Source: Rhodocyclaceae bacterium
Lineage (GTDB): Bacteria; Pseudomonadota; Gammaproteobacteria; Burkholderiales; Rhodocyclaceae
DNA length: 64,000 nt
NCBI GenBank assembly: GCA_024709955.1
Contig: JANJVS010000172.1
Span: forward strand, 33,314 to 97,313
Direction of reading: 5' to 3'
Made by a program: the position numbers and the translations under genes. This document shows, one piece after another, positions 1-64,000 of this stretch; positions within the stretch are counted from its first letter, which is position 1; each line of letters opens with the position of its first letter. Under the pieces are notes generated by a model. The model searched no databases, was not told the DNA's origin, and saw nothing but the letters and a program-made list of their open reading frames with translations.

Positions 1-1306
1 CTAGCTCGAACTGAAAACTGCCGGAGCCCACGGAATACTGCGAACCGGAAAAAGCGGTAGAGGTCATCCGCAAGGTCTTGCCGTTGTAAGTAGTACCGTT
101 TGGGGCCGTGATGATCAGATCCCCCGTATGGTCGGGATCCGCCGCCGCGGTGAAACCGCTGCTGCCGGCATTGATCGCCGTCACGATGGCATCGCGCACG
201 TTGTTGCGCCGTGTCGATGTCCCCGCATTGGTATTGCAGCCGGCCAGATCCTTCTTGCACAGGATCGAGTATGGCAGCAGCGCCGTGCCATCGAAGGCCG
301 TCAACTGGCTGATAGTGAAAGTCGAGTCGTCGGTGATCGACGTAACCTTGATGTGGATCTTGGCACCAGCCGCCTGCGAGCCACTAAGAATAATGGTGGG
401 ATAGCGTGGATATTTGTAGGTAGCGGTCTTGAGCGACTGGCAGGCTTCGGTGGCCGTCGCCTCGTTGTAATCGGTCGTGGCGGGGTCGTCGCTCAGTTCG
501 TCGACGTGTTTCAGGTATTTGTTGTTGCACCAGCGCAGTTTGGCCGCATACGGGCGCGCCAATGTTGGCGCGCTCTGCGTGGCGCAATCGGTCAGCTTTT
601 TGGTCGTGCAGTATTCGCCCGGCACCATCACGTAGTAATAGGGACCGACGTTGCGCGTCGTGGTCGTCGGCGCGCTCAGAGATCCCGTGGCGAAAGGCTT
701 TCCAGCTCCGCTCGCGGTGGTATTCCGCCGCGTCGTGTAGCTCTTGCCATTGACCATGCCCGGAAGAATGTAATTGTCGTTGCGCAGGCAATCCGTATAG
801 GACGTGCTGGTGCACCACTCGATATCGGGGTAGTCGGTGGTAATCGTCAAGGAACTTGAGCTTTGCACGCCGTAGCCATCCCAGGGAACCGCCGATGTTC
901 CGGAATAGGAGGTCTTGTTGGAGCCATCGTAGTTTTTCGGAACGGTATATGTGGTGGCCGGGTTGTAATAGATGTTGTTGAAGTCCGCATTGTGGAATGG
1001 CGGCAAACCACGCTGGCTGCCGTAGCTGCCATAGCAATCAAGCCCCCCCTGACCGTAGACCTTGCCGTCGTCGTCCTTGCAGTAAGTACTGTCATCCACC
1101 CAGTCCGGCAAATAATCCCAGTCCATGCTCCCCGAGTTGTCGAGGATGAAGAACATGTTCGGCTTGACGCTCGAAGTACCCGGGGTGATCAGCGGCTCGG
1201 TCGCCAAGTCGGTCTGGGCGGCCATCACGACCGGAATGCAGGCACCCAGGCTCGCGGCCATCATGCCTGCTGCTAACCATTGCCTTGCCTTGCTCATGAT
1301 GTTCAT
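1..1306 (-). CDS. pilY1: PilY1/PilC type IV pilus tip adhesin, N-terminal part (runs off the left edge)
   Basis: Absent from the ORF track because it has no stop in the window. Hand translation is open from ATG 1306 (RBS AAGGAG) to base 2: signal-like MNIMSKARQWLAAGMMAASLGACIPVVMA, vWA/MIDAS-like KPNMFFILDNSGSMDWDYLPD, FNNIYYNP, YYVMVPGEYCT. Directly follows pilX. Confidence 0.9.
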   Translation of the reverse strand, partial: MNIMSKARQWLAAGMMAASLGACIPVVMAAQTDLATEPLITPGTSSVKPNMFFILDNSGSMDWDYLPDWVDDSTYCKDDDGKVYGQGGLDCYGSYGSQRGLPPFHNADFNNIYYNPATTYTVPKNYDGSNKTSYSGTSAVPWDGYGVQSSSSLTITTDYPDIEWCTSTSYTDCLRNDNYILPGMVNGKSYTTRRNTTASGAGKPFATGSLSAPTTTTRNVGPYYYVMVPGEYCTTKKLTDCATQSAPTLARPYAAKLRWCNNKYLKHVDELSDDPATTDYNEATATEACQSLKTATYKYPRYPTIILSGSQAAGAKIHIKVTSITDDSTFTISQLTAFDGTALLPYSILCKKDLAGCNTNAGTSTRRNNVRDAIVTAINAGSSGFTAAADPDHTGDLIITAPNGTTYNGKTLRMTSTAFSGSQYSVGSGSFQFEL

Positions 1307-1342
1307 TGCCGACTCCTTGTCGTCGCGCGGCGAGTGGCGCGC

Positions 1343-1924
1343 TTACATCAGTACCGTGGTCTGGATGAAACTGACACTGTTCTTGGGCCCCGCCGTGCGG
1401 ACGGTAATGCGGTAATACACAGTGGTGGGACGGTTCAGCGCGATGAAGCCTGCCCCCTTGCTGCTGCCCGTCGTGGAGCTGGTGGGCGGCTCGACGCATT
1501 CGACCGGCGGCGGACCGGCGGAATAAGCCTGGCCGGTGAGGTTGCACAAACGCTGGATCAGATAGGACGCGGTATTTCCCGCTGCATCGGTCGGCAGGGT
1601 AACCGGGGCATACACTCCTTCCAGGGTGCTCCAGTACTGCGCCCAGGTCTGGGCGCTCGATTTCGGGTTGGCCAGCCCGGCGGCGACATAACCCGCTGCA
1701 TCGTTGTATAAGGTTGGTCCGGAGTTGGCCTGCAGCCAGGCGATCGCCGCCTCGGCGCCGGCATCTCCGGAGCGGGTGGCGTTCTTTTGCAGGGCCACAT
1801 TGCCCGACACCAGGATGCTGGTATCGACATTGCGAAAGAGCGCCAGTCCTCCCAGCATCAGGGCAACCAGCACGATGAGGGACAGGAACAGCACGACGCC
1901 TCGTTGCCGCTTGTGGTTCAGCAT
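1343..1924 (-). CDS. pilX: PilX-like minor pilin / pilus assembly protein
   Basis: MLNHKRQRG^VVLFLSLIVLVALML prepilin-like N-terminus lacking Glu5, as typical of PilX. ATG overlaps the pilW stop. C-terminal YYRITVRTAGPKNSVSFIQT. Confidence 0.85.
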   Translation of the reverse strand: MLNHKRQRGVVLFLSLIVLVALMLGGLALFRNVDTSILVSGNVALQKNATRSGDAGAEAAIAWLQANSGPTLYNDAAGYVAAGLANPKSSAQTWAQYWSTLEGVYAPVTLPTDAAGNTASYLIQRLCNLTGQAYSAGPPPVECVEPPTSSTTGSSKGAGFIALNRPTTVYYRITVRTAGPKNSVSFIQTTVLM

Positions 1925-3105
1925 GTCGATTGCGCTCCCAGCCAGATGATGTTGCGCAGGGCGACGGTCGAATACGCCACGCGGTAGCGGTAGTGGCGAT
2001 CGGGAACCGAATAGACCGGCCCAGTCGTCGTCGGCGAGATGACGGAATCGGGCCAGAGCGGAATGGTCGCCGGACTCACCTCTTCCTTCTCGTACTGTCC
2101 GCTGCGCATCACCAGGCCAACACGGATGGCGGGAATGCGCGCCCAGTCGCAAGCACGCTGCGCCTGGGCCAAGGCACGATTACCGCTTGCCGGCCAGCCA
2201 TTGTCCCCGCCCGGACAGACACCGCCGGGGGCCACGCGGGTCTTGCAAAAGAGGTCCGCCGTCATGTCGGCCGGGATCGAGGTATCCCAGCCATATTGGG
2301 CGATCAGGGCAACCACGTCGCTCACGACCGGCTGCCAGACGGAGGTGTCATCGACCAGTCCGGCAGCCGAACAGTCCGCCAGCATGAAGTCACATACCGT
2401 CAGAGCGCCATTGCGAACCGCGTAGGCCACCAGGCGCGGCATGACACCAAGATTGAACACATAGGCGTTTGTCGTATAGGCGACTCCCGCCGAATTCGCG
2501 ATCATGACCTCTTCGGTGGCCTGATTGACGGTGGCGACCTGTCCCATGCTGCAATTCACGCCGGTCTGCGCCAGCAACAAGGTATCTCCCATGCCGACAC
2601 CAAGCACGTTGGTGAGCCGATAGGGACTGGCAGAGTCGGCGCGCGTCAGCGGCGTCCCCTCCATCATGTTGATCGCGCGTGCATATGCGACCACGAGGAT
2701 GTCGGAATCCGCGTCTCCGGGCGGGATGCCCCAGACATTGTCGTCGCTGCTCGCCGCCGTTCCCGCCGGGATGATGGCCGCGGGCACCATCAGGCGGTCG
2801 TTGAGGTTGGACAACGGCGGATCGGTCGCCTGGATGGCGCAGCCCAGGACCTTCAGGTCCGCCAGGCCCATGCCGGCCTGCTGCAGATCGCGTTCGATGG
2901 CGAACAAGCCGACCAGCGCGTTGCTTTGCGTATCGGCGAGACTGCCCGTCGCGCGCCGCCCGGCTTCGGAAGTCGTGAATACCTGCATGATGGCAAGCGA
3001 GCCAAGCATGCCGATCACCAAGGCAACCAGCAGTTCGATCATGGTGAAGCCACGGTGCCCCCTCAAAGACTTCGTCGCAGAGGGTCTCGCACGGAATTTC
3101 ATCAT
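1918..3105 (-). CDS. pilW: PilW family minor pilin
   Basis: HRG^FTMIELLVALVIG class III signal; C-terminal YRYRVAYSTVALRN; GAGG RBS before ATG 3105. Confidence 0.85.
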   Translation of the reverse strand: MMKFRARPSATKSLRGHRGFTMIELLVALVIGMLGSLAIMQVFTTSEAGRRATGSLADTQSNALVGLFAIERDLQQAGMGLADLKVLGCAIQATDPPLSNLNDRLMVPAAIIPAGTAASSDDNVWGIPPGDADSDILVVAYARAINMMEGTPLTRADSASPYRLTNVLGVGMGDTLLLAQTGVNCSMGQVATVNQATEEVMIANSAGVAYTTNAYVFNLGVMPRLVAYAVRNGALTVCDFMLADCSAAGLVDDTSVWQPVVSDVVALIAQYGWDTSIPADMTADLFCKTRVAPGGVCPGGDNGWPASGNRALAQAQRACDWARIPAIRVGLVMRSGQYEKEEVSPATIPLWPDSVISPTTTGPVYSVPDRHYRYRVAYSTVALRNIIWLGAQSTC

Positions 3106-3119
3106 CGCGACCTCATCCA

Positions 3120-3539
3120 TCAATTGGTCACCGTCGCCACGGTGATGTACTGGTGGCGCCCCGCCTCGCCCGGTGCCTGCCAGTAAATCGAGATCGTGAC
3201 GTTGTTGTTGGCGTCGATTTCCACGGTCGGCTGGTTGGCGGCCTGGTCGGCGCCGGGAAGCCCCGAGCCGGAAGCGGAAATCGCGTCATACCACTCGTCG
3301 TACTTCGGGCCGCCGGTCGCGTAGTTCGCCACCAGGTCGGCATTGTTCCGCTTGTCCGCCCACATTTGATTGATGAGCTGATCGGCGTACATGGTGGCCT
3401 CGGCGCGGTATTTCGAGTCGGCGGTCACTTTCATCGCCGTGGCCTGCATGCCGATGAGTCCAAGCACGCCGATGGCAAAAATCAGCAGGCCGATCAGGGT
3501 CTCCAACAGCATGATGCCGGCTTGTCCGCGCTTTTTCAT
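3120..3539 (-). CDS. pilV: PilV family minor pilin
   Basis: QAG^IMLLETLIGLLIFAIGVLGLIGMQ, and position between fimT and pilW. Confidence 0.85.
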   Translation of the reverse strand: MKKRGQAGIMLLETLIGLLIFAIGVLGLIGMQATAMKVTADSKYRAEATMYADQLINQMWADKRNNADLVANYATGGPKYDEWYDAISASGSGLPGADQAANQPTVEIDANNNVTISIYWQAPGEAGRHQYITVATVTN

Positions 3540-3540
3540 G

Positions 3541-4077
3541 TCAACAGGCCTGTGGATCGGGGTCCGAGCGCTGCGGGTCGCATAGGCGCGCCTGCCCCCC
3601 GGGCTCGATGGTTACCGAAAGACAACGGATATTGCCCGCCGGCTGGCATTCGCCCACGTCGGGATTCGTGAAGGAGAAGGTCAGTACCCCACCCGCGGGG
3701 ATAAGCCGTTGCCCAAGGTTGTTGAACGTAACAGTCGTACCGAGATCCGACTGCACGTTGACCGTACCGCCCTCGCTCGCCGGCTTCGCCTGCAAAACGC
3801 TGGCATCTTCGACCAGCAGAACCGACCAGCCGCCCCCATCCTCGGCATCGAGATGGAAACTGACGGGTTGATTCCGGCGCACGGCTTCGGTACGCGCCAT
3901 CTGCACGCCGGACAGCAGGCTTTCCGACACGGCCCGCACCCGCATGCTGGCCATGATGCCAGTGAAGGCAGGCAGACCGACGAGGACGATGAGCATCAGC
4001 AGGACAATCGCCACCATCAGTTCTATGAGAGAAAAACCGGCTCCTTCCCGCCTTTTCCGCCGAACGGAAAAACGCAT
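3541..4077 (-). CDS. fimT: GspH/FimT family pseudopilin
   Basis: GAG^FSLIELMVAIVLL followed by ARTEAVRRNQPV, a FimT/GspH signature. Start could also be ATG 4083. Confidence 0.85.
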   Translation of the reverse strand: MRFSVRRKRREGAGFSLIELMVAIVLLMLIVLVGLPAFTGIMASMRVRAVSESLLSGVQMARTEAVRRNQPVSFHLDAEDGGGWSVLLVEDASVLQAKPASEGGTVNVQSDLGTTVTFNNLGQRLIPAGGVLTFSFTNPDVGECQPAGNIRCLSVTIEPGGQARLCDPQRSDPDPQAC

Positions 4078-4112
4078 CGTCATCACCGAGAGAAGGCGGG
4101 AAAGGCGGAACA

Positions 4113-4538
4113 TCAGCAACTCTCGCCTTTCTTCGTGATCCAGCAGGTAGCGCTGGTGTTGTACCCGGCGGGCGCGGAGGTGGTGGCACGGGTGTTCGCC
4201 TCATCGATGGTGTATGCGAAACCACCCGTGCCCTCCGCTGCCACTCCGGTCGCCGTGACCTTGTAAGTCGAAGCTCCCAACGCGCAGCTATATGTGAAAT
4301 ATTTTCCTGTCGGCAAAGGAGCCGCGGTGCCAGCCACGCAGGCACCGGCATAAGTACGGTTGTCGAGGAAATGCTGTTCCAGCTTGGCGCGCATCGACGA
4401 AAGCTCGCCGAACGCCTCCGCGACACGACCACGCATCACGTAGTCGTTGTACGCCGGCAAGGCCACGCTTGCCAGAATGCCGATGATCGCGATGACGATC
4501 ATCATCTCCATCAGGGTGAAGCCCCGGTTCCGATTCAT
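4113..4538 (-). CDS. pilE: PilE-type type IV minor pilin
   Basis: MNRNRG^[32 protein letters not shown]; AGGAG RBS; C-terminal Cys residues. Confidence 0.9.
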
Positions 4539-4639
4539 GAGTCCGCTCCTTGATTGCACGTAGGCGAACTCTAGTCGATCGGATCGTCCCGTCCCGGGGC
4601 GATCCGATGAGCGGCATCGGGCTGCCGCCGAGCGGTCGG

Positions 4640-5569
4640 TCAGTCCTGGCGGGTCAGCGCCGGAGGCAGGGGGAAGCTCACGCCTTCCTCGTCGCGCACG
4701 GTTTCCGGCATGCCGCCACCGGTGATCGATGCGATCGCCCGCACCACCTCGACGACCAGGGACTCCGGGGCCGAGGCACCCGCGCTGACGCCGACCGAGC
4801 GGCCGTCGGCGAACCAGGCCGGGTCGATTTCGCCGGCGCGGTCCACGAGGTATGCCCGTGCCCCGGTCTGCTCGGCCACCTCGCGCAGGCGGTTGGAGTT
4901 CGAGCTGTTCTTCGAGCCGACCACCACGATCACCTCGCAACGGCCGGCAAGCTGCTTGATCGCGTCCTGGCGGTTCTGGGTGGCATAGCAGATATCGTCC
5001 TTTTTCGGGCCGACGATGGCCGGGAAGCGCTGTTTCAGCGCCGCGACGATGGTCGAGGCGTCATCCACGGATAGGGTCGTCTGGGTCACGTAGGCGAGCT
5101 TCTCCGGATCGCGCACCTGGAGCGCGACGACATCCGCGGCATTCTCGACCAGATACATGCCGCAATCGCTCTGCCCCATGGTGCCCTCGACCTCGGGATG
5201 CCCCTTGTGGCCGATCATGACGATCTCGCGCCCCTGCTTGCAGTGGCGCTCGACTTCCAGATGCACCTTGGTCACCAGCGGGCAGGTGGCGTCGAATACC
5301 TTGAGGCCGCGACGGTCGGCTTCCGCGCGCACCGCCCTGGAAACACCGTGGGCGCTGAAGATGACGGTGGCGCCGTCGGGTACCTCGTCGAGCTCCTCGA
5401 CGAAGACCGCGCCCTTGGCCTTGAGGCTATCCACCACGAAGCGGTTGTGCACCACCTCGTGGCGCACGTAGATCGGCGCGCCGAACAGCTCCAACGCGCG
5501 TTCGACGATGGCGATCGCCCGCTCGACGCCGGCACAGAAGCCGCGGGGATTGGCGAGCAGGATGTCCAT
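4640..5569 (-). CDS. ispH: 4-hydroxy-3-methylbut-2-enyl diphosphate reductase
   Basis: [37 protein letters not shown] motifs. Confidence 0.98.
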
Positions 5570-5579
5570 CAGTAGTCTC

Positions 5580-5655
5580 TCCCCGTAATCGCCGCCCTGC
5601 GGCTATCTCCCGTCAAGGGGCGATGAAGCACTCGGGACGGCCCTTCGTGTTTCAT
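5580..5655 (+). repeat. Intergenic palindromic repeat, copy 1 (arm-TCGGGACGGCCCTTC-arm)
   Basis: ATGAAGCAC / GTGTTTCAT arms flank a 15-nt core shared with 44306-44389 and 48523-48603; preceded by a CTCCC..GGGG hairpin. Confidence 0.65.
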
Positions 5656-6086
5656 AGGATACCGATCACTTCCACCTCGAAGCGGATCGACTTGCCCGCC
5701 AGCGGGTGGTTGAAATCGACCAGCGCGGAAGTATCGTCCAACTCGCGCACCAGGCCGGCGAACTTCGCGCCGTTGGGCGCCTCGAACTCGACGAGCGTCA
5801 GCGGCTCGATGCCCTCGCCGCCCTTGGGCAGTTCGCTCTTCGGCAGGCGCTTCACCAGTTCCGGATTGTGCGGGCCGAAGGCCTGCTGCGGTTCGAGCAG
5901 GAAGACGTGGCGCTCGCCGACCGGCAGGTCTTCGAGGCAGGCTTCCAGCGTCGGCGCCAGTTCGCCGCTGCCGAGTTGCAGGGTGGCCGGCGTGGCGCCG
6001 AAGGTGGCGACGACCTCGGTGTCGTCGGCGGTGGCGACACGGTAGTGCAGGGTGACGAGGCTGTCGAGCTTGACGCGATCGGTCAT
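5652..6086 (-). CDS. fkpB: FKBP-type peptidyl-prolyl isomerase (SlpA/FkpB)
   Basis: [15 protein letters not shown] motifs; conserved lspA-fkpB-ispH order. Confidence 0.95.
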
Positions 6087-6571
6087 GGCGAGGGTCCTTC
6101 CTTGTGGGTCAGCTGCTGCCAGAGCAGCAAGGCCACGCCGACGGTGATGGCCGAATCGGCGACGTTGAAGGCCGGCCAGTGCCAGCCGGCGAGATGAAAG
6201 TCGAGAAAATCGACCACCGCGCCGAAGCGCAGCCGGTCGATGACGTTGCCGAGGGCGCCGCCGAGCACCAACGCCAGCGCAGCGGGCAACAGGCGTTCCG
6301 TCGCATGGTGGCGGATCATGACGACCAGCCAGGCGGAGATCGCCAACGCCAGGCAGACGAAGAACCACTTCTGCCAGCCGCCGGCGCCGGCGAGGAAGCT
6401 GAAGGCGGCGCCGCTGTTGAACACCAGCACGAGGTTGAAGAAGCCGGTCACCGGCAAGGTTTCGCCGAGGAAGAAACGCGACAGCACCAGCAGCTTCGTC
6501 ACCTGGTCGAGGCCGACGACCAGCGCGGCGAGGCCGAACCAGATTTCCGGCCGGGGCAGCAGCTTAGGCAA
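6083..6571 (-). CDS. lspA: Lipoprotein signal peptidase II
   Basis: [32 protein letters not shown]. Probable TTG start overlapping the ileS stop. Confidence 0.96.
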
Positions 6572-9362
6572 ACGCGCGCGCCTCGCCCGTGCCGAACAGG
6601 TTGCTGGCGCAGCGGCCGCAGAGCTCGGGATGTTCGGCGGCATGCTCGTGCTGGCCGACGTCCGCGCGCCAATGCCAACAGCGCGCGCACTTCTTTTGCT
6701 GGCTGGGCGTCACGGTCACCACCGTCTCGCCAGCGCCGAGTTTTCCGAGCGTGACCTTCGAGCAGATCAGCACAAACTTGAGGTCGTCACCGAGCGAGGC
6801 CAACAGGTCGTGGGTCTCGCCGGCCGCCTGGATTTCCACCTCGGCCTGCAGCGAGGAGCCGATGCCGCCGGCGCTGCGCACTTCCTCGATCTTCTTCAGC
6901 ACCTCGGCGCGCAGCGCGCGCAACGCCTGCCACCGTGCCGTCAGCGCCGACTTTTCGGCCACGCTCGGCAGCGTGTGCCAGGTGCTCAGCATCACGCTGG
7001 GCTGGCCCTGCACCGCCATGATCTCCTCGGCGGTGAAGGAGAGGATCGGCGCCATCAGGCGCGTGATCGACTGCACGATGTGCCAGAGCGCGCTCTGCGC
7101 CGAGCGGCGCGCCCGCGCGTCGGTGGCGCTGGTGTAGAGGCGGTCCTTGAGGATGTCGAGGTAGAAGGCGCCGAGATCCTCGGCGCAGAAGTTCTGCAGC
7201 GCCTGCACGACCTTGTGGAACTCGTAGCGCTCGTAGGCGGCAAGACAAGTCTCCTGCAGGTCCTGCGTCAGGGCCAACGCATAGCGGTCGATCTCCAGCC
7301 ATTGCTCGACCGGCAGCATTTGCGTCCCGGCATCGAAGTCCGCCGTGTTGGCGAGCAGGAACTTGAGGGTGTTGCGCAGGCGGCGATAGACCTCGACGAC
7401 GCGGTCGAGGATTTCCTTCGAGATGGTCAGCTCGCCCGAGTAGTCGGTGGAAGCCGTCCACAGGCGCAGGATCTCGGCACCGAGCGTGTCGGACACCTGC
7501 TGCGGCGCGACGACGTTGCCCTTCGACTTCGACATCTTCATGCCCTTGCCGTCGACGACGAAGCCGTGGGTCAGCAAGCCCTTGTAGGGCGCGCGGCCGT
7601 CGATGGCGCAGCCGGTGAGCAGCGAGGAATGGAACCAGCCGCGATGCTGGTCCGAGCCTTCGAGGTAGAGATCGGCCGGATAGCCGCAGTCGGCTTCATG
7701 AGAGCCGCGCATCACGCTCCAGTGCGTCGCGCCGGAGTCGAACCAGACGTCGAGGGTGTCGCTCATCTTGTCGTAGTGGGCCGCCTCGTCGCCGAGCAGT
7801 TCCTTGGCATCGAGCGCGAACCAGGCCTCGATGCCACCCTGCGCCACGCGCTTGGCGACCTCCTCCAGCAACTCCAGCGTACGCGGATGCGGCTCGCCGC
7901 TTTCCTTGTGCAGGAAGAAGGGAATCGGCACACCCCAGTTGCGCTGGCGCGAGACGCACCAGTCGGGCCGGTTGGCGATCATCGCGTGCAGCCGCGCCTT
8001 GCCCCAGGAGGGGAAGAACTCGGTCGCCTCGATGGCGGCGAGCGCCGCGCTGCGCAGGGTTTCGCCTTTCTTCGGTTGCCGGTCCATGCCGACGAACCAT
8101 TGCGTCGTGGCGCGGTAGATGATCGGCGTCTTGTGGCGCCAGCAGTGCATGTAGCTGTGGGTGATCTCGGCGCTGTTCATCAGGCAGCCGACCTCGGCGA
8201 GCTTGGCGACGATCTCGGGATTGGCCTTCCAGACGTTCATGCCGCCGAAGAAGGGCAGGCTCTCGGCGAAGCGGCCGTCGCCCTGCACGGGCGTGAGGAT
8301 CTCGTCGTTGGTCATGCCGGCGCGCTTGCAGGAATCGTAGTCCTCCAGGCCGTAGGCCGGCGCGCTATGGACGATGCCGGTGCCGGTGTCGAGGGTCACG
8401 TATTCGCCGAGGAAGACCGGCGACGCGCGGTCGTAGAACGGGTGGCGGAAAGCCATGCGGTCCAGCGCGATGCCACGGCAGGCGCCGAGCACCTTGCCTT
8501 CCAGCTTGTAGCGTTCGAGCGCGGAGGCGCGCAACTCGGCGGCAAGGATCAGCAGGCCTTTGGGCGTGTCGACCAGCTCGTAAACGAATTCGGGATGGAC
8601 GTTGAGCGCCTGGTTGCCGGGCAGGGTCCAGGGCGTCGTCGTCCAGATCACGGCATAGGCCGTCTTTTCCGGCAGGGCGGCGACATTGAAGGCGCCCGCG
8701 AGGCGGCCGCGCTCGGCGGCATCGAGCGGGAAGGCGACGTCGATGGCCGGGCTCTTCTTGTCGGCGTACTCGACCTCCGCCTCGGCCAGCGCCGAGCCGC
8801 AGTCGAAGCACCAGTTCACCGGCTTGAGGCCCTTGAACAAGTAACCGCGGCGGTACATCTCGCCGAGGGCGCGGATCTCGTCGGCCTCGGTGCGGAACTC
8901 CATCGTCCGGTAGGGACGGTCCCAGTCGCCGAGCACGCCGAGGCGGATGAAGTCCTTCATCTGCCGCTCGACCTGCTCCTGGGCATAGCCGCGGCAGAGC
9001 GCGCGCGCCTTGTTGCCTTCGAGGTGCTTGCCGTGGGTCTTCTCGATCTGGTGCTCGATCGGCAGGCCGTGGCAGTCCCAGCCCGGGATGTAGGGCGCAT
9101 CGAAGCCGGCGAGCGTCTTGGCGCGGACGATGATGTCCTTGAGGATCTTGTTCACCGCATGGCCGATGTGGATGTCGCCGTTGGCATAGGGCGGACCGTC
9201 GTGCAGCACGAAGCGCGGACGGCCCTGGCAGGCCGCGCGGATCTGCTGGTAGAGCTGCTTCTCCTGCCAGTCCTTGACCCAGCCCGGTTCGCGCTTGGCG
9301 AGGTCGCCGCGCATCGGGAAGGAGGTGTCCGGCATGTTCAGTGTCTTGCGGTAATCGGCCAT
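6564..9362 (-). CDS. ileS: Isoleucine--tRNA ligase (type 1)
   Basis: [31 protein letters not shown]-terminal CARCWH..CGRC zinc site. Confidence 0.99.
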
Positions 9363-9366
9363 GGTC

Positions 9367-10302
9367 TTAACCTAGTTGCTTGCCTGCAAAGTAATCCTGG
9401 GTGCACTGCACGTCGCGGGCGATCTGCGCGGTGAGCGCCTCGAATGAATCGTACCTGGCCTCGTCGCGCAGCTTGTGCAGCAGATGCACGGTGACGTGCG
9501 AGCCGTAGATCTCGCGGTCGAAGTCGAACAGATGCACTTCCAGCACCGGCCGCAGGCCGGCGCCGAGCGTCGGCCGCACGCCGAGACTGGCGGCGCCCGG
9601 CAGGAAGCGCTTGTCGATGCCGGACACGGTCGCGGCGAACACGCCGGTCAGCGCGACGCGCTTGCGCTTGAGCTGGATGTTGGCGGTGGGAAAGCCGAGC
9701 TTGCGGCCGATCTTGTCGCCATGCACCACGCGCCCGGCGATGCTGTAAGGCCGGCCGAGCAGGCGCGCCGCATGCTCGAGATCGCCGGCACCGAGCGCGT
9801 CGCGCACGGCGGAACTGGAGACGCGCTCGCCATTGATCTCGATGGTGTGCATCGCCTCGACGCCGAAGCCGTGCCGCTGGCCGGCGGATTGCAACATGGC
9901 GAAATCGCCCGCGCGGCCCTTGCCGAAGCGGAAGTCGTCGCCGATGATCAGATGGCGCACGCCGAGGCCATGCACCAGCACGCGCTCGATGAAGTCCTCC
10001 GCCGTCAGACCGGCGAGCTTGCGGCTGAAATGCAGCAGATAGACTTCCTCGATGCCGCAGCTTTCGAGCAGCGCCAGCTTCTCGCGCAGGCTGGTCAGGC
10101 GCGCCGGGGCCTGCTCCGGCGTGAACAGCTCGCGCGGATGCGGCTCGAAGGTCATCACCGCCGGCGGCAGGCCATGCTGGCGACCGGTGGCGGTCAGGCG
10201 TTCGAGCAGGGCACGGTGCCCCAGATGCAGGCCGTCGAAATTGCCGATGGCCAGCACGCGGGAGGACGTCGCCTGCGCCGGGAAGCTGCGGTGAAGCTGC
10301 AT
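9367..10302 (-). CDS. ribF: Bifunctional riboflavin kinase/FAD synthetase
   Basis: [25 protein letters not shown]. Confidence 0.98.
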
Positions 10303-10354
10303 CGATGCGAGGGTTCGGGCGGTTTTACGGAACCGCGAATTGTATCAGCCCGAT

Positions 10355-11605
10355 CTAGAACGAAACGGCGGCCATCTTGGACTTGGCGAGCGGCGGATTC
10401 TGGGCGAAATAGCGCTTCATGCCCGACATCAGGGCGTCGGCCATCTTGTCCTGATAGCCGTCGTCGGTCAGGCGCGCCTCCTCCTCCGGGTTGGAAATGA
10501 AGGCGGTCTCGACGAGGATCGAGGGAATGTCGGGCGCCTTCAGCACGGCGAAGCCGGCCTGCTCGACATGCCCCTTGTGCAGGGTATTGATGCCGCCGAT
10601 CTCGCCGAGCACCGCCTTGGCGAGCTTGAGGCTGTCGTTGAGCGTGGCGGTCTGCGACAGGTCGAGCAGCGTGCGCGCGAGGTGCGGGTCCTTGACGCCG
10701 ATGTTCACGCCACCGATCAAGTCCGCAGCATTCTCCTTCTGGGCCAGCCAGCGCGCCGCCGACGACGAGGCGCCGTTCTCGGAGAGGACGAAGACCGAGG
10801 AGCCGCGCGCCGTCGGCTTGACGAATGCATCCGCATGCACCGACACGAACAGGTCGGCATTCACGCGCCGCGCCTTGGCGACGCGCTGCTGCAGCGGGAT
10901 GAAGAAATCGCCGTCGCGCGTCAGCAGCGCGCGCATGTTGGGCTGGGCGTCAATCTTGGCTTTGAGCCGGCGCGCGATGGCGAGGGTGACGTTCTTTTCC
11001 AGGCTGCCGCCGCGCCCGACGGCGCCCGGATCCTCGCCGCCGTGGCCGGGATCGATGACCACCGTGACGAGGCGCTGGATATCCGGCGCGTCGGCCGGCG
11101 GCTTCTGGCCGGGCCGGGCCGCCGCTTCCTGGTGTTTTTCGAGGAAGGCCATCAGCGGATCGGGCGGCTCGGCGGGATAGAGATCGAGCACCAACCGATG
11201 GCCGTAGTCGCCGACCGGCTTCAGGCTGAACACCTGGGGTACCACTTCGCCCTTGAGCTCGATGACGATGCGCACCACCTCGGGCTTGAAGCGGCCGGCG
11301 CGGATCAGCTTGATCTGCGGGTCGCTCTCCAGGATCTTGCCGGGCAGGCTTTGCAGCACCGAGTTGAACTCGACGCCCTCGATGTCGAGCACCAGCCGGT
11401 CGGGCCCCTTGAGCAGCATCTGCGTGAAACGCAGGGGCTGGTCGTGTTCGAGCGTGACGCGGGTGTAGTCGCTGGAAGGCCAGACGCGCACGCCGAGCAG
11501 GGTCGGCGCCGCGCCCCAGGCGACGGGCGTGACCAGCAGCGTCAGGCTGGCGCCGGCGAAGCGCAGGATGTCGCGGCGGGTGAAGACGGGAGCCGGCTCA
11601 GCCAT
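10355..11605 (-). CDS. amiC: N-acetylmuramoyl-L-alanine amidase (Tat signal + AMIN + Amidase_3)
   Basis: TRRDILR twin-arginine signal; IDPGHGGEDPGA, FVSVHADA, LVETAFISN. Confidence 0.95.
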   Translation of the reverse strand: MAEPAPVFTRRDILRFAGASLTLLVTPVAWGAAPTLLGVRVWPSSDYTRVTLEHDQPLRFTQMLLKGPDRLVLDIEGVEFNSVLQSLPGKILESDPQIKLIRAGRFKPEVVRIVIELKGEVVPQVFSLKPVGDYGHRLVLDLYPAEPPDPLMAFLEKHQEAAARPGQKPPADAPDIQRLVTVVIDPGHGGEDPGAVGRGGSLEKNVTLAIARRLKAKIDAQPNMRALLTRDGDFFIPLQQRVAKARRVNADLFVSVHADAFVKPTARGSSVFVLSENGASSSAARWLAQKENAADLIGGVNIGVKDPHLARTLLDLSQTATLNDSLKLAKAVLGEIGGINTLHKGHVEQAGFAVLKAPDIPSILVETAFISNPEEEARLTDDGYQDKMADALMSGMKRYFAQNPPLAKSKMAAVSF

Positions 11606-12069
11606 TCGCGCCCCCGTTCGCTGTCGGCCCGGAGATGGGCGCGCCGTCCGCCGCCGTCGAGTTCCAGCCGGATATGCAGGTCGCAGGCGGGCAGATACGG
11701 CCGTGCCCGGTCCGGCCATTCGACCAGACAGATGCCCACATCGGCGAAGTATTCGTCCAGACCCGCATCGAGAAATTCTTCCGGAACAGTGAATCTATAG
11801 AAATCAAAGTGATACAAGTTTAACCCAGAAACGACGTGAGGTTCAACCAGGGTGTAGGTGGGACTTTTCACCGTGCCGCCGGCGCCGAGTTTTCGCAGCA
11901 GGCCGCGCACCAGCGTGGTTTTGCCCGCGCCGAGGTCCCCCTCGAGGTAAACCACGGCCGCCGGCCGCGGGGCTTGAGGCATGGCCGTCGCCAGCGCGGC
12001 GCCCAGGCTCAGGGTCGCCGCCTCGTCCGGCAACGCAAAATCACGGCGGGTATCATCGGCGGCATGCAT
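11542..12069 (-). CDS. tsaE: tRNA t6A biosynthesis ATPase
   Basis: GDLGAGKTT Walker A, VKSPTYTLVE, HFDFYR, LVEWP. Confidence 0.97.
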   Translation of the reverse strand: MHAADDTRRDFALPDEAATLSLGAALATAMPQAPRPAAVVYLEGDLGAGKTTLVRGLLRKLGAGGTVKSPTYTLVEPHVVSGLNLYHFDFYRFTVPEEFLDAGLDEYFADVGICLVEWPDRARPYLPACDLHIRLELDGGGRRAHLRADSERGREWLSRLPSSPAATSCASPAPA

Positions 12070-13152
12070 GACTGGATTTCTCTGAAGGAACGGATTCGGG
12101 ACTGGGGCCGGGAACTGGGATTCGCCGCCGTCGGCTTCGCGGGCAGCGATCTCGGCGCCGCCGAAACCGGCCTGCTGGACTGGCTGGCGGCGGGCTGCCA
12201 CGGCGAGATGGATTATATGGCGAGCCACGGCACCAAGCGCGCGCGCCCGGCCGAGCTGGTGCCCGGCACCCGCGCGGTCATCGTCTGCCGCATGGATTAC
12301 CTGCCCGCGGCTCACCGCCCCGCCAGCGCGCCCCGCAGGAAGTACCCTTGGGGTGCCGACTTTTCGGACGATCCGGCGCACGCCGCGATTTCCCGCTACG
12401 CGCGGGGCCGCGACTACCACAAGCTGCTGCGCGCCCGCCTGCAGAAGCTGGCCGACCGCATCGCCGGCGAAGTCGGCGACTTCGGCTATCGCGTGTTCAC
12501 AGATTCAGCGCCGGTGATGGAGGTGGAGCTCGCCCGGAACGCCGGCCTCGGCTGGCGCGGCAAGCACACATTGCTGCTGTCGCGCGAGGCCGGCTCCTGG
12601 TTCTTTCTCGGCGAAATCTTCGTCGCTCTGCCGCTGCCGCCGGACGCTCCGGTGAGCGCCCACTGCGGCGACTGCACAGCCTGCCTCGACGTCTGCCCGA
12701 CCGGAGCCTTCCTCGGCCCCCACCGCCTCGACGCGCGGCGCTGCATTTCCTACCTGACCATCGAGCTCAAGGGCAGCATTCCGGAGGAACTGCGCCCCCT
12801 GCTCGGCAACCGCATCTACGGCTGCGACGACTGCCAGTTGGTCTGCCCATGGAACCGCTTTGCGCCGGTGACGCGCGAAGCCGACTTCCTGCCGCGCCAC
12901 GGACTCGACCGGTCATCGCTGGTCGAGCTGTTCGCCTGGACGGAGGAGGAATTCGACACGCGCCTGGCCGGCTCGCCGATCCGCCGCATCGGCCACGAGC
13001 GCTGGCTGCGCAACATCGCCGTGGCACTGGGGAATGACGCGCCGGCCGAGGAGGCCAGACGCGCGCTACAGACGCGCCGGGATCACCCGTCGGCCCTGGT
13101 GCGCGAACACGTGGCTTGGGCGCTGGCCCGCTTTTCCTCTCAGCCGGGCTGA
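12064..13152 (+). CDS. queG: Epoxyqueuosine reductase
   Basis: SRYARGRDYH, DSAPVME, CGDCTACLDVCPT, CISYLTIE, GCDDCQLVCPWN. Confidence 0.97.
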   Translation: MHDWISLKERIRDWGRELGFAAVGFAGSDLGAAETGLLDWLAAGCHGEMDYMASHGTKRARPAELVPGTRAVIVCRMDYLPAAHRPASAPRRKYPWGADFSDDPAHAAISRYARGRDYHKLLRARLQKLADRIAGEVGDFGYRVFTDSAPVMEVELARNAGLGWRGKHTLLLSREAGSWFFLGEIFVALPLPPDAPVSAHCGDCTACLDVCPTGAFLGPHRLDARRCISYLTIELKGSIPEELRPLLGNRIYGCDDCQLVCPWNRFAPVTREADFLPRHGLDRSSLVELFAWTEEEFDTRLAGSPIRRIGHERWLRNIAVALGNDAPAEEARRALQTRRDHPSALVREHVAWALARFSSQPG

Positions 13153-13994
13153 TCGCCCGTGGCGACGGGCCGCGCGGGATCGCTGCACCACTCGCTCCAC
13201 GAGCCGGGATAGAGCTTCGAACCGGACAGGCCGGCGATCTCCATCGCCAGCAGGTTGTGGCAGGCGGTGACGCCCGAGCCGCACTGCTGCACGACGCACG
13301 TCGGCTCGCGGCCGTCGAGCAGATCCGCGAACTCGGCGCGCAGTTCGTCGGCCGGCTTGAAGAAGCAGCCGGCATCGTCGAGATTGTCGAAGTAGAAGCG
13401 GTTAAGCGCGCCGGGGATGTGGCCAGCCACCGGATCGAGGGTTTCGTTCTCGCCCGCGTAGCGGTCCTCGCCGCGCGCGTCGAGCAGCAGCATCCGCGGC
13501 GACCGCAGGTTGGCCAGCACATAGGCCGTATCGACCTGCTCGTCGCGCGGCCGGGGCACGAACTGGGCGGGAGCGAACGGGCGCACCTCGGTTTCCAGCG
13601 GCAGCTTGGCGCGCCGCCAGCCCGGCAGACCGCCGTCAAGCAGGGCCACCTTGTCGTGACCCAGCCAGCGCAGCATCCACCAGAGGCGCGAGGCGAAAAT
13701 GCCGCCCTCGTTGTCGTAGGCGACCACCTGGGTATCGGGGCCAACGCCACAGGCGCTCATCTTCGCGGCGAAGTCCTCGATCGCCGGCAGCGGATGACGC
13801 CCGTTCTTCCCGGTCATCGGTCCAGACATGTCGCGGTCAAGATGGAGAAACAGCGCACCGGGAATGTGGCCCTTGGCATAGGCCTGGCCACCGTATTCGG
13901 TGTTCTTCAGATCGTGCCGGCAGTCGAAGACGCGCCAGGCGGGATCGTCGACATGGGCCGCGAGAGTTTCGACACTGACCAGCGTGCTCGACAT
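13140..13994 (-). CDS. sseA: Tandem-domain rhodanese / 3-mercaptopyruvate sulfurtransferase-like
   Basis: GHIPGA twice, active-site CGSGVTAC, YPGSWSEW signature. Confidence 0.9.
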   Translation of the reverse strand: MSSTLVSVETLAAHVDDPAWRVFDCRHDLKNTEYGGQAYAKGHIPGALFLHLDRDMSGPMTGKNGRHPLPAIEDFAAKMSACGVGPDTQVVAYDNEGGIFASRLWWMLRWLGHDKVALLDGGLPGWRRAKLPLETEVRPFAPAQFVPRPRDEQVDTAYVLANLRSPRMLLLDARGEDRYAGENETLDPVAGHIPGALNRFYFDNLDDAGCFFKPADELRAEFADLLDGREPTCVVQQCGSGVTACHNLLAMEIAGLSGSKLYPGSWSEWCSDPARPVATGDQPG

Positions 13995-14001
13995 GGTCGC
14001 C

Positions 14002-14364
14002 TCACTCGCCTGCGCTGGTCAGCCAGGCGCGCGCCTCCGCCGCGTCGGTGAACACGCGCAGGTCGGCGCTGACGAACAGCTGTTCGAGCCAGGCGCTCCA
14101 GGCCACCCACTGGCTGTCGGTGACGACCGCGATGCGGTTGAAGTCGCCGCCGTGGGTGCGCGAGAACTTGATTTCCTCGACCGCCACATCGACGGTGAAG
14201 CCGGCCATCTCGGTCAGGTCGAACAACAGGTCGAGCCGGCCGCCGGCACTGTCCAGGCGGCCCTCGGCCAGCACGTACTCCTCGAACTCGCGGAAATCGT
14301 CGAGAGTGAATTCGCCCAGGACGGCAGCCGTCACCAGGTTCCGGGTTTGGTCAATGGTAATCAT
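14002..14364 (-). CDS. STAS/SEC14 (SpoIIAA-like) domain protein
   Basis: LLFDLTEMAGFT..IAVVTDSQWVAW..RVF pattern; ATGA overlap with the Rieske gene stop. Confidence 0.75.
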   Translation of the reverse strand: MITIDQTRNLVTAAVLGEFTLDDFREFEEYVLAEGRLDSAGGRLDLLFDLTEMAGFTVDVAVEEIKFSRTHGGDFNRIAVVTDSQWVAWSAWLEQLFVSADLRVFTDAAEARAWLTSAGE

Positions 14365-15476
14365 CGTTCTGCTAGGGCCTCGGCCATGATGCGGCGATAG
14401 AACTCGTGGAAATGCTGCATGCCGTCCTCCATCGGGGACTGGTAGGGACCGACCTCGCTGCGGCCCTGCTTGAGCAGTGCCCAGCGGCCGCGGTCCATGC
14501 GCTCGCCGATATCGTCGTCCTCGATCGCCGTCTCCATGTAGGCGGCCTGCTCGGCCTTGATGAACTCGGGCTCGAACAGGGCGATATCCTCGGGATAGTA
14601 GAACTCGACGACGTTCAGCGTCTTGTTGATGTCCTGCGGGATCAGCGTCGAGACCACCAGCACGTGCGGATACCACTCGACCATGATGTTCGGGTAGTAA
14701 GTAAGCCACACCGCGCCCTGGCGCGGCTGCTCGCCCTTGGCGCCGTAGTACTCGCGCACCGCCTTCTGCCAGCGGGCGTAGACCGGCGAGCCTTCCTTGA
14801 GCAGGGAGGTGATGCCGACCTTCTGCACCGAATACCAGTCGGCGAACTGCCAGGAGAGGTCGTCGCAGGTGACGAAGTTGCCCAGGCCCGGATGGTAGGG
14901 CACGACGTGGTAGTCCTCGAGATAGACCTCGATGAAGGTCTTCCAGTTGTAGTTGCACTGGTGCAGCTCGACGTGGTCGAGCTTGTAGCCGGAGAAATCG
15001 AACTCCGGGGCAACCTTCATGCCGGCCAGGTCGACGCCGGCCGAGCGCGGTCCCTTGAACAGCAGGCCGTTCCAGGACTCCAGCTTCTGCTTGTTCAGGT
15101 TGAGGCAGGGATTGGCGGGAAAATGCGGCGCGCCGATCAGTTCGCCCGCCGTGTCGTAGGTCCAGCGGTGGATCGGGCAGACGACGTTCTGCGCCGTGCC
15201 GGAGCCCTGCAGCATGATCGCTTGGCGATGGCGGCAGACGTTGGACATCTGGTAGATGCCGTCCGGTTGGCGCACCAGGATGTGGGAATGGTCGGTCCAC
15301 TCGGTGGAGCGGTAGTTGTACAGCTCCGGCACCATGAGCTCATGGCCGACATAGCCCGGACCGGCATCGAAGATGAGCTTTTTCTCCAGTTCGAAGAGCT
15401 TTTCGTCGAAGTACCACTCGACGGGAAACTGGGAAGCACCCGGCGCGAGCTGCGCCTTGGTTGCGATGTCGGACAT
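14361..15476 (-). CDS. Rieske non-heme iron oxygenase, alpha subunit family
   Basis: Rieske CRH..CPIH motif; mononuclear-iron motif NWKTFIEVYLEDYHVVPYH; late Asp in EDDDI. Confidence 0.92.
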   Translation of the reverse strand: MSDIATKAQLAPGASQFPVEWYFDEKLFELEKKLIFDAGPGYVGHELMVPELYNYRSTEWTDHSHILVRQPDGIYQMSNVCRHRQAIMLQGSGTAQNVVCPIHRWTYDTAGELIGAPHFPANPCLNLNKQKLESWNGLLFKGPRSAGVDLAGMKVAPEFDFSGYKLDHVELHQCNYNWKTFIEVYLEDYHVVPYHPGLGNFVTCDDLSWQFADWYSVQKVGITSLLKEGSPVYARWQKAVREYYGAKGEQPRQGAVWLTYYPNIMVEWYPHVLVVSTLIPQDINKTLNVVEFYYPEDIALFEPEFIKAEQAAYMETAIEDDDIGERMDRGRWALLKQGRSEVGPYQSPMEDGMQHFHEFYRRIMAEALAER

Positions 15477-15621
15477 GATTAACCAACCTCCAATTGATCA
15501 CCCGGAAACCGGCGCTGGGTTCGCGAATAAGGAAAATCGCGGGGTCCGCGAGTATAGCCAATTTGACCGGATCGGGCACCATAGGCTATTTTTACGGGTT
15601 CGCGAATTCGCCAGCCCCCGC

Positions 15622-15873
15622 ATGAAAGCCATTTCCAAGCCTCCGCCCTCGTTCGAGGCCGCCCTGCAGGAACTCGAAGGCATCGTCCAGACGCTGGAAG
15701 GCGGTGGCGCGCCCCTCGAAGATTCCCTCAAGGCCTACGAGCGCGGCGTCAGCCTGCTCGACTACTGCCAGGCGACGCTCGGCCAGGCCGAGCAGAAAAT
15801 CCGCATTCTCGACAACGGCAGCCTGCGCGATCTAGCCAGACCAGCGACCGGCAGCGAAGGCGAAGCCTCTTGA
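15622..15873 (+). CDS. xseB: Exodeoxyribonuclease VII small subunit
   Basis: SFEAALQELEGIV..LEDSLKAYERG..AEQKI; precedes ispA. Confidence 0.95.
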   Translation: MKAISKPPPSFEAALQELEGIVQTLEGGGAPLEDSLKAYERGVSLLDYCQATLGQAEQKIRILDNGSLRDLARPATGSEGEAS

Positions 15874-16760
15874 AGCCCGATTTCGCCCCCTGGATGGCCA
15901 TGATCCAGCGCCGTACCGAGATCGCGCTGGAACGCTGGCTGCCGCCGGCCGCCACCGCGCCGGCGCGGCTGCACGAAGCGATGCGCTACAGCGTGCTGGG
16001 CGGCGGCAAGCGCATGCGCCCCCTGCTTTGCCACGCCGCCGGCGAAGTGCTCGGCGCCGATCCACAATACGCGGATGTCGCCGCCTGCGCGGTCGAGCTG
16101 ATCCATGCCTATTCCCTGGTGCATGACGACATGCCCTGCATGGACAACGACGTGCTGCGCCGCGGCCGCCCGACCTGCCACGTCGAATTCGGCGAAGCCA
16201 CCGCCCTGCTGGTCGGCGACGCGCTGCAAACCCTCGCCTTTCAGCTGCTGGCCGAACAGCCCGCCGCCCCCGATGCGCGGCGCCAACTCGCCATGGTGAC
16301 CCTGCTGGCCACGGCCGCCGGCTCGCGCGGCATGGCCGGCGGCCAGGCCATCGACCTCGCCGCCGTCGGCATGGCGCTGAGCGTCGAGGAACTCGAATTC
16401 ATGCACATCCACAAGACCGGGGCGTTGATCCGCGCCGCCGTCCTGCTCGGCGCCCATGCCGGTGCCGCCGATGCCGACGCCCTCCAGTCGCTCGGCCATT
16501 ACGCCAGCCGGGCCGGCCTGCTGTTCCAGGTGGTGGACGATATTCTCGACGCGGAAGGCAGTACGGTGACCCTCGGCAAGACGGCCGGCAAGGATGCCGC
16601 CCAGGACAAGCCCACCTACGTCAGCATGCTCGGCCTCGCCCGCGCCAAGGAGCTTGCCGCGCGCCTGCGCGGCGAGGCCCACGGGGCGCTCGACGCCTGC
16701 GCCCACGACACTTCGCGTCTGCACGACCTCACCGACTACATCGTGGACCGCAGCTTCTGA
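15870..16760 (+). CDS. ispA: Farnesyl diphosphate synthase
   Basis: [31 protein letters not shown]; TTG start overlapping the xseB stop. Confidence 0.96.
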
Positions 16761-16762
16761 CG

Positions 16763-18619
16763 ATGTCCTACCCCCTTCTCGAATCCATCGCCGACCCGAC
16801 CGACCTGCGCGCGATGACGCGCGACCAGCTCCCCGCGCTGGCGGACGAGCTGCGCGCCTTCCTGCTCGACTCGGTGGCGAAGACCGGCGGCCACTTGTCC
16901 TCCAATCTCGGCACCATCGAGCTCACCGTCGCCCTGCATTACGTCTTCGCCACGCCCGAAGACCGCCTGGTGTGGGACGTCGGCCACCAGACCTACGCGC
17001 ACAAGGTTCTCACCGGCCGCCGCGCCGGCATGACCAGGCTGCGCATGAAGGACGGCATCTCAGGCTTCCCCAAGCGCGACGAAAGCCCCTACGACACCTT
17101 CGGCGTCGGCCACTCGTCCACCTCGATCTCCGCCGCCCTCGGCATGGCGGTGGCGGCGCGCGACAAGGGCGAGGACCGGCGGGTGGTCGCCATCATCGGC
17201 GACGGTGCCATGTCTGCCGGCCAGGCCTTCGAGGCGCTCAACAACGCCGGCGTGATCGATGCCAACCTGCTGGTGATCCTCAACGACAACGACATGTCGA
17301 TCTCGCCGCCGGTCGGCGCGCTCAACAAGTATCTCGCGCGCCTGCTCTCGGGGCGCACCTTCAACGCCGCGCGCAAGGCCGGCGAAAAGGTGCTGTCGGT
17401 CGCGCCGCCGTTGCTGGAACTCGCCAAGCGCGCCGAGGAGCACGTCAAGGGCATGTTCGTGCCGGGCACGCTGTTCGAGGAATTCGGTTTCAACTACATC
17501 GGCCCGATCGATGGTCACGACCTCGACTCGCTGATCCCGACGCTGGAAAACCTGCGCCAGCTCAAGGGTCCGCAGTTCCTCCACATCATCACGAAGAAGG
17601 GGCAGGGTTACAAGCTCGCCGAGGCCGATCCCGTCCTTTATCACGGGGTCTCCAAATTCGACGCCGCCAATGGCATCCAGGGCAAGAGCGGCGGCAAGCC
17701 GACCTTCACCCAGGTCTTCGGCGACTGGCTGTGCGACATGGCGGAAGCCGACGCACGCCTGGTCGGCATCACGCCCGCCATGTGCGAGGGCTCGGGCATG
17801 ACGCGTTTCGCCACCAGCCATCCCTCGCGCTACCACGACGTCGGCATCGCCGAACAGCATGCGCTGACCTTCGCCGCCGGCCTCGCCTGCGAGGGCATGA
17901 AGCCCGTCGTCGCGATCTATTCGACCTTCCTGCAGCGCGCCTACGACCAGCTGATCCACGACATCGCGCTGCAGAACCTCGACGTCACCCTGGCCATCGA
18001 CCGCGGCGGTCTGGTCGGCGCCGACGGCGCGACCCATCAGGGCGCCTTCGACCTCTCCTACCTGGCCTGCATCCCCAACATGGTGGTGATGGCGCCGGCA
18101 GACGAAAACGAATGCCGCCAGATGCTGACCGCCGCCTACCAGCATCCGGGGCCCGCCGCGGTGCGCTATCCGCGTGGCACCGGTCCCGGCGTCCCGCCAG
18201 CGCCGACTTTCGAGGGCCTGCCGCTGGGCAAGGGCGAGGTGCGTCGTCGCGGCAAGGGGATCGTGATTTTTTCCTTCGGCACCCTGCTGGCTCCCGCCCT
18301 GGAGGCCGGCGCCATCCTCGACGCCACCGTGGTCAACATGCGCTTCGTCAAGCCGCTCGACCTGGCGCTGGTCCGCGAGCTGGCCGCGGGCCACGACCTG
18401 CTGGTCACGCTGGAGGAAAACGCCGTCATCGGCGGAGCCGGCTCGGAAGTCGCACGCGCGCTTGAAGGCATGGGCGTGGTCAAGCCGCTGCTGCGCCTCG
18501 GCCTGCCGGACTGTTTCATCGAACATGGCGAACAGGGACAGATGCTCGCCGAACTGGGTCTGAGCGCCACCGCCTTGGTCGAGCGCATCAGGCAATTTCA
18601 GCAATCCACCATTACTTGA
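16763..18619 (+). CDS. dxs: 1-deoxy-D-xylulose-5-phosphate synthase
   Basis: [40 protein letters not shown]. Confidence 0.99.
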
Positions 18620-18644
18620 GCGATTTTGTCGGGAATGTTATAGT
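18616..18644 (+). promoter_or_regulatory. Sigma70 promoter for folE2
   Basis: TTGAGC-N17-TATAGT with an extended -10 TG. Confidence 0.65.
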
Positions 18645-18707
18645 GACGCGGAACGACAGGACGGCATCGATCGCCCTGCGCACTCCCAACCCCACGGAGA
18701 CTTCCCG

Positions 18708-19514
18708 ATGAACCTGAAAGACATCATGGCCATACCTGACGTTCAATCCAGCATCGATTCACGCCAGCTGCCGATCAACAAGGTCGGCATCAAGTCGATC
18801 CGCCACCCCGTCAAGGTACTCGACAAGAGCGGCGGCGTGCAGCACACCATCGCAAGCTTCAACATGTACGTCGGGCTGCCGCATAACTTCAAGGGCACGC
18901 ACATGTCGCGCTTCGTCGAGATCCTCAACGGCCACGAGCGCGAGATCTCGGTCGAGAATTACGAACCGATGCTGCGCGAGATGGTCAAGCGCCTCGAGGC
19001 GGAGACCGGGCATCTCGAGATGGGCTTCCCCTACTTCATCAACAAGGAGGCGCCGGTCTCCAAGGTGAAGAGCCTGCTCGACTACGAGGTCACCTTCATC
19101 GGCGAGATTCTCGACGGCGACCGCTTCCGCCAGACCACGCGCGTGGTCGTGCCCGCCACCAGCCTGTGTCCCTGCTCGAAGAAGATCTCCGAGCGCGGCG
19201 CCCACAACCAGCGTTCGCACATCACCATCACCGCCACCACCAACAGCTTCGTCTGGATCGAGGAACTCGTGCAGATGGCCGAAGGCCAGGCTTCCTGCGA
19301 GCTCTACGGCCTGCTCAAGCGCCCCGACGAGAAGATGGTCACCGAGCGCGCCTACGACAACCCGAAGTTCGTCGAGGACATCGTGCGCGACGTCGCCGGC
19401 GTGCTCAACGCCGACCCGCGCATCGATGCCTACGTGGTCGAGTCGGAGAACTTCGAGTCGATCCACAACCACTCGGCCTACGCCCTGATCGAACGCGACA
19501 AGACCACCGGTTAA
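18708..19514 (+). CDS. folE2: GTP cyclohydrolase I type 2
   Basis: [34 protein letters not shown]. Confidence 0.97.
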
Positions 19515-19554
19515 AGGCTGCTCTGACGCACGAAAAACCGTTCTGACCCGCGAT

Positions 19555-19585
19555 AAAAAAAGGGACGCCAAGGCGTCCCTTTTTT
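19555..19585. terminator. Bidirectional rho-independent terminator (folE2 / rplS)
   Basis: A7-GGGACGCC-AA-GGCGTCCC-T6 between convergent genes. Confidence 0.9.
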
Positions 19586-19659
19586 GTGGCCAGTTTTTGG
19601 TTCCGGCGTAACGCCTGCTGTCGCAGGCATGAGCCTTCACCAAAAGCTCGTGGAATACC

Positions 19660-20037
19660 TTATTCCTTGGTTTCCGCCGTCTTGCGCACGAGCTTTTCCT
19701 TGATGCGCGCCGACTTGCCGGAGCGCTCGCGCAGATAGTAGAGCTTGGCGCGGCGCACGTCGCCGCGGCGCTTGACCTCAATGCTGGCGATCATCGGCGA
19801 ATAACTCTGGAAGGTGCGCTCGACGCCTTCGCCGGCGGAGACCTTGCGCACGATGAAGCTGGAGTTGAGCCCGCGGTTGCGCTTGGCGATCACCACGCCC
19901 TCGAAGGCCTGGACGCGCTTGCGCTCGCCTTCCACGACGTTGACGTTGACCACCACGGTGTCGCCGGGGGCGAAGTCGGGAATGGTCTTGCCAAGACGTT
20001 CGATTTCTTCCTTTTCCAACTGCTGAATCAGATTCAT
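19660..20037 (-). CDS. rplS: 50S ribosomal protein L19
   Basis: [31 protein letters not shown]. Confidence 0.99.
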
Positions 20038-20052
20038 GTCGTATTTTCCTTA

Positions 20053-20835
20053 TCAAGTTGCACTGTCACGACCGCAGAGCTCCTCCGCTTCGATTTCACG
20101 CAGGAGTTGCGCTTCTTCCTTGCTCAAACCGCGAGCACGTTGCGCCAGCCATTCGGCAAACAGCTCCGGGCGGCGCTCCCGGGTCCGCGCCAGCGACTGC
20201 TTGCGTCGCCAGCGGCGGATGTTCTCGTGGTGGCCGGAGAGCAGAACCTCCGGCACCGCCAAACCCTCATACAGCTCGGGCCGCGTGTAATGCGGACAAT
20301 CCAGCAGCCCATCCACGAACGAGTCCTCCACCGCCGAGGCCTCGTCGTTCAAGGCTCCCGGCAATTGGCGGACGCAGGCGTCGATCAGCGCCAGCGCGGC
20401 CAACTCGCCCCCCGAGAGCACGAAGTCTCCCAAGGAAATTTCCTCATCGACGCGCCGCTCGATCAGCCGCTCGTCGACTCCTTCATACCGGCCGCAGAGC
20501 AGGATCGCTCCGTCTCCGGCGGCCAGTTCTGCGACGCGGCGATGCGTCAGCGGCCTGCCTTGCGGCGACAGGTAGATCACCCGCGCCCGATCCTGCCGCG
20601 CCGCCTGGGCCGCATCGATCGCACGCTCCAGTGGCTTCGCCTGCATCACCATCCCCGGACCACCGCCGAACGGCCGGTCATCCACCGTGCGCCAGGCGTT
20701 TTCCGCCCAGTCGCGCGGATTCCAGCACTCCAGCCGCCACAAGCCGCGCTCCAGCGCCCGGCGGCTGATGCCGCAACCGGTCACGGCCGCGAACATCTCG
20801 GGGAACAGCGTCACGACGTCAAAGCGCAGGCTCAT
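20053..20835 (-). CDS. trmD: tRNA (guanine37-N1)-methyltransferase
   Basis: [33 protein letters not shown]. Confidence 0.99.
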
Positions 20836-20848
20836 CGCCCAGCCCCGA

Positions 20849-21364
20849 TCACCAGTCGCTCTCCCAGTCGACGCGCATCACGCCGGCCGGCACATCCACA
20901 TCCTTCACCACCTGGCCGACGAAGGGCAGCAGACGCTCGATTCTGCGCTCGCCCTCGCCGTCCGCCACCACCATCACCGCATGAGCGCCCGACTCGATCA
21001 ACTCGGCCACCCGGCCCAGACTCTGTCCGCCGGCATTGACGACTTCCAGGCCGAGCAGGTCGGCCCAGTAGTACTCGTCCGGCTCCGTCCGAGGCAAGGC
21101 CGCGCGCGGCGCGCCGATATACTGGCCAACCAGTGCTTCGGCGCCATTGCGGTCCTCGACCCCGAGCAGCTTGGCCACCCAGCTCTTGCCATGCATGCGC
21201 ATGGACTGGAGCGGATAGGCGCGCCAGGCGGAAAAATCCTTGTCGTCGGCGCCGAGCCACCAGCGGTCGATCCCCGCCCAACTGGCCGGGTCATCGCCGA
21301 ACGGATGCAGTCTGACCCAGCCCTTGACACCGTATGGGGCAGTGACGCGCCCCAGGACGATCAT
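20849..21364 (-). CDS. rimM: Ribosome maturation factor RimM
   Basis: [22 protein letters not shown]; lies between rpsP and trmD. Confidence 0.97.
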
Positions 21365-21369
21365 GCAGC

Positions 21370-21618
21370 TCAGGCAGCCTTGGCGAACTGCTTGACCAGG
21401 CGCGCGGCGGTCGGCGACAGCTGGGCGCCCTTGCCCTGCCAGTACGCCAGACGCTCGGCGTCGATCACCAAGCCTTTTTCATTTTCGGCGGCCACCGGGT
21501 TGTAGTAGCCGACACGTTCCACAAAGCGCCCATCGCGGCGGTTACGCGAGTCGGTAACCACCATGTTGAAGAAGGGACGCTTCTTTGCGCCGCTGCGGGC
21601 GAGACGAATGACAACCAT
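21370..21618 (-). CDS. rpsP: 30S ribosomal protein S16
   Basis: [36 protein letters not shown]. Confidence 0.99.
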
Positions 21619-21650
21619 GCGGTTCCCCTAGAATCTGGAAAAAGTGCGCG

Positions 21651-21679
21651 ATTCTATTGGGTAATCGCCCGAATGACAA
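21651..21679 (-). promoter_or_regulatory. Sigma70 promoter of the rpsP operon
   Basis: Minus strand TTGTCA-N17-TAGAAT. Confidence 0.75.
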
Positions 21680-21883
21680 GAGCCGCCATGCTTCCGTGCC
21701 GGCCGGCCCGTTCCAGCGTCCCACCAGCGCCGACTTTTGGCTCCGGCCGCGCCTGGGGCGCTTAACCGGCGAACGCCGGCTGGCCTGCGCCGAAAGTCGG
21801 CATGGGCTCCGCGACGCCCACCGTCCCGCGAGCACCGACTTTCCCGCCACGACCGACGGACAAAACTTCGCCGGCCATGGCGT

Positions 21884-22402
21884 CTAGCGCGCCAAGTAAT
21901 ACCGTTCGAACGTCGTCCGCGCATAGTGCCCCTCCGCCACGTAGCGGCCAAGGGCGAGGAACTCGTCCGCATCGCGCGTAGCGCCCGTGTAGCGGGCCAT
22001 CTCCCGGCCATCGGGAGCGACGAAGAGGAAAGTCGGCGTGCCGCGCACGCGCTGGGCGCGGGCGAAGGCCTTTTCGCTCAACTCCTTGCCGGCGAAGTCC
22101 GTGATGCCGACGCTGCCAAGGAAATCGACGGGGAAGATATTGAAGTGGCGCCGATAAAACTGTTGCACGGCCGCCTGGTTGAGCACCTGTTCGCGCATGC
22201 GCCGGCAATAGGGGCAGCCTTCGGCCTCGAACACCAGCAGCACGCCGACCTTGCCCTGCTGCCGGGCGGTCGACAGTTCGGCGGCAAAATCCCCCAGCGA
22301 GGCATCGAAAAAAGCATCGGCACCGGCCGCGCCGGCCGAAGCCGGCATGCCGAGCAGACCGATCCAGGTCAAGACCAGCAGTTTGCGTACCCACATGGAC
22401 AT
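21884..22402 (-). CDS. Exported thioredoxin-fold protein, SoxW-like
   Basis: Signal-like N-terminus, FEAEGCPYCRRM CxxC, RVRGTPTFLF. Confidence 0.8.
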   Translation of the reverse strand: MSMWVRKLLVLTWIGLLGMPASAGAAGADAFFDASLGDFAAELSTARQQGKVGVLLVFEAEGCPYCRRMREQVLNQAAVQQFYRRHFNIFPVDFLGSVGITDFAGKELSEKAFARAQRVRGTPTFLFVAPDGREMARYTGATRDADEFLALGRYVAEGHYARTTFERYYLAR

Positions 22403-22445
22403 CGCGGCAAGCCTCCGTTGAGGAATCGACAGTCTTCGGACGATT

Positions 22446-23291
22446 CTACAAAAGTCGCGCCCCGCCTTGGTTCCGGCGTCCGCCTGCATCCGGCAGTTCC
22501 GCGGTGAGCAGGGCACCCAGCAGAATCACCGACCAGGACAGGTACAGCCAGAGCAAGAAAATCGGCATCGCCGCGAAGGCACCGTAGATGAGCGTATAAG
22601 TGGGAAACTTCACGACGTAGAGCGCGAACAGTCGCTGCATCCCGACGAAGGCGAGGGCGGCAAGCATGCCGGCAAGCCCCGCGTGCCAGCGCGAAACCGG
22701 ACGATTCGGCAGCGCCCAGTAGAGCAGGCCGAAGAGCAGCGCCAGAAAGGCCAACGGTATCGCCTGGGAAAACAGCACGCGCAGCCAGCCCGACTCATCA
22801 ATGAAACCGAAGGAGGCGCCCGCCAGATAGGTGATGCTCGCCAGGGCGCCGCCGAACACCAGCGGGCCGGCCAGCAAGGCCAGCAGGTGCAAGGCCAGGC
22901 GTTTCAGCCAGGGGCGCCGCTTCCGCACCCGCCAGATCGCGTTGAAGGCATGTTCGATGGTCAGCATCTGCATCACGGCGGTCACCGCCAGCATGCCAAG
23001 ACCGATCCAGGTCACCCGCTCGGCGCGGTGGGCGAACTGGCCGAGATGCTTGGCGATGACGACCCCCGCCTTGTCCGGCAGCAATGTGCCGAGGATGAAC
23101 TTTTCGAGGGTGCTGCCGAGATTGATGCCGAAAGGCAGGCTCTCGATCAGCACCGCCCCGATGGCCAGCATCGGCACCAATCCCAGCAGCGTGGCGAAGG
23201 AAAGCGCGGCCGCCGTCTGGGCGCAACGCTCCGCGCCGAAGCGGCGCGCCACGCGGGCGACGAGAACGAATGGCGCGATCAGCCAGTGCAT
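22446..23291 (-). CDS. YihY/virulence factor BrkB family inner membrane protein
   Basis: AAALSFATLLGLVP, YGAFAAMPIFLLWLYLSWSVILLGA. Confidence 0.9.
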   Translation of the reverse strand: MHWLIAPFVLVARVARRFGAERCAQTAAALSFATLLGLVPMLAIGAVLIESLPFGINLGSTLEKFILGTLLPDKAGVVIAKHLGQFAHRAERVTWIGLGMLAVTAVMQMLTIEHAFNAIWRVRKRRPWLKRLALHLLALLAGPLVFGGALASITYLAGASFGFIDESGWLRVLFSQAIPLAFLALLFGLLYWALPNRPVSRWHAGLAGMLAALAFVGMQRLFALYVVKFPTYTLIYGAFAAMPIFLLWLYLSWSVILLGALLTAELPDAGGRRNQGGARLL

Positions 23292-23323
23292 AATCCGTCC
23301 CACTCCCATATCCGCAGATTCAC

Positions 23324-23701
23324 ATGTCCCTCGCCGGAAGTTCCGCTCCCCGTCGCTGCAATCTCGCGGCGATCGTCAGCCTCCTGCTGCTGATCGCGCT
23401 GTGCATTTCCTGGGAGCTTTGGCTCGCTCCCCTGCGACCGGGCGGCTCATGGCTGGTACTGAAGGCCCTGCCGCTGCTGGCGCCACTTTTCGGCATTCTG
23501 CACGGTCGCCGCTATACCCATCAGTGGGCCAGCCTGCTGATCCAGCTCTACCTGCTCGAAGGCCTGACGCGCGCGACCACGGACAGCGGCGCGATGCAAT
23601 CGCTCGCCGTCCTGGAAGTGGCGCTGGCGCTGGTCTTCTTCTTCGCCGCCGTATGCTACGCGCGCACCACCGCGCCAAGCCGCCTCAAAGCTGGGGATTG
23701 A
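23324..23701 (+). CDS. DUF2069 family membrane protein
   Basis: [40 protein letters not shown]. Confidence 0.8.
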
Positions 23702-25223
23702 CGCGCTCCAGCCCGGCGTGCAGCTTGTTGAGGGCGTTCAGGTAGGCCTTGGCGGAGGCGACGATGATGTCGGTGTCCGCTCCCTGGCCGTTCACGATGC
23801 GGTCGTCCTTGGCCAGGCGCACCGTCACCTCGCCCTGGGCATCGGTACCCGTCGTGATCGCATTCACCGAATAGAGCAGCTGTTCCGCGCCGCTGTTGGC
23901 GACGCTTTCGATGGCACGCAGCGCCGCATCCACCGGGCCGCTGCCGGTCGCTTGGGCATGCCGTTCCGCGCCACCGACCGACAGGGTCAGTTCGGCGCGC
24001 GGCTGCTCGCCGGTCTCGGAATGGAATTTCGAGGCGATCAGCTTGTAGTGCTCGACCTCGGGCGTGACCATCTCGTCCGACACCAGCGCGTGCAGGTCCT
24101 CGTCGAAAATCTCGCGCTTCTTGTCGGCGAGCTCCTTGAAGCGGGTGAAAGCGGTGTTGAGGGCTTCCTCGCTCGCCAGCTCGATGCCCAGTTCGGCGAG
24201 CTTGGTCTTGAAGGCGTTGCGCCCGGACAACTTGCCCAGCGATAGCTTGTTGGCGTTCCAGCCCACGTCCTCGGCGCGCATGATCTCGTAGGTCTCGCGG
24301 TGCTTGAGCACGCCGTCCTGATGGATGCCGGACTCGTGGGCGAAGGCGTTGGCGCCGACGATCGCCTTGTTCGGCTGCACCACGTAGCCGGTGATCTGCG
24401 AGACGAGCCGCGAAGCCGGCACGATCTGGGTGGTATCGATGCGCGTCTCGACCGGAAACAGATCCTTGCGAGTGCGCACCGCCATCACCACCTCTTCGAG
24501 GGAGGCGTTGCCGGCGCGCTCGCCGAGGCCATTCACGGTGCACTCGACCTGGCGCGCCCCGTTGAGCACCGCCGCCAGCGAGTTGGCGACGGCGAGGCCG
24601 AGATCGTTATGGCAGTGGGTCGACCAGACCGCCTTGTCGGCGTTGGGAACGCGCGCGCGCAGGGTCTTGAACAGCTCGCCCCAGACCTGCGGGATGTTGT
24701 AGCCGACGGTGTCGGCGATATTCACCGTCTTGGCCCCGGCGGCGATGACGGCCTCCAGCACGCGGCAGAGGAAATCGATGTCCGAGCGGCCCGCGTCCTC
24801 GGGGGAGAACTCGACGTCATCGGTGTATTGGCGCGCCCATTTGACGGCCTTGACCGCCTGCTCGACGACCTGCTCGGGCTCCATGCGCAGCTTCATCTGC
24901 ATGTGGATCGGCGAGGTGGCGATGAAGGTGTGCACGCGGCCACGCGCGGCTGGCTTGATCGCCTCGCCGGCCTTGCGGATGTCGTTCTCGTTGGCGCGCG
25001 ACAGCGAACAGACGGTGGAATCCTTGATCGCCTCGGCGATGGCGCGGATCGCCTCATAGTCGCCCGGGCTCGCGGCGGCGAAGCCGGCCTCGATGATGTC
25101 CACCTTCATGCGCTCCAGCTGGCGCGCGACGCGCACCTTCTCCTCGCGCGTCATCGCCGCGCCGGGGCTCTGCTCGCCATCGCGCAGCGTGGTGTCGAAA
25201 ATCAACAGCGTATCTTTGCTCAT
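23685..25223 (-). CDS. leuA: 2-isopropylmalate synthase
   Basis: [41 protein letters not shown]. Confidence 0.98.
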
Positions 25224-25251
25224 GTCGTCTCCATCGGGATTGCCGGCCCTC

Positions 25252-26019
25252 TTATTCGGAGCGGGCGATTTTCTTCCGCCGCCCGATCCAGTCGGCGAGG
25301 CCGAGCGCATAGCCGGACAGCGCGTAGAGAAGGAACAGGGCGAACAGCACGCCGGGCGGGTAGCTCGATACCAGCGCGAAACCGAGCGCGAAGGCGGCCA
25401 CCATCATGAAGGGCACGCTCTTCCTCAGGTTGATGTCCTTGCCCGAGTAGTAGCGCAAGTTGCTGACCATGGTGATGCCGGCGAAAATGGTCAGGACACA
25501 GGCGTACCAGGCGGCATCCTCGCCGCTCCAGTTATTGTCGATCATTACCCAGACCAGGCCGGCCACTAGCGCGGCGGCGGCCGGGCTGGGCAGGCCCTGG
25601 AAGTAGCGCTTGTCGACGACCTCGATATTGGTATTGAAGCGCGCCAGGCGCAGGGCGGCACCGGCGCAGTAGATGAAGGCGGCGATCCAGCCCAGCTTGC
25701 CGAGGCCCTTGAGCGCCCAGACATAGACCACCAGCGCCGGGGCGGCGCCGAAGGACACCATGTCGGACAGGGAGTCGTACTCGGCGCCGAAGGCGCTCTG
25801 GGTATGCGTCAGACGCGCCACGCGGCCGTCGAGGCCGTCGAACACCATGGCGATGAAGATCGCCACCGCCGCCACCTCGAACTTGCCGTTCATCGCCTGG
25901 ACGATGGCGAAGAAGCCGGAGAACAGCGCCGCCGTGGTCAGCAGGTTGGGCAGGATGTAGATGCCACGTCGGCGCAGTTCCGGATTGAACAGGGTCTTGC
26001 GGGGTCGATAGTCAGGCAT
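25252..26019 (-). CDS. pssA: CDP-diacylglycerol--serine O-phosphatidyltransferase
   Basis: [27 protein letters not shown]-alcohol phosphotransferase motif; adjacent to psd. Confidence 0.96.
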
Positions 26020-26080
26020 GGCTCGCAGGATTGCCGAAGGGTTGGCCGCTGGATGGCGTTATTGTAGCGGCCCGCCCCGC

Positions 26081-26725
26081 TTATGGCAGTTCGGCAAGAA
26101 TGGTGCTGGTCGCGCTCACCGTGTCGCCAACGCCGACTTTTACCCTCACGTCCCTCGGCAGGTAGAGATCGACGCGCGAGCCGAAGCGGATGAAGCCGTA
26201 GCGCTGGCCGCGCACCAGCGGCGCGCCGGCCTCCACGTAGCAGAGGATACGCCGGGCGATCAGGCCGGCCACCTGCACGCAGGTGATGTCCTGGCCGTCG
26301 GTGGTGCGCAAATGCAGGGCATTGCGCTCGTTCTCGGTCGAGGCCTTGTCGAGGTCGGCATTGACGAACTTGCCGGGGTGATACCAGCGCTGCACCACCG
26401 TCCCGTCGACGGGGCTGCGGTTGGAGTGCACGTTGAAGACGTTCATGAACACGCTGATCTTGAGGGTTTCGCGGTTCAGCCAGGGATCGTGCGCCGGCTC
26501 GATGACGACGATACGGCCGTCGGCCGGTGCCAGCACGCTCTTGGCATCGCCGGCCACGGGACGCGCCGGATCGCGAAAGAACTGCAGCACGAAGACAAAG
26601 ATCACCCAGAGCGGGCTCGCCCACAGCCAGCCGGCGGACAGCGTGACCGCCAGGGCGGCGATACCGCTCGCCGCGAGGAAGGGCCAGCCTTCGCGGGCGA
26701 TCAGGGGGTGGGGATAGGAATTCAA
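26081..26725 (-). CDS. psd: Phosphatidylserine decarboxylase proenzyme
   Basis: FFRDP, SPADG-like [20 protein letters not shown] self-cleavage motif; GGAGG RBS then TTG. Confidence 0.96.
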
Positions 26726-26753
26726 GCTAGGCCTCCAGGGAGCGGGCTGAGAC

Positions 26754-26781
26754 AAAAAAGGCACAGCGCGGGCTGTGCCTT
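26754..26781 (-). terminator. Rho-independent terminator after ilvC
   Basis: AAGGCACAGC-N4-GCTGTGCCTT hairpin with a T-run on the minus strand. Confidence 0.8.
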
Positions 26782-26802
26782 CGGGAAGCGATCAGGCGAA
26801 CA

Positions 26803-30046
<3,244 letters not shown>

Positions 30047-30200
30047 TGTGATAAGTCCGTCTAAACCGGGCAGTGCCCGAAACATGCAACAATACTTGAC
30101 GAAACCAAGTACGGTCAAGGCTTCCGGAAAACTTGAACGTCCCTAGTCATTTAGGGATATTTACCCCGGCCAGTCCAAGACATCGAGGAAAACCCCAGCC

Positions 30201-30764
30201 TTGGCCTCACGCACCGAGCTCTCCGATTTTCTCGCCAGCGTCGAACGCCGCGCCTTCAAGCAGGCCGTTTATGCGGTACGCGATGACGACGCCGCCCTCG
30301 ACATCGTGCAGGACAGCATGATGCGTCTTGCGGAAAAATATGGCGCCCGTCCGGTCGCCGAATTACCCCTCCTGTTTCAGCGCATTCTGCAAAATGCCAT
30401 CCGGGATTATTACCGGCGCTCACGCACCAGAATGGGGCACTCCATCTCCCTCTCTGCCCTTGAGTCATCCGAGGACGAGTATGCCGACCCGCTGGAAACA
30501 CTGCAGATCGACGAGGAACACAATCCCTTTGCCACCCCTCCAGCGGCGCTGCTTCAGGCCGAAACCCTGAACTTGCTGGAAGAAGCGCTGCATAATCTGC
30601 CCCCGCGTCAACGTGAAGCCTTCCTGCTGCGTTATTGGGAGGGTTTGGATATCGCCGAAACAGCGGCCGCGATGGATTGCAGCGAAGGCAGCGTCAAAAC
30701 CCACTGTTCGCGAGCCGCTCACGCACTGGCGGCCGCGCTTGCGGCGAAAGGAATCCGACCATGA
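30201..30764 (+). CDS. ECF-type RNA polymerase sigma factor
   Basis: DIVQDSM region 2; LPPRQREAFLLRYWEGLDIAETA..SEGSVKTH region 4; TTG start. Confidence 0.93.
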   Translation: MASRTELSDFLASVERRAFKQAVYAVRDDDAALDIVQDSMMRLAEKYGARPVAELPLLFQRILQNAIRDYYRRSRTRMGHSISLSALESSEDEYADPLETLQIDEEHNPFATPPAALLQAETLNLLEEALHNLPPRQREAFLLRYWEGLDIAETAAAMDCSEGSVKTHCSRAAHALAAALAAKGIRP

Positions 30765-31156
30765 GCTCCGAAGAACAATTTGCCCGCCACCTCTGTCGCG
30801 TACTTGACCAAGGTACCCGGACCATCGATACCTCTATTGCGGAGCGCCTGCGCGCCGCACGTGAGCGTGCGCTTGCACACCAGCCCATCGCCGTCGGATC
30901 AATCTCAATAGTCGGCGCCGGCGGGACGGTGGCCCACCTCGGCGGCGGCGACGAAAAGCATCCGCTGCGAACCTTCATCGCCATTCTCGCCCTGCTGCTG
31001 GGCGTCTGCGTGGCTTACTACTGGAACGGCTTCGACCAGGCGACCGAAAACGAGGAAATCGACAGCGCCCTCCTCGCCGACGAACTGCCCCCCAATGCAT
31101 ATTTGGACCGAGGTTTTCAGGCATGGCTGGAAAAACACTCGCGCGCTGGGGAATAG
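30761..31156 (+). CDS. DUF3619 family single-pass protein (probable anti-sigma factor)
   Basis: RLRAARERALA, one hydrophobic segment, IDSALLADELPPNAYLDRGF; ATGA-coupled to the sigma gene. Confidence 0.8.
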   Translation: MSSEEQFARHLCRVLDQGTRTIDTSIAERLRAARERALAHQPIAVGSISIVGAGGTVAHLGGGDEKHPLRTFIAILALLLGVCVAYYWNGFDQATENEEIDSALLADELPPNAYLDRGFQAWLEKHSRAGE

Positions 31157-31719
31157 TTTTCAGCCTGGCGCTGTGGGTGGGAGCGGAACAGGCGTACGCT
31201 GCCCTCCCGCAACTTGACCAGCCCCAATGGTCGGCGCTCACTCCGGAACAAAAGGCCATTCTCGCTCCTTTGGCAAAAGAGTGGAACGAGATGGACGCGT
31301 TCCGCCGCAAGAAGTGGCTCGGCATCGCCCAGCGCTACCCGACCATGTCCCCGGACGAGCAGGTCAGCATGCAGCGCAACATGAAGCAGTGGGCACGGCT
31401 TGCCCCCGAGGAGCGCAAGGCCGCGCGCGAGAAATACAAGACACTGAAGAAGGTGACCCCGGAAGAACGGCAAACCGTACGCCGGAAGTGGGAGGAATAC
31501 AGCGCCCTGCCCCAAGAGGAACGCGACAGGCTCAAAAAAGAAGCCCCACGCCGCCAGCCGCCGCCCAAGACGCCTACCAAACCACCGAAGGCCACACCTC
31601 GGACCGAGGCCGGCCCGGGCCCCAAGCTGCAGCGCTCACCCCTGTCCCCCCTCAAACCACCGCAAAGCACGCTCGTGCCAAAACCACGCAAGCCTGCGCC
31701 ACCGGCCTCCAAGGACTGA
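31123..31719 (+). CDS. DUF3106 family exported helical protein
   Basis: Signal-like N-terminus; repeated W..LTPEQK / W..LAPEERK helices; Pro/Lys-rich tail. Confidence 0.8.
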   Translation: MAGKTLARWGIVFSLALWVGAEQAYAALPQLDQPQWSALTPEQKAILAPLAKEWNEMDAFRRKKWLGIAQRYPTMSPDEQVSMQRNMKQWARLAPEERKAAREKYKTLKKVTPEERQTVRRKWEEYSALPQEERDRLKKEAPRRQPPPKTPTKPPKATPRTEAGPGPKLQRSPLSPLKPPQSTLVPKPRKPAPPASKD

Positions 31720-31725
31720 CCCCGC

Positions 31726-32190
31726 TTGCCGCCCTCTCAGTATCCGCTCGCCGGGATCAGGCGGCGTCTTGCTGGCATGCTTTATGAGTCGCTGCTGCTG
31801 CTTGGCGTGCTTTCCGTCGCTTTCATGCTGCCCCATCTCGCGCTGGGCATGGGAGCTGGCATTGTGCTTCCCGGCCCCGTGTTGCTCATTCACGTATTCC
31901 TCGTGATGGGCATCTACTTTGTTTGGTACTGGCGACATGGCGGCCAGACCCTCGCCATGCAAACATGGAAGCTGAAGCTCGTCAGCGCCGAGGGCGGCGA
32001 GGCCGGCCTCGGCCGGCTATGCCTGCGCTATTGCCTGAGCTGGCCAAGCCTGCTGTTCTATGGCGCCGGTCTGCTATGGGCACTACTCGACCGGGACGGC
32101 CAGTTCCTGCACGACAGGCTGGCGGGCACCCGCATCGTCAGCGTCGCTCAACCCACCACAACATCGACGCAGCCGCCAGCAGGAACATGA
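31726..32190 (+). CDS. RDD family membrane protein
   Basis: RRRLAGMLYESLL..GQTLAMQTWKL..FLHDRLAGT. Confidence 0.88.
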   Translation: MPPSQYPLAGIRRRLAGMLYESLLLLGVLSVAFMLPHLALGMGAGIVLPGPVLLIHVFLVMGIYFVWYWRHGGQTLAMQTWKLKLVSAEGGEAGLGRLCLRYCLSWPSLLFYGAGLLWALLDRDGQFLHDRLAGTRIVSVAQPTTTSTQPPAGT

Positions 32191-33217
32191 CGCTCGGCGT
32201 GACCGCCGCCAGCAAGGGCTGCCAGCTGTTGATGACACCGAGATGGGAAAACAGGCCATTGAGCATGTGGAAGAGAATCCCGAGCATCACGCCGGCGAAT
32301 ACCTTCAGGCTCACGGCGCCCATGCGATCGTGGGCATAGGCGAATGGCAATGCCAGGGCAATCATCACGAGCGTCGCCAGCGGATAGACGAGCTTCTTCC
32401 ATAGTGCGATTTCGTAGCGTTGCGTTTTCTGCTGGTTCTCGCTCAAATGACGGATGTACTGGTAGAGATTGACCAGGGACATGCGCTCCGGCACCACCAG
32501 CAATACCGAGAGAATGTCGGGATTGAGCGCCGACTGCCACGCCAGTTCCGCCTGGCGCGAGACTTGGGCTCCGTCGTCGTCGAACTGCGTGCGCACCACG
32601 TTGGTCAGCTGCCAATGGCCGGGAGGGACAAAGCTGCCTTTCTCGGCCTCGCTGATCGAGCGCAGATGGTATTTCTCGTCGAAAGCGTAGACCCGGACAC
32701 CGCGCAAGCTGGCATCCGGCAACACATCCCGGACATTGATGAAGGACTGGCCATCCTTCACCCACAGGCCTGAGCGAAACTCCTGCCCCACCAGCTTGCT
32801 CATGGCGGTCAGGCGCAATTGCTGCGCGGCGCGCTCCGCTGGAGGTGCGACGAACTCCCCGAGGACGAAGGTCAGCACGACAAACGCGCTGCCGATTTTC
32901 GTCAGGGCCAGCAGCAGGTCCAGCGTCGGCAGGCCGGATGCGCGCAAGACGGTGATCTCGGAATGCCGCGCCAGCAGGGTCAGGGCGTACAAGGCGCCAA
33001 TCAACACCGCGATCGGGAATATCTCATAGGCCCGGCCCGGCAAGGTCAGCGCGACATACCCCACCGCATGCTGCAATTGATACCCCCCCTTGCCGACATC
33101 CTCCATTTCATGGATCAGGTCGAAAAAAGCAAAGAGGAACAGGAACGCCGCCAGCACCAGCAAGGTCGCGCCGTAGATTTCCCGCGCGAGATGGCGCTCA
33201 TAGACCTTTAGCGCCAT
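32138..33217 (-). CDS. lptG: LPS export ABC transporter permease LptG
   Basis: SEITVLRASG, YEIALWKK; paired with lptF. Confidence 0.95.
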   Translation of the reverse strand: MALKVYERHLAREIYGATLLVLAAFLFLFAFFDLIHEMEDVGKGGYQLQHAVGYVALTLPGRAYEIFPIAVLIGALYALTLLARHSEITVLRASGLPTLDLLLALTKIGSAFVVLTFVLGEFVAPPAERAAQQLRLTAMSKLVGQEFRSGLWVKDGQSFINVRDVLPDASLRGVRVYAFDEKYHLRSISEAEKGSFVPPGHWQLTNVVRTQFDDDGAQVSRQAELAWQSALNPDILSVLLVVPERMSLVNLYQYIRHLSENQQKTQRYEIALWKKLVYPLATLVMIALALPFAYAHDRMGAVSLKVFAGVMLGILFHMLNGLFSHLGVINSWQPLLAAVTPSVMFLLAAASMLWWVERR

Positions 33218-34293
33218 AGACGCCACACCGAGAAGACAATCAGCCGCTTCCAGAACAACAGGATCAGGGCGGCAAACATCAGAACATGCACGGCCCAGAC
33301 TCCGATCTCGAACGGTAAACGGCCTTGCGCCACCCATGCCTGGCTCACGGATAGCAGGTTGCTATACACCATGAAGGTCAGCAAGGCGAAAATCAAGTTG
33401 TTGGTGCGCCCGGCGCGAGGATTGACGAAGGAAAGCGGGATGGCCAGCAGCGCCAGCGTCAAGGCGGAAAGCGGCACGCCGATACGCCACAGCAGTTCGC
33501 CGCGATTGGCCGGTGTCTGGTCACGCAAAAGCTCCCAGGTCGTGAGGGTTTTCGCGGTTTTTTCGACGCCACGACTTTCCTTGGACTCGATGCGCATGGC
33601 GTAGCGATCGAACTCCATCACGCGATATTCCGCCGCGCCGGCTGTTCCCTCGTAACGACGCCCTTGGGACAGCACCAGGAATTTGTCCCCGTTCTCGGCC
33701 ACTTCGGTATGCCCCTGGGAGGCGGCCATCACCCCCAGGCGCCCATGCTGCATCGAATTGATGAAAATATTCTTGACGCGGTCGGCGCCATCTTCGCCAG
33801 TGATCGACTCGACGAAGAATACCCGGTCGCCGCGCGAGGACTCCTTGAAAGCGCCGGGGCTGACCCGCGCCACATCGTCCCGCTGGTCCATGCGCTTCTG
33901 GTACTCGGCGCGCTTGGTGAGCGCCCAGGGAGACAGGAACAAGACCAGCACGGCGATCGCCAGCACGACCGGCAATGCGAAGCGCAGCACCGGCCGCACC
34001 CAGGCGGTCAGTGCCACTCCCGAGGAAAACCAGATCGCCATTTCGGAATCGCGATAAACCCGCGCCAAGGAAAGCAGGATCGCGATGAACAGGGTCAGCG
34101 ACAGCAGCACCGGCAGATAGTTCAGGGCGGCAAAACCGAGCAGCGCCACCACCGCCTCGGATGCGATGCGGCCACCCGCCGCCTGCCCCAGCAACCGGAT
34201 CAACTGCGTCGTCAGCAGGATCGCGAACAAGGCCACGAAAACCGCCGTGGCCGTCTGGGCAAATTCACGCTGGGCGGCGCGCAGAAAGATCAT
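33208..34293 (-). CDS. lptF: LPS export ABC transporter permease LptF
   Basis: RVYRDSEMAIWFSSG, LAIPLSFVNPRAGR; divergent from pepA as is usual. Confidence 0.95.
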   Translation of the reverse strand: MIFLRAAQREFAQTATAVFVALFAILLTTQLIRLLGQAAGGRIASEAVVALLGFAALNYLPVLLSLTLFIAILLSLARVYRDSEMAIWFSSGVALTAWVRPVLRFALPVVLAIAVLVLFLSPWALTKRAEYQKRMDQRDDVARVSPGAFKESSRGDRVFFVESITGEDGADRVKNIFINSMQHGRLGVMAASQGHTEVAENGDKFLVLSQGRRYEGTAGAAEYRVMEFDRYAMRIESKESRGVEKTAKTLTTWELLRDQTPANRGELLWRIGVPLSALTLALLAIPLSFVNPRAGRTNNLIFALLTFMVYSNLLSVSQAWVAQGRLPFEIGVWAVHVLMFAALILLFWKRLIVFSVWRLWR

Positions 34294-34399
34294 CGTGTCG
34301 GAGCCAGCCGTAGCAGAATCTGGAATTCGTCGCCGGAATAGAGAAAAAGCGTGAAATATGCTTAAACTTCACGCTTTCGCCAATTTGAAGGAGTGCGCG

Positions 34400-35899
34400 G
34401 TGGAATTTAGCATAAAGAGCGGTAGCCCGGAAAAGCAGCGTACCGCCTGCGTCGTGGTCGGCATCTTCGAATCCCGCAAGCTGTCCTTGCCCGCGGAGTT
34501 GCTCGATAACGCCGCCCGCGGCTATCTGTCCGACCTCCTACGCCGTGGCGACATGGAAGGCAAGCTGGGAAGCACCCTGCTGTTGCACAAGGTACCGGGT
34601 ACCGAGGCCGAGCGCATTCTTCTCGTCGGCCTGGGCAAGGAGCGCGAATTCCGAGAAAACGAATATCGCACGGCGGTCGCTGCCGCGGTGCGCACCCTCA
34701 ATGAAACGGGTGGATTCGATGGCACGATCTATTTGACCGAGCTTCCGGTCAAGAAACGCGATGTCGCCTGGCGTATCCGCCAAGCGGTACAGGTGGCCGA
34801 AGAAACCCTCTACCGCTTCGACCAGATGAAATCCAAAAAGGACGATGTACGCCGCCCGTTGCGCAAGCTGACCTTCTGCGTCGAACGCCGCACCGAGCTT
34901 GCCGTCGCGGAAAAGTCCCTGACCGAAGGCCATGCGATCGCCAGCGGCATGAGCTTCATGAAAAACCTGGCCAATCTGCCAGGCAATGTGTGCACCCCCA
35001 CCTACCTGGCCGAGCAGGCCACGGCGATGGCCCAGGAACACGGACTACAGATCGACGTTCTCGGTCGCGCCGAAATGGAGCAACTGGGGATGCACTCCCT
35101 GCTGGCGGTGGCCAAGGGCTCCCACCAGCCTCCGCAATTCATTGTCGCCAAGTATCAGGGCGGCAAGACAGACGACAAGCCGATCGTCCTGGTCGGCAAG
35201 GGCGTGACCTTCGACACCGGCGGCATTTCCTTGAAACCGGCACCGGAAATGGACGAAATGAAGTTCGACATGTCGGGCGCCGCCAGTGTGCTCGCGACGA
35301 TGAAGGCGGCCGCTCTCATGAAACTGCCCCTCAACGTCATCGCCGTCGTGCCGACGGTGGAAAACATGCCCGGGGGGGGCGCCACCCGTCCCGGTGACAT
35401 CGTCACGTCGATGTCGGGCCAGACTGTCGAAATCCTCAACACCGATGCCGAAGGCAGGCTGATCCTGTGCGATGCGCTCACCTATGCGGAGCGATTCGAC
35501 CCCGATTGCGTCATCGATGTCGCCACCCTGACCGGCGCCTGCGTGATCGCGCTGGGGCACGTGGTCAGCGGCCTGCTTGCCAACACCGACAGTCTCGCCC
35601 GTGAATTGCTCGAAGCCGGCCATGAGGGTTGGGATCGCGCCTGGCAGATGCCCCTGTTCGACGACTACCAGGAGCAGCTGAAAAGCAACTTCGCCGACAT
35701 GGGCAACATCGGTGGACGCCCCGCCGGCACCATCACCGCCGCCTGCTTCCTTTCGCGCTTCACCAAGAAGTACGACTGGGCGCACCTCGACATCGCCGGT
35801 ACAGCCTACAGGTCGGGCAAGGAAAAGGGTTCGACCGGCCGGCCGGTTCCCCTGCTGGCGCACTTCCTGCTGGCGCGCGCCGGCGCGCAACAGGCGTGA
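34400..35899 (+). CDS. pepA: Leucyl aminopeptidase
   Basis: [28 protein letters not shown]; GTG start after AAGGAG. Confidence 0.98.
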
Positions 35900-36321
35900 C
35901 CAGCATCTCTTTCCTGCATGGGGCGACCGACCGTATCCAGTCGGCGGCCCTATGGCTGCACCAGGCTTGGCGCGAGCGCAGGCAGGTGCTCGTCTATGTG
36001 CCCGACGGCGAGCAGGCCACCCGGCTCGATCGCGTGCTCTGGTCGCACCCTCCGCTATCCTTCCTGCCCCATTGCGGACGCGACTCGCCCCTGGCCCCCC
36101 AGACCCCCATCGTATTGACGGACAAGCTGGACGATCCCCCCCAGGAAGCCTGTCTCTTGAATCTCAGCGACGAACTGCCGCCGATATTCTCGCGCTTCGG
36201 ACATCTGGTAGAAATCGTCAGCACCGACGACCGCGACCGCCTGCCCGCCCGCGAGCGCTTCAAGTTTTACCGGGATCGCGGCTATGCCATCGAAAGTCGC
36301 GACATTTCCGGCGGATTCTGA
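35896..36321 (+). CDS. holC: DNA polymerase III chi subunit
   Basis: [32 protein letters not shown]; GTGA overlap with the pepA stop. Confidence 0.93.
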
Positions 36322-36701
36322 TGGCGCAGGGCGAAGACATTCTCGATCAGGCGGACGCGCTGATGCGCCGCCACCGCAGCTTCGTGGCGCGCGGCGATAC
36401 GGCCGGCCTTGCGGCGACGCCGCCGACCGACGACACGCCTGGCGACGGCGACATCCCGCTGCTGACCGAGGTCGTCGAGATCGCGCCGGACGCCGCCGCG
36501 AACGAGGCGGCACATACCGTCCAGTCCAGCGCGATCCAGCACGAACTCGATGCGTGGCTCGCCGAGATCCTGCCGTCGCGCATCGATGCGCTGGCGGAAC
36601 AGATCGGCCAGCAGCTGCTATCCGGGCTGGCGGACGAGGCGCGCGGCACTCTGCTCCCGCGGCTGCATGCGGCGTTGCAGGCACGGCGCAAAAAAGAGTA
36701 G
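36321..36701 (+). CDS. Hypothetical protein between holC and valS (PopZ-like layout)
   Basis: ATG shares a base with the holC stop; N-terminal helix, acidic/Pro linker with DIPLLTEVV, helical C-terminus. Confidence 0.75.
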   Translation: MAQGEDILDQADALMRRHRSFVARGDTAGLAATPPTDDTPGDGDIPLLTEVVEIAPDAAANEAAHTVQSSAIQHELDAWLAEILPSRIDALAEQIGQQLLSGLADEARGTLLPRLHAALQARRKKE

Positions 36702-36755
36702 CCCCCCCCTTCGGTATAATTTTCGTTTTGCCTCAGCACAGCTGACTCCCCATCC

Positions 36756-39572
36756 ATGGAACTCGCCAAAAGCTTCGAGCCCGCCGAAATCGAGCGGCGC
36801 TGGTATCCGCTCTGGGAATCGCGCGGCTATTTCGCCGCCGGTCTCGATACCCATAAGAGCGACAACTTCTGCATCCTGCTGCCGCCACCGAACGTCACCG
36901 GCACCCTGCACATGGGCCATGGCTTCAACCAGGCCATCATGGACGCGCTGACACGCTACCACCGCATGCGCGGCGCCAACACGCTCTGGCAGCCGGGCAC
37001 CGACCACGCCGGCATCGCCACGCAGATCGTCGTCGAACGCCAGCTCGATGCGCAGGGCGTGTCGCGCCACAACCTCGGCCGCGAGAAGTTCCTGGAAAAG
37101 GTCTGGGAGTGGAAGGAATACTCCGGTGGCACCATCACCAGGCAGATGCGCCGCCTCGGCACCTCGCCCGACTGGACGCGCGAACGCTTCACCATGGACG
37201 CCGGCCTGTCGAAGATCGTCACCGAGACCTTCGTGCGCCTCTACAAGGAAGGCCTGATCTACCGCGGCAAGCGCCTGGTCAACTGGGACCCGAAGCTGCT
37301 CACCGCCGTCTCCGACCTCGAAGTCGTCAGCGAGGAGGAAGATGGCTTCATGTGGGAGATCCGCTATCCCTTCGTCGGCTGCGAGGGCGCGCTGACCGTC
37401 GCCACCACCCGCCCGGAAACCCTGCTCGGCGACGTCGCCGTCGCCGTCAATCCCGAGGACGAGCGCTATACCCACTTGATCGGCAAGCACGTGCATCTGC
37501 CGCTGACCGGCCGCAGCATCCCGATCATCGCCGACGCCTACGTGGACAAGGAATTCGGCACCGGCTGCGTCAAGATCACGCCGGCCCACGACTTCAACGA
37601 CTGGCAGGTCGGCCACCGCCACGGCCTGGCGCCGATCTCGATCCTCACCCTCGACGCGCGCATCAACGAGCACGGCCCGGAGCAATACCGCGGCATGGAC
37701 CGCTACGAGGCCCGCAAGCGCATCGTCGCCGACCTCGAGGCCCTGGGCCTGCTGGTCGCCACCAAACCGCACAAGCTGATGGTGCCGCGCGGCGACCGCA
37801 CCGGCGTGGTCATCGAACCGATGCTCACCGACCAGTGGTTCGTCGCCATGAGCAAGCCCGGCGCCGACGGCAAGAGCATCGCCGCCAAGGCGCTCGAATG
37901 CGTCGCCTCGGGCGAGATCAAGTTCGTGCCCGAGAACTGGGTGAACACCTACAACCAGTGGCTCAACAACATCCAGGACTGGTGCATTTCGCGCCAGCTG
38001 TGGTGGGGCCACCAGATTCCCGCCTGGTACAGCGACGACGGCCGCGTCTATGTCGCCCACGACGAGGCCGATGCCTATGCGCAGGCCAGAAACGACGGCT
38101 ACACCGGCGGCCTGGAACGCGACCCGGACGTGCTCGACACCTGGTACTCGTCGGCGCTCTGGCCGTTCTCGACGCTCGACTGGACACCCGAATGGCCGGC
38201 CAAGTCGAACCCGGCGCTCGACCTCTACCTGCCCTCGACGGTGCTCGTCACGGGTTTCGACATCATCTTCTTCTGGGTGGCGCGCATGGTGATGATGACC
38301 AAGCACATCACCGGCAGGATTCCCTTCCAGCACGTCTATGTGCATGGCCTGATCCGCGACGCGGAAGGCCAGAAGATGAGCAAGTCCAAGGGCAATGTGC
38401 TCGACCCGATCGACCTGATCGACGGCATCGGCATCGACGACCTGGTCGCCAAGCGCACCACCGGGCTGATGAACCCGAAACAGGCCGAGCAGATCGAGAA
38501 GCGCACGCGCAAGGAGTTCCCCGACGGCATCGCCGGCTTCGGCACCGACGCGTTGCGCTTCACCTTCCTCTCGCTCGCTTCGCCCGGCCGCGACATCAAG
38601 TTCGACATGCAGCGTTGCGAGGGCTACCGCAACTTCTGCAACAAGCTGTGGAACGCCACGCGCTTCGTATTGATGAACTGCGAAGGCAAGGACTGCGGCC
38701 TCGACGTCCAGGCCGCGTGCGATGCCGCCCACCTGGACTTCTCGCCGGCCGACCGCTGGATCGTCAGCCTGTTGCAACGGGTCGAGGCCGAAGTCGCCAA
38801 GCACTTCGCCGACTACCGCTTCGACCTGCTGGCGAAGACCATTTACGAATTCGTCTGGGACGAATACTGCGACTGGTATGTCGAACTGGCCAAGGTGCAG
38901 ATCCAGAACGGCGGCGAGGCGCAGCAGCGCGCCACGCGCCGCACACTGGTGCGCGTGCTGGAAACCGTGCTGCGCCTGGCCCACCCGCTGATCCCCTTCA
39001 TCACCGAGGAGCTCTGGCAGCAGGTCGCGCCGGTGGCCGGCAAGGCAAATGTCGGCGCTGGCGACACGGTGATGCTGCAGTCCTATCCGGTCGCGGACTT
39101 GTCGCGCTGCGACGCGGCTGCCGAAGGCTGGGTGGCCACGCTCAAGTCCCTCGTCACCGCCTGCCGCAGCCTGCGCGGCGAAATGAACCTGTCGCCTGCC
39201 CAGCGTGTGCCGCTGATCGGCACGGGCGACCTCGCGGCACTGCGGCAGTTCGCCCCGTATTTGTCGGCGCTGGCCAAGCTCTCCGAGGTGACTGCCCAGG
39301 AAAGGCTGCCGGACAGCGACGCCCCGGTTCAGATCGTTGGCGACTTCCGCCTGATGCTCAAGATCGAGATCGATGTCGCGGCGGAAAAGGAGCGGCTCGG
39401 CAAGGAACTGGCCCGCGTCGAGGGCGAGATCGCCAAGGCGGAAAAGAAACTCTCCACCGAGAGCTTCGTCGCCCGCGCCCCGGCCAACGTCGTTGCCCAG
39501 GAGCGCGAGCGGCTGGCGAGCTTCAACGCGCTGCGCGAAAAGCTCACCGCCCAACTGGCCAAGTACGCTTAA
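36756..39572 (+). CDS. valS: Valine--tRNA ligase
   Basis: [30 protein letters not shown]-terminal coiled coil. Confidence 0.99.
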
Positions 39573-40453
39573 TTGCCGCTGGCCTGATAGGCACCGCCAG
39601 CCACCTTGGCCATCATCGCGGCCGTGCTGTCCGGGTGGCTGGCGATGCCCATGAACTGGAACATGCCCAGCTCGGGCCAGGCCAGCGCCGTGCGATAGCG
39701 GGCGAACAGGGCATGGGCCTTGTTGTCCACCACGAAGATTTCCCATGGCAGCGCGGCCACATGGTCCGCGCCGATCTTCTTCGCCCACCAGCCCTCGCCG
39801 TCCTCCGGATCGTTGGTGGCGACGCCGAACACGGCTAGCTTCTTCTCCGGCATCACCACTTCGTAGACCTTCGCGGTCTTGGCGACACCCTTGGCCAGAT
39901 TGTCGCGAATCGTCTTCACCGCCTCGTCGAAGCTGGCGTGCGCCTTCAATTCGCTCTTGTCGCCGAAGCGCTCCATGCCGGCCATGTAGCGATAGCCCGG
40001 CAAATCCTCCGGCTTGACCTCGCCGCCGAAGGGCTTGCCGGCACCGAGGACCTGCTGCAGCCTGGCGGTGGCGGACTTGACCGCCGCCTCGGCCTTGGCG
40101 TAATCCTGCCGCAGGTAAGCGCGCTGCCAGTATTCGAGGTTCTGATAGGAAATGGAACCGTCGGCCTTGACGCCGACGCGGATCGGCAAGCCGACCACAG
40201 CCGAGCCGCCAATCTGGGTCAGGGCGGCGGCAAGTCCCGGCTCGGTCACGATGATCGCGCCATGCTGGGGCAGGCCGGCGGGCTGATGGCGTCCGATCAC
40301 GGCAAAACCCGCCGCCGCCAGCTTTTGCTCGACGGTTGCCATCGTTGCCTTCAGATCGCCGCCCGGCTGCTTGTCGCCGCCGACATAGGGTTGCAGCGCG
40401 TGCGCCAGCATCGAAAATGCCACGAGCGCGCAGCCAGTGATGATTTTTTTCAT
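39569..40453 (-). CDS. Exported hypothetical protein with two DUF302-like halves
   Basis: Sec signal [19 protein letters not shown]; halves [21 protein letters not shown] and [20 protein letters not shown] resemble DUF302. Confidence 0.7.
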
Positions 40454-40500
40454 GGGTCTCCTCCGTTGTGCGTGTTGGAATGGTTTTTATTTGTCCGTGC

Positions 40501-40533
40501 AACAAAAAGGCCGGCTAAGCCGGCCTTTTTGTT
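40501..40533. terminator. Perfect hairpin terminator between the FadL-like gene and the exported protein gene
   Basis: AACAAAAAGGCCGGC-TAA-GCCGGCCTTTTTGTT, a 15-bp perfect inverted repeat. Confidence 0.85.
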
Positions 40534-40546
40534 CATGGCTACCCGA

Positions 40547-41986
40547 TCAGAAGCGGTGGCTGTACATCAACTGCCAGTTGTGGGTTTGCTCGTGAGTGGT
40601 TTTCATCAAAGTGGAGAGCGAGTTCGTCGTGGATACTTCGGGAGCGTAGGAGTAGGAAAAATCGATGCTGGATGCGGCGCTGAAGGCATAGCCGAAGCCC
40701 AACGTGTAGTGGTTCTTTATCGTTGCCGGGAACAGATAATTGACATACTTGTTAGGCACCGGGTTGTCGGCGATATTCACACCGGCACGCAGCGTGAGCG
40801 CGTCGGTGTATTTGTAGGAGCCACCGATCATGACCACGTTCTGGTCATCCCACTCCTGCGGCATCGTGATACCCATGGTCTGCCCCGCCATGCCCATCGC
40901 GGTATTCACCGCGCCGGAGTCGGCGACAAAGCTCATCTTCATGCTCTTCATGGTGTCGGCCCAGCCAATACGCTTGTAGTCGGCAGCCAGCATCAAGCGA
41001 TCATTGACCTGATAGGCGAGGCCGATGCCAAAGGTTTCCGGCCATTGGAAATCGACCACCTTCAACTTGCCGGTAATGGACATGACACCGCTACCATCGG
41101 GGGTCATGGCGGCAGGCACGCCCATCTTCATGGCGCCGTTACCCGACATGTCCTTCAAACTGGTTTTGGCATGATAGACGGCACCGATCGACAGCTGAGG
41201 GGTGGCCTGCCACTGGAAGCCGATATTCCCCGCCCAACCATCCGTCTTCAGGCGCTGCTTCATCTTGTTGGCGCCCTCGGAAAAATCGAACTGCGCCCAG
41301 GTCACATCGAAACCGGGCATCGCCATGAAGGAACCCATGGCGAGCGGCAGGGTGCTCGTGGGCGACATCGCGGCCATGCTGGATGTGCCGCCCAAAATCT
41401 GCGCGAATTGCGAACCGGTCATACTCATCTGAAGGTCGAGTCCCCCCCAGAGATAGTCGATGGAGCCGCCGACCTTGAACTTGTCGGTCACATCGTAGGC
41501 GAGCGGCAACATCAGACGACCGAGACCGAGTTCGGAACGATTCTCCTGCCCGGATGCGCCCATCGCCCCGCCCATCATCGATTGGGATGCGCTGAGGAAG
41601 GAATTCCTCCCGTATTCGGTGCCCATGCCGCCCTGGGCCATCATGCCCAGGCCGAAGGTAAACCGTTCCATCTTGCGCACATAGCCGACGGCGGGCATGT
41701 AGTAGGCATCACCGTCGGAACCGGCCTTCATGCCCATCATCGAGGAGTTGACGTTCGGGTGCAGGCCGCCGATCGCGACATCGAGGCGGCTGGAGCCGCT
41801 CTTCATCATGCCCAGCGTGGCCGGGTTGTTGATCATGCCGGCGGTGCCGTTGTCGTATGCGTAGGATGCGCCACCCATGCCGGTCGCGACTGGGCCGTAG
41901 CCCTCCATGTTCATGCCGTTGGTGGCAAAGGCCGGAGCGGCGAGGCCGGAAACGGCAATCAGCGCAGCGATTTTTTTGAGCTTCAT
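40547..41986 (-). CDS. OmpP1/FadL/TodX family outer membrane channel, methionine-rich
   Basis: Signal peptide then TNGMNMEGYG..GMGGAS..NNPA hatch motif of the FadL family; terminal YSHRF. Confidence 0.88.
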   Translation of the reverse strand: MKLKKIAALIAVSGLAAPAFATNGMNMEGYGPVATGMGGASYAYDNGTAGMINNPATLGMMKSGSSRLDVAIGGLHPNVNSSMMGMKAGSDGDAYYMPAVGYVRKMERFTFGLGMMAQGGMGTEYGRNSFLSASQSMMGGAMGASGQENRSELGLGRLMLPLAYDVTDKFKVGGSIDYLWGGLDLQMSMTGSQFAQILGGTSSMAAMSPTSTLPLAMGSFMAMPGFDVTWAQFDFSEGANKMKQRLKTDGWAGNIGFQWQATPQLSIGAVYHAKTSLKDMSGNGAMKMGVPAAMTPDGSGVMSITGKLKVVDFQWPETFGIGLAYQVNDRLMLAADYKRIGWADTMKSMKMSFVADSGAVNTAMGMAGQTMGITMPQEWDDQNVVMIGGSYKYTDALTLRAGVNIADNPVPNKYVNYLFPATIKNHYTLGFGYAFSAASSIDFSYSYAPEVSTTNSLSTLMKTTHEQTHNWQLMYSHRF

Positions 41987-42145
41987 GGTCCCCCCTGATG
42001 GGTTTTTATTCAAGCTGTTGGAGAAATACGCCGACCGAGGCCGGCACGTGGGTCCGACTCTAGGATGTCAAACAACGGATGCCAACCGCTTCCCTCATCT
42101 CCGTCGTTCGGCAACCCGTCATCGTTGTAATGGTGCGACAAAGGC

Positions 42146-42751
42146 TCAAATGAACAAGGTGACGTCCGCCTTCTGGGCGACGGGCAGGAACGAGGCCGCG
42201 CCGACGTAGTCCATGCCTTCGACGAAGTCGTCATGGCTGAAGCCGAACAGCTCCACGGTCATCTGGCAGACGACGAACTTGACGCCGGCCTCCTGGGACA
42301 GTTCGCGCAACTCGGCGATGCCGGCCACGCCGTTGTTCTTGATCGTCTGCTGCATCAGGCTGGTGGCCACGCTTTCGAAGCCCGGAATACCGGCCTGGAC
42401 GATATTTGGGATGTTCCAGTTGATGCTCTTGAACCAGTCGGGACCGAACGGCATTTTCATCGGCATGCCCGGGTTGCCCAGCGGGCTCACCTTCAGGTCG
42501 GAAACATCCTTCTTGACCAACTGAAGGCCGTAGAAGGTGAAGAACACCGTGACATCCCAGCCCAGCGCGGCGGCAGTGGAAGCAAGGATGAAGGGCGGAT
42601 AGGCCCAGTCCAAGGTTCCCTTGGTGGCGATGATCGCCATCGAGGGGGTCTTCGATTCCTCGCGCTCCTGCAGCAGGGCATCGAGTTTTTGCGGCAGGAG
42701 CTCGTCCAGCCGCTTGTTGATCAATTCTTCGATTTCGGGGTTGGTGCTCAT
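42146..42751 (-). CDS. dsrE2: DsrE2-like (DsrE/F/DrsH family) sulfur carrier
   Basis: AIIATKGTLDWAYPPFILASTAAALG..FFTFYGL, FVVCQMT; adjacent to tusA. Confidence 0.85.
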   Translation of the reverse strand: MSTNPEIEELINKRLDELLPQKLDALLQEREESKTPSMAIIATKGTLDWAYPPFILASTAAALGWDVTVFFTFYGLQLVKKDVSDLKVSPLGNPGMPMKMPFGPDWFKSINWNIPNIVQAGIPGFESVATSLMQQTIKNNGVAGIAELRELSQEAGVKFVVCQMTVELFGFSHDDFVEGMDYVGAASFLPVAQKADVTLFI

Positions 42752-42858
42752 GGAATCTCCTGTGACGATGCGGCCTATGGCATCGAATTACCGTGTATTC
42801 GGTAGCTAGTGAAACGGATGATGCGATACATCGCGGTGCAGCATCGAAGCAATTTTAT

Positions 42859-42878
42859 TTATGCGGACATTTGCATAA
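42859..42878. promoter_or_regulatory. Palindromic operator candidate upstream of dsrE2
   Basis: TTATGCG-N6-TGCATAA; a similar site lies upstream of tusA. Confidence 0.5.
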
Positions 42879-42879
42879 G

Positions 42880-42910
42880 AAAAGGGCGCCCTCCTTGCGA
42901 ATGGGCGCCC
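42880..42910 (-). terminator. Terminator after tusA
   Basis: GGGCGCCC..GGGCGCCC stem followed by TTTTCTT on the minus strand. Confidence 0.6.
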
Positions 42911-42958
42911 CTGCATTTCCTGGCTCGGCTGTCTTCAGCTGCGCCGCCGCACCGCAAT

Positions 42959-43186
42959 TTACTTGCGCTTGATGTAGAACTCGAATTCCTTATTGTTCTC
43001 GGCGCTGGACAGCAGCTCGTTGCCGGTCTGCTTGGCGAAGGCGGCGAAGTCCTTCACGGAACCCGGATCGGTGGCGATGATGCGCAGCGTCTGACCGCTG
43101 GTCATCTCGCCCAGCGCCTTCTTGGCGCGCAGAATCGGCAGAGGGCAGTTGAGGCCACGGGCATCCAGTTCGCGATCGAAATTCAT
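42959..43186 (-). CDS. tusA: Sulfur carrier TusA
   Basis: LDARGLNCPLPIL..ATDPGSVKDF; RBS GGAGG. Confidence 0.96.
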   Translation of the reverse strand: MNFDRELDARGLNCPLPILRAKKALGEMTSGQTLRIIATDPGSVKDFAAFAKQTGNELLSSAENNKEFEFYIKRK

Positions 43187-43273
43187 TGTGTATCCTCCGG
43201 TGTTGAATGAGTGGGTTAAAAAGCTTAATGGTGCATCATAAGCCGCATTCAAAGAGGCGGCAATTCGAGAAAC

Positions 43274-43293
43274 TTATGCGCTCTTCCGCATTC
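43274..43293. promoter_or_regulatory. Palindromic operator candidate upstream of tusA
   Basis: TTATGCG-N6-CGCATTC; same left half and spacing as 42859-42878. Confidence 0.45.
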
Positions 43294-43316
43294 CGCTACT
43301 TGCTCATGATCAAGTC

Positions 43317-44294
43317 TCAGGCGACCGATTGATAGTAAAGGTTCTGCGGGTGATTGGCCTGGGCGAAGAAGAACCAGCGCTCCGCGAGCAATCCGAGATA
43401 CTGCACGACGAAGGCGAATGCGAGGACGTCGCCCGCCATCGAGACGAGCCCCAGACCAAGCAGCACCGACGGCACCGCAAAGGCGCCGAGCAGGAAAATC
43501 CACTTGACCGCGCGCAGCACCGAGCCGGGCCGACCGTGGAAGAACTCGCGGGTATTGAAGGCGCCACCCATCATGCCCTGGGCCTTCTGGGCAATCTTCG
43601 GGTGCTTGATGCCAATCGCCGTCTGGAGCGAGGACTTCGGCTTCAGGCGGGCATTGCGGATCAGCGCGGCGACCCGTCCGATCAGGCCGAGCGCCGTGAT
43701 GATCAGCGCCCAGCCCGCCAGCACCGGCATCACATCCGGCGCGACGTCAGCGGCCAGGGCGGCCGCCAACGTAAAACCGGAGGCGCCTCCCAGCAGGATG
43801 TAGTTGATGACGGTCAGCGGCGTATGCCATTCGCGCAGGAAGCGCAGGCAGGCGTAGATCATGCCGGTGCAGACGTAGAGCGCAAACGCGAGCACGGTGC
43901 CGACGACACCGAGTACCGCGGTGACATTCACCGGCGCACCGCTCGGCAGCTGCGCCAGCACCGGATTAATGCCTAGCCAATGCGCCATGCCGTAAAGAAA
44001 GACGGTGCCCATGAAGGCCGGCAACACGATCACCTCGCGCGACAGCCACGAGGTACGCCACTGCGTCGCCGCGCGCCAGGCGCGCTCGGGGTGGCCGAGA
44101 TGGAAGAAAGACGCGATCAGTCCCAACACGAGCAGGACCATGGCGATGGCGCTGCCCACGGCATATAAGCCGTTCGTCTGCGCGGGCAGCAGGCCGAATG
44201 CCGCATAGGACTCGACCGTAAACAGGGCGAGGAACAGGCCCTGCCCGGCACCGATCAGCGTGGTGAGGAATACGACGGAAAAAGCGGGATGCAT
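43317..44294 (-). CDS. soeC: Sulfite dehydrogenase membrane anchor (DmsC/NrfD family)
   Basis: MHPAFSVVFLTT, SFFHLGHPERAWRA..SWLSRE, ERWFFFA. Confidence 0.92.
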   Translation of the reverse strand: MHPAFSVVFLTTLIGAGQGLFLALFTVESYAAFGLLPAQTNGLYAVGSAIAMVLLVLGLIASFFHLGHPERAWRAATQWRTSWLSREVIVLPAFMGTVFLYGMAHWLGINPVLAQLPSGAPVNVTAVLGVVGTVLAFALYVCTGMIYACLRFLREWHTPLTVINYILLGGASGFTLAAALAADVAPDVMPVLAGWALIITALGLIGRVAALIRNARLKPKSSLQTAIGIKHPKIAQKAQGMMGGAFNTREFFHGRPGSVLRAVKWIFLLGAFAVPSVLLGLGLVSMAGDVLAFAFVVQYLGLLAERWFFFAQANHPQNLYYQSVA

Positions 44295-44305
44295 TTATTA
44301 CTCCT

Positions 44306-44389
44306 ATGCCGCTGCAGGGCCGCCCCAAAGCGGCATGCGCCTCCCCGTGGGGGGCAGCGAGATGAATTTGCGGGCGTGGGTGGCCATAT
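44306..44389 (-). repeat. Intergenic palindromic repeat, copy 2
   Basis: Minus strand CCACCCACGC..TCGCTGCCCCCCACGGGGAGGCGC-ATGCCGCT-TTGGGGCGGCCCTGC-AGCGGCAT; aligns with 48523-48603. Confidence 0.8.
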
Positions 44390-45121
44390 TTACCAGCTGG
44401 TGACGTCGTCGAGCGAAGGCTCGGCCTTGCCGGGCTTCGGCAACTGCTGGTCGATCTTGAGCGGGTTGTCGGCGCGCTCCAGTTCGTCCTCCCGGATCCT
44501 GAGCTTCGTCTTGCGTCGCGGCAGGTAGTGGTTCGCCGGATTGGTGCCCCACTCCGGCATGAGCTGATAGCCGCCCGCCTCGCGGATCGCCTTCGAGACT
44601 TCCGATTCGGGATCGTGGATGTCGCCGAACAGGCGCGCGCTGGTCGGACAGGCGCGCACGCAGGCGGGGCGCCGCTCCTCGGCCGTCATCGTCGTGTCGT
44701 AGATGCGATCGACGCAGAGCGTGCACTTCTTCATCACCTTCTGGTGCTCGTCGATCTCGCGCGCGCCGTAAGGGCAGGCCCACGAGCAGTACTTGCAGCC
44801 GATGCACTTGTCGTAGTCGACGAGGACGATGCCGTCCTCCTTGCGCTTGTACGACGCGCCTGTCGGGCACACCGGCACGCAGGGCGGCTCCTCGCAGTGC
44901 AGGCAGGACTTCGGGAAATGCACTGTCTCCGTGTTCGGGAATTCGCCGACCTCGAAGGTCTGCACGCGGTTGAAGAAGGTGCCGGTCGGGTCCTTGCCAT
45001 AGGGGTTCTGGTCCACCAGCGGGCCGGCCTCGCCGGAGGTGTTCCATTCCTTGCAGTTGGTCACGCAGGCGTGGCAGCCGACGCAGACGTTGAGGTCGAT
45101 AACGAGAGCGAGCTGGGTCAT
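44390..45121 (-). CDS. soeB: Sulfite dehydrogenase Fe-S subunit
   Basis: CVGCHACVTNC, CLHCEEPPCVPVC, CIGCKYCSWACPY, KCTLC..C..AC; four clusters. Confidence 0.93.
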   Translation of the reverse strand: MTQLALVIDLNVCVGCHACVTNCKEWNTSGEAGPLVDQNPYGKDPTGTFFNRVQTFEVGEFPNTETVHFPKSCLHCEEPPCVPVCPTGASYKRKEDGIVLVDYDKCIGCKYCSWACPYGAREIDEHQKVMKKCTLCVDRIYDTTMTAEERRPACVRACPTSARLFGDIHDPESEVSKAIREAGGYQLMPEWGTNPANHYLPRRKTKLRIREDELERADNPLKIDQQLPKPGKAEPSLDDVTSW

Positions 45122-47988
45122 TTCTTCGCTCCCGCGAAATAATTCCAGATCGACTTGCGTTCGGTCTGGCCTGGATAGGGCTTGAGGGGCGCAAATTGCG
45201 GTTCCGTCACCGTCTCGCCAGCGCCGACTTCTGCCTTGTAGATGCGCACGCGCACGTCGTACCACGCGGCCTGGCCGGTGATCGGGTCGGAGTTCGACAC
45301 GCGCCTATCGACGCCGCGCTCGCAGGCGGGCAGCTCCTCTGAAATCAGATGATTGAGCAGGAAGCCCTGCTGCGACTCGTTGGCATCCGGCGTCAGGCCC
45401 CAGGCACCGGCAGCCTTGCCAATGGCATTCCAGGTCCACACCGTCCCCGGCTCGACCGCCTCGGAATGCTTCGCCATGCACTTGACCTTGCCCCACTGCG
45501 ACTCCACCCAGATCCAGTCGCCGTCCTCGATGCCATTCACGCGCGCCGTATGCGCATTCACGTAAAGCAGGTTATGGGCATGGATCTGCCGCAGCCAGGC
45601 GTTCTGTGAATCCCAGGAGTGGTACATCGCCATCGGCCGCTGCGTGATCGCCGCGAGCGGATACTTGTGCTTGTCGCTGACCTGCGCTTCCAGAGTGTCG
45701 TAATAGAACGGCAGCGGATCGAAGAAGGTCTCGACGCGCTTGGCCAGATGGGCCGGCGGCTTGCGCGAGAAGCCCTTGCCCTGCGCCGCCTGGCGAAAAC
45801 GCATCAGCACTTCCGAGTAGATATTGATGAGGATCGGTTCCGCGTAGCGCGTGATGCGGTTGCGCTGGCTCCATTCGAGATAGCCCTGGTTCCAGTTGCG
45901 CATGTACTGGTAGCTCTTCGGCAGCTCGTAGTGGAAGACGCAGTTGTTCTTCGCGTACATCTCCCACTGGTTCGGGTTCGGCTCGCCGCGCAGCGACTTC
46001 TCGCCGCCTTTGCCGCGCCAGCCGGCGAGGAAGCCGATGCCGGACCCCGGTTCGGTCTCGTAGTTGACGATGAAGTCGGGATAGTCGCGGTACTTGCGCT
46101 GGCCGTCCTTGGTGGTGAAAGCCGGCAGCTTGAGGCGCGAGCCGAGCTCGATGAGCACCTCCTGGAACGGCTTGCACTCGCCGGTCGGCGGCACGACGGG
46201 AATGCGCACCGAATCCACTGGGCCGTCGAACTCGGAGATCGGCCGGTCGAGGATCGACATCACGTCGTGGCGCTCGAGGTAGGTCGTGTCCGGCAGAATC
46301 AGGTCGGCGAAGGCCGTCATCTCGGACTGGAAGGCGTCGGCCACAACGATGAACGGAATCTTGTACTCGCCGTTCTCGTCCTTGTCGTTGAGCATTTTCC
46401 GCACCTCGACGGCGTTCATCGTCGAGTTCCAGGCCATGTTGGCCATGAAGATCAACAGCGTGTCGATCTTGTAGGGATCGCCACGCCAGGCGTTGGTGAT
46501 GGCGTTGTGCATCAGGCCATGCACCGACAGCGGATACTCCCAGGAGAAGCCCTTGTCGAGGCGCACCGGCCCGCCGTTTTCATCGACGAACAGGTCGTCG
46601 GGATCGGCCGGCCAACCAAGCGCCATGCCGTCGAGCGGTTTGTTCGGCTGCACGGCGTTCGGATGGTTCGGCGTGCGCGCGCAAGGCGGAATCGGCCGCG
46701 GGAACGGCACCTTGTGACGGAAGCCGCCGGGACGGTCGATGGTGCCGAGCAGAGACATCAGGATGGCGAGCGCACGGATGGTCTGGAAACCGTTCGAGTG
46801 CGCCGCGAGACCACGCATGGCGTGGAAGGCAACCGGATTGCCGGTGACGGTATCGTGCTCCTTGCCCCAGCTGTCGGTCCAGGCGATCGGCAATTCGATG
46901 CGCTGGTCGCGCGCGGTGACGCCCATCTCGTAAGCGAGGCGTCGGATGGTATCGGCGGGAATGCCGGTGACGCCTTCGGCCCATTCGGGCGTGTAGTCCT
47001 TGACACGCTCATAGAGCAACTGGAACGAGGGCTTGACCGGCGTGCCGTTGAGCTTGAACTCGCCGAGCAGGCAGGGATCGACGCCCTCGGCGTGCGTCAC
47101 CACCGGCTTGTTGGTCTTGCGGTCCCACCACAACTTGTCCTGCGGGTCGTAGCAGGCCTCTTCCTCCGGCACCTCGGTGCGCAGGAACATGCCGAACTCG
47201 TCGCTGGCCTCGTCGCAGTTCACCAGCTCGCCGGCGTTCGAATACTGGACGAGGAAATCGCGGTCGTAGAGGCCCTTCTGGATGATCTCGTGGATCACCG
47301 CCAGCAGGAAGGCGCCGTCGGTACCCGGGCGGATCGGCACCCATTCGTCGGCGATCGCCGAGTAGCCGGTGCGCACCGGATTGATCGAGACGAAGCGGCC
47401 GCCGTCGCGCTTGAACTTGGACAGCGCGATCTTCAACGGGTTGGAGTGATGGTCCTCGGCCGTGCCGATCATCACGAACAGCTTGGCGCGATCGAGGTCG
47501 GGGCCGCCGAACTCCCAGAACGAGCCACCGATCGTGTAGATCATGCCGGCCGCCATGTTCACCGAGCAAAAGCCGCCATGCGCCGCGTAGTTGGGCGTGC
47601 CGAACTGACGCGCGAACATGCCGGTGAGCGCTTGCATCTGGTCGCGGCCAGTGAATAGCGCGAACTTCTTCGGATCGGTCGCGCGAATCTTGCCGAGCCG
47701 TTCGGCCAGCGTGGAGAAGGCCTCTTCCCAGGAGATCGGCTCGAACTCGCCGGCGCCGCGCTCAGCGCCCGCCTTGCGCTTGAGCGGTCGCGTCAGGCGT
47801 GCCGGCGAATACTGCTTCATGATGCCGGACGAGCCCTTGGCGCAGATCACGCCCTTGTTGAGCGGATGATCCGGGTTGCCGTCGATGTAGCGCACCTCGC
47901 CGTCACGCAGGTGCACACGAATGCCGCAACGACAGGCGCACATGTAGCAGGTCGTGTTTTTGACTTCCTGCACGGATTGTTGTGTCAT
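45118..47988 (-). CDS. soeA: Quinone-dependent sulfite dehydrogenase molybdopterin subunit
   Basis: TTCYMCACRCG N-terminal Fe-S motif, no Tat signal, YAAHGGFCSVNMAAG, MYHSWDSQNAWLRQI; ABC layout next to tusA/dsrE2. Confidence 0.92.
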   Translation of the reverse strand: MTQQSVQEVKNTTCYMCACRCGIRVHLRDGEVRYIDGNPDHPLNKGVICAKGSSGIMKQYSPARLTRPLKRKAGAERGAGEFEPISWEEAFSTLAERLGKIRATDPKKFALFTGRDQMQALTGMFARQFGTPNYAAHGGFCSVNMAAGMIYTIGGSFWEFGGPDLDRAKLFVMIGTAEDHHSNPLKIALSKFKRDGGRFVSINPVRTGYSAIADEWVPIRPGTDGAFLLAVIHEIIQKGLYDRDFLVQYSNAGELVNCDEASDEFGMFLRTEVPEEEACYDPQDKLWWDRKTNKPVVTHAEGVDPCLLGEFKLNGTPVKPSFQLLYERVKDYTPEWAEGVTGIPADTIRRLAYEMGVTARDQRIELPIAWTDSWGKEHDTVTGNPVAFHAMRGLAAHSNGFQTIRALAILMSLLGTIDRPGGFRHKVPFPRPIPPCARTPNHPNAVQPNKPLDGMALGWPADPDDLFVDENGGPVRLDKGFSWEYPLSVHGLMHNAITNAWRGDPYKIDTLLIFMANMAWNSTMNAVEVRKMLNDKDENGEYKIPFIVVADAFQSEMTAFADLILPDTTYLERHDVMSILDRPISEFDGPVDSVRIPVVPPTGECKPFQEVLIELGSRLKLPAFTTKDGQRKYRDYPDFIVNYETEPGSGIGFLAGWRGKGGEKSLRGEPNPNQWEMYAKNNCVFHYELPKSYQYMRNWNQGYLEWSQRNRITRYAEPILINIYSEVLMRFRQAAQGKGFSRKPPAHLAKRVETFFDPLPFYYDTLEAQVSDKHKYPLAAITQRPMAMYHSWDSQNAWLRQIHAHNLLYVNAHTARVNGIEDGDWIWVESQWGKVKCMAKHSEAVEPGTVWTWNAIGKAAGAWGLTPDANESQQGFLLNHLISEELPACERGVDRRVSNSDPITGQAAWYDVRVRIYKAEVGAGETVTEPQFAPLKPYPGQTERKSIWNYFAGAKK

Positions 47989-48105
47989 TCTCTGCGGGTC
48001 CCTCAGTTGGTTTATTAGAGTTTTGTTATATTCTTGCAGTCTCACTTCCTTGTCACAAGGGAGTAATTTTTATTTACCGATAAACAGTTACCGACAGGAG
48101 CAGCC

Positions 48106-48522
48106 ATGGCGCGCCCCATTCCAAAATTCAGCGAACGAGAACGCAACCTCGTCAGCCAAACCCTCGTCGAACGCTTCGGCAAGGCAATTCCCCTCCAGGC
48201 CATCGAAGCGGAAATCCAGCTCGACCTGCTGAAGGAAGAGCTCACGCCATGTCCCGCACTCACATGGCAGGAAGGCGTCTGCAGCTTTGTCATTTTCAAG
48301 ACCGGCGACAGCCGTTTCCGCTGCCAGTTTTACTACACCGATGCGGAACAGTTCGGCACCGGCCAGTTGGAATATGACAATCTGGGCGACTGTGCGGTCG
48401 AGCTGCTGCAAATCCAGGCCAATCACGAAGCCGAACGGATTAAGATACTCCGGGGGATCAACGCGGTCGACTTCTCCAAGGCCAACGATGGCGAGGACTA
48501 CCACGCCCCCCTCATCATATAA
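48106..48522 (+). CDS. Hypothetical protein divergent from soeA
   Basis: AGGAG RBS; protein-like ORF with CPALTW, FVIFKTG, FRCQFYY, QFGTG..YDNLGDC. Confidence 0.8.
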   Translation: MARPIPKFSERERNLVSQTLVERFGKAIPLQAIEAEIQLDLLKEELTPCPALTWQEGVCSFVIFKTGDSRFRCQFYYTDAEQFGTGQLEYDNLGDCAVELLQIQANHEAERIKILRGINAVDFSKANDGEDYHAPLII

Positions 48523-48603
48523 ATGCCCCACCCACGCTAACTTTCGTTCGCTGCCCCCCCACGGGGGGCGCATATTTTCTTGGGACGGCCCTGCAAAAAT
48601 ATG
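48523..48603 (+). repeat. Intergenic palindromic repeat, copy 3
   Basis: CCACCCACGC..TCGCTGCCCCCCCACGGGGGGCG-CATATTTT-C-TTGGGACGGCCCTGC-A-AAAATATG. Confidence 0.8.
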
Positions 48604-49116
48604 AAAATCTGCATCGTTTCCGACAGCCACGACCGCGGTCCGCTGCTGGCCACCGCCATCGAGATCGCCAAGGCGGAAGGCGCCGAGGCAGTCATCCATT
48701 GTGGCGACCTGATCGGCACCAATACGCTAAAGGCCTCGCTCAAGCTCGGATTGCCTATCCATGCCGTGCATGGCAACAATCTCGGCGATCCCGTCGCCAT
48801 CGCCCGGCTCGCCTGCCACTCGGAAGGTCTGCTGCACTACCACGGCAACGATGCCGGCATCGAGTTGGGGGAGCGGCGGATTTTCATCACCCACTATCCG
48901 CACATCGGCAGGGCCTTCGCCTGCACGGGCGACTTCGATCTGGTCTGTTGCGGACACAGCCATGTGCCGAAAATACAGCAGGAACCCAACGTCAGAGGCG
49001 GAACGACCTGGCTGGTCAATCCGGGGACAGTTGCCGGACTGGGCGCCCCGGAGGCCACCTGGATCATGGCCAACCTGGCGGAACTGGATTTCGACATTCG
49101 CGTCCTGCCGCGATAG
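48601..49116 (+). CDS. Metallophosphoesterase (YfcE/MJ0936-like)
   Basis: VSDSHD, HCGD, VHGNN, THYP, CCGHSH, NPGT. Confidence 0.92.
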   Translation: MKICIVSDSHDRGPLLATAIEIAKAEGAEAVIHCGDLIGTNTLKASLKLGLPIHAVHGNNLGDPVAIARLACHSEGLLHYHGNDAGIELGERRIFITHYPHIGRAFACTGDFDLVCCGHSHVPKIQQEPNVRGGTTWLVNPGTVAGLGAPEATWIMANLAELDFDIRVLPR

Positions 49117-49180
49117 AGAGCGCCATCGCCTGTCACGGTGCGACTCACCGTCCCGTCAGCGCCGATTATTCCAAACCACC

Positions 49181-49213
49181 AAAAGAAAACAGCCGCCCGA
49201 GGGCGGCTGTTTC
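49181..49213. terminator. Terminator after the porin (possibly bidirectional)
   Basis: AAACAGCCGCCC-GA-GGGCGGCTGTTT with A/T flanks. Confidence 0.85.
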
Positions 49214-49236
49214 AACTTCGGATCGACAGGAGTCGA

Positions 49237-50295
49237 TTAGAAGGTGTGACGCAGGCCCAGGGCGAACTGGCTTTCCTTGCCGCCGAAGTTGGCGGAGGTG
49301 CCCAGGTTGGTCAGGCCATAGTTCAGGCCATTGCTGTTGGTGACGCGGCTGTAACCGGCATAGGCGGTGGTGCGCTTGGAGAAAGCGTACTGGTAATCGA
49401 CACCCCAGGACTTGGCGCGGTCGCTGCCAGCACCAGCGTCGTCGGACAGGCGGGCGTAGGAAACGCCGACGCTGCCGTTGGCGCCAGCGCCGAAGCGGGC
49501 ACCGATGTTCCACAGCTTGGCATCAACAACGTTCGCGCCACCGATGTCGGTGTCCTGAGTCTGGTAGGAAGCGAACAGCTTGCCCATGCCGAAGTTGTAG
49601 TTCACGCCGATGGCGTTTTCGGTCTGGTCGTTGCCGCCGACACCAGCCAGGTCGTTAACATTGTGGTGGGTGAAACCAACCGACAGGGGGCCCATGTCGT
49701 AGTCGACCGACAGAGCGAAGATGTCCTGCGGGTTGACGCCGCCGGTCTTGACGTTCTCGCCGCCGGTACCGAAGGCGAAGGCGCCGACCACGGTGAAGCC
49801 GCTCATGTTCGGGGAAACATAGGCGATGGCGTTGTCCTGGCGAGCCAGGGCGTCACGACCGGAGATGGACATGCCGGAGTTGTCGGTCAGCTGGCCGACG
49901 GGCGAGAAGATCGAGGCGCCGTGGGCGTCATACTTCACACCGAAGTTGTAGCCCGGGGTCTGCAGGCGACCAACGACGGCGGTACCGAAACCACCGGTCA
50001 GGCCGACGAAGGATTGACGCGCGGTGCCGGTCCAGCTGGCGGCGCCAACGTCGGAGGCCAGAGCGTACTCGAGAGTGTAAACAGCGCTCAGGCCGTTGCC
50101 GAGGGCTTCGACGCCCTTGAAGCCGACGCGGGAGCCGGACAGGCCGCCAGCGTTGAACACGTTGACGCTGTTGCCGTTGCCGCTGCCATGGGCGTAGTAG
50201 TGATCAACGACACCGTAGATGGTGACGTTCGACTGCGCGAAGGCGGCGCCGGAAACGAGGCCAGCGACGGCCAGGGCGATGATTTTCTTTTGCAT
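49237..50295 (-). CDS. General diffusion porin (betaproteobacterial type)
   Basis: MQKKIIALAVAGLVSGAAFAQSNVTIYG, SRVGFKGVEALG, LSKRT-like FSKRTTAY, terminal LRHTF. Confidence 0.95.
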   Translation of the reverse strand: MQKKIIALAVAGLVSGAAFAQSNVTIYGVVDHYYAHGSGNGNSVNVFNAGGLSGSRVGFKGVEALGNGLSAVYTLEYALASDVGAASWTGTARQSFVGLTGGFGTAVVGRLQTPGYNFGVKYDAHGASIFSPVGQLTDNSGMSISGRDALARQDNAIAYVSPNMSGFTVVGAFAFGTGGENVKTGGVNPQDIFALSVDYDMGPLSVGFTHHNVNDLAGVGGNDQTENAIGVNYNFGMGKLFASYQTQDTDIGGANVVDAKLWNIGARFGAGANGSVGVSYARLSDDAGAGSDRAKSWGVDYQYAFSKRTTAYAGYSRVTNSNGLNYGLTNLGTSANFGGKESQFALGLRHTF

Positions 50296-50514
50296 GCTTG
50301 AATCTCCTTTACGTTTGAAGATTGCGGTTTCAATGACTCCACGTGGTTGGCCACTGGTCCCGCAGCTAACTCCCGCTTGGAAGCTGCCGCCATTCTCGCA
50401 AAAGCCGCATGGATCAACATGGGCAATCACGGTTTTGAGCGAGTCGATGCAGCCGGATGTAGGTTTTTTGCAACGGCAAGCCGGGCCGATTTCCTGCCCG
50501 TCCGCCGCCGTGCC

Positions 50515-52715
<2,201 letters not shown>

Positions 52716-52722
52716 TCAAATG

Positions 52723-52752
52723 AAAAAAGCCCCGTCCATCAGGACAGGGCTT
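52723..52752 (-). terminator. Terminator after rpmA
   Basis: AAGCCC(C)GTCC-ATCA-GGAC(A)GGGCTT with a T-run on the minus strand. Confidence 0.7.
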
Positions 52753-52773
52753 CGATCTGCAACCCGGCCAAAA

Positions 52774-53034
52774 TCAGGCAGCCGGGACGATCGTCACATA
52801 CTTGCGCTGCGCCGCGCCCCTGACGAGAAACTGGACGGTGCCGGTGATCTTCGCGAACAGCGTGTGATCCTTGCCGATGCCGACATTGTCGCCGGGATGG
52901 AACTGCGTGCCGCGCTGACGCACGATGATGCTGCCGGCCGAGACCAATTGACCGCCGTAACGCTTGACGCCCAGGCGTTTCGACTCCGAGTCGCGGCCGT
53001 TGCGGGAACTGCCGCCTGCTTTTTTATGTGCCAT
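52774..53034 (-). CDS. rpmA: 50S ribosomal protein L27
   Basis: [22 protein letters not shown]. Confidence 0.99.
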
Positions 53035-53054
53035 TGAAAGCTCCTAATCCGAAA

Positions 53055-53366
53055 TCAGGCCTTGATGCCGCTGATTTCCAGTTCGGTATAGTTCTGCCGG
53101 TGTCCCTGATGCTTCTGGTAGTGCTTGCGACGCCGCATCTTGAAAATCTTCACCTTGGGATGACGGCCTTGCGAAATAACCTTGGCGGTCACGGTGGCGC
53201 CAGCCAGCACGGGGGTCCCGATCTTCACGGAATCGCCTTCGCCGACCATCAACACCTGGTCCAGGGAAATTTCGGTGCCCACATCTGCCGGTATCTGTTC
53301 TACTTTGATTTTTTCGCCCGCGGCAACGCGATACTGCTTGCCGCCGGTTTTTATGACCGCATACAT
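53055..53366 (-). CDS. rplU: 50S ribosomal protein L21
   Basis: [21 protein letters not shown]. Confidence 0.99.
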
Positions 53367-53504
53367 GTGTCGGACTCCAAAAAGTATTACCAAAGAACCG
53401 GCTATGATAATGGCCGCCACCGCCTTAGTCAATAAGCACGATGATTCATTGACGGGCAATCTTTCGAAACCTACCATCGCGATCCCGCTTTCGGAAGCTC
53501 GACC

Positions 53505-54473
53505 TTGAACCTCCCCGCCATTTATTCCCTGATCGCCGAGGATATGCAGGCGGTCGACGCGGTCATCCGCGCACGCCTCCACTCCGACGTTCCCCTCGTG
53601 CGACAAGTCGCCGAATACATCATCGCCGGCGGCGGCAAGCGCATGCGGCCAGCGCTGCTGCTGCTGGCTGCCGGCGCCGTTTCCTATCGGGCGAGCCACC
53701 ACCATGAACTCGCGGCGGTGGTCGAGTTCATCCATACCGCCACCCTGCTTCACGACGACGTGGTGGATGAGTCGGCCTTGCGCCGGGGACGAGAAACGGC
53801 CAACGCCGCCTTTGGCAACGCGGCCAGCGTCCTCGTCGGAGACTTTCTCTACTCGCGGGCATTCCAGATGATGGTGGGCATCGGCAACATGCGCGTGATG
53901 CAGGTGCTCGCCGATGCGACCAACATCATTGCCGAGGGAGAGGTTCTCCAGCTGATGAACTGCCATAACGCGGATGTCGGCGTGGAGGACTACCTGCGTG
54001 TCGTGCGCTACAAGACCGCGAAACTATTCGAAGCCGCCGCGCGCCTGGGCGCCATTCTGGGCGACAGTTCGGCCGGGGTGGAGGCAGGCCTGGCGAACTA
54101 CGGCATGCATCTGGGCACGGCGTTCCAGATCGTCGATGACGTTCTGGACTATTCGGGCGAAACGGACGAAATCGGCAAAAGCCTCGGCGATGACCTGGCC
54201 GAAGGCAAGCCGACCCTGCCGCTGATCCACGTCATGCGGACCGGCCAGCCAGGCCAGGCCGCGTTGGTGCGCTGCGCCCTCGAACAGGGAGGACGCGAGT
54301 CCTTCGCCGAAATCATCGAGGCGGTGAAGGCCACCGGCGCGCTCGAGGCCGCCATGCGCGTGGCGCGAAACGAGGCGGACAAGGCGAGAATCGCGCTGGA
54401 TGCATTACCGCACACCCAATATCGCGAGGCTCTGATACAATTGTCGGACTTTGCAGTGACCCGGCGCTATTGA
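53505..54473 (+). CDS. ispB: Octaprenyl diphosphate synthase
   Basis: [39 protein letters not shown]; divergent from rplU. Confidence 0.96.
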
Positions 54474-54524
54474 GCGGGAAATTGCAAAGTTCGGCTTGCG
54501 ACAAAACGTCGTCGGCCAACAGTT

Positions 54525-54601
<77 letters not shown>

Positions 54602-54692
54602 ATCATCTTTTAGTGATCGCGAACACTGGCGACGTGCGGAAGGATCCATTCCCGCGCGGGCTTCCGGTCAAAAAAGGAAGCGAAAGACGGAA

Positions 54693-54917
54693 GTGTTGAA
54701 GGCAATTCTGTTGATCTTCGCCCTTGTCCTGGCCTATTGGTATTTCTTGGGTCGGCAAAAAAACAAGGGGGGCGCCGCTTCCGCTCCCCGGCCTCCTGCC
54801 CCGGAAAAAATGATGGTTTGCGCCTACTGCGGCTTGCACGTGCCGGAGAGCGAGTGCGTCACCGCATCCGGCCGCCATTACTGCAGCGATGAGCACCGCC
54901 GACTCGGCGCCCCCTGA
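54693..54917 (+). CDS. PP0621 family small membrane protein
   Basis: N-terminal TM segment; EKMMVCAYCGLHVPESE..YCSDEH. Confidence 0.85.
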   Translation: MLKAILLIFALVLAYWYFLGRQKNKGGAASAPRPPAPEKMMVCAYCGLHVPESECVTASGRHYCSDEHRRLGAP

Positions 54918-56538
54918 GCGCCCCGCTCCCCATGCCCGACGAACCGCGCTGGAAATTGCGCCGAACGAGTCGTTCTGGCGCTCGCTCAGGTTCTTTTCCT
55001 ATTACCGGCTGATTGTCGCCGGGGTATTTCTCGGCGCGATAGAACTGTCCGATGGCGCACTCAACATCGGCGCGCAGGACCCGCGGCTGTTCTATTGGAC
55101 CTGCGCCGCCTATCTGGCCGCCGCGGCCCTCAATCTCCTGCTGCAAGGCCAATGGCGACACGCCTTCAACCTCCAGCTCACGCTGCAGGTGGTTGCCGAC
55201 ATCTTCTTCCTCACGTTGCTGCTCTATGCCAGTGGCGGCGCCAAGAGCGGAATGGCGATGATGATGCTGGTGGTCCTGGTCGGCGCCGCCTTGGTCGGCC
55301 AGGGGCGCATGGTGCTGTTCTATGCGGCCTTGGCCACGGTATCCCTGTTGCTCGAACAGACCTATCGCGTCCTGGCGCATCACGGGGAGGTAAGCGACTT
55401 TTTCCGTACCGGCCTGACCAGCATCGGCTTCTTCGGATCGGCGATTGCCGCGCGCCTGCTGGCCAGCCGCGTGATCGCCAACGAGGAACTGGCGCGCAGG
55501 CGCGGTATCGAACTGGCCGACCAGATGCGCATCAACGAGCGCGTGATCCGCGACATGCAGGATGGCGTGCTGGTCATCGACGCCGCTGGCCGCGTGCGCC
55601 AGTCCAATCCTCAAGCCGCCATGCTGCTGGGGCTCGCCGCGCCGCCGGCCCCGGCCCTGGCTGCCTATTCCCCGACTCTGGCGCGGGAATTCCTGCAGCG
55701 GCGCACGCGCGCCGCTGAGTCGGACGTGCTGCTGCACATCCCGCAAAACGGCCGCCACCTGCGCGCGCGCTTCCTTCCGCCAGGGGAAGGCGGCAATGCC
55801 CTGATCTACCTTGAGGACATCGGCCGGCTGCAGCAGGAAGCCCAGCAGGTCAAGCTCGCCGCCCTCGGCCGCCTGACCGCGAACCTCGCTCACGAGATTC
55901 GCAATCCTCTGGCCGCCATCAGCCATGCGGCCGAACTGCTCGCCGACGACCCCGCGGGGCAAGGCACGGACCGCCTCACCAGGATCATCGGCGACAACAC
56001 GCAGCGACTCAACCGGCTGGTGGCGGAAGTCATGGAACTCGGGCAGCGCGACCGCGCCAGCCCGGAACGCATCGAGCTGACGGGATTCCTACGCCAGCTT
56101 GTCGAGGAAATGGCCCTGCAGGACACCAGCATCTCCACCCGTATCGCCGTCGAGATGCCCGCAGATTTCGCGCTCTGCTTCGACCGCGGACATTTGCATC
56201 GAGTGCTGTCCAACCTGCTGGGCAACGCGTTGCGCTACGCCACCCATGCTCCCGCCGCGATCTGCATCCTGGGGGAGCGGAGCAGACACGCAAACCACGC
56301 CGCCTTGCATATCATCGACGACGGGCAAGGCATCGATACCGCCGAGCGCAACCAGGTATTCGAACCTTTTTTCACCACCCGACCGACCGGCACTGGCCTG
56401 GGTCTCTACATCGCACGCGAGCTGTGCGAAGCCAATGGCGCCCGCCTGAGCCTGCTCGACAACGCCCCCGGCGCCCATTTCTGCATATCATTCACCCTGC
56501 TATGTCCAGATCCCCCTCCCGCACCGCAGACGACCTGA
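54889..56538 (+). CDS. pilS: Sensor histidine kinase PilS
   Basis: Multi-TM N-terminus, PAS-like region, LAHEIRNPL H-box, FFTT, GTGLGL. Confidence 0.92.
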   Translation: MSTADSAPPERPAPHARRTALEIAPNESFWRSLRFFSYYRLIVAGVFLGAIELSDGALNIGAQDPRLFYWTCAAYLAAAALNLLLQGQWRHAFNLQLTLQVVADIFFLTLLLYASGGAKSGMAMMMLVVLVGAALVGQGRMVLFYAALATVSLLLEQTYRVLAHHGEVSDFFRTGLTSIGFFGSAIAARLLASRVIANEELARRRGIELADQMRINERVIRDMQDGVLVIDAAGRVRQSNPQAAMLLGLAAPPAPALAAYSPTLAREFLQRRTRAAESDVLLHIPQNGRHLRARFLPPGEGGNALIYLEDIGRLQQEAQQVKLAALGRLTANLAHEIRNPLAAISHAAELLADDPAGQGTDRLTRIIGDNTQRLNRLVAEVMELGQRDRASPERIELTGFLRQLVEEMALQDTSISTRIAVEMPADFALCFDRGHLHRVLSNLLGNALRYATHAPAAICILGERSRHANHAALHIIDDGQGIDTAERNQVFEPFFTTRPTGTGLGLYIARELCEANGARLSLLDNAPGAHFCISFTLLCPDPPPAPQTT

Positions 56539-57884
56539 GCAACGCCGCGCGCGTATTGGTCGTCGACGACGAGGCCGACATCCGCGAACTGCTGGACATG
56601 ACGCTGGCGCGCATGGGCCTCGCATGCGATTGCGCCGCCAGCGTGGCGGAAGCCAAGCAGTACCTCGCCGACCATGTCTATCAGCTTTGCCTGACCGACA
56701 TGCGCATGCCCGACGGCGACGGTCTGTCGCTGGTGCAGCATATCGGCGGCCATCACCCCACCCTGCCGGTCGCCGTGATCACGGCGCACGGCAGCACGGA
56801 GAACGCCGTCGCCGCGCTCAAGGCCGGCGCTTTCGACTATCTCTCCAAGCCCGTTTCCCTGGCCCAACTCCGCACCCTGGTCAAATCCGCGCTGACGCTG
56901 CCCGAGAAAAAGACCTGCGGGACGGCCCGCAGCCAGGATCTGCTCGGCAACTCGGCGCCCATGGCCCAGGTGCGCACCCTGATCGCCAAGGTCGCCCGCA
57001 GCGAGGCCCCCATCTATATTTCGGGCGAATCCGGCAGCGGCAAGGAACTCGCGGCGCGACTGATCCACCGGGAAAGCGTGCGCGGCGACAAGCCCTTCGT
57101 CGCGGTGAATTGCGGCGCGATTCCGGAAAACCTGATGGAAAGCGAGTTTTTCGGCTATCGCAAGGGCGCCTTCACCGGGGCGGAAACCGAGCGCGCCGGC
57201 TTCTTTCAAGCCGCCAACGACGGCACGCTGTTTCTCGACGAAGTCGCCGACCTGCCGCTGGCGATGCAGGTGAAGCTGTTGCGCGCCATCCAGGAAAAGC
57301 ATGTGCGACAGGTCGGCGCGACCGCTGAAGAGCCGGTCAATGTGCGCATCATCTGCGCCACGCATCAGGATCTGCGCCGCCTCGTCGAGGAGGGCAAATT
57401 CCGCCAGGACCTGTTCTTCCGCATCAATGTCATCGAGATTCGCATGCCGCCCCTGCGCGAATGCCGCGAGGACGTGCCGGACCTGGCGCACCGCATCCTC
57501 GAACGACTGACGGCCGGCAGCGGTTCCACCCCGCCGGCGCTCACGCGCCAGGCCCTCGCCGCCCTGCAGGATTACGCCTTTCCCGGCAACGTGCGCGAAC
57601 TGGAAAACATTCTCGAACGGGCGCTGGCGCTGCATGGCGATGGCGTCATCGAAGTGGCCGACCTCCAATTGCAGCCGGAAAAAGTCGGCGCTGGCGACAC
57701 GCTGGAATTCGGCGGCGGCCAGACCCTGCAGGACTTCCTTGACGAGCAGGAACGCCGCGCGATCCTCGATGCGCTGCAAAAAACCCGCTACAACCGCACC
57801 GCGGCGGCGCGCATTCTCGGCGTGACCTTCCGTTCGTTGCGCTACCGCATGGAGCGCCTCGGCCTGAATGACCGGGAAAGCTGA
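56502..57884 (+). CDS. pilR: Sigma54-dependent response regulator PilR
   Basis: Receiver VVDDE; GESGSGKE, ESEFFG..GAFTGA, PGNVREL; C-terminal HTH; follows pilS. Confidence 0.92.
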   Translation: MSRSPSRTADDLSNAARVLVVDDEADIRELLDMTLARMGLACDCAASVAEAKQYLADHVYQLCLTDMRMPDGDGLSLVQHIGGHHPTLPVAVITAHGSTENAVAALKAGAFDYLSKPVSLAQLRTLVKSALTLPEKKTCGTARSQDLLGNSAPMAQVRTLIAKVARSEAPIYISGESGSGKELAARLIHRESVRGDKPFVAVNCGAIPENLMESEFFGYRKGAFTGAETERAGFFQAANDGTLFLDEVADLPLAMQVKLLRAIQEKHVRQVGATAEEPVNVRIICATHQDLRRLVEEGKFRQDLFFRINVIEIRMPPLRECREDVPDLAHRILERLTAGSGSTPPALTRQALAALQDYAFPGNVRELENILERALALHGDGVIEVADLQLQPEKVGAGDTLEFGGGQTLQDFLDEQERRAILDALQKTRYNRTAAARILGVTFRSLRYRMERLGLNDRES

Positions 57885-57900
57885 CGCCAGACCGCCGCGG

Positions 57901-58443
57901 ATGCGGATCGATGCCGCCGGCTGGCTGAGCGATTGCACGCATATCGCCAGCCCCAATCATGACGCGCGGCCGGCCGACGCGGCGATCACCCTGGCCGTCA
58001 TTCACGCCATCAGCCTGCCGCCCGGCGAGTTTGGCGGCGGCGCGATCGCGGACCTATTCCTCAATCGCCTCGATCCCGCCGCTCATCCCTACTTCGCCGC
58101 CATCGCCGGCCAGCGCGTGTCCGCCCATTTCCTCATCCGTCGCGACGGCGGCCTGGTCCAGTTCGTTCCCTGCGCACGGCGCGCCTGGCATGCGGGCGCC
58201 TCCTGCTGGCGGGGGCGCGAGCGCTGCAACGACTTTTCGCTCGGCATCGAACTGGAGGGAGACGACCACAGCGACTTCGCCCCGGTGCAATATCTGACCC
58301 TGCGCGCATTACTCGACGTCCTGCGGCGGCACTACCCGATCGCGGCCATCGCAGGCCACGCCGACATCGCGCCCGGCCGCAAGACCGACCCGGGACCGCA
58401 CTTCGCGTGGCGGGAACTCGCGACGTCACTTGCCACCGCCTGA
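57901..58443 (+). CDS. ampD: 1,6-anhydro-N-acetylmuramyl-L-alanine amidase
   Basis: IHAISLPPGEF, VSAHFLIRRDG, AWHAG, NDFSLGIELEG, RKTDPG. Confidence 0.97.
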   Translation: MRIDAAGWLSDCTHIASPNHDARPADAAITLAVIHAISLPPGEFGGGAIADLFLNRLDPAAHPYFAAIAGQRVSAHFLIRRDGGLVQFVPCARRAWHAGASCWRGRERCNDFSLGIELEGDDHSDFAPVQYLTLRALLDVLRRHYPIAAIAGHADIAPGRKTDPGPHFAWRELATSLATA

Positions 58444-58507
58444 ACCGCGCCCACGTGGTTTCACTGCAACGCGAGTGAACCATGCCGCGTCGTCGATGCA
58501 ATTTATC

Positions 58508-58573
58508 TTGCATCGAAAAATGCGACCTACTACCATTAGTTCCCAAATGTCGTTGACCCACTATATCTAGTAG
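58508..58573 (+). promoter_or_regulatory. Sigma70 promoter overlapped by tandem NrdR-box-like sites
   Basis: TTGCAT(58508)-N17-TACCAT(58531). Box 1 CTACTACCATTAGTTC (58527), box 2 CCACTATATCTAGTAG (58558), 31 bp apart. Box 2 matches 12/16 of acaCwAtATaTwGtgt. Confidence 0.75.
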
Positions 58574-58607
58574 GTCGATGCTGTAAGGCAACCACTAAGG
58601 AAGGTGC

Positions 58608-58913
58608 ATGCAGGCAGACGTGGGCAGTAAGGCGAACGCACGAACCGAATCCCCGGATGGATTCGCCGCCATTGCTCCCCTTGCCGCCACTACCGGATCT
58701 TCCGCCAGCCAGCGGCCATTCGCGTTCCTTCTGGCCGCGCCGAACCCCATTTTTCCCGGCTTTCTCCGCCCCTCACAAATCCAAGGATGGGCCATGAAAG
58801 CGCATGAATTCATCGATTCCGGTCCGCCGGTGTTGCTGAATAATCCGTGCTGTTGTAGGCGGGTTGTTTGTAGTTCTTTCCTCAAACATGCAATGGAGGT
58901 TCACTATGGCTGA
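58608..58913 (+). pseudogene. Short ORF behind the NrdR operator, possible 5' remnant of a deleted ribonucleotide reductase gene
   Basis: Good RBS (AAGGAAGG) and ATG; low-complexity MQADVGSKANARTESPDGFAAIAPLAATTGSS start, then sequence that does not look protein-like; no RNR motifs. Confidence 0.4.
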
Positions 58914-59568
58914 AGAGAAGAAAGCCAAAAAACCGGCGGCGGTGAAGAAGGCTACTGCTGCTAAACCGGCTGCCAAAAAGGTTGCCGCTCCGAAGAAAGC
59001 TGCCGCTGCAAAGCCGGCCGCCAAGAAGGCTGCTGCACCGAAGAAGGCCGCTGCAAAACCGGCCGCCAAGAAGGCCGCCGCTCCGAAGAAGGCCGCTGCA
59101 AAGCCGGCCGCCAAGAAGGCCGCCGCTCCGAAGAAGGCCGCTGCAAAACCGGTCGCCAAGAAGGCCGCCGCTCCGAAGAAGGCCGCTGCAAAACCGGCCG
59201 CCAAGAAGGCCGCCGCTCCGAAGAAGGCCGCTGCAAAACCGGCCGTCAAGAAGGCCGCCGCTCCGAAGAAGGCCGCTGCAAAGCCGGTCGCCAAGAAGGC
59301 CGCCGCTCCGAAGAAGGCCGCTGCAAAACCGGTCGCCAAGAAGGCCGCTGCAAAACCGGCCGCCAAGCCGGTGGCGAAGAAGCCTGCCGCTGCAAAACCG
59401 GCCGCCAAAAAGGCCGCTGCCCCGAAAAAGGCTGCTGCTCCGAAGCCTGCCGCGGCACCCGCTGCGGCACCCGCTCCGGCGCCATCGACCGCTGCCGCGC
59501 CCGGTCTCAAGTCGTCGCTCAACCCGGCGGCTGCCTGGCCTTTCCCGACCGGCTCGCGCCCGTCCTGA
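58906..59568 (+). CDS. Histone H1-like Lys/Ala/Pro-rich nucleoid protein
   Basis: GGAGG RBS; PAAKKAAAPKKAAAK repeats; C-terminal LNPAAAWPFPT motif seen in betaproteobacterial H1-like proteins. Confidence 0.92.
   Translation: MAEEKKAKKPAAVKKATAAKPAAKKVAAPKKAAAAKPAAKKAAAPKKAAAKPAAKKAAAPKKAAAKPAAKKAAAPKKAAAKPVAKKAAAPKKAAAKPAAKKAAAPKKAAAKPAVKKAAAPKKAAAKPVAKKAAAPKKAAAKPVAKKAAAKPAAKPVAKKPAAAKPAAKKAAAPKKAAAPKPAAAPAAAPAPAPSTAAAPGLKSSLNPAAAWPFPTGSRPS
59014..59328 (+). repeat. Coding tandem repeat, 7 x 45 bp
   Basis: Unit about CCGGCCGCCAAGAAGGCCGCCGCTCCGAAGAAGGCCGCTGCAAAA, in frame in the H1-like gene. Confidence 0.93.
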
Positions 59569-59586
59569 TCGGCAGTACTCGGCACC

Positions 59587-59624
59587 AAGGCTGGAGACCG
59601 CTCGCGCGGTCGCCAGCCTTTTTT
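59587..59624 (+). terminator. Terminator after the H1-like gene
   Basis: AAGGCTGG..GACCG/CGGTC..CCAGCCTT-TTTT. Confidence 0.8.
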
Positions 59625-59653
59625 CCTTGTCAGGCACGCCGCCGCGGCATCCC

Positions 59654-60817
59654 TCAGCCGCGGCGGGCGAAAAACGCCTCCATGCGCGCCAGTCCCGCGG
59701 CAAGCTTTTCCACGCCCACCGTATAGGCAAAGCGCATGTGGCGCGCGGGATCGTTCGCGCCGAAATCCAGTCCCGGCGTGGCGGCCACGCCCGCATCTTC
59801 GATCAGGCGCTCCGCCAGGCCGAAGCTATCCTGGCCCAGGTCGCCGATGTCCGCATAGATGTAGAAAGCCCCCTGCGGCTCCGCGCCGATGCGGAAGCCG
59901 AGCTTGCGCAACCCCGGCAGCAGCAGGTCGCGGCGCGCGCGGAAGGCCGCGCGGCGCTCCTCGAGAATCTCCAGCGTCGCCGGCGCGAATGCGGCGAGCG
60001 CCGCATGCTGGGCCGGCGTCGAGGGGGCGATGTAGAGGTTCTGGGCAAGCTTCTCGACATTGCGCACCATGGCCGGCGGCACCACCAGCCAGCCGAGCCG
60101 CCAGCCGGTCATGCCGAAATACTTCGAGAAGCTGTTGATGACGACGATCTCGTCGGAGATTTCCAGCGCGGTACGGGCATCGCTGCCGTAGGTCAGGCCA
60201 TGGTAGATCTCATCGACGATCAGGTTGCCACCGCGCACGCGCACGGTCTCCCAGAGCGCGGCCAGTTGCGTCGGATCGATCAGGGTGCCGGTCGGATTGG
60301 CGGGCGAGGCGACCAGCAGCCCCTTGGTCTGCACCGTCCAGCCAGCGCCGACTTTTTCGGCCGTCGGCTGGAAGTTGGTCGCCGCATCGACGGCCAGCGC
60401 GCGCGGCACGCCTTCGAGCAGGCGCACGAAATGGCGGTTGCAAGGATAACCAGGGTCGGTGAGCAGCCATTCGTCGCCCGGGCTGATCAGCGCGCCGAGG
60501 GCAAGCAGCAACGCCCCCGAGGCGCCGGCGGTGACGACGATGCGGGCCGGATCGACGCTCACGCCGTAGCGGCTCGCGTAGAAGCCGGCGATCGCCTCGC
60601 GCAGCCGCGGCAGGCCCAGCGCATGGGTATAGAACACCTGGCCGCCGGCGATGAAACGCTGCGCCGCCTCGATGATCGGCTGCGGGGTCGGGAAGTCGGG
60701 CTCGCCGACCTCCATGTGGACGATCTCGCGGCCGGCGGCTTCGAGGGCCTTGGCCTTGGCCATGAGTTCCATGACGTGGAAGGGCCCGATCTCGGCCATG
60801 CGCGCGGCGATGTTCAT
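59654..60817 (-). CDS. PLP-dependent aminotransferase, class I/II
   Basis: EVGEPDF, SPANPTG, VDEIY, SFSKYFGMTGWRLG. Confidence 0.95.
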   Translation of the reverse strand: MNIAARMAEIGPFHVMELMAKAKALEAAGREIVHMEVGEPDFPTPQPIIEAAQRFIAGGQVFYTHALGLPRLREAIAGFYASRYGVSVDPARIVVTAGASGALLLALGALISPGDEWLLTDPGYPCNRHFVRLLEGVPRALAVDAATNFQPTAEKVGAGWTVQTKGLLVASPANPTGTLIDPTQLAALWETVRVRGGNLIVDEIYHGLTYGSDARTALEISDEIVVINSFSKYFGMTGWRLGWLVVPPAMVRNVEKLAQNLYIAPSTPAQHAALAAFAPATLEILEERRAAFRARRDLLLPGLRKLGFRIGAEPQGAFYIYADIGDLGQDSFGLAERLIEDAGVAATPGLDFGANDPARHMRFAYTVGVEKLAAGLARMEAFFARRG

Positions 60818-60828
60818 GCGGTCTCCTG

Positions 60829-60860
60829 AAACAAAACGGCCACCCCTCGGGATGGCCGTT
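60829..60860 (-). terminator. Terminator after pckG
   Basis: AACGGCCA..TGGCCGTT stem followed by TTTTGTTT on the minus strand. Confidence 0.7.
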
Positions 60861-60882
60861 CGATTCTAGCGGTTCGGCGCGC

Positions 60883-62721
<1,839 letters not shown>

Positions 62722-62887
62722 CGATTCATCTCCACTTTGAAAAGTCGGCGCTGGCGGCACGGTGATCCGCTGCACTCTGTTGTATTCGGCCGGCCATTCT
62801 GCCATAGACGGATTCGATAGGTCGATTACGAACACGCGAAAGCGCCTAGAATCGCGCATCCGCAAACACATCGCCCCGAGGGTTTTC

Positions 62888-64000
62888 ATGGACGACAACC
62901 TGCGCCGCGCCGCGCTCGACTATCACCGCCTGCCCCGCCCCGGCAAGATCGCCGTCACGCCGACCAAGGCGCTGACCAACCAGTCCGACCTGTCGCTGGC
63001 CTATTCGCCCGGCGTCGCCGCCGCCTGCGAGGAGATCGAGCGCGATCCCGCCACGGCCGCCCTCTACACCTCGCGGCAGAACCTCGTCGCCGTCATCTCC
63101 AACGGCACGGCGGTGCTGGGTCTGGGCGACATCGGCCCGCTGGCCGGCAAGCCGGTGATGGAAGGCAAGGGCGTGCTGTTCAAGAAGTTCGCCGGCATCG
63201 ACGTGTTCGACATCGAGATCGCCGAGCACGACCCGGACAAACTCGTGGACATCATCGCCGCGCTGGAGCCCACCTTCGGCGGCATCAACCTGGAAGACAT
63301 CAAGGCGCCCGAGTGCTTTCTGGTCGAACGCAAGCTGCGCGAGCGCCTGCGCATCCCGGTCTTTCACGACGACCAGCACGGCACGGCGATCATCTCCGCC
63401 GCCGCGGTGCTCAACGGCCTGCGCGTGGTCGGCAAGGACATCGCCCAGGTGAAGCTGGTCTGCTCCGGCGCGGGCGCGGCGGCGATCGCCTGTCTCGACC
63501 TGATCGTCAGCCTCGGCGTGGACCGCAAGAACGTCACGGTCTGCGACAGCAAGGGCGTGATCCACACCGGCCGGCAGAACCTGGACGAATCGAAACAGCG
63601 CTACGCCCGGGACACCGAGGCGCGCACGCTCGCCGACGCGATGCCCGGCGCCGACATCTTCCTCGGCCTGTCCACCGGTGGCGTGCTCAAGCCCGAGATG
63701 GTCGCCGGCATGGCCGAGAACCCGATCATCCTGGCGATGGCCAACCCCGACCCGGAGATCCTGCCCGAGGACGCCCACGCCGTGCGCCCCGACTGCATCA
63801 TCGGCACCGGCCGTTCGGACTATCCGAACCAGGTGAATAACGTGCTGTGCTTCCCCTACATGTTCCGCGGCGCGCTCGACGTCGGCGCGACGACCATCAA
63901 CGAGCCGATGAAGATCGCCGCCGTGCGCGCCATCGCCGAACTCGCCCACGCCGAGCAGTCGGAGGTGGTCGCCGCGGCCTACGGCGACGCGCACCTTTCC
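62888..64000 (+). CDS. maeB: NADP-dependent malic enzyme, 5' part (runs off the right edge)
   Basis: Hand translation: [64 protein letters not shown]. Confidence 0.95.

Follow-up and report, generated by a model that had tools for sequence, protein, structure and literature searches.

A gene of a Rhodocyclaceae bacterium encodes an outer-membrane channel of the FadL/TodX type, here called FadLM. Methionine makes up about one eleventh of its residues, and members of its clade occur almost exclusively in genomes that carry sulfur-oxidation genes (DsrE2 or SoxB). We propose, with somewhat less than even confidence and on the strength of sequence comparisons, that FadLM is a passive channel that would let S8 or other zero-valent sulfur pass along a methionine-lined path. 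Because the clade occurs almost only in sulfur oxidisers and often lies beside sulfur-carrier genes, FadLM is a testable candidate for an elemental-sulfur channel. By what means Gram-negative sulfur oxidisers move water-insoluble elemental sulfur through their outer membrane, inward or outward, is an old question, and we know of no transporter identified for this step; current models invoke thiol-bearing outer-membrane proteins. The features of the locus are collected in Table 1, numbered within the window, that is, the whole 64,000-nucleotide stretch of DNA that was analysed.

The channel gene and its neighbours

Table 1. Features of the channel locus, in window coordinates
Feature	Position	Strand	Description	Basis
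FadLM, Met-rich FadL/TodX-type outer-membrane channel	40547..41986	-	479 aa, 43 Met	Pfam, TbuX match, AF2, Foldseek
FadLM signal peptide	41924..41986	-	MKLKKIAALIAVSGLAAPAFA	Direct sequence reading
Putative own sigma-70 promoter of the channel gene	42057..42085	-	TTGGCA-17-TAGAGT	Consensus scan
Intrinsic-terminator-like hairpin	40504..40530	-	AAAAAGGCCGGC-TTA-GCCGGCCTTTTT, 17 nt past the FadLM stop	Read by eye
orf294	39569..40453	-	Exported, mature part Cys-free, putative tandem DUF302-like fold; conserved downstream partner of the channel	
DsrE2	42146..42751	-	Sulfur carrier	NCBIfam SulfCarrDsrE2, 225 bits (cut-off 210)
TusA	42959..43252	-	Sulfurtransferase	Pfam TusA, E = 7.5e-25
SoeABC-like molybdoenzyme	43317..48045	-		Family-level matches only, below equivalog cut-offs
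SoeABC-like Mo-bisPGD subunit	45118-48045	-	Without twin-arginine signal	
SoeABC-like 4Fe-4S subunit	44390-45265	-		
SoeABC-like anchor	43317-44294	-	DmsC/NrfD type	

The earlier note had read the gene as a FadL-like channel, and this reading is borne out: FadLM is a genuine FadL-family barrel. Pfam Toluene_X (FadL / OMPP1 / TodX, PF03349) matches residues 16-450 at E = 1.7e-35, with a score of 122.7 bits where the cut-off lies at 29.7. The AF2 model (pLDDT 87.6) has an N-terminal hatch of residues 22-65 followed by 14 β-strands, and Foldseek aligns it to TodX with E = 1e-39 and a TM score of 0.87-0.90. In 57 homologs of 45-85% identity, N54 and P55 of the NPA hatch motif never vary and A56 is kept in at least 90% of the sequences; no variation is seen either at G120, the equivalent of TodX G104, or at P98. 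The hatch NPA, together with the kink and bulge formed by a Gly in S3 and a Pro in S2, defines the lateral opening of such channels (PMC7728783).

The ATG at 41986 is taken as the correct start because all homologs open with MKLKK... and the ribosome-binding site GGGGGGA precedes it. The signal peptide ends in AFA, and the mature protein begins at T22; in the alignment this residue faces the first residue of mature TodX. The mature N-terminus, TNGMNMEGYG, is invariant in the homolog alignment (A1) and recurs in independently retrieved representatives, an invariance to be read with the fact that the related loci were retrieved partly by the pattern NGMNMEGY. Both hexamers of the putative promoter are kept upstream of the channel in related loci. 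The terminator-like hairpin was found by reading the sequence; a simple scanner run over the locus did not list it. The palindrome TTATGCG-N6-YGCAT lies upstream of both tusA and dsrE2 but not of the channel gene, and a shared operator for the channel with tusA and dsrE2 was rejected for that reason.

The neighbours of the channel gene are those for DsrE2, TusA, the SoeABC-like enzyme, orf294 and ValS. The true start of TusA is likely the internal MNFDRELD at about 43186; forms of 75 aa occur in relatives. Judging from its set of subunits, its lack of a Tat signal and its gene context, the molybdoenzyme seems to be a Soe. For orf294 there is no Pfam or PDB sequence match, and Pfam DUF302 (PF03625) fails to match even at E = 10; the top Foldseek matches of its AF2 model (pLDDT 90.5) are the DUF302 structures 1q9u, 1j3m and 7tj1 (E = 3e-4 to 3e-3, TM 0.60-0.65), each covering about half of the protein. 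A paralog of FadLM, at C7, has 44% identity to it and 4.6% Met, and its neighbours are unrelated (DUF808-like and ABC-F-like, judged by eye from the ORFs).

Placement and conservation of the methionines

The estimate of about 43 Met in 479 residues proved exact: the translation has 43 (8.98%), and every stretch that had been quoted is in place, MMGM at residues 83-86, MAMP at 221-224, MKSMKM at 346-351 and MGMAGQTMGITM at 364-375. Over 2308 genes of the same genome, selected with a GC3-based filter, the mean Met content is 2.36% and the 99th percentile 6.0%. FadLM thus has about four times the mean, ranking second overall and first among genes of more than 200 aa, and the binomial probability of at least 43 Met in 479 residues at a rate of 2.5% is 1e-12. 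Across the clade, Met rises by 4.1 points at the expense of Leu (-2.9), Ile (-1.5), Val (-0.7) and Phe (-0.6), that is, it sits where these residues would be.

Had the methionines been scattered and unconserved, the earlier note would have given up its reading. About 20 of the positions are conserved in the 57 homologs. Eight (M25, M27, M37, M97, M121, M187, M346 and M351) are Met in at least 93% of the sequences, and about a dozen more, among them M51, M61, M86, M115, M116, M189, M280, M288, M386 and M474, in 60-85%. None of the six periplasmic turns contains Met, and a Met-free run of 74 residues spans S11-S13 (shuffle p = 0.017).

Where do these positions fall in the channel? Aligned with the pocket, plug and lateral-opening residues of TodX as described by Somboon et al. 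2020 (PMC7728783), several of them replace residues of the substrate path. In the pocket, TodX L166, V313 and L326 correspond to M187, M351 and M375. In the N-terminal plug, F4 and L6 correspond to M25 and M27. Beside the invariant glycine of the S3 kink, L105 corresponds to M121, and at the S2 bulge M97 lies two residues past the equivalent of Tyr79. By homology with TodX, then, the conserved methionines would sit on plug, pocket and gate. Their side chains probably face the lumen, judging from the same alignment and from strand parity, by which 8 of the 11 Met in anchored strands share the parity of the pocket, a proportion not significant alone. Of the mapping to hatch, lumen and loops that had been called for, the assignment to plug, pocket and gate residues thus stands on the alignment, and the lumen orientation keeps the status of a prediction.

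Methionine clusters can also be read as sites for soft metals such as Cu(I), Ag(I) or Hg, serving the import of scarce copper in sulfidic habitats or the buffering of toxic metals at the surface. Together with a role in handling oxidants, this had been offered as an alternative to a sulfur path, and neither finds much support here. MxM-type spacings do occur seven times in FadLM, but this count is not significantly above that of shuffled sequences (p = 0.067). FadLM has little His (1.25%) and no Cys, and the clade as a whole shows no gain of either residue. Met replaces buried Leu, Ile, Val and Phe, and there are no Met/Gly/His-rich loops like those of the Met-rich secreted protein encoded at C92 of the same genome. 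Profiles of CusF, the CopC/PcoC proteins, the N-termini of CopB/PcoB and the Mets-motif proteins of the Ctr1 type do not match FadLM, and no cop, cus, pco or mer family is found among 96 neighbour genes in other loci. To our knowledge, moreover, FadL barrels have no continuous polar pore through which ions could pass. On the other side, the channel gene precedes a HlyD/CusB-like membrane-fusion gene and a long unannotated ORF (~990-1100 aa) in two Azohydromonas loci, and the literature records DUF302 genes next to a metal-resistance island (PMC7760498). Weighing these points, we regard metal binding as very improbable.

Slighter still is the chance that the methionines are a sacrificial oxidant sink that guards the cell surface and is repaired by a periplasmic methionine sulfoxide reductase. 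The one observation in its favour is that the extracellular loops L1-L5 hold 13 of the 42 Met of the mature protein. These exposed positions are, however, less than 60% conserved except for M137; the best-conserved methionines are in the hatch and barrel interior. Such position-specific conservation at pocket and gate is unexpected for a bulk scavenger, and no msr genes are adjacent.

Distribution and gene order among sulfur oxidisers

In a sample of 401 genomes of the order, DsrE2 is present in 25 of the 27 genomes that bear the Met-rich clade, versus 79 of the 374 others (Fisher p = 5e-14). Among the clade carriers outside this sample, 17 of 20 have a DsrE2-like match, which exceeds the family cut-off in 13, and SoxB is present in two more. 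Two carriers of the clade, G198 and G412, show neither DsrE2 nor SoxB. The source genome itself has SoxB and DsrA, the latter adjoining a weaker DsrB-like match. The earlier note would also have yielded to homologs from non-sulfur organisms that were equally rich in Met. Homologs in genomes lacking sulfur genes are not rich in it: TodX-like relatives have 1.1-2.5% Met.

The gene order tells a similar story. Eighty related loci, spanning Rhodocyclaceae, Sulfuricellaceae, Thiobacillaceae, Gallionellaceae, Acidiferrobacteraceae and Thiohalomonadaceae, were compared. DsrE2 immediately precedes the channel in 39 of the 80, TusA is upstream in 41, and the channel is immediately followed by orf294 in 43; the tusA-dsrE2-FadL-orf294 arrangement is seen in about half of them. 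A separate instance of DUF302 pairing is seen in Thiomicrorhabdus and Thiosulfatimonas, where a DUF302 lipoprotein, Pfam-positive and with 7.4-8.2% Met, is encoded directly upstream of the channel. The gene of ~300 aa downstream of the channel in Thiomicrorhabdus was considered as an orf294 homolog and rejected, being an NAD-dependent epimerase-family protein.

A comparison of flanks shows that the dsrE2-FadL-orf294 slot is filled in close relatives by other FadL subfamilies, with 2.2-4.5% Met, among them a low-Met type marked by the sequence NGYFSHGYG. Since such low-Met proteins occupy the slot, Met is not essential for whatever the module does. The link between FadL and sulfur is robust, and Met-richness is not obligatory. 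The thioether-lined sulfur path proposed in the earlier note survives as a reading, with the gene neighbourhood on its side, though not as something the module depends on.

Is the channel dedicated to sulfur at all? It may be argued that FadLM is a general-purpose FadL for a non-sulfur hydrophobic compound (a fatty acid, a lipid-like signal or a hydrocarbon), that Met merely gives it a flexible hydrophobic lining, as the malleable "methionine bristles" do in SRP54 and calmodulin, and that the sulfur link is phylogenetic or ecological only. The Met-rich subfamily, with its mature N-terminus TNGMN(M/L)EGYG, is large and diverse, a distant NGMNMIGYG group has 3.8-6.1% Met, and in the tree Met-rich lineages surround the low-Met TodX clade. 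Met-richness is thus widespread in the wider subfamily and may be ancestral there; it need not be an adaptation to sulfur. About 40% of the clade loci have housekeeping neighbours only, the channel gene has a putative promoter and a terminator-like hairpin of its own, and low-Met FadLs can be found in its slot. In addition, because no canonical high-scoring FadL is found for the source genome among the matches listed in the order-wide Pfam search, FadLM may be the default FadL of that genome. Against this stand the strong tie of the clade to DsrE2/SoxB genomes, compared with the presence of generic FadL in at least 298 of the 401 genomes of the sample, and the recurrence of tusA-dsrE2 and DUF302-type adjacency in distant lineages and across FadL subfamilies. 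Carriers such as Thiomicrorhabdus, Gallionella, Sulfuricella and the Thiobacillaceae belong to lineages known to be chemolithoautotrophic, with little use for hydrophobic carbon sources. On balance, a general-purpose channel seems to us unlikely, if by no means far-fetched.

A narrower alternative is that FadLM serves a sulfur compound different from S8, small and either volatile or hydrophobic, for instance organic polysulfanes, dimethyl (di)sulfide, methanethiol, CS2 or COS. Restriction to sulfur organisms and synteny would fit this equally well, the nearest structural relatives, TodX and TbuX, carry molecules of such size, and one of the carriers, Thiohalobacter, is a thiocyanate oxidiser. 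No organosulfur-catabolism genes are seen beside the channel, however, and because molecules this small cross membranes unaided, they would need a dedicated channel less than insoluble S8 does. We hold this alternative to be improbable.

A candidate sulfur route and its relation to known systems

The preferred reading, an elemental-sulfur channel, can be put in mechanistic terms. FadLM is built like TodX and TbuX, as a barrel of 14 strands that has a hatch at its N-terminus and opens sideways at the S2 bulge and S3 kink, its hydrophobic substrate path having Leu, Ile, Val and Phe swapped for Met in this subfamily. The likeliest substrate would be cyclo-S8 or a related form of zero-valent sulfur, small, without charge and very hydrophobic. 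Such sulfur would come in between the extracellular loops, be held by the methionines of the pocket beneath the N-terminus and exit sideways into the outer membrane; transport might run in either direction, substrate and direction both being assigned here by inference. The exported, tandem-DUF302-like orf294 is a candidate periplasmic acceptor, and processing in the cytoplasm would fall to TusA/DsrE2, then rDsr, then SoeABC. In sulfur oxygenase reductase, two conserved Met at the active-site pore matter for activity (PMC7398979).

It is tempting to go further and suggest that FadL channels (here Met-lined) and exported DUF302-fold proteins form a Cys-free, non-covalent route for cyclo-S8 across outer membrane and periplasm, which would feed TusA/DsrE2; as a whole this wider scheme is doubtful, and we put it forward tentatively. 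What the locus provides is a concrete candidate of two genes, one for a FadL-type channel and one for an exported DUF302-like protein; in many lineages the two are genetically linked to the cytoplasmic sulfur relay. If the proposal is true, the pair would provide the step still missing at the start of elemental-sulfur use, or of sulfur excretion in globule deposition, and give DUF302 a first function. It would also mean that a hydrocarbon-channel scaffold was retuned through wholesale exchange of Leu and Ile for Met.

A literature search on Met-rich FadL proteins, on a link between FadL and TusA and on FadL in S0 transcriptomes found one related proposal, in which CT2230 of Chlorobaculum tepidum, a FadL-family protein of the sulfide-repressed PSOS-2 regulon, carries hydrophobic sulfur chains (bioRxiv 10.1101/172254). 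CT2230 belongs to another phylum than the FadLM carriers, and no tusA-dsrE2 or DUF302 synteny has been reported for it, unlike FadLM. DUF302 genes, for their part, have been described inside sox clusters (PMC5037610, PMC11034169). The proteins of such clusters in Acidithiobacillia, Thiohalorhabdus and Sulfitobacter are periplasmic, have the DUF302 fold and are genetically tied to sulfur oxidation; orf294, exported and with a putative tandem DUF302-like fold, resembles them, and differs in having no sequence-level Pfam DUF302, in being apparently a two-domain fusion and in its partner, FadL instead of soxAB.

E. coli FadL (PDB 1t16), the long-chain fatty acid channel, is of the same Pfam family and overall architecture as FadLM but distant from it, with 15-17% identity, a TM score of about 0.65-0.72 and a sequence match (E about 3e-3) that covers C-terminal strands only. 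Against the NCBIfam FadL equivalog FadLM scores 25 bits, with a cut-off of 585. Transport by lateral diffusion is presumed to be the same in both.

The best matches of FadLM are the monoaromatic-hydrocarbon channels TodX (P. putida), TbuX (R. pickettii) and CymD (PDB 3brz/3bs0, 3bry and 6z34), at E = 9e-57 (TbuX) to 2e-49, 24-29% identity and TM 0.85-0.90. FadLM does not group with their subfamily in the tree, where it falls outside a clade (support 100) made up of the low-Met TodX-like representatives, and its gene neighbours are not of the aromatic kind; for the 96 neighbour genes in other loci, 25 families are listed, none of them for aromatic catabolism. FadLM shares with these channels the 14-strand barrel, the NPA hatch, the S3-kink glycine, the S2-bulge proline and the register of the N-terminus, and the TodX pocket residues L132, L162, L164, V272 and F275 are kept as L153, L183, L185, V310 and F313. 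The differences lie in the methionines and in the genomic setting. Mature FadLM has 42 Met, compared with 6 in 420 aligned residues for TodX and about 8 in 422 for TbuX, only about 1.4-1.9%; the plug reads TNGMNMEG in FadLM and TQVFDLEG in TodX, and Leu and Val of the TodX pocket and gate are Met in FadLM. Finally, the TodX-type genes belong to the aromatic-catabolism operons tod, tbu and cym, whereas the FadLM gene lies beside tusA-dsrE2-soeABC.

Methionine content and family of the channel

The channel, an outer-membrane protein of 479 residues, contains 43 Met (8.98%), 61 Gly, 6 His and no Cys; the high Met content read earlier from the sequence holds, and all four of the Met-rich stretches then quoted are found in the translation. 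Since all homologs start with MKLKK and a G-rich ribosome-binding site precedes ATG 41986, this is the start codon, and an alternative TTG at 42013 was rejected. As a baseline, GC3-filtered gene calling over all 237 contigs of the assembly (3.5 Mb) gave 2308 genes that encode 150 aa or more; their overall Met content is 2.36%, and the 99th percentile lies at 6.0%. The channel ranks second among them, and first of those longer than 200 aa (binomial P = 1e-12 for its Met count). Its Met-richness is confirmed as real and far beyond chance.

Elsewhere in the same genome, two Met/Gly-rich low-complexity secreted proteins are encoded on contigs C92 and C73, the former with 20% Met (MGMMGGQGGMGMMGEGM...). 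Such proteins would be expected in periplasmic metal or stress binding, and their Met pattern contrasts with that of the channel. A repetitive, acidic 495-aa ORF on contig C1 has 7.9% Met and consists of GFD...MM repeat units, then a Pro/Gly-rich PPDG tail at its end.

The Pfam Toluene_X (OMPP1/FadL/TodX) profile matches the channel with 122.7 bits (cut-off 29.7), and among solved structures the best sequence matches are TbuX (E = 9e-57), TodX (E = 5e-54) and CymD (E = 2e-49), whereas E. coli FadL gives only a marginal match (E about 3e-3). An AlphaFold2 model built with 57 homologs as input (pLDDT 87.6) has an N-terminal segment followed by 14 strands, and Foldseek places TodX on top (E = 1e-39, target-normalised TM 0.87–0.90). 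In the 57 homologs, N54 and P55 of the FadL hatch NPA motif (N54-P55-A56), the S3-kink glycine G120 (TodX G104) and the S2-bulge proline P98 are invariant, and A56 is conserved in at least 90%. Membership in the FadL family, which is already known, is secure. The genome also encodes a distant FadL paralog on contig C141 (22% identity, 4.1% Met, N-terminus ATNGDHMIGLS). Immediately before it comes a gene for an exported protein of 197 aa, which has 8.6% Met and a CVACH haem-binding motif at its C-terminus.

Conservation and position of the methionines

The 120 closest homologs in the database, at 57% identity or more, have 5.8–8.6% Met, and the relatives at 80 loci of named genomes have 3.6–8.8%; at 9.0%, the channel is the extreme of its subfamily. 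Among 50%-identity cluster representatives, those at least 39% identical to the channel have 2.5–8.6% Met, all but one at least 3.2%, and nearly all have a mature N-terminus near TNGMN(M/L)EGYG. The content steps between these and the TodX-like representatives (T-N/D-V-F-x-L-E-G-Y-G), which have 1.1–2.5%; TodX itself has 6 Met per 420 aligned residues. In a maximum-likelihood tree (quick search), the low-Met TodX-like proteins form one clade (support 100) nested among Met-rich lineages, and Met is also moderately abundant in a more distant NGMNMIGYG group; Met-richness is thus a broad trait of the subfamily, and possibly an ancestral one.

In an alignment of 57 homologs (45–85% identity to the channel), eight Met are conserved at 93% or more (M25, M27, M37, M97, M121, M187, M346, M351) and about ten at 60–85% (M51, M61, M86, M115, M116, M189, M280, M288, M386, M474). 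Where Met is absent from these positions, the residue is mostly L, F, I or V, and the composition of the clade is shifted by +4.1 points Met, −2.9 L, −1.5 I, −0.7 V and −0.6 F, and neither His nor Cys rises. Met therefore stands in for aliphatic residues, and, as judged from the alignment, the Met of the clade are substitutions at hydrophobic positions and not the Met/Gly/His-rich loops of the metal-binding kind. Soft-metal handling by these residues, one role suggested in the earlier note, is unlike this pattern and very improbable; the oxidant sink suggested with it has the lowest probability of all.

Channel residues were mapped through an HMMER alignment onto TodX, for which Somboon et al. 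2020 (PMC7728783) describe the principal binding pocket and, at L105, the docking site of the rearranged N-terminus (see the table). Of the 42 Met in the mature channel, 6 lie in the hatch, 13 in extracellular loops L1–L5 and 20 in strands S2–S5 and S7–S10; the other three are M83 (top of S1), M461 (L7) and M474 (S14). The six periplasmic turns have none, nor do residues 387–460 (S11–S13 and L6), a 74-residue run (shuffle p = 0.017). Of the 11 Met in strands with a pocket anchor, 8 have the same parity as the anchor, which is suggestive though not significant alone. If the side chains are oriented as we infer, the distribution agrees with a Met-lined route that leads from the loops via the pocket to the lateral gate.

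Coordinates and residue correspondences of the features discussed (window positions unless a contig, locus or genome is named; Met frequencies are those of the clade)
Feature	Position	Detail
Channel gene	40547-41986 (-)
orf294	39569-40453 (-)	directly downstream of channel gene
Promoter-like site of channel gene	42085-42057	TTGGCA-17-TAGAGT, conserved
Strong hairpin and T-run after channel gene	40530-40504
Palindrome before dsrE2	42859-42876	TTATGCG-N6-YGCAT
Palindrome before tusA	43274-43291	TTATGCG-N6-YGCAT
Conserved element past dsrE2 stop	42120-42140 (-)	TGTnGnAT(n3-4)TGCAACG
Overlapping ORFs upstream of SoeA-like gene	48088-48699 (-), 48106-48522 (+)
Signal peptide of channel		ends in AFA, before T22, which aligns with residue 1 of mature TodX
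Plug N-terminus, TodX F4, L6	M25, M27	Met invariant; 98%
S2 bulge (lateral gate)	M97	two residues past Tyr79 equivalent; Met 96%
N-terminus docking site beside S3 kink, TodX L105	M121	Met invariant
Principal pocket, TodX L166	M187	Met 93%
Principal pocket, TodX V313	M351	Met 98%
Principal pocket, TodX L326	M375	Met 16%
Principal pocket, TodX L132, L162, L164, V272, F275	L153, L183, L185, V310, F313	unchanged, not Met
Met/Gly-rich secreted proteins	C92:6516-7028 (-), C73:14650-15180 (-)	own genome
495-aa repetitive ORF	C1 (-), start ~6971 nt from contig's 3' end	own genome
Distant FadL paralog	C141:15888-17678 (-)	own genome
DUF302 lipoproteins upstream of channel	L055:6957-7523, L072:6978-7544, L071:6939-7520	Thiomicrorhabdus and Thiosulfatimonas
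Two channels flanking orf294 homolog	G081:C52:16821-20973, G211:C4:129441-133596, G253:C1:215515-219324, G329:C32:21758-25712
Other FadLs in the slot	L101:1612-2877, L103:1534-2790, L102:1244-2485	G174, G297, G108, respectively

Sulfur genes and the DUF302-like partner

The channel gene lies on the minus strand with genes for a SoeABC-like molybdoenzyme (catalytic subunit without a Tat signal), TusA, DsrE2 (NCBIfam equivalog score above cut-off) and the exported protein orf294; the same genome encodes DsrA with an adjacent weaker DsrB-like match, and SoxB. In 80 related loci, taken inter alia from Rhodocyclaceae, Sulfuricellaceae, Thiobacillaceae, Gallionellaceae, Acidiferrobacteraceae and Thiohalomonadaceae, DsrE2 is the immediate upstream neighbour on the same strand in 39; TusA lies upstream in 41, and orf294 follows directly in 43. 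Elsewhere the neighbours are housekeeping genes, among them YebC, NUDIX, AspRS and RuvC.

A promoter-like site and a hairpin flank the channel gene on either side, and it is probably transcribed on its own. The 64-kb window has just two copies of the palindrome TTATGCG-N6-YGCAT, one before dsrE2 and one before tusA; the scan found none upstream of the channel gene or orf294. An element strongly conserved in 13 aligned loci, with several invariant bases, lies some 35 nt before the −35 box of the channel gene and is possibly a regulator site. A sigma-54 promoter does not fit it, as GG is absent at −24. Upstream of the SoeA-like gene, two ORFs overlap on opposite strands; tblastn conservation in the loci is compatible with either, and GC3 favours the plus-strand ORF of 138 aa.

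We sampled 401 genomes of the same order evenly; 27 of them, from 11 families, carry the Met-rich clade (E <= 1e-100), and 298 a generic Pfam FadL. DsrE2 is found in 25 of the 27 against 79 of the other 374 (Fisher p = 5e-14). Of 20 carriers reached through loci, which include Nitrospirota, Thiomicrospiraceae and Thiohalobacter, 17 have a DsrE2-like match, which exceeds the family cut-off in 13, and SoxB is present in another two. The DsrE2-negative genomes of the sample yielded only two TodX-like homologs, with 2.0 and 2.4% Met. Carriers are mostly DsrE2- or SoxB-positive, and DsrE2-negative homologs are low in Met; neither of the outcomes that would have counted against the earlier note's reading, scattered and unconserved Met or homologs equally Met-rich outside sulfur oxidisers, was found.

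The partner orf294 has a signal peptide and a mature part without Cys, and matched nothing in Pfam or, by sequence, in the PDB. Each half of its model (pLDDT 90.5) matches DUF302 structures, so the protein is modelled as a tandem DUF302-like fold. Of the 401 genomes, 59 have a member of the orf294 family, and 57 of these are DsrE2-positive. An independent case of FadL–DUF302 pairing comes from Thiomicrorhabdus and Thiosulfatimonas, where a Pfam-positive DUF302 lipoprotein of 189–194 aa (LSGC lipobox, 7.4–8.2% Met, two further conserved Cys) is encoded immediately before the Met-rich channel. Genome papers also describe DUF302 genes within sox clusters, both in chemolithoautotrophs that lack SoxCD and in Sulfitobacter (PMC5037610, PMC11034169). 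The orf294 homolog of several genomes lies between two copies of the Met-rich channel gene, which form a tandem duplication around it.

The slot between dsrE2 and the orf294 homolog can hold other FadLs. In G174, a genome of the same genus, it holds one with N-terminus ATNGDNLIGLG and 4.5% Met; its signal peptide is almost that of the channel, which suggests that the barrel was swapped by recombination. In G297, G108 and G050 the slot FadL is of the ATNGYF(S/A)HG type, with 2.2–3.7% Met over the three genomes and 2.2–3.1% in G297 and G108. Among 20 further orf294-bearing genomes without the Met-rich clade, orf294 directly adjoins the latter type in 10 and the G174 type in one (G153). The pairing of a FadL-family channel with a tandem-DUF302-like protein, often by tusA-dsrE2, is robust, and its persistence through swaps of the channel subfamily makes the connection with sulfur metabolism stronger. 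A channel for other sulfur compounds, volatile or organic, is rather improbable. The low-Met FadLs also mean that high Met content is not required in this slot. A generic hydrophobic-substrate channel, its Met giving 'methionine bristle' plasticity, is unlikely, though less so than the other alternatives.

A candidate route for elemental sulfur

The best-supported reading, a tentative one, is a passive FadL-type channel for small, uncharged, very hydrophobic sulfur species. These would cross the lipopolysaccharide barrier by the lateral-diffusion route of the FadL family, with Met thioethers as a soft, flexible lining at plug, pocket and gate, and with the DUF302-like protein as a candidate periplasmic acceptor of sulfur. 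The most likely species carried would be cyclo-S8, which is similar in size to the monoaromatic substrates of the channel's nearest relatives. In the searchable literature we found no description of the Met-rich FadL clade, of its restriction to sulfur oxidisers or of the recurrent tusA-dsrE2-FadL-DUF302 arrangement. The main value of the channel is as a testable candidate for elemental sulfur passage across the outer membrane. Two precedents favour the sulfur-channel reading: in sulfur oxygenase reductase, two conserved Met at the active-site pore matter for activity (PMC7398979), and in Chlorobaculum, a FadL protein belonging to a regulon repressed by sulfide has been put forward as a transporter of sulfur chains (bioRxiv 10.1101/172254).

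Follow-up and report, generated by a model that had tools for sequence, protein, structure and literature searches.

A tandem NrdR operator with no ribonucleotide reductase gene behind it was identified between ampD and a histone H1-like gene in the window, the whole 64,000-nucleotide stretch of DNA that was analyzed. Alignment with related genomes showed that the operator is orthologous to nrdA control regions, that nrdAB was deleted from behind it, and that both the operator and the open frame following it have been under selection. The interpretation that we favor, and to which we would give rather more than an even chance, is that the NrdR-controlled promoter has been exapted and now drives the H1-like gene by way of a translated spacer. 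It was reached from the sequences of uncultured MAGs, without transcript or binding data; NrdR binding, activity of the promoter, read-through into the H1-like gene, and the roles of Rho and of translational coupling are all inferred. An earlier note on this DNA had presented two alternatives, a deletion that left the operator behind and NrdR control of the H1-like gene. These are successive steps and not rivals, the second of which is inferred and has not been demonstrated. The features of the interval are as follows.

57868-58443, plus strand: ampD, encoding N-acetylmuramoyl-L-alanine amidase (PF01510, 105 bits), the conserved left neighbor of nrdA in relatives.
58455-58472, no strand assigned: conserved element CGTGGTTTCACTGCAACG (GTGG-N8-CAACG), seen as conserved columns in a 30-genome alignment.
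58508-58513, plus strand: -35 hexamer TTGCAT of the former nrdA promoter (P1), read from the sequence and invariant in 30/30 genus genomes.
58527-58542, plus strand: NrdR box 1, CTACTACCATTAGTTC, overlapping the -10, with C4, A6, T11, and G13 present (14.6 bits).
58531-58536, plus strand: -10 hexamer TACCAT of P1, after a 17-nt spacer from TTGCAT.
58543-58557, plus strand: 15-bp linker between the NrdR boxes, fixed in length and free in sequence.
58558-58573, plus strand: NrdR box 2, CCACTATATCTAGTAG, with six of the six key positions (26.1 bits).
58597-58610, plus strand: ribosome-binding site (RBS) AAGGAAGG (58597-58604) and the former nrdA ATG (58608-58610), with CAG as the next codon.
58608-58913, plus strand: leader open reading frame (ORF) of 101 codons, whose TGA (58911-58913) overlaps the H1-like start (ATGGCTGA).
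58906-59568, plus strand: gene for a histone H1-like Lys/Ala/Pro-repeat DNA-binding protein of 220 amino acids (PF07382, HC2).
59589-59625, plus strand: GC-rich hairpin GGCTGG...CCAGCC followed by T7, read from the sequence and missed by a simple terminator scan.

A functional NrdR site consists of two partially palindromic 16-bp boxes, with key positions C4, A6, A8, T9, T11, and G13, separated by a linker of 15 to 16 bp (PMC13584703). Both boxes are required for binding, while deviations at the box center are tolerated (PMC13584703). Box 1 of the window carries four of the six key positions; its A8/T9 center reads CA because the -10 lies there. P1 itself is weak, matching the sigma-70 consensus at 7 of 12 positions, and was not flagged by a simple promoter scan of the window. 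The locus thus meets the description of an NrdR operator in its boxes, its 15-bp linker, and the placement of box 1 over the -10 of a predicted, unmapped promoter, and fails it in that no reductase operon follows, there being no nrd gene in 58574-59568. The promoter TTGCAT-N17-TACCAT, the tandem boxes with the first over the -10, the RBS, and the ATG were all found as the earlier note had described them, and the distance of about 460 bp that it gave between ampD and the H1-like gene was measured as 462 bp (ampD stop at 58441-58443, H1-like ATG at 58906 and not 58907), with no nrd gene inside. An Rfam search of 57000-60500 at a permissive threshold returned nothing relevant. The conserved element CGTGGTTTCACTGCAACG lies approximately 40 bp 5' of the -35, and g17, another genus of the family, has a similar sequence, GTGGTAAGCGCACAACG. 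The element does not fit sigma-54 spacing and may be a site at which another regulator acted on the former nrdA promoter.

Using a weight matrix trained on the nrdA operators of seven other families and on the nrdJ boxes of this genus, the whole 3.5-Mb assembly was scanned. As a tandem site the orphan operator scored 40.7 bits, compared with 20.8 bits for the genome's own nrdJ site and 12.5 bits for the next best. Box 2 ties with an nrdJ box as the top single box genome-wide, while the score of box 1 was helped by orthologous sites within the training set. The boxes therefore stand far above chance, and the pair proposed from the bare sequence is the top tandem NrdR site of the genome. Further single NrdR-like boxes (at C148:5407 and C18:5519) were set aside, being neither tandem nor in related contexts.

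The earlier note had also suggested that nrd genes be sought elsewhere in the genome. The sole large-subunit reductase gene proved to be a class II nrdJ on a separate contig, C197 (TIGR02504, 593 bits), and profile searches of the genome identified no nrdB and no nrdD. The first box of nrdJ, CTACTATATGTAGTGG, is strong and fused to a TATAAA -10 (G000 contig C197:33124-33171, L001); the second, CCACTAGGATTTAATC, located 32 bp downstream of the first, is poor, which is why the nrdJ operator is weaker than the orphan one. A box similar to that of the orphan site, CTACTAnAnnTAGTGG, occurs in the nrdJ promoters of the genus. The cognate regulator gene, nrdR, lies on C37 (TIGR00244, 191 bits) and was found in 34 of 38 genus genomes. 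Any form of nrdB was present in only 4 of the 19 genus genomes searched, as a divergent type located elsewhere, and the four further genera sampled within the family all lack a classical nrdB, with only the divergent type in one of them (E of ~1e-60); classical nrdB was present in 10 of 12 genomes from other families of the order. The divergent small-subunit gene (Pfam E of about 1e-60, compared with 1e-90 for the classical gene) was observed in G003, G007, G008, and G010 of the genus and in G166 of genus g15, on contigs other than that of ampD, and may represent a secondarily acquired class I reductase.

In eight of 10 order-level relatives, genes for the same histidine kinase and sigma-54 regulator together with ampD lie upstream of nrdAB, and in seven of these eight ampD is directly 5' of the nrdA control region, with one extra gene between them in L016. 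The ampD-nrdA spacers of the seven share one arrangement: they contain TTGCAT or TTGACA followed by N17, a box 1 that reads ACTAsAATTAGT and covers the -10, a box 2 that reads CACwAyATnTwGTGG and lies 30 to 32 bp further on, an RBS, and ATGCA(A/G). The corresponding segment of the window is collinear with these nrdA control regions of seven related families through its own ATGCAG. In three families an H1-like gene ending AAWPFP..RP, the same C terminus as that of the window gene, is next after nrdB, so that the order ampD-nrdA-nrdB-H1-like, which the earlier note had put forward, does exist in relatives. Taken together, the comparisons showed that the inferred ancestral order was ampD-nrdA-nrdB-H1-like and that the deletion took nrdAB downstream of the nrdA start codon. 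The operator was left behind, as promoter, boxes, RBS, and ATGCAG remain collinear with those of the relatives' nrdA; this part of the earlier note's inference is shown.

With a genome of 237 contigs assembled as a MAG, a mis-join that removed nrdAB from the contig had to be considered. The nrdAB genes were, however, absent from the ampD junction in 38/38 genus genomes, single-contig assemblies included, with the junction identical in each. In addition, no nrdB was found anywhere in the genome, and four other sampled genera are without classical nrdB. The second genus, g17, has the same junction, composed of TTGCAA, CCACTAGAATTAGTCG, ATACTACATCTAGTAG, an RBS, and ATGCAA. Since one junction is shared by all 38 genus genomes and by a second genus, there is no mis-join, an explanation that we regard as barely conceivable, and the loss predates the split of the genera.

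To determine mean pairwise identity and the number of invariant columns, the spacers of 30 genus genomes, in which the DNA from ampD to H1 is approximately 70% identical, were aligned, with the following result.

-35: identity 1.00, 6/6 columns invariant.
Promoter spacer: identity 0.59, 0/13 columns invariant.
Box 1: identity 0.83, 8/16 columns invariant.
Linker: identity 0.59, 0/15 columns invariant, always 15 long.
Box 2: identity 0.91, 13/16 columns invariant.
RBS to ATGCAGG: identity 0.78, 5/17 columns invariant.
Flanks: identity 0.42-0.46, 0/56 and 2/24 columns invariant.
Following 170 nt: identity 0.37, 3/170 columns invariant.

The GCATGC around the former nrdA start is invariant across the genus, and a linker of fixed length and free sequence has been described for functional NrdR sites (PMC13584703). 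Judged by its aligned columns, the footprint is the one expected of a functional NrdR-controlled promoter under strong purifying selection, and it excludes a decaying scar. The proposal that the boxes are a nonfunctional scar of the nrdAB deletion that has not yet decayed draws on the region being demonstrably a remnant of that loss. The loss, however, predates a genus in which ampD DNA is only ~70% identical, as well as a second genus, and neighboring noncoding DNA has fallen to 37 to 46% identity, whereas the -35 and boxes stand at 83 to 100%; we consider a scar very improbable.

The frame that opens at the former nrdA ATG was analyzed across the same 30 genomes. Its variable part (ATG to approximately position 58785) is rich in indels and contains no stops in 1,586 codons, where 44.6 were expected from base composition; in the same part the other plus-strand frames hold 42 and 33 stops and the minus-strand frames 13, 49, and 19. 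In 24 of the 30 genomes this part has a length divisible by 3. In 23 of the 30 the frame remains open to the TGA that overlaps the H1-like start, with nine length classes that are all 1 mod 3. Termination at the H1-like start is favored and not obligatory, since six of the 30 genomes, and genus g17 as well, close the frame approximately 60 to 100 nt before the H1-like ATG, inside a conserved block, and in L042 it comprises only 15 codons after a large deletion (~140 nt) that left the operator intact. A subclade formed by L024, L028, and L042 (G037, G040, and G038) has frames of 55 or 15 codons with the operator, -35, RBS, and ATG unchanged; its members are natural variants that could separate the role of the operator from that of the spacer.

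Selection for an open frame is shown by these counts, and the simplest reading of the codon data is that the act of translation, and not its product, has been selected. The pN/pS of the variable part is about 1 (range, 0.6 to 3.3) without an excess of third-position changes, the GC3 of the leader ORF is 0.645 compared with 0.82 in neighboring genes, and no Pfam or NCBIfam family was matched. A public protein search returned 82 clusters of 68 to 108 residues, called hypothetical proteins where named, and the variants displayed in the alignment all end in VxYG, mostly as MEVHYG. It could be argued from these clusters, from the conserved ORF length and invariant start, and from the apparent conservation of the C-terminal 45 residues that P1 has been kept for a functional small protein of 101 residues, with the H1-like gene independent of P1. 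We find this decidedly unlikely. Set against it are the pN/pS of about 1 in the variable half, the lack of a family, and a GC3 (0.65) below that of real genes (0.82). The conserved half varies to about the same extent at all three codon positions (20/18/19 variable columns, compared with 3/3/10 in the first H1-like codons), and changes within a hairpin there replace residues (CCC to LRS to RRSN) yet still allow a stem of 4 to 7 bp to form.

Other candidates for the frame were rejected. A remnant of a yfaE-like ferredoxin, suggested by a PCCC motif, was dismissed, as relatives have no such gene between nrdB and the H1-like gene and no codon-position signature was present. The frame is not the shadow of a minus-strand ORF of 96 amino acids (58595-58885), as all three minus-strand frames hold 13 to 49 stops. 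A seemingly covarying hairpin approximately 50 nt into the leader was discarded, with fold energies no better than those of shuffled sequences (z of about 0).

C-rich, G-poor composition favors Rho loading on untranslated RNA. By sliding composition, one stretch of the leader RNA is of this kind.

58640-58780, plus strand: C-rich, G-poor leader RNA stretch, 44 to 46% C and 19 to 23% G.

We infer that it resembles a Rho loading site.

Between the variable part of the frame and the H1-like gene lies a nearly invariant region, designated block 3, with the following features.

58785-58905, plus strand: block 3, identity 0.86, 63/121 columns invariant.
58808-58841, plus strand: long hairpin (alifold), in which all changes preserve pairing (G-U to A-U).
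58839-58844, plus strand: -10-like AATAAT within TGAATAAT (58837-58844), which is invariant in the genus.
58845-58862, plus strand: short hairpin with a 4- to 7-bp stem and a U-rich tail behind it, reaching 58881.
58877-58881, plus strand: UUUCC, pairing with the Shine-Dalgarno (SD) sequence GGAGG at 58895-58899 in the alifold consensus.

The even distribution of variable columns over codon positions in block 3 indicates that the constraint is on DNA or RNA and not on protein. Genus g17 shares block 3 in part, with TGGATAATCCGTGCT in the place of TGAATAAT. Here the H1-like gene likely has a proximal promoter of its own as well, which has not been shown; the gene could then be expressed without P1, and NrdR control via P1 would be an added input and not the sole one. 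In L017, a distant relative where nrdAB is intact, TGAATAATCCG followed by a hairpin and a T-rich run occurs at a similar distance from the H1-like start, after two clear nrdB terminators. A comparison of block 3 with the spacers between nrdB and the H1-like gene in L016, L017, and L022 did not establish homology, as only the 11-mer TGAATAATCCG in L017 was recovered (z of 2.6), which is suggestive and not significant. A simple terminator scan predicted no plus-strand site between P1 and the H1-like ATG; P1 transcripts could end short of the H1-like gene at the short hairpin and its U-rich tail (58845-58881).

These features bear on the possibility that the operator and promoter have been kept for a regulatory effect other than making H1-like mRNA, whether as a high-affinity decoy drawing NrdR away from the weaker nrdJ site, as a roadblock to read-through from ampD, or through interference of P1 with the proximal promoter. 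The resemblance of block 3 to an independent promoter and 5' untranslated region (UTR), the hairpin with a U-rich tail ahead of the H1-like start, and the far better score of the orphan tandem site compared with that of nrdJ (40.7 versus 20.8 bits) are all compatible with such a role. A decoy or roadblock, however, needs no -35, RBS, ATG, or open frame, all of which are conserved, and the stop-free frame implies ribosomes on P1 transcripts across the leader, to the H1-like start in 23 of 30 genomes. We therefore judge a role of this kind unlikely, if still to be kept in mind, and retain expression of the H1-like gene from P1 as the preferred interpretation. The conserved operator, -35, RBS, and ATG, together with the stop-free frame that runs to the H1-like start, argue that NrdR now controls this gene.

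The H1-like protein matched PF07382 with 64 bits (cutoff, 40) and NF038053 (hist_H1_lk_Burk) with 69.5 bits (cutoff, 80). Within the gene, 58960-59400 is composed of 45-bp tandem units, AKKAAAPKKAAAKPA, that cross-match one another, and the length of the protein varies because the number of units differs between genomes. The hairpin at 59589-59625, behind the H1-like gene, is likely the terminator of the unit. Genera g1 and g17 have both the operator and the H1-like gene, and neither was found in g14 to g16, with the search for H1-like proteins in other genera scoring only 150 of roughly 640 to 1,170 candidates; in g15 and g16 ampD abuts a convergent aminotransferase gene, and in g14 a different gene follows ampD. 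PF07382 was too insensitive for sister genera, missing a known copy in G331. The co-occurrence of operator and H1-like gene fits a functional unit, and one deletion of two neighbors would give the same pattern.

The proposed history begins with an ancestor that had the order ampD-nrdA-nrdB-H1-like, from which a deletion removed nrdA past its first codons as well as nrdB. P1, both boxes, the RBS, and the start codon were thereby left approximately 300 bp upstream of the H1-like gene, in a cell now dependent on the class II enzyme NrdJ, and selection then retained this orphan control region, as we propose in the role of a working NrdR-repressed promoter. NrdR carrying ATP and dATP is predicted to bind both boxes and cover the -10; when dNTPs are scarce, NrdR would leave the DNA and P1 would fire. 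Ribosomes would load at the old nrdA RBS and ATG and translate a spacer of approximately 73 to 109 codons whose amino acid sequence is irrelevant, and this translation may protect the C-rich leader from Rho termination. In most species it would also deliver ribosomes to the TGA overlapping the H1-like ATG, where the SD can otherwise pair with UUUCC; a ribosome that terminates at this stop codon would free the SD and could reinitiate. In this way the supply of H1-like protein would follow the dNTP sensor, probably in addition to input from the proximal promoter in block 3. Whether NrdR directly controls an H1-like nucleoid protein, such that the supply of a packaging protein follows the demand for DNA precursors as a bacterial counterpart of replication-coupled histone synthesis, we regard as evenly balanced. 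With nrdA-nrdB-H1-like ancestral in several betaproteobacterial families, a link between NrdR and the H1-like gene may, on this comparative evidence, be older than the deletion.

To our knowledge, NrdR is regarded as regulating almost nothing but reductase genes, and in the literature searched no report was found that links NrdR to a nucleoid protein or an H1-like gene. The locus represents a canonical tandem NrdR operator that selection has kept for a very long time without a reductase behind it. If the proposed control is true, the locus would clearly illustrate how a regulon can acquire a new target when its original one is lost. It would also point to dNTP sensing being physiologically connected to nucleoid proteins, a connection that became apparent only with the loss of the reductase genes lying between the operator and its target; cultivable relatives still have the nrdAB-H1-like arrangement. 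The spacer frame offers a clean natural example of selection for translating and not for the protein. Frames of this kind routinely enter annotation as hypothetical proteins, as did the 82 public clusters of this leader ORF.

Compared with leader ORFs in which translation matters, through coupling or protection from Rho, the window shares a stop-free unconstrained frame, the ATGGCTGA overlap, an SD that can be sequestered, and a C-rich leader. It differs from them in that its 73 to 109 codons are unusually long, derive from the start of a deleted enzyme gene, and include no evident regulatory codons. The histone H1-like proteins of Betaproteobacteria, to which BpH1 of Bordetella belongs, and of Chlamydia (HC2) have in common with the window protein their Lys/Ala/Pro pentapeptide repeats and, in three families, a position after nrdB. 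Relative to hist_H1_lk_Burk, the window protein falls below the NCBIfam equivalog cutoff (69.5 versus 80 bits). Like the nrdAB operators of proteobacteria, the window operator has two 16-bp boxes with the key positions and 15 bp between them; box 1 also lies over the -10 in the nrd promoters of Pseudomonas aeruginosa (PMC4409342), with the same layout described in PMC13584703. Unlike those operators, it has no reductase gene after it, the first real gene downstream being H1-like, and by score it surpasses the operator of nrdJ, the sole reductase gene left in the genome. Action of NrdR on a gene other than a reductase gene has been shown experimentally in one case, topA of P. aeruginosa, which has a single box and is activated (PMC4409342). 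NrdR and a chromosome-structure gene are common to topA and the window; in contrast to topA, the window has a full tandem operator in a repressing position, which arose by loss of its original target.
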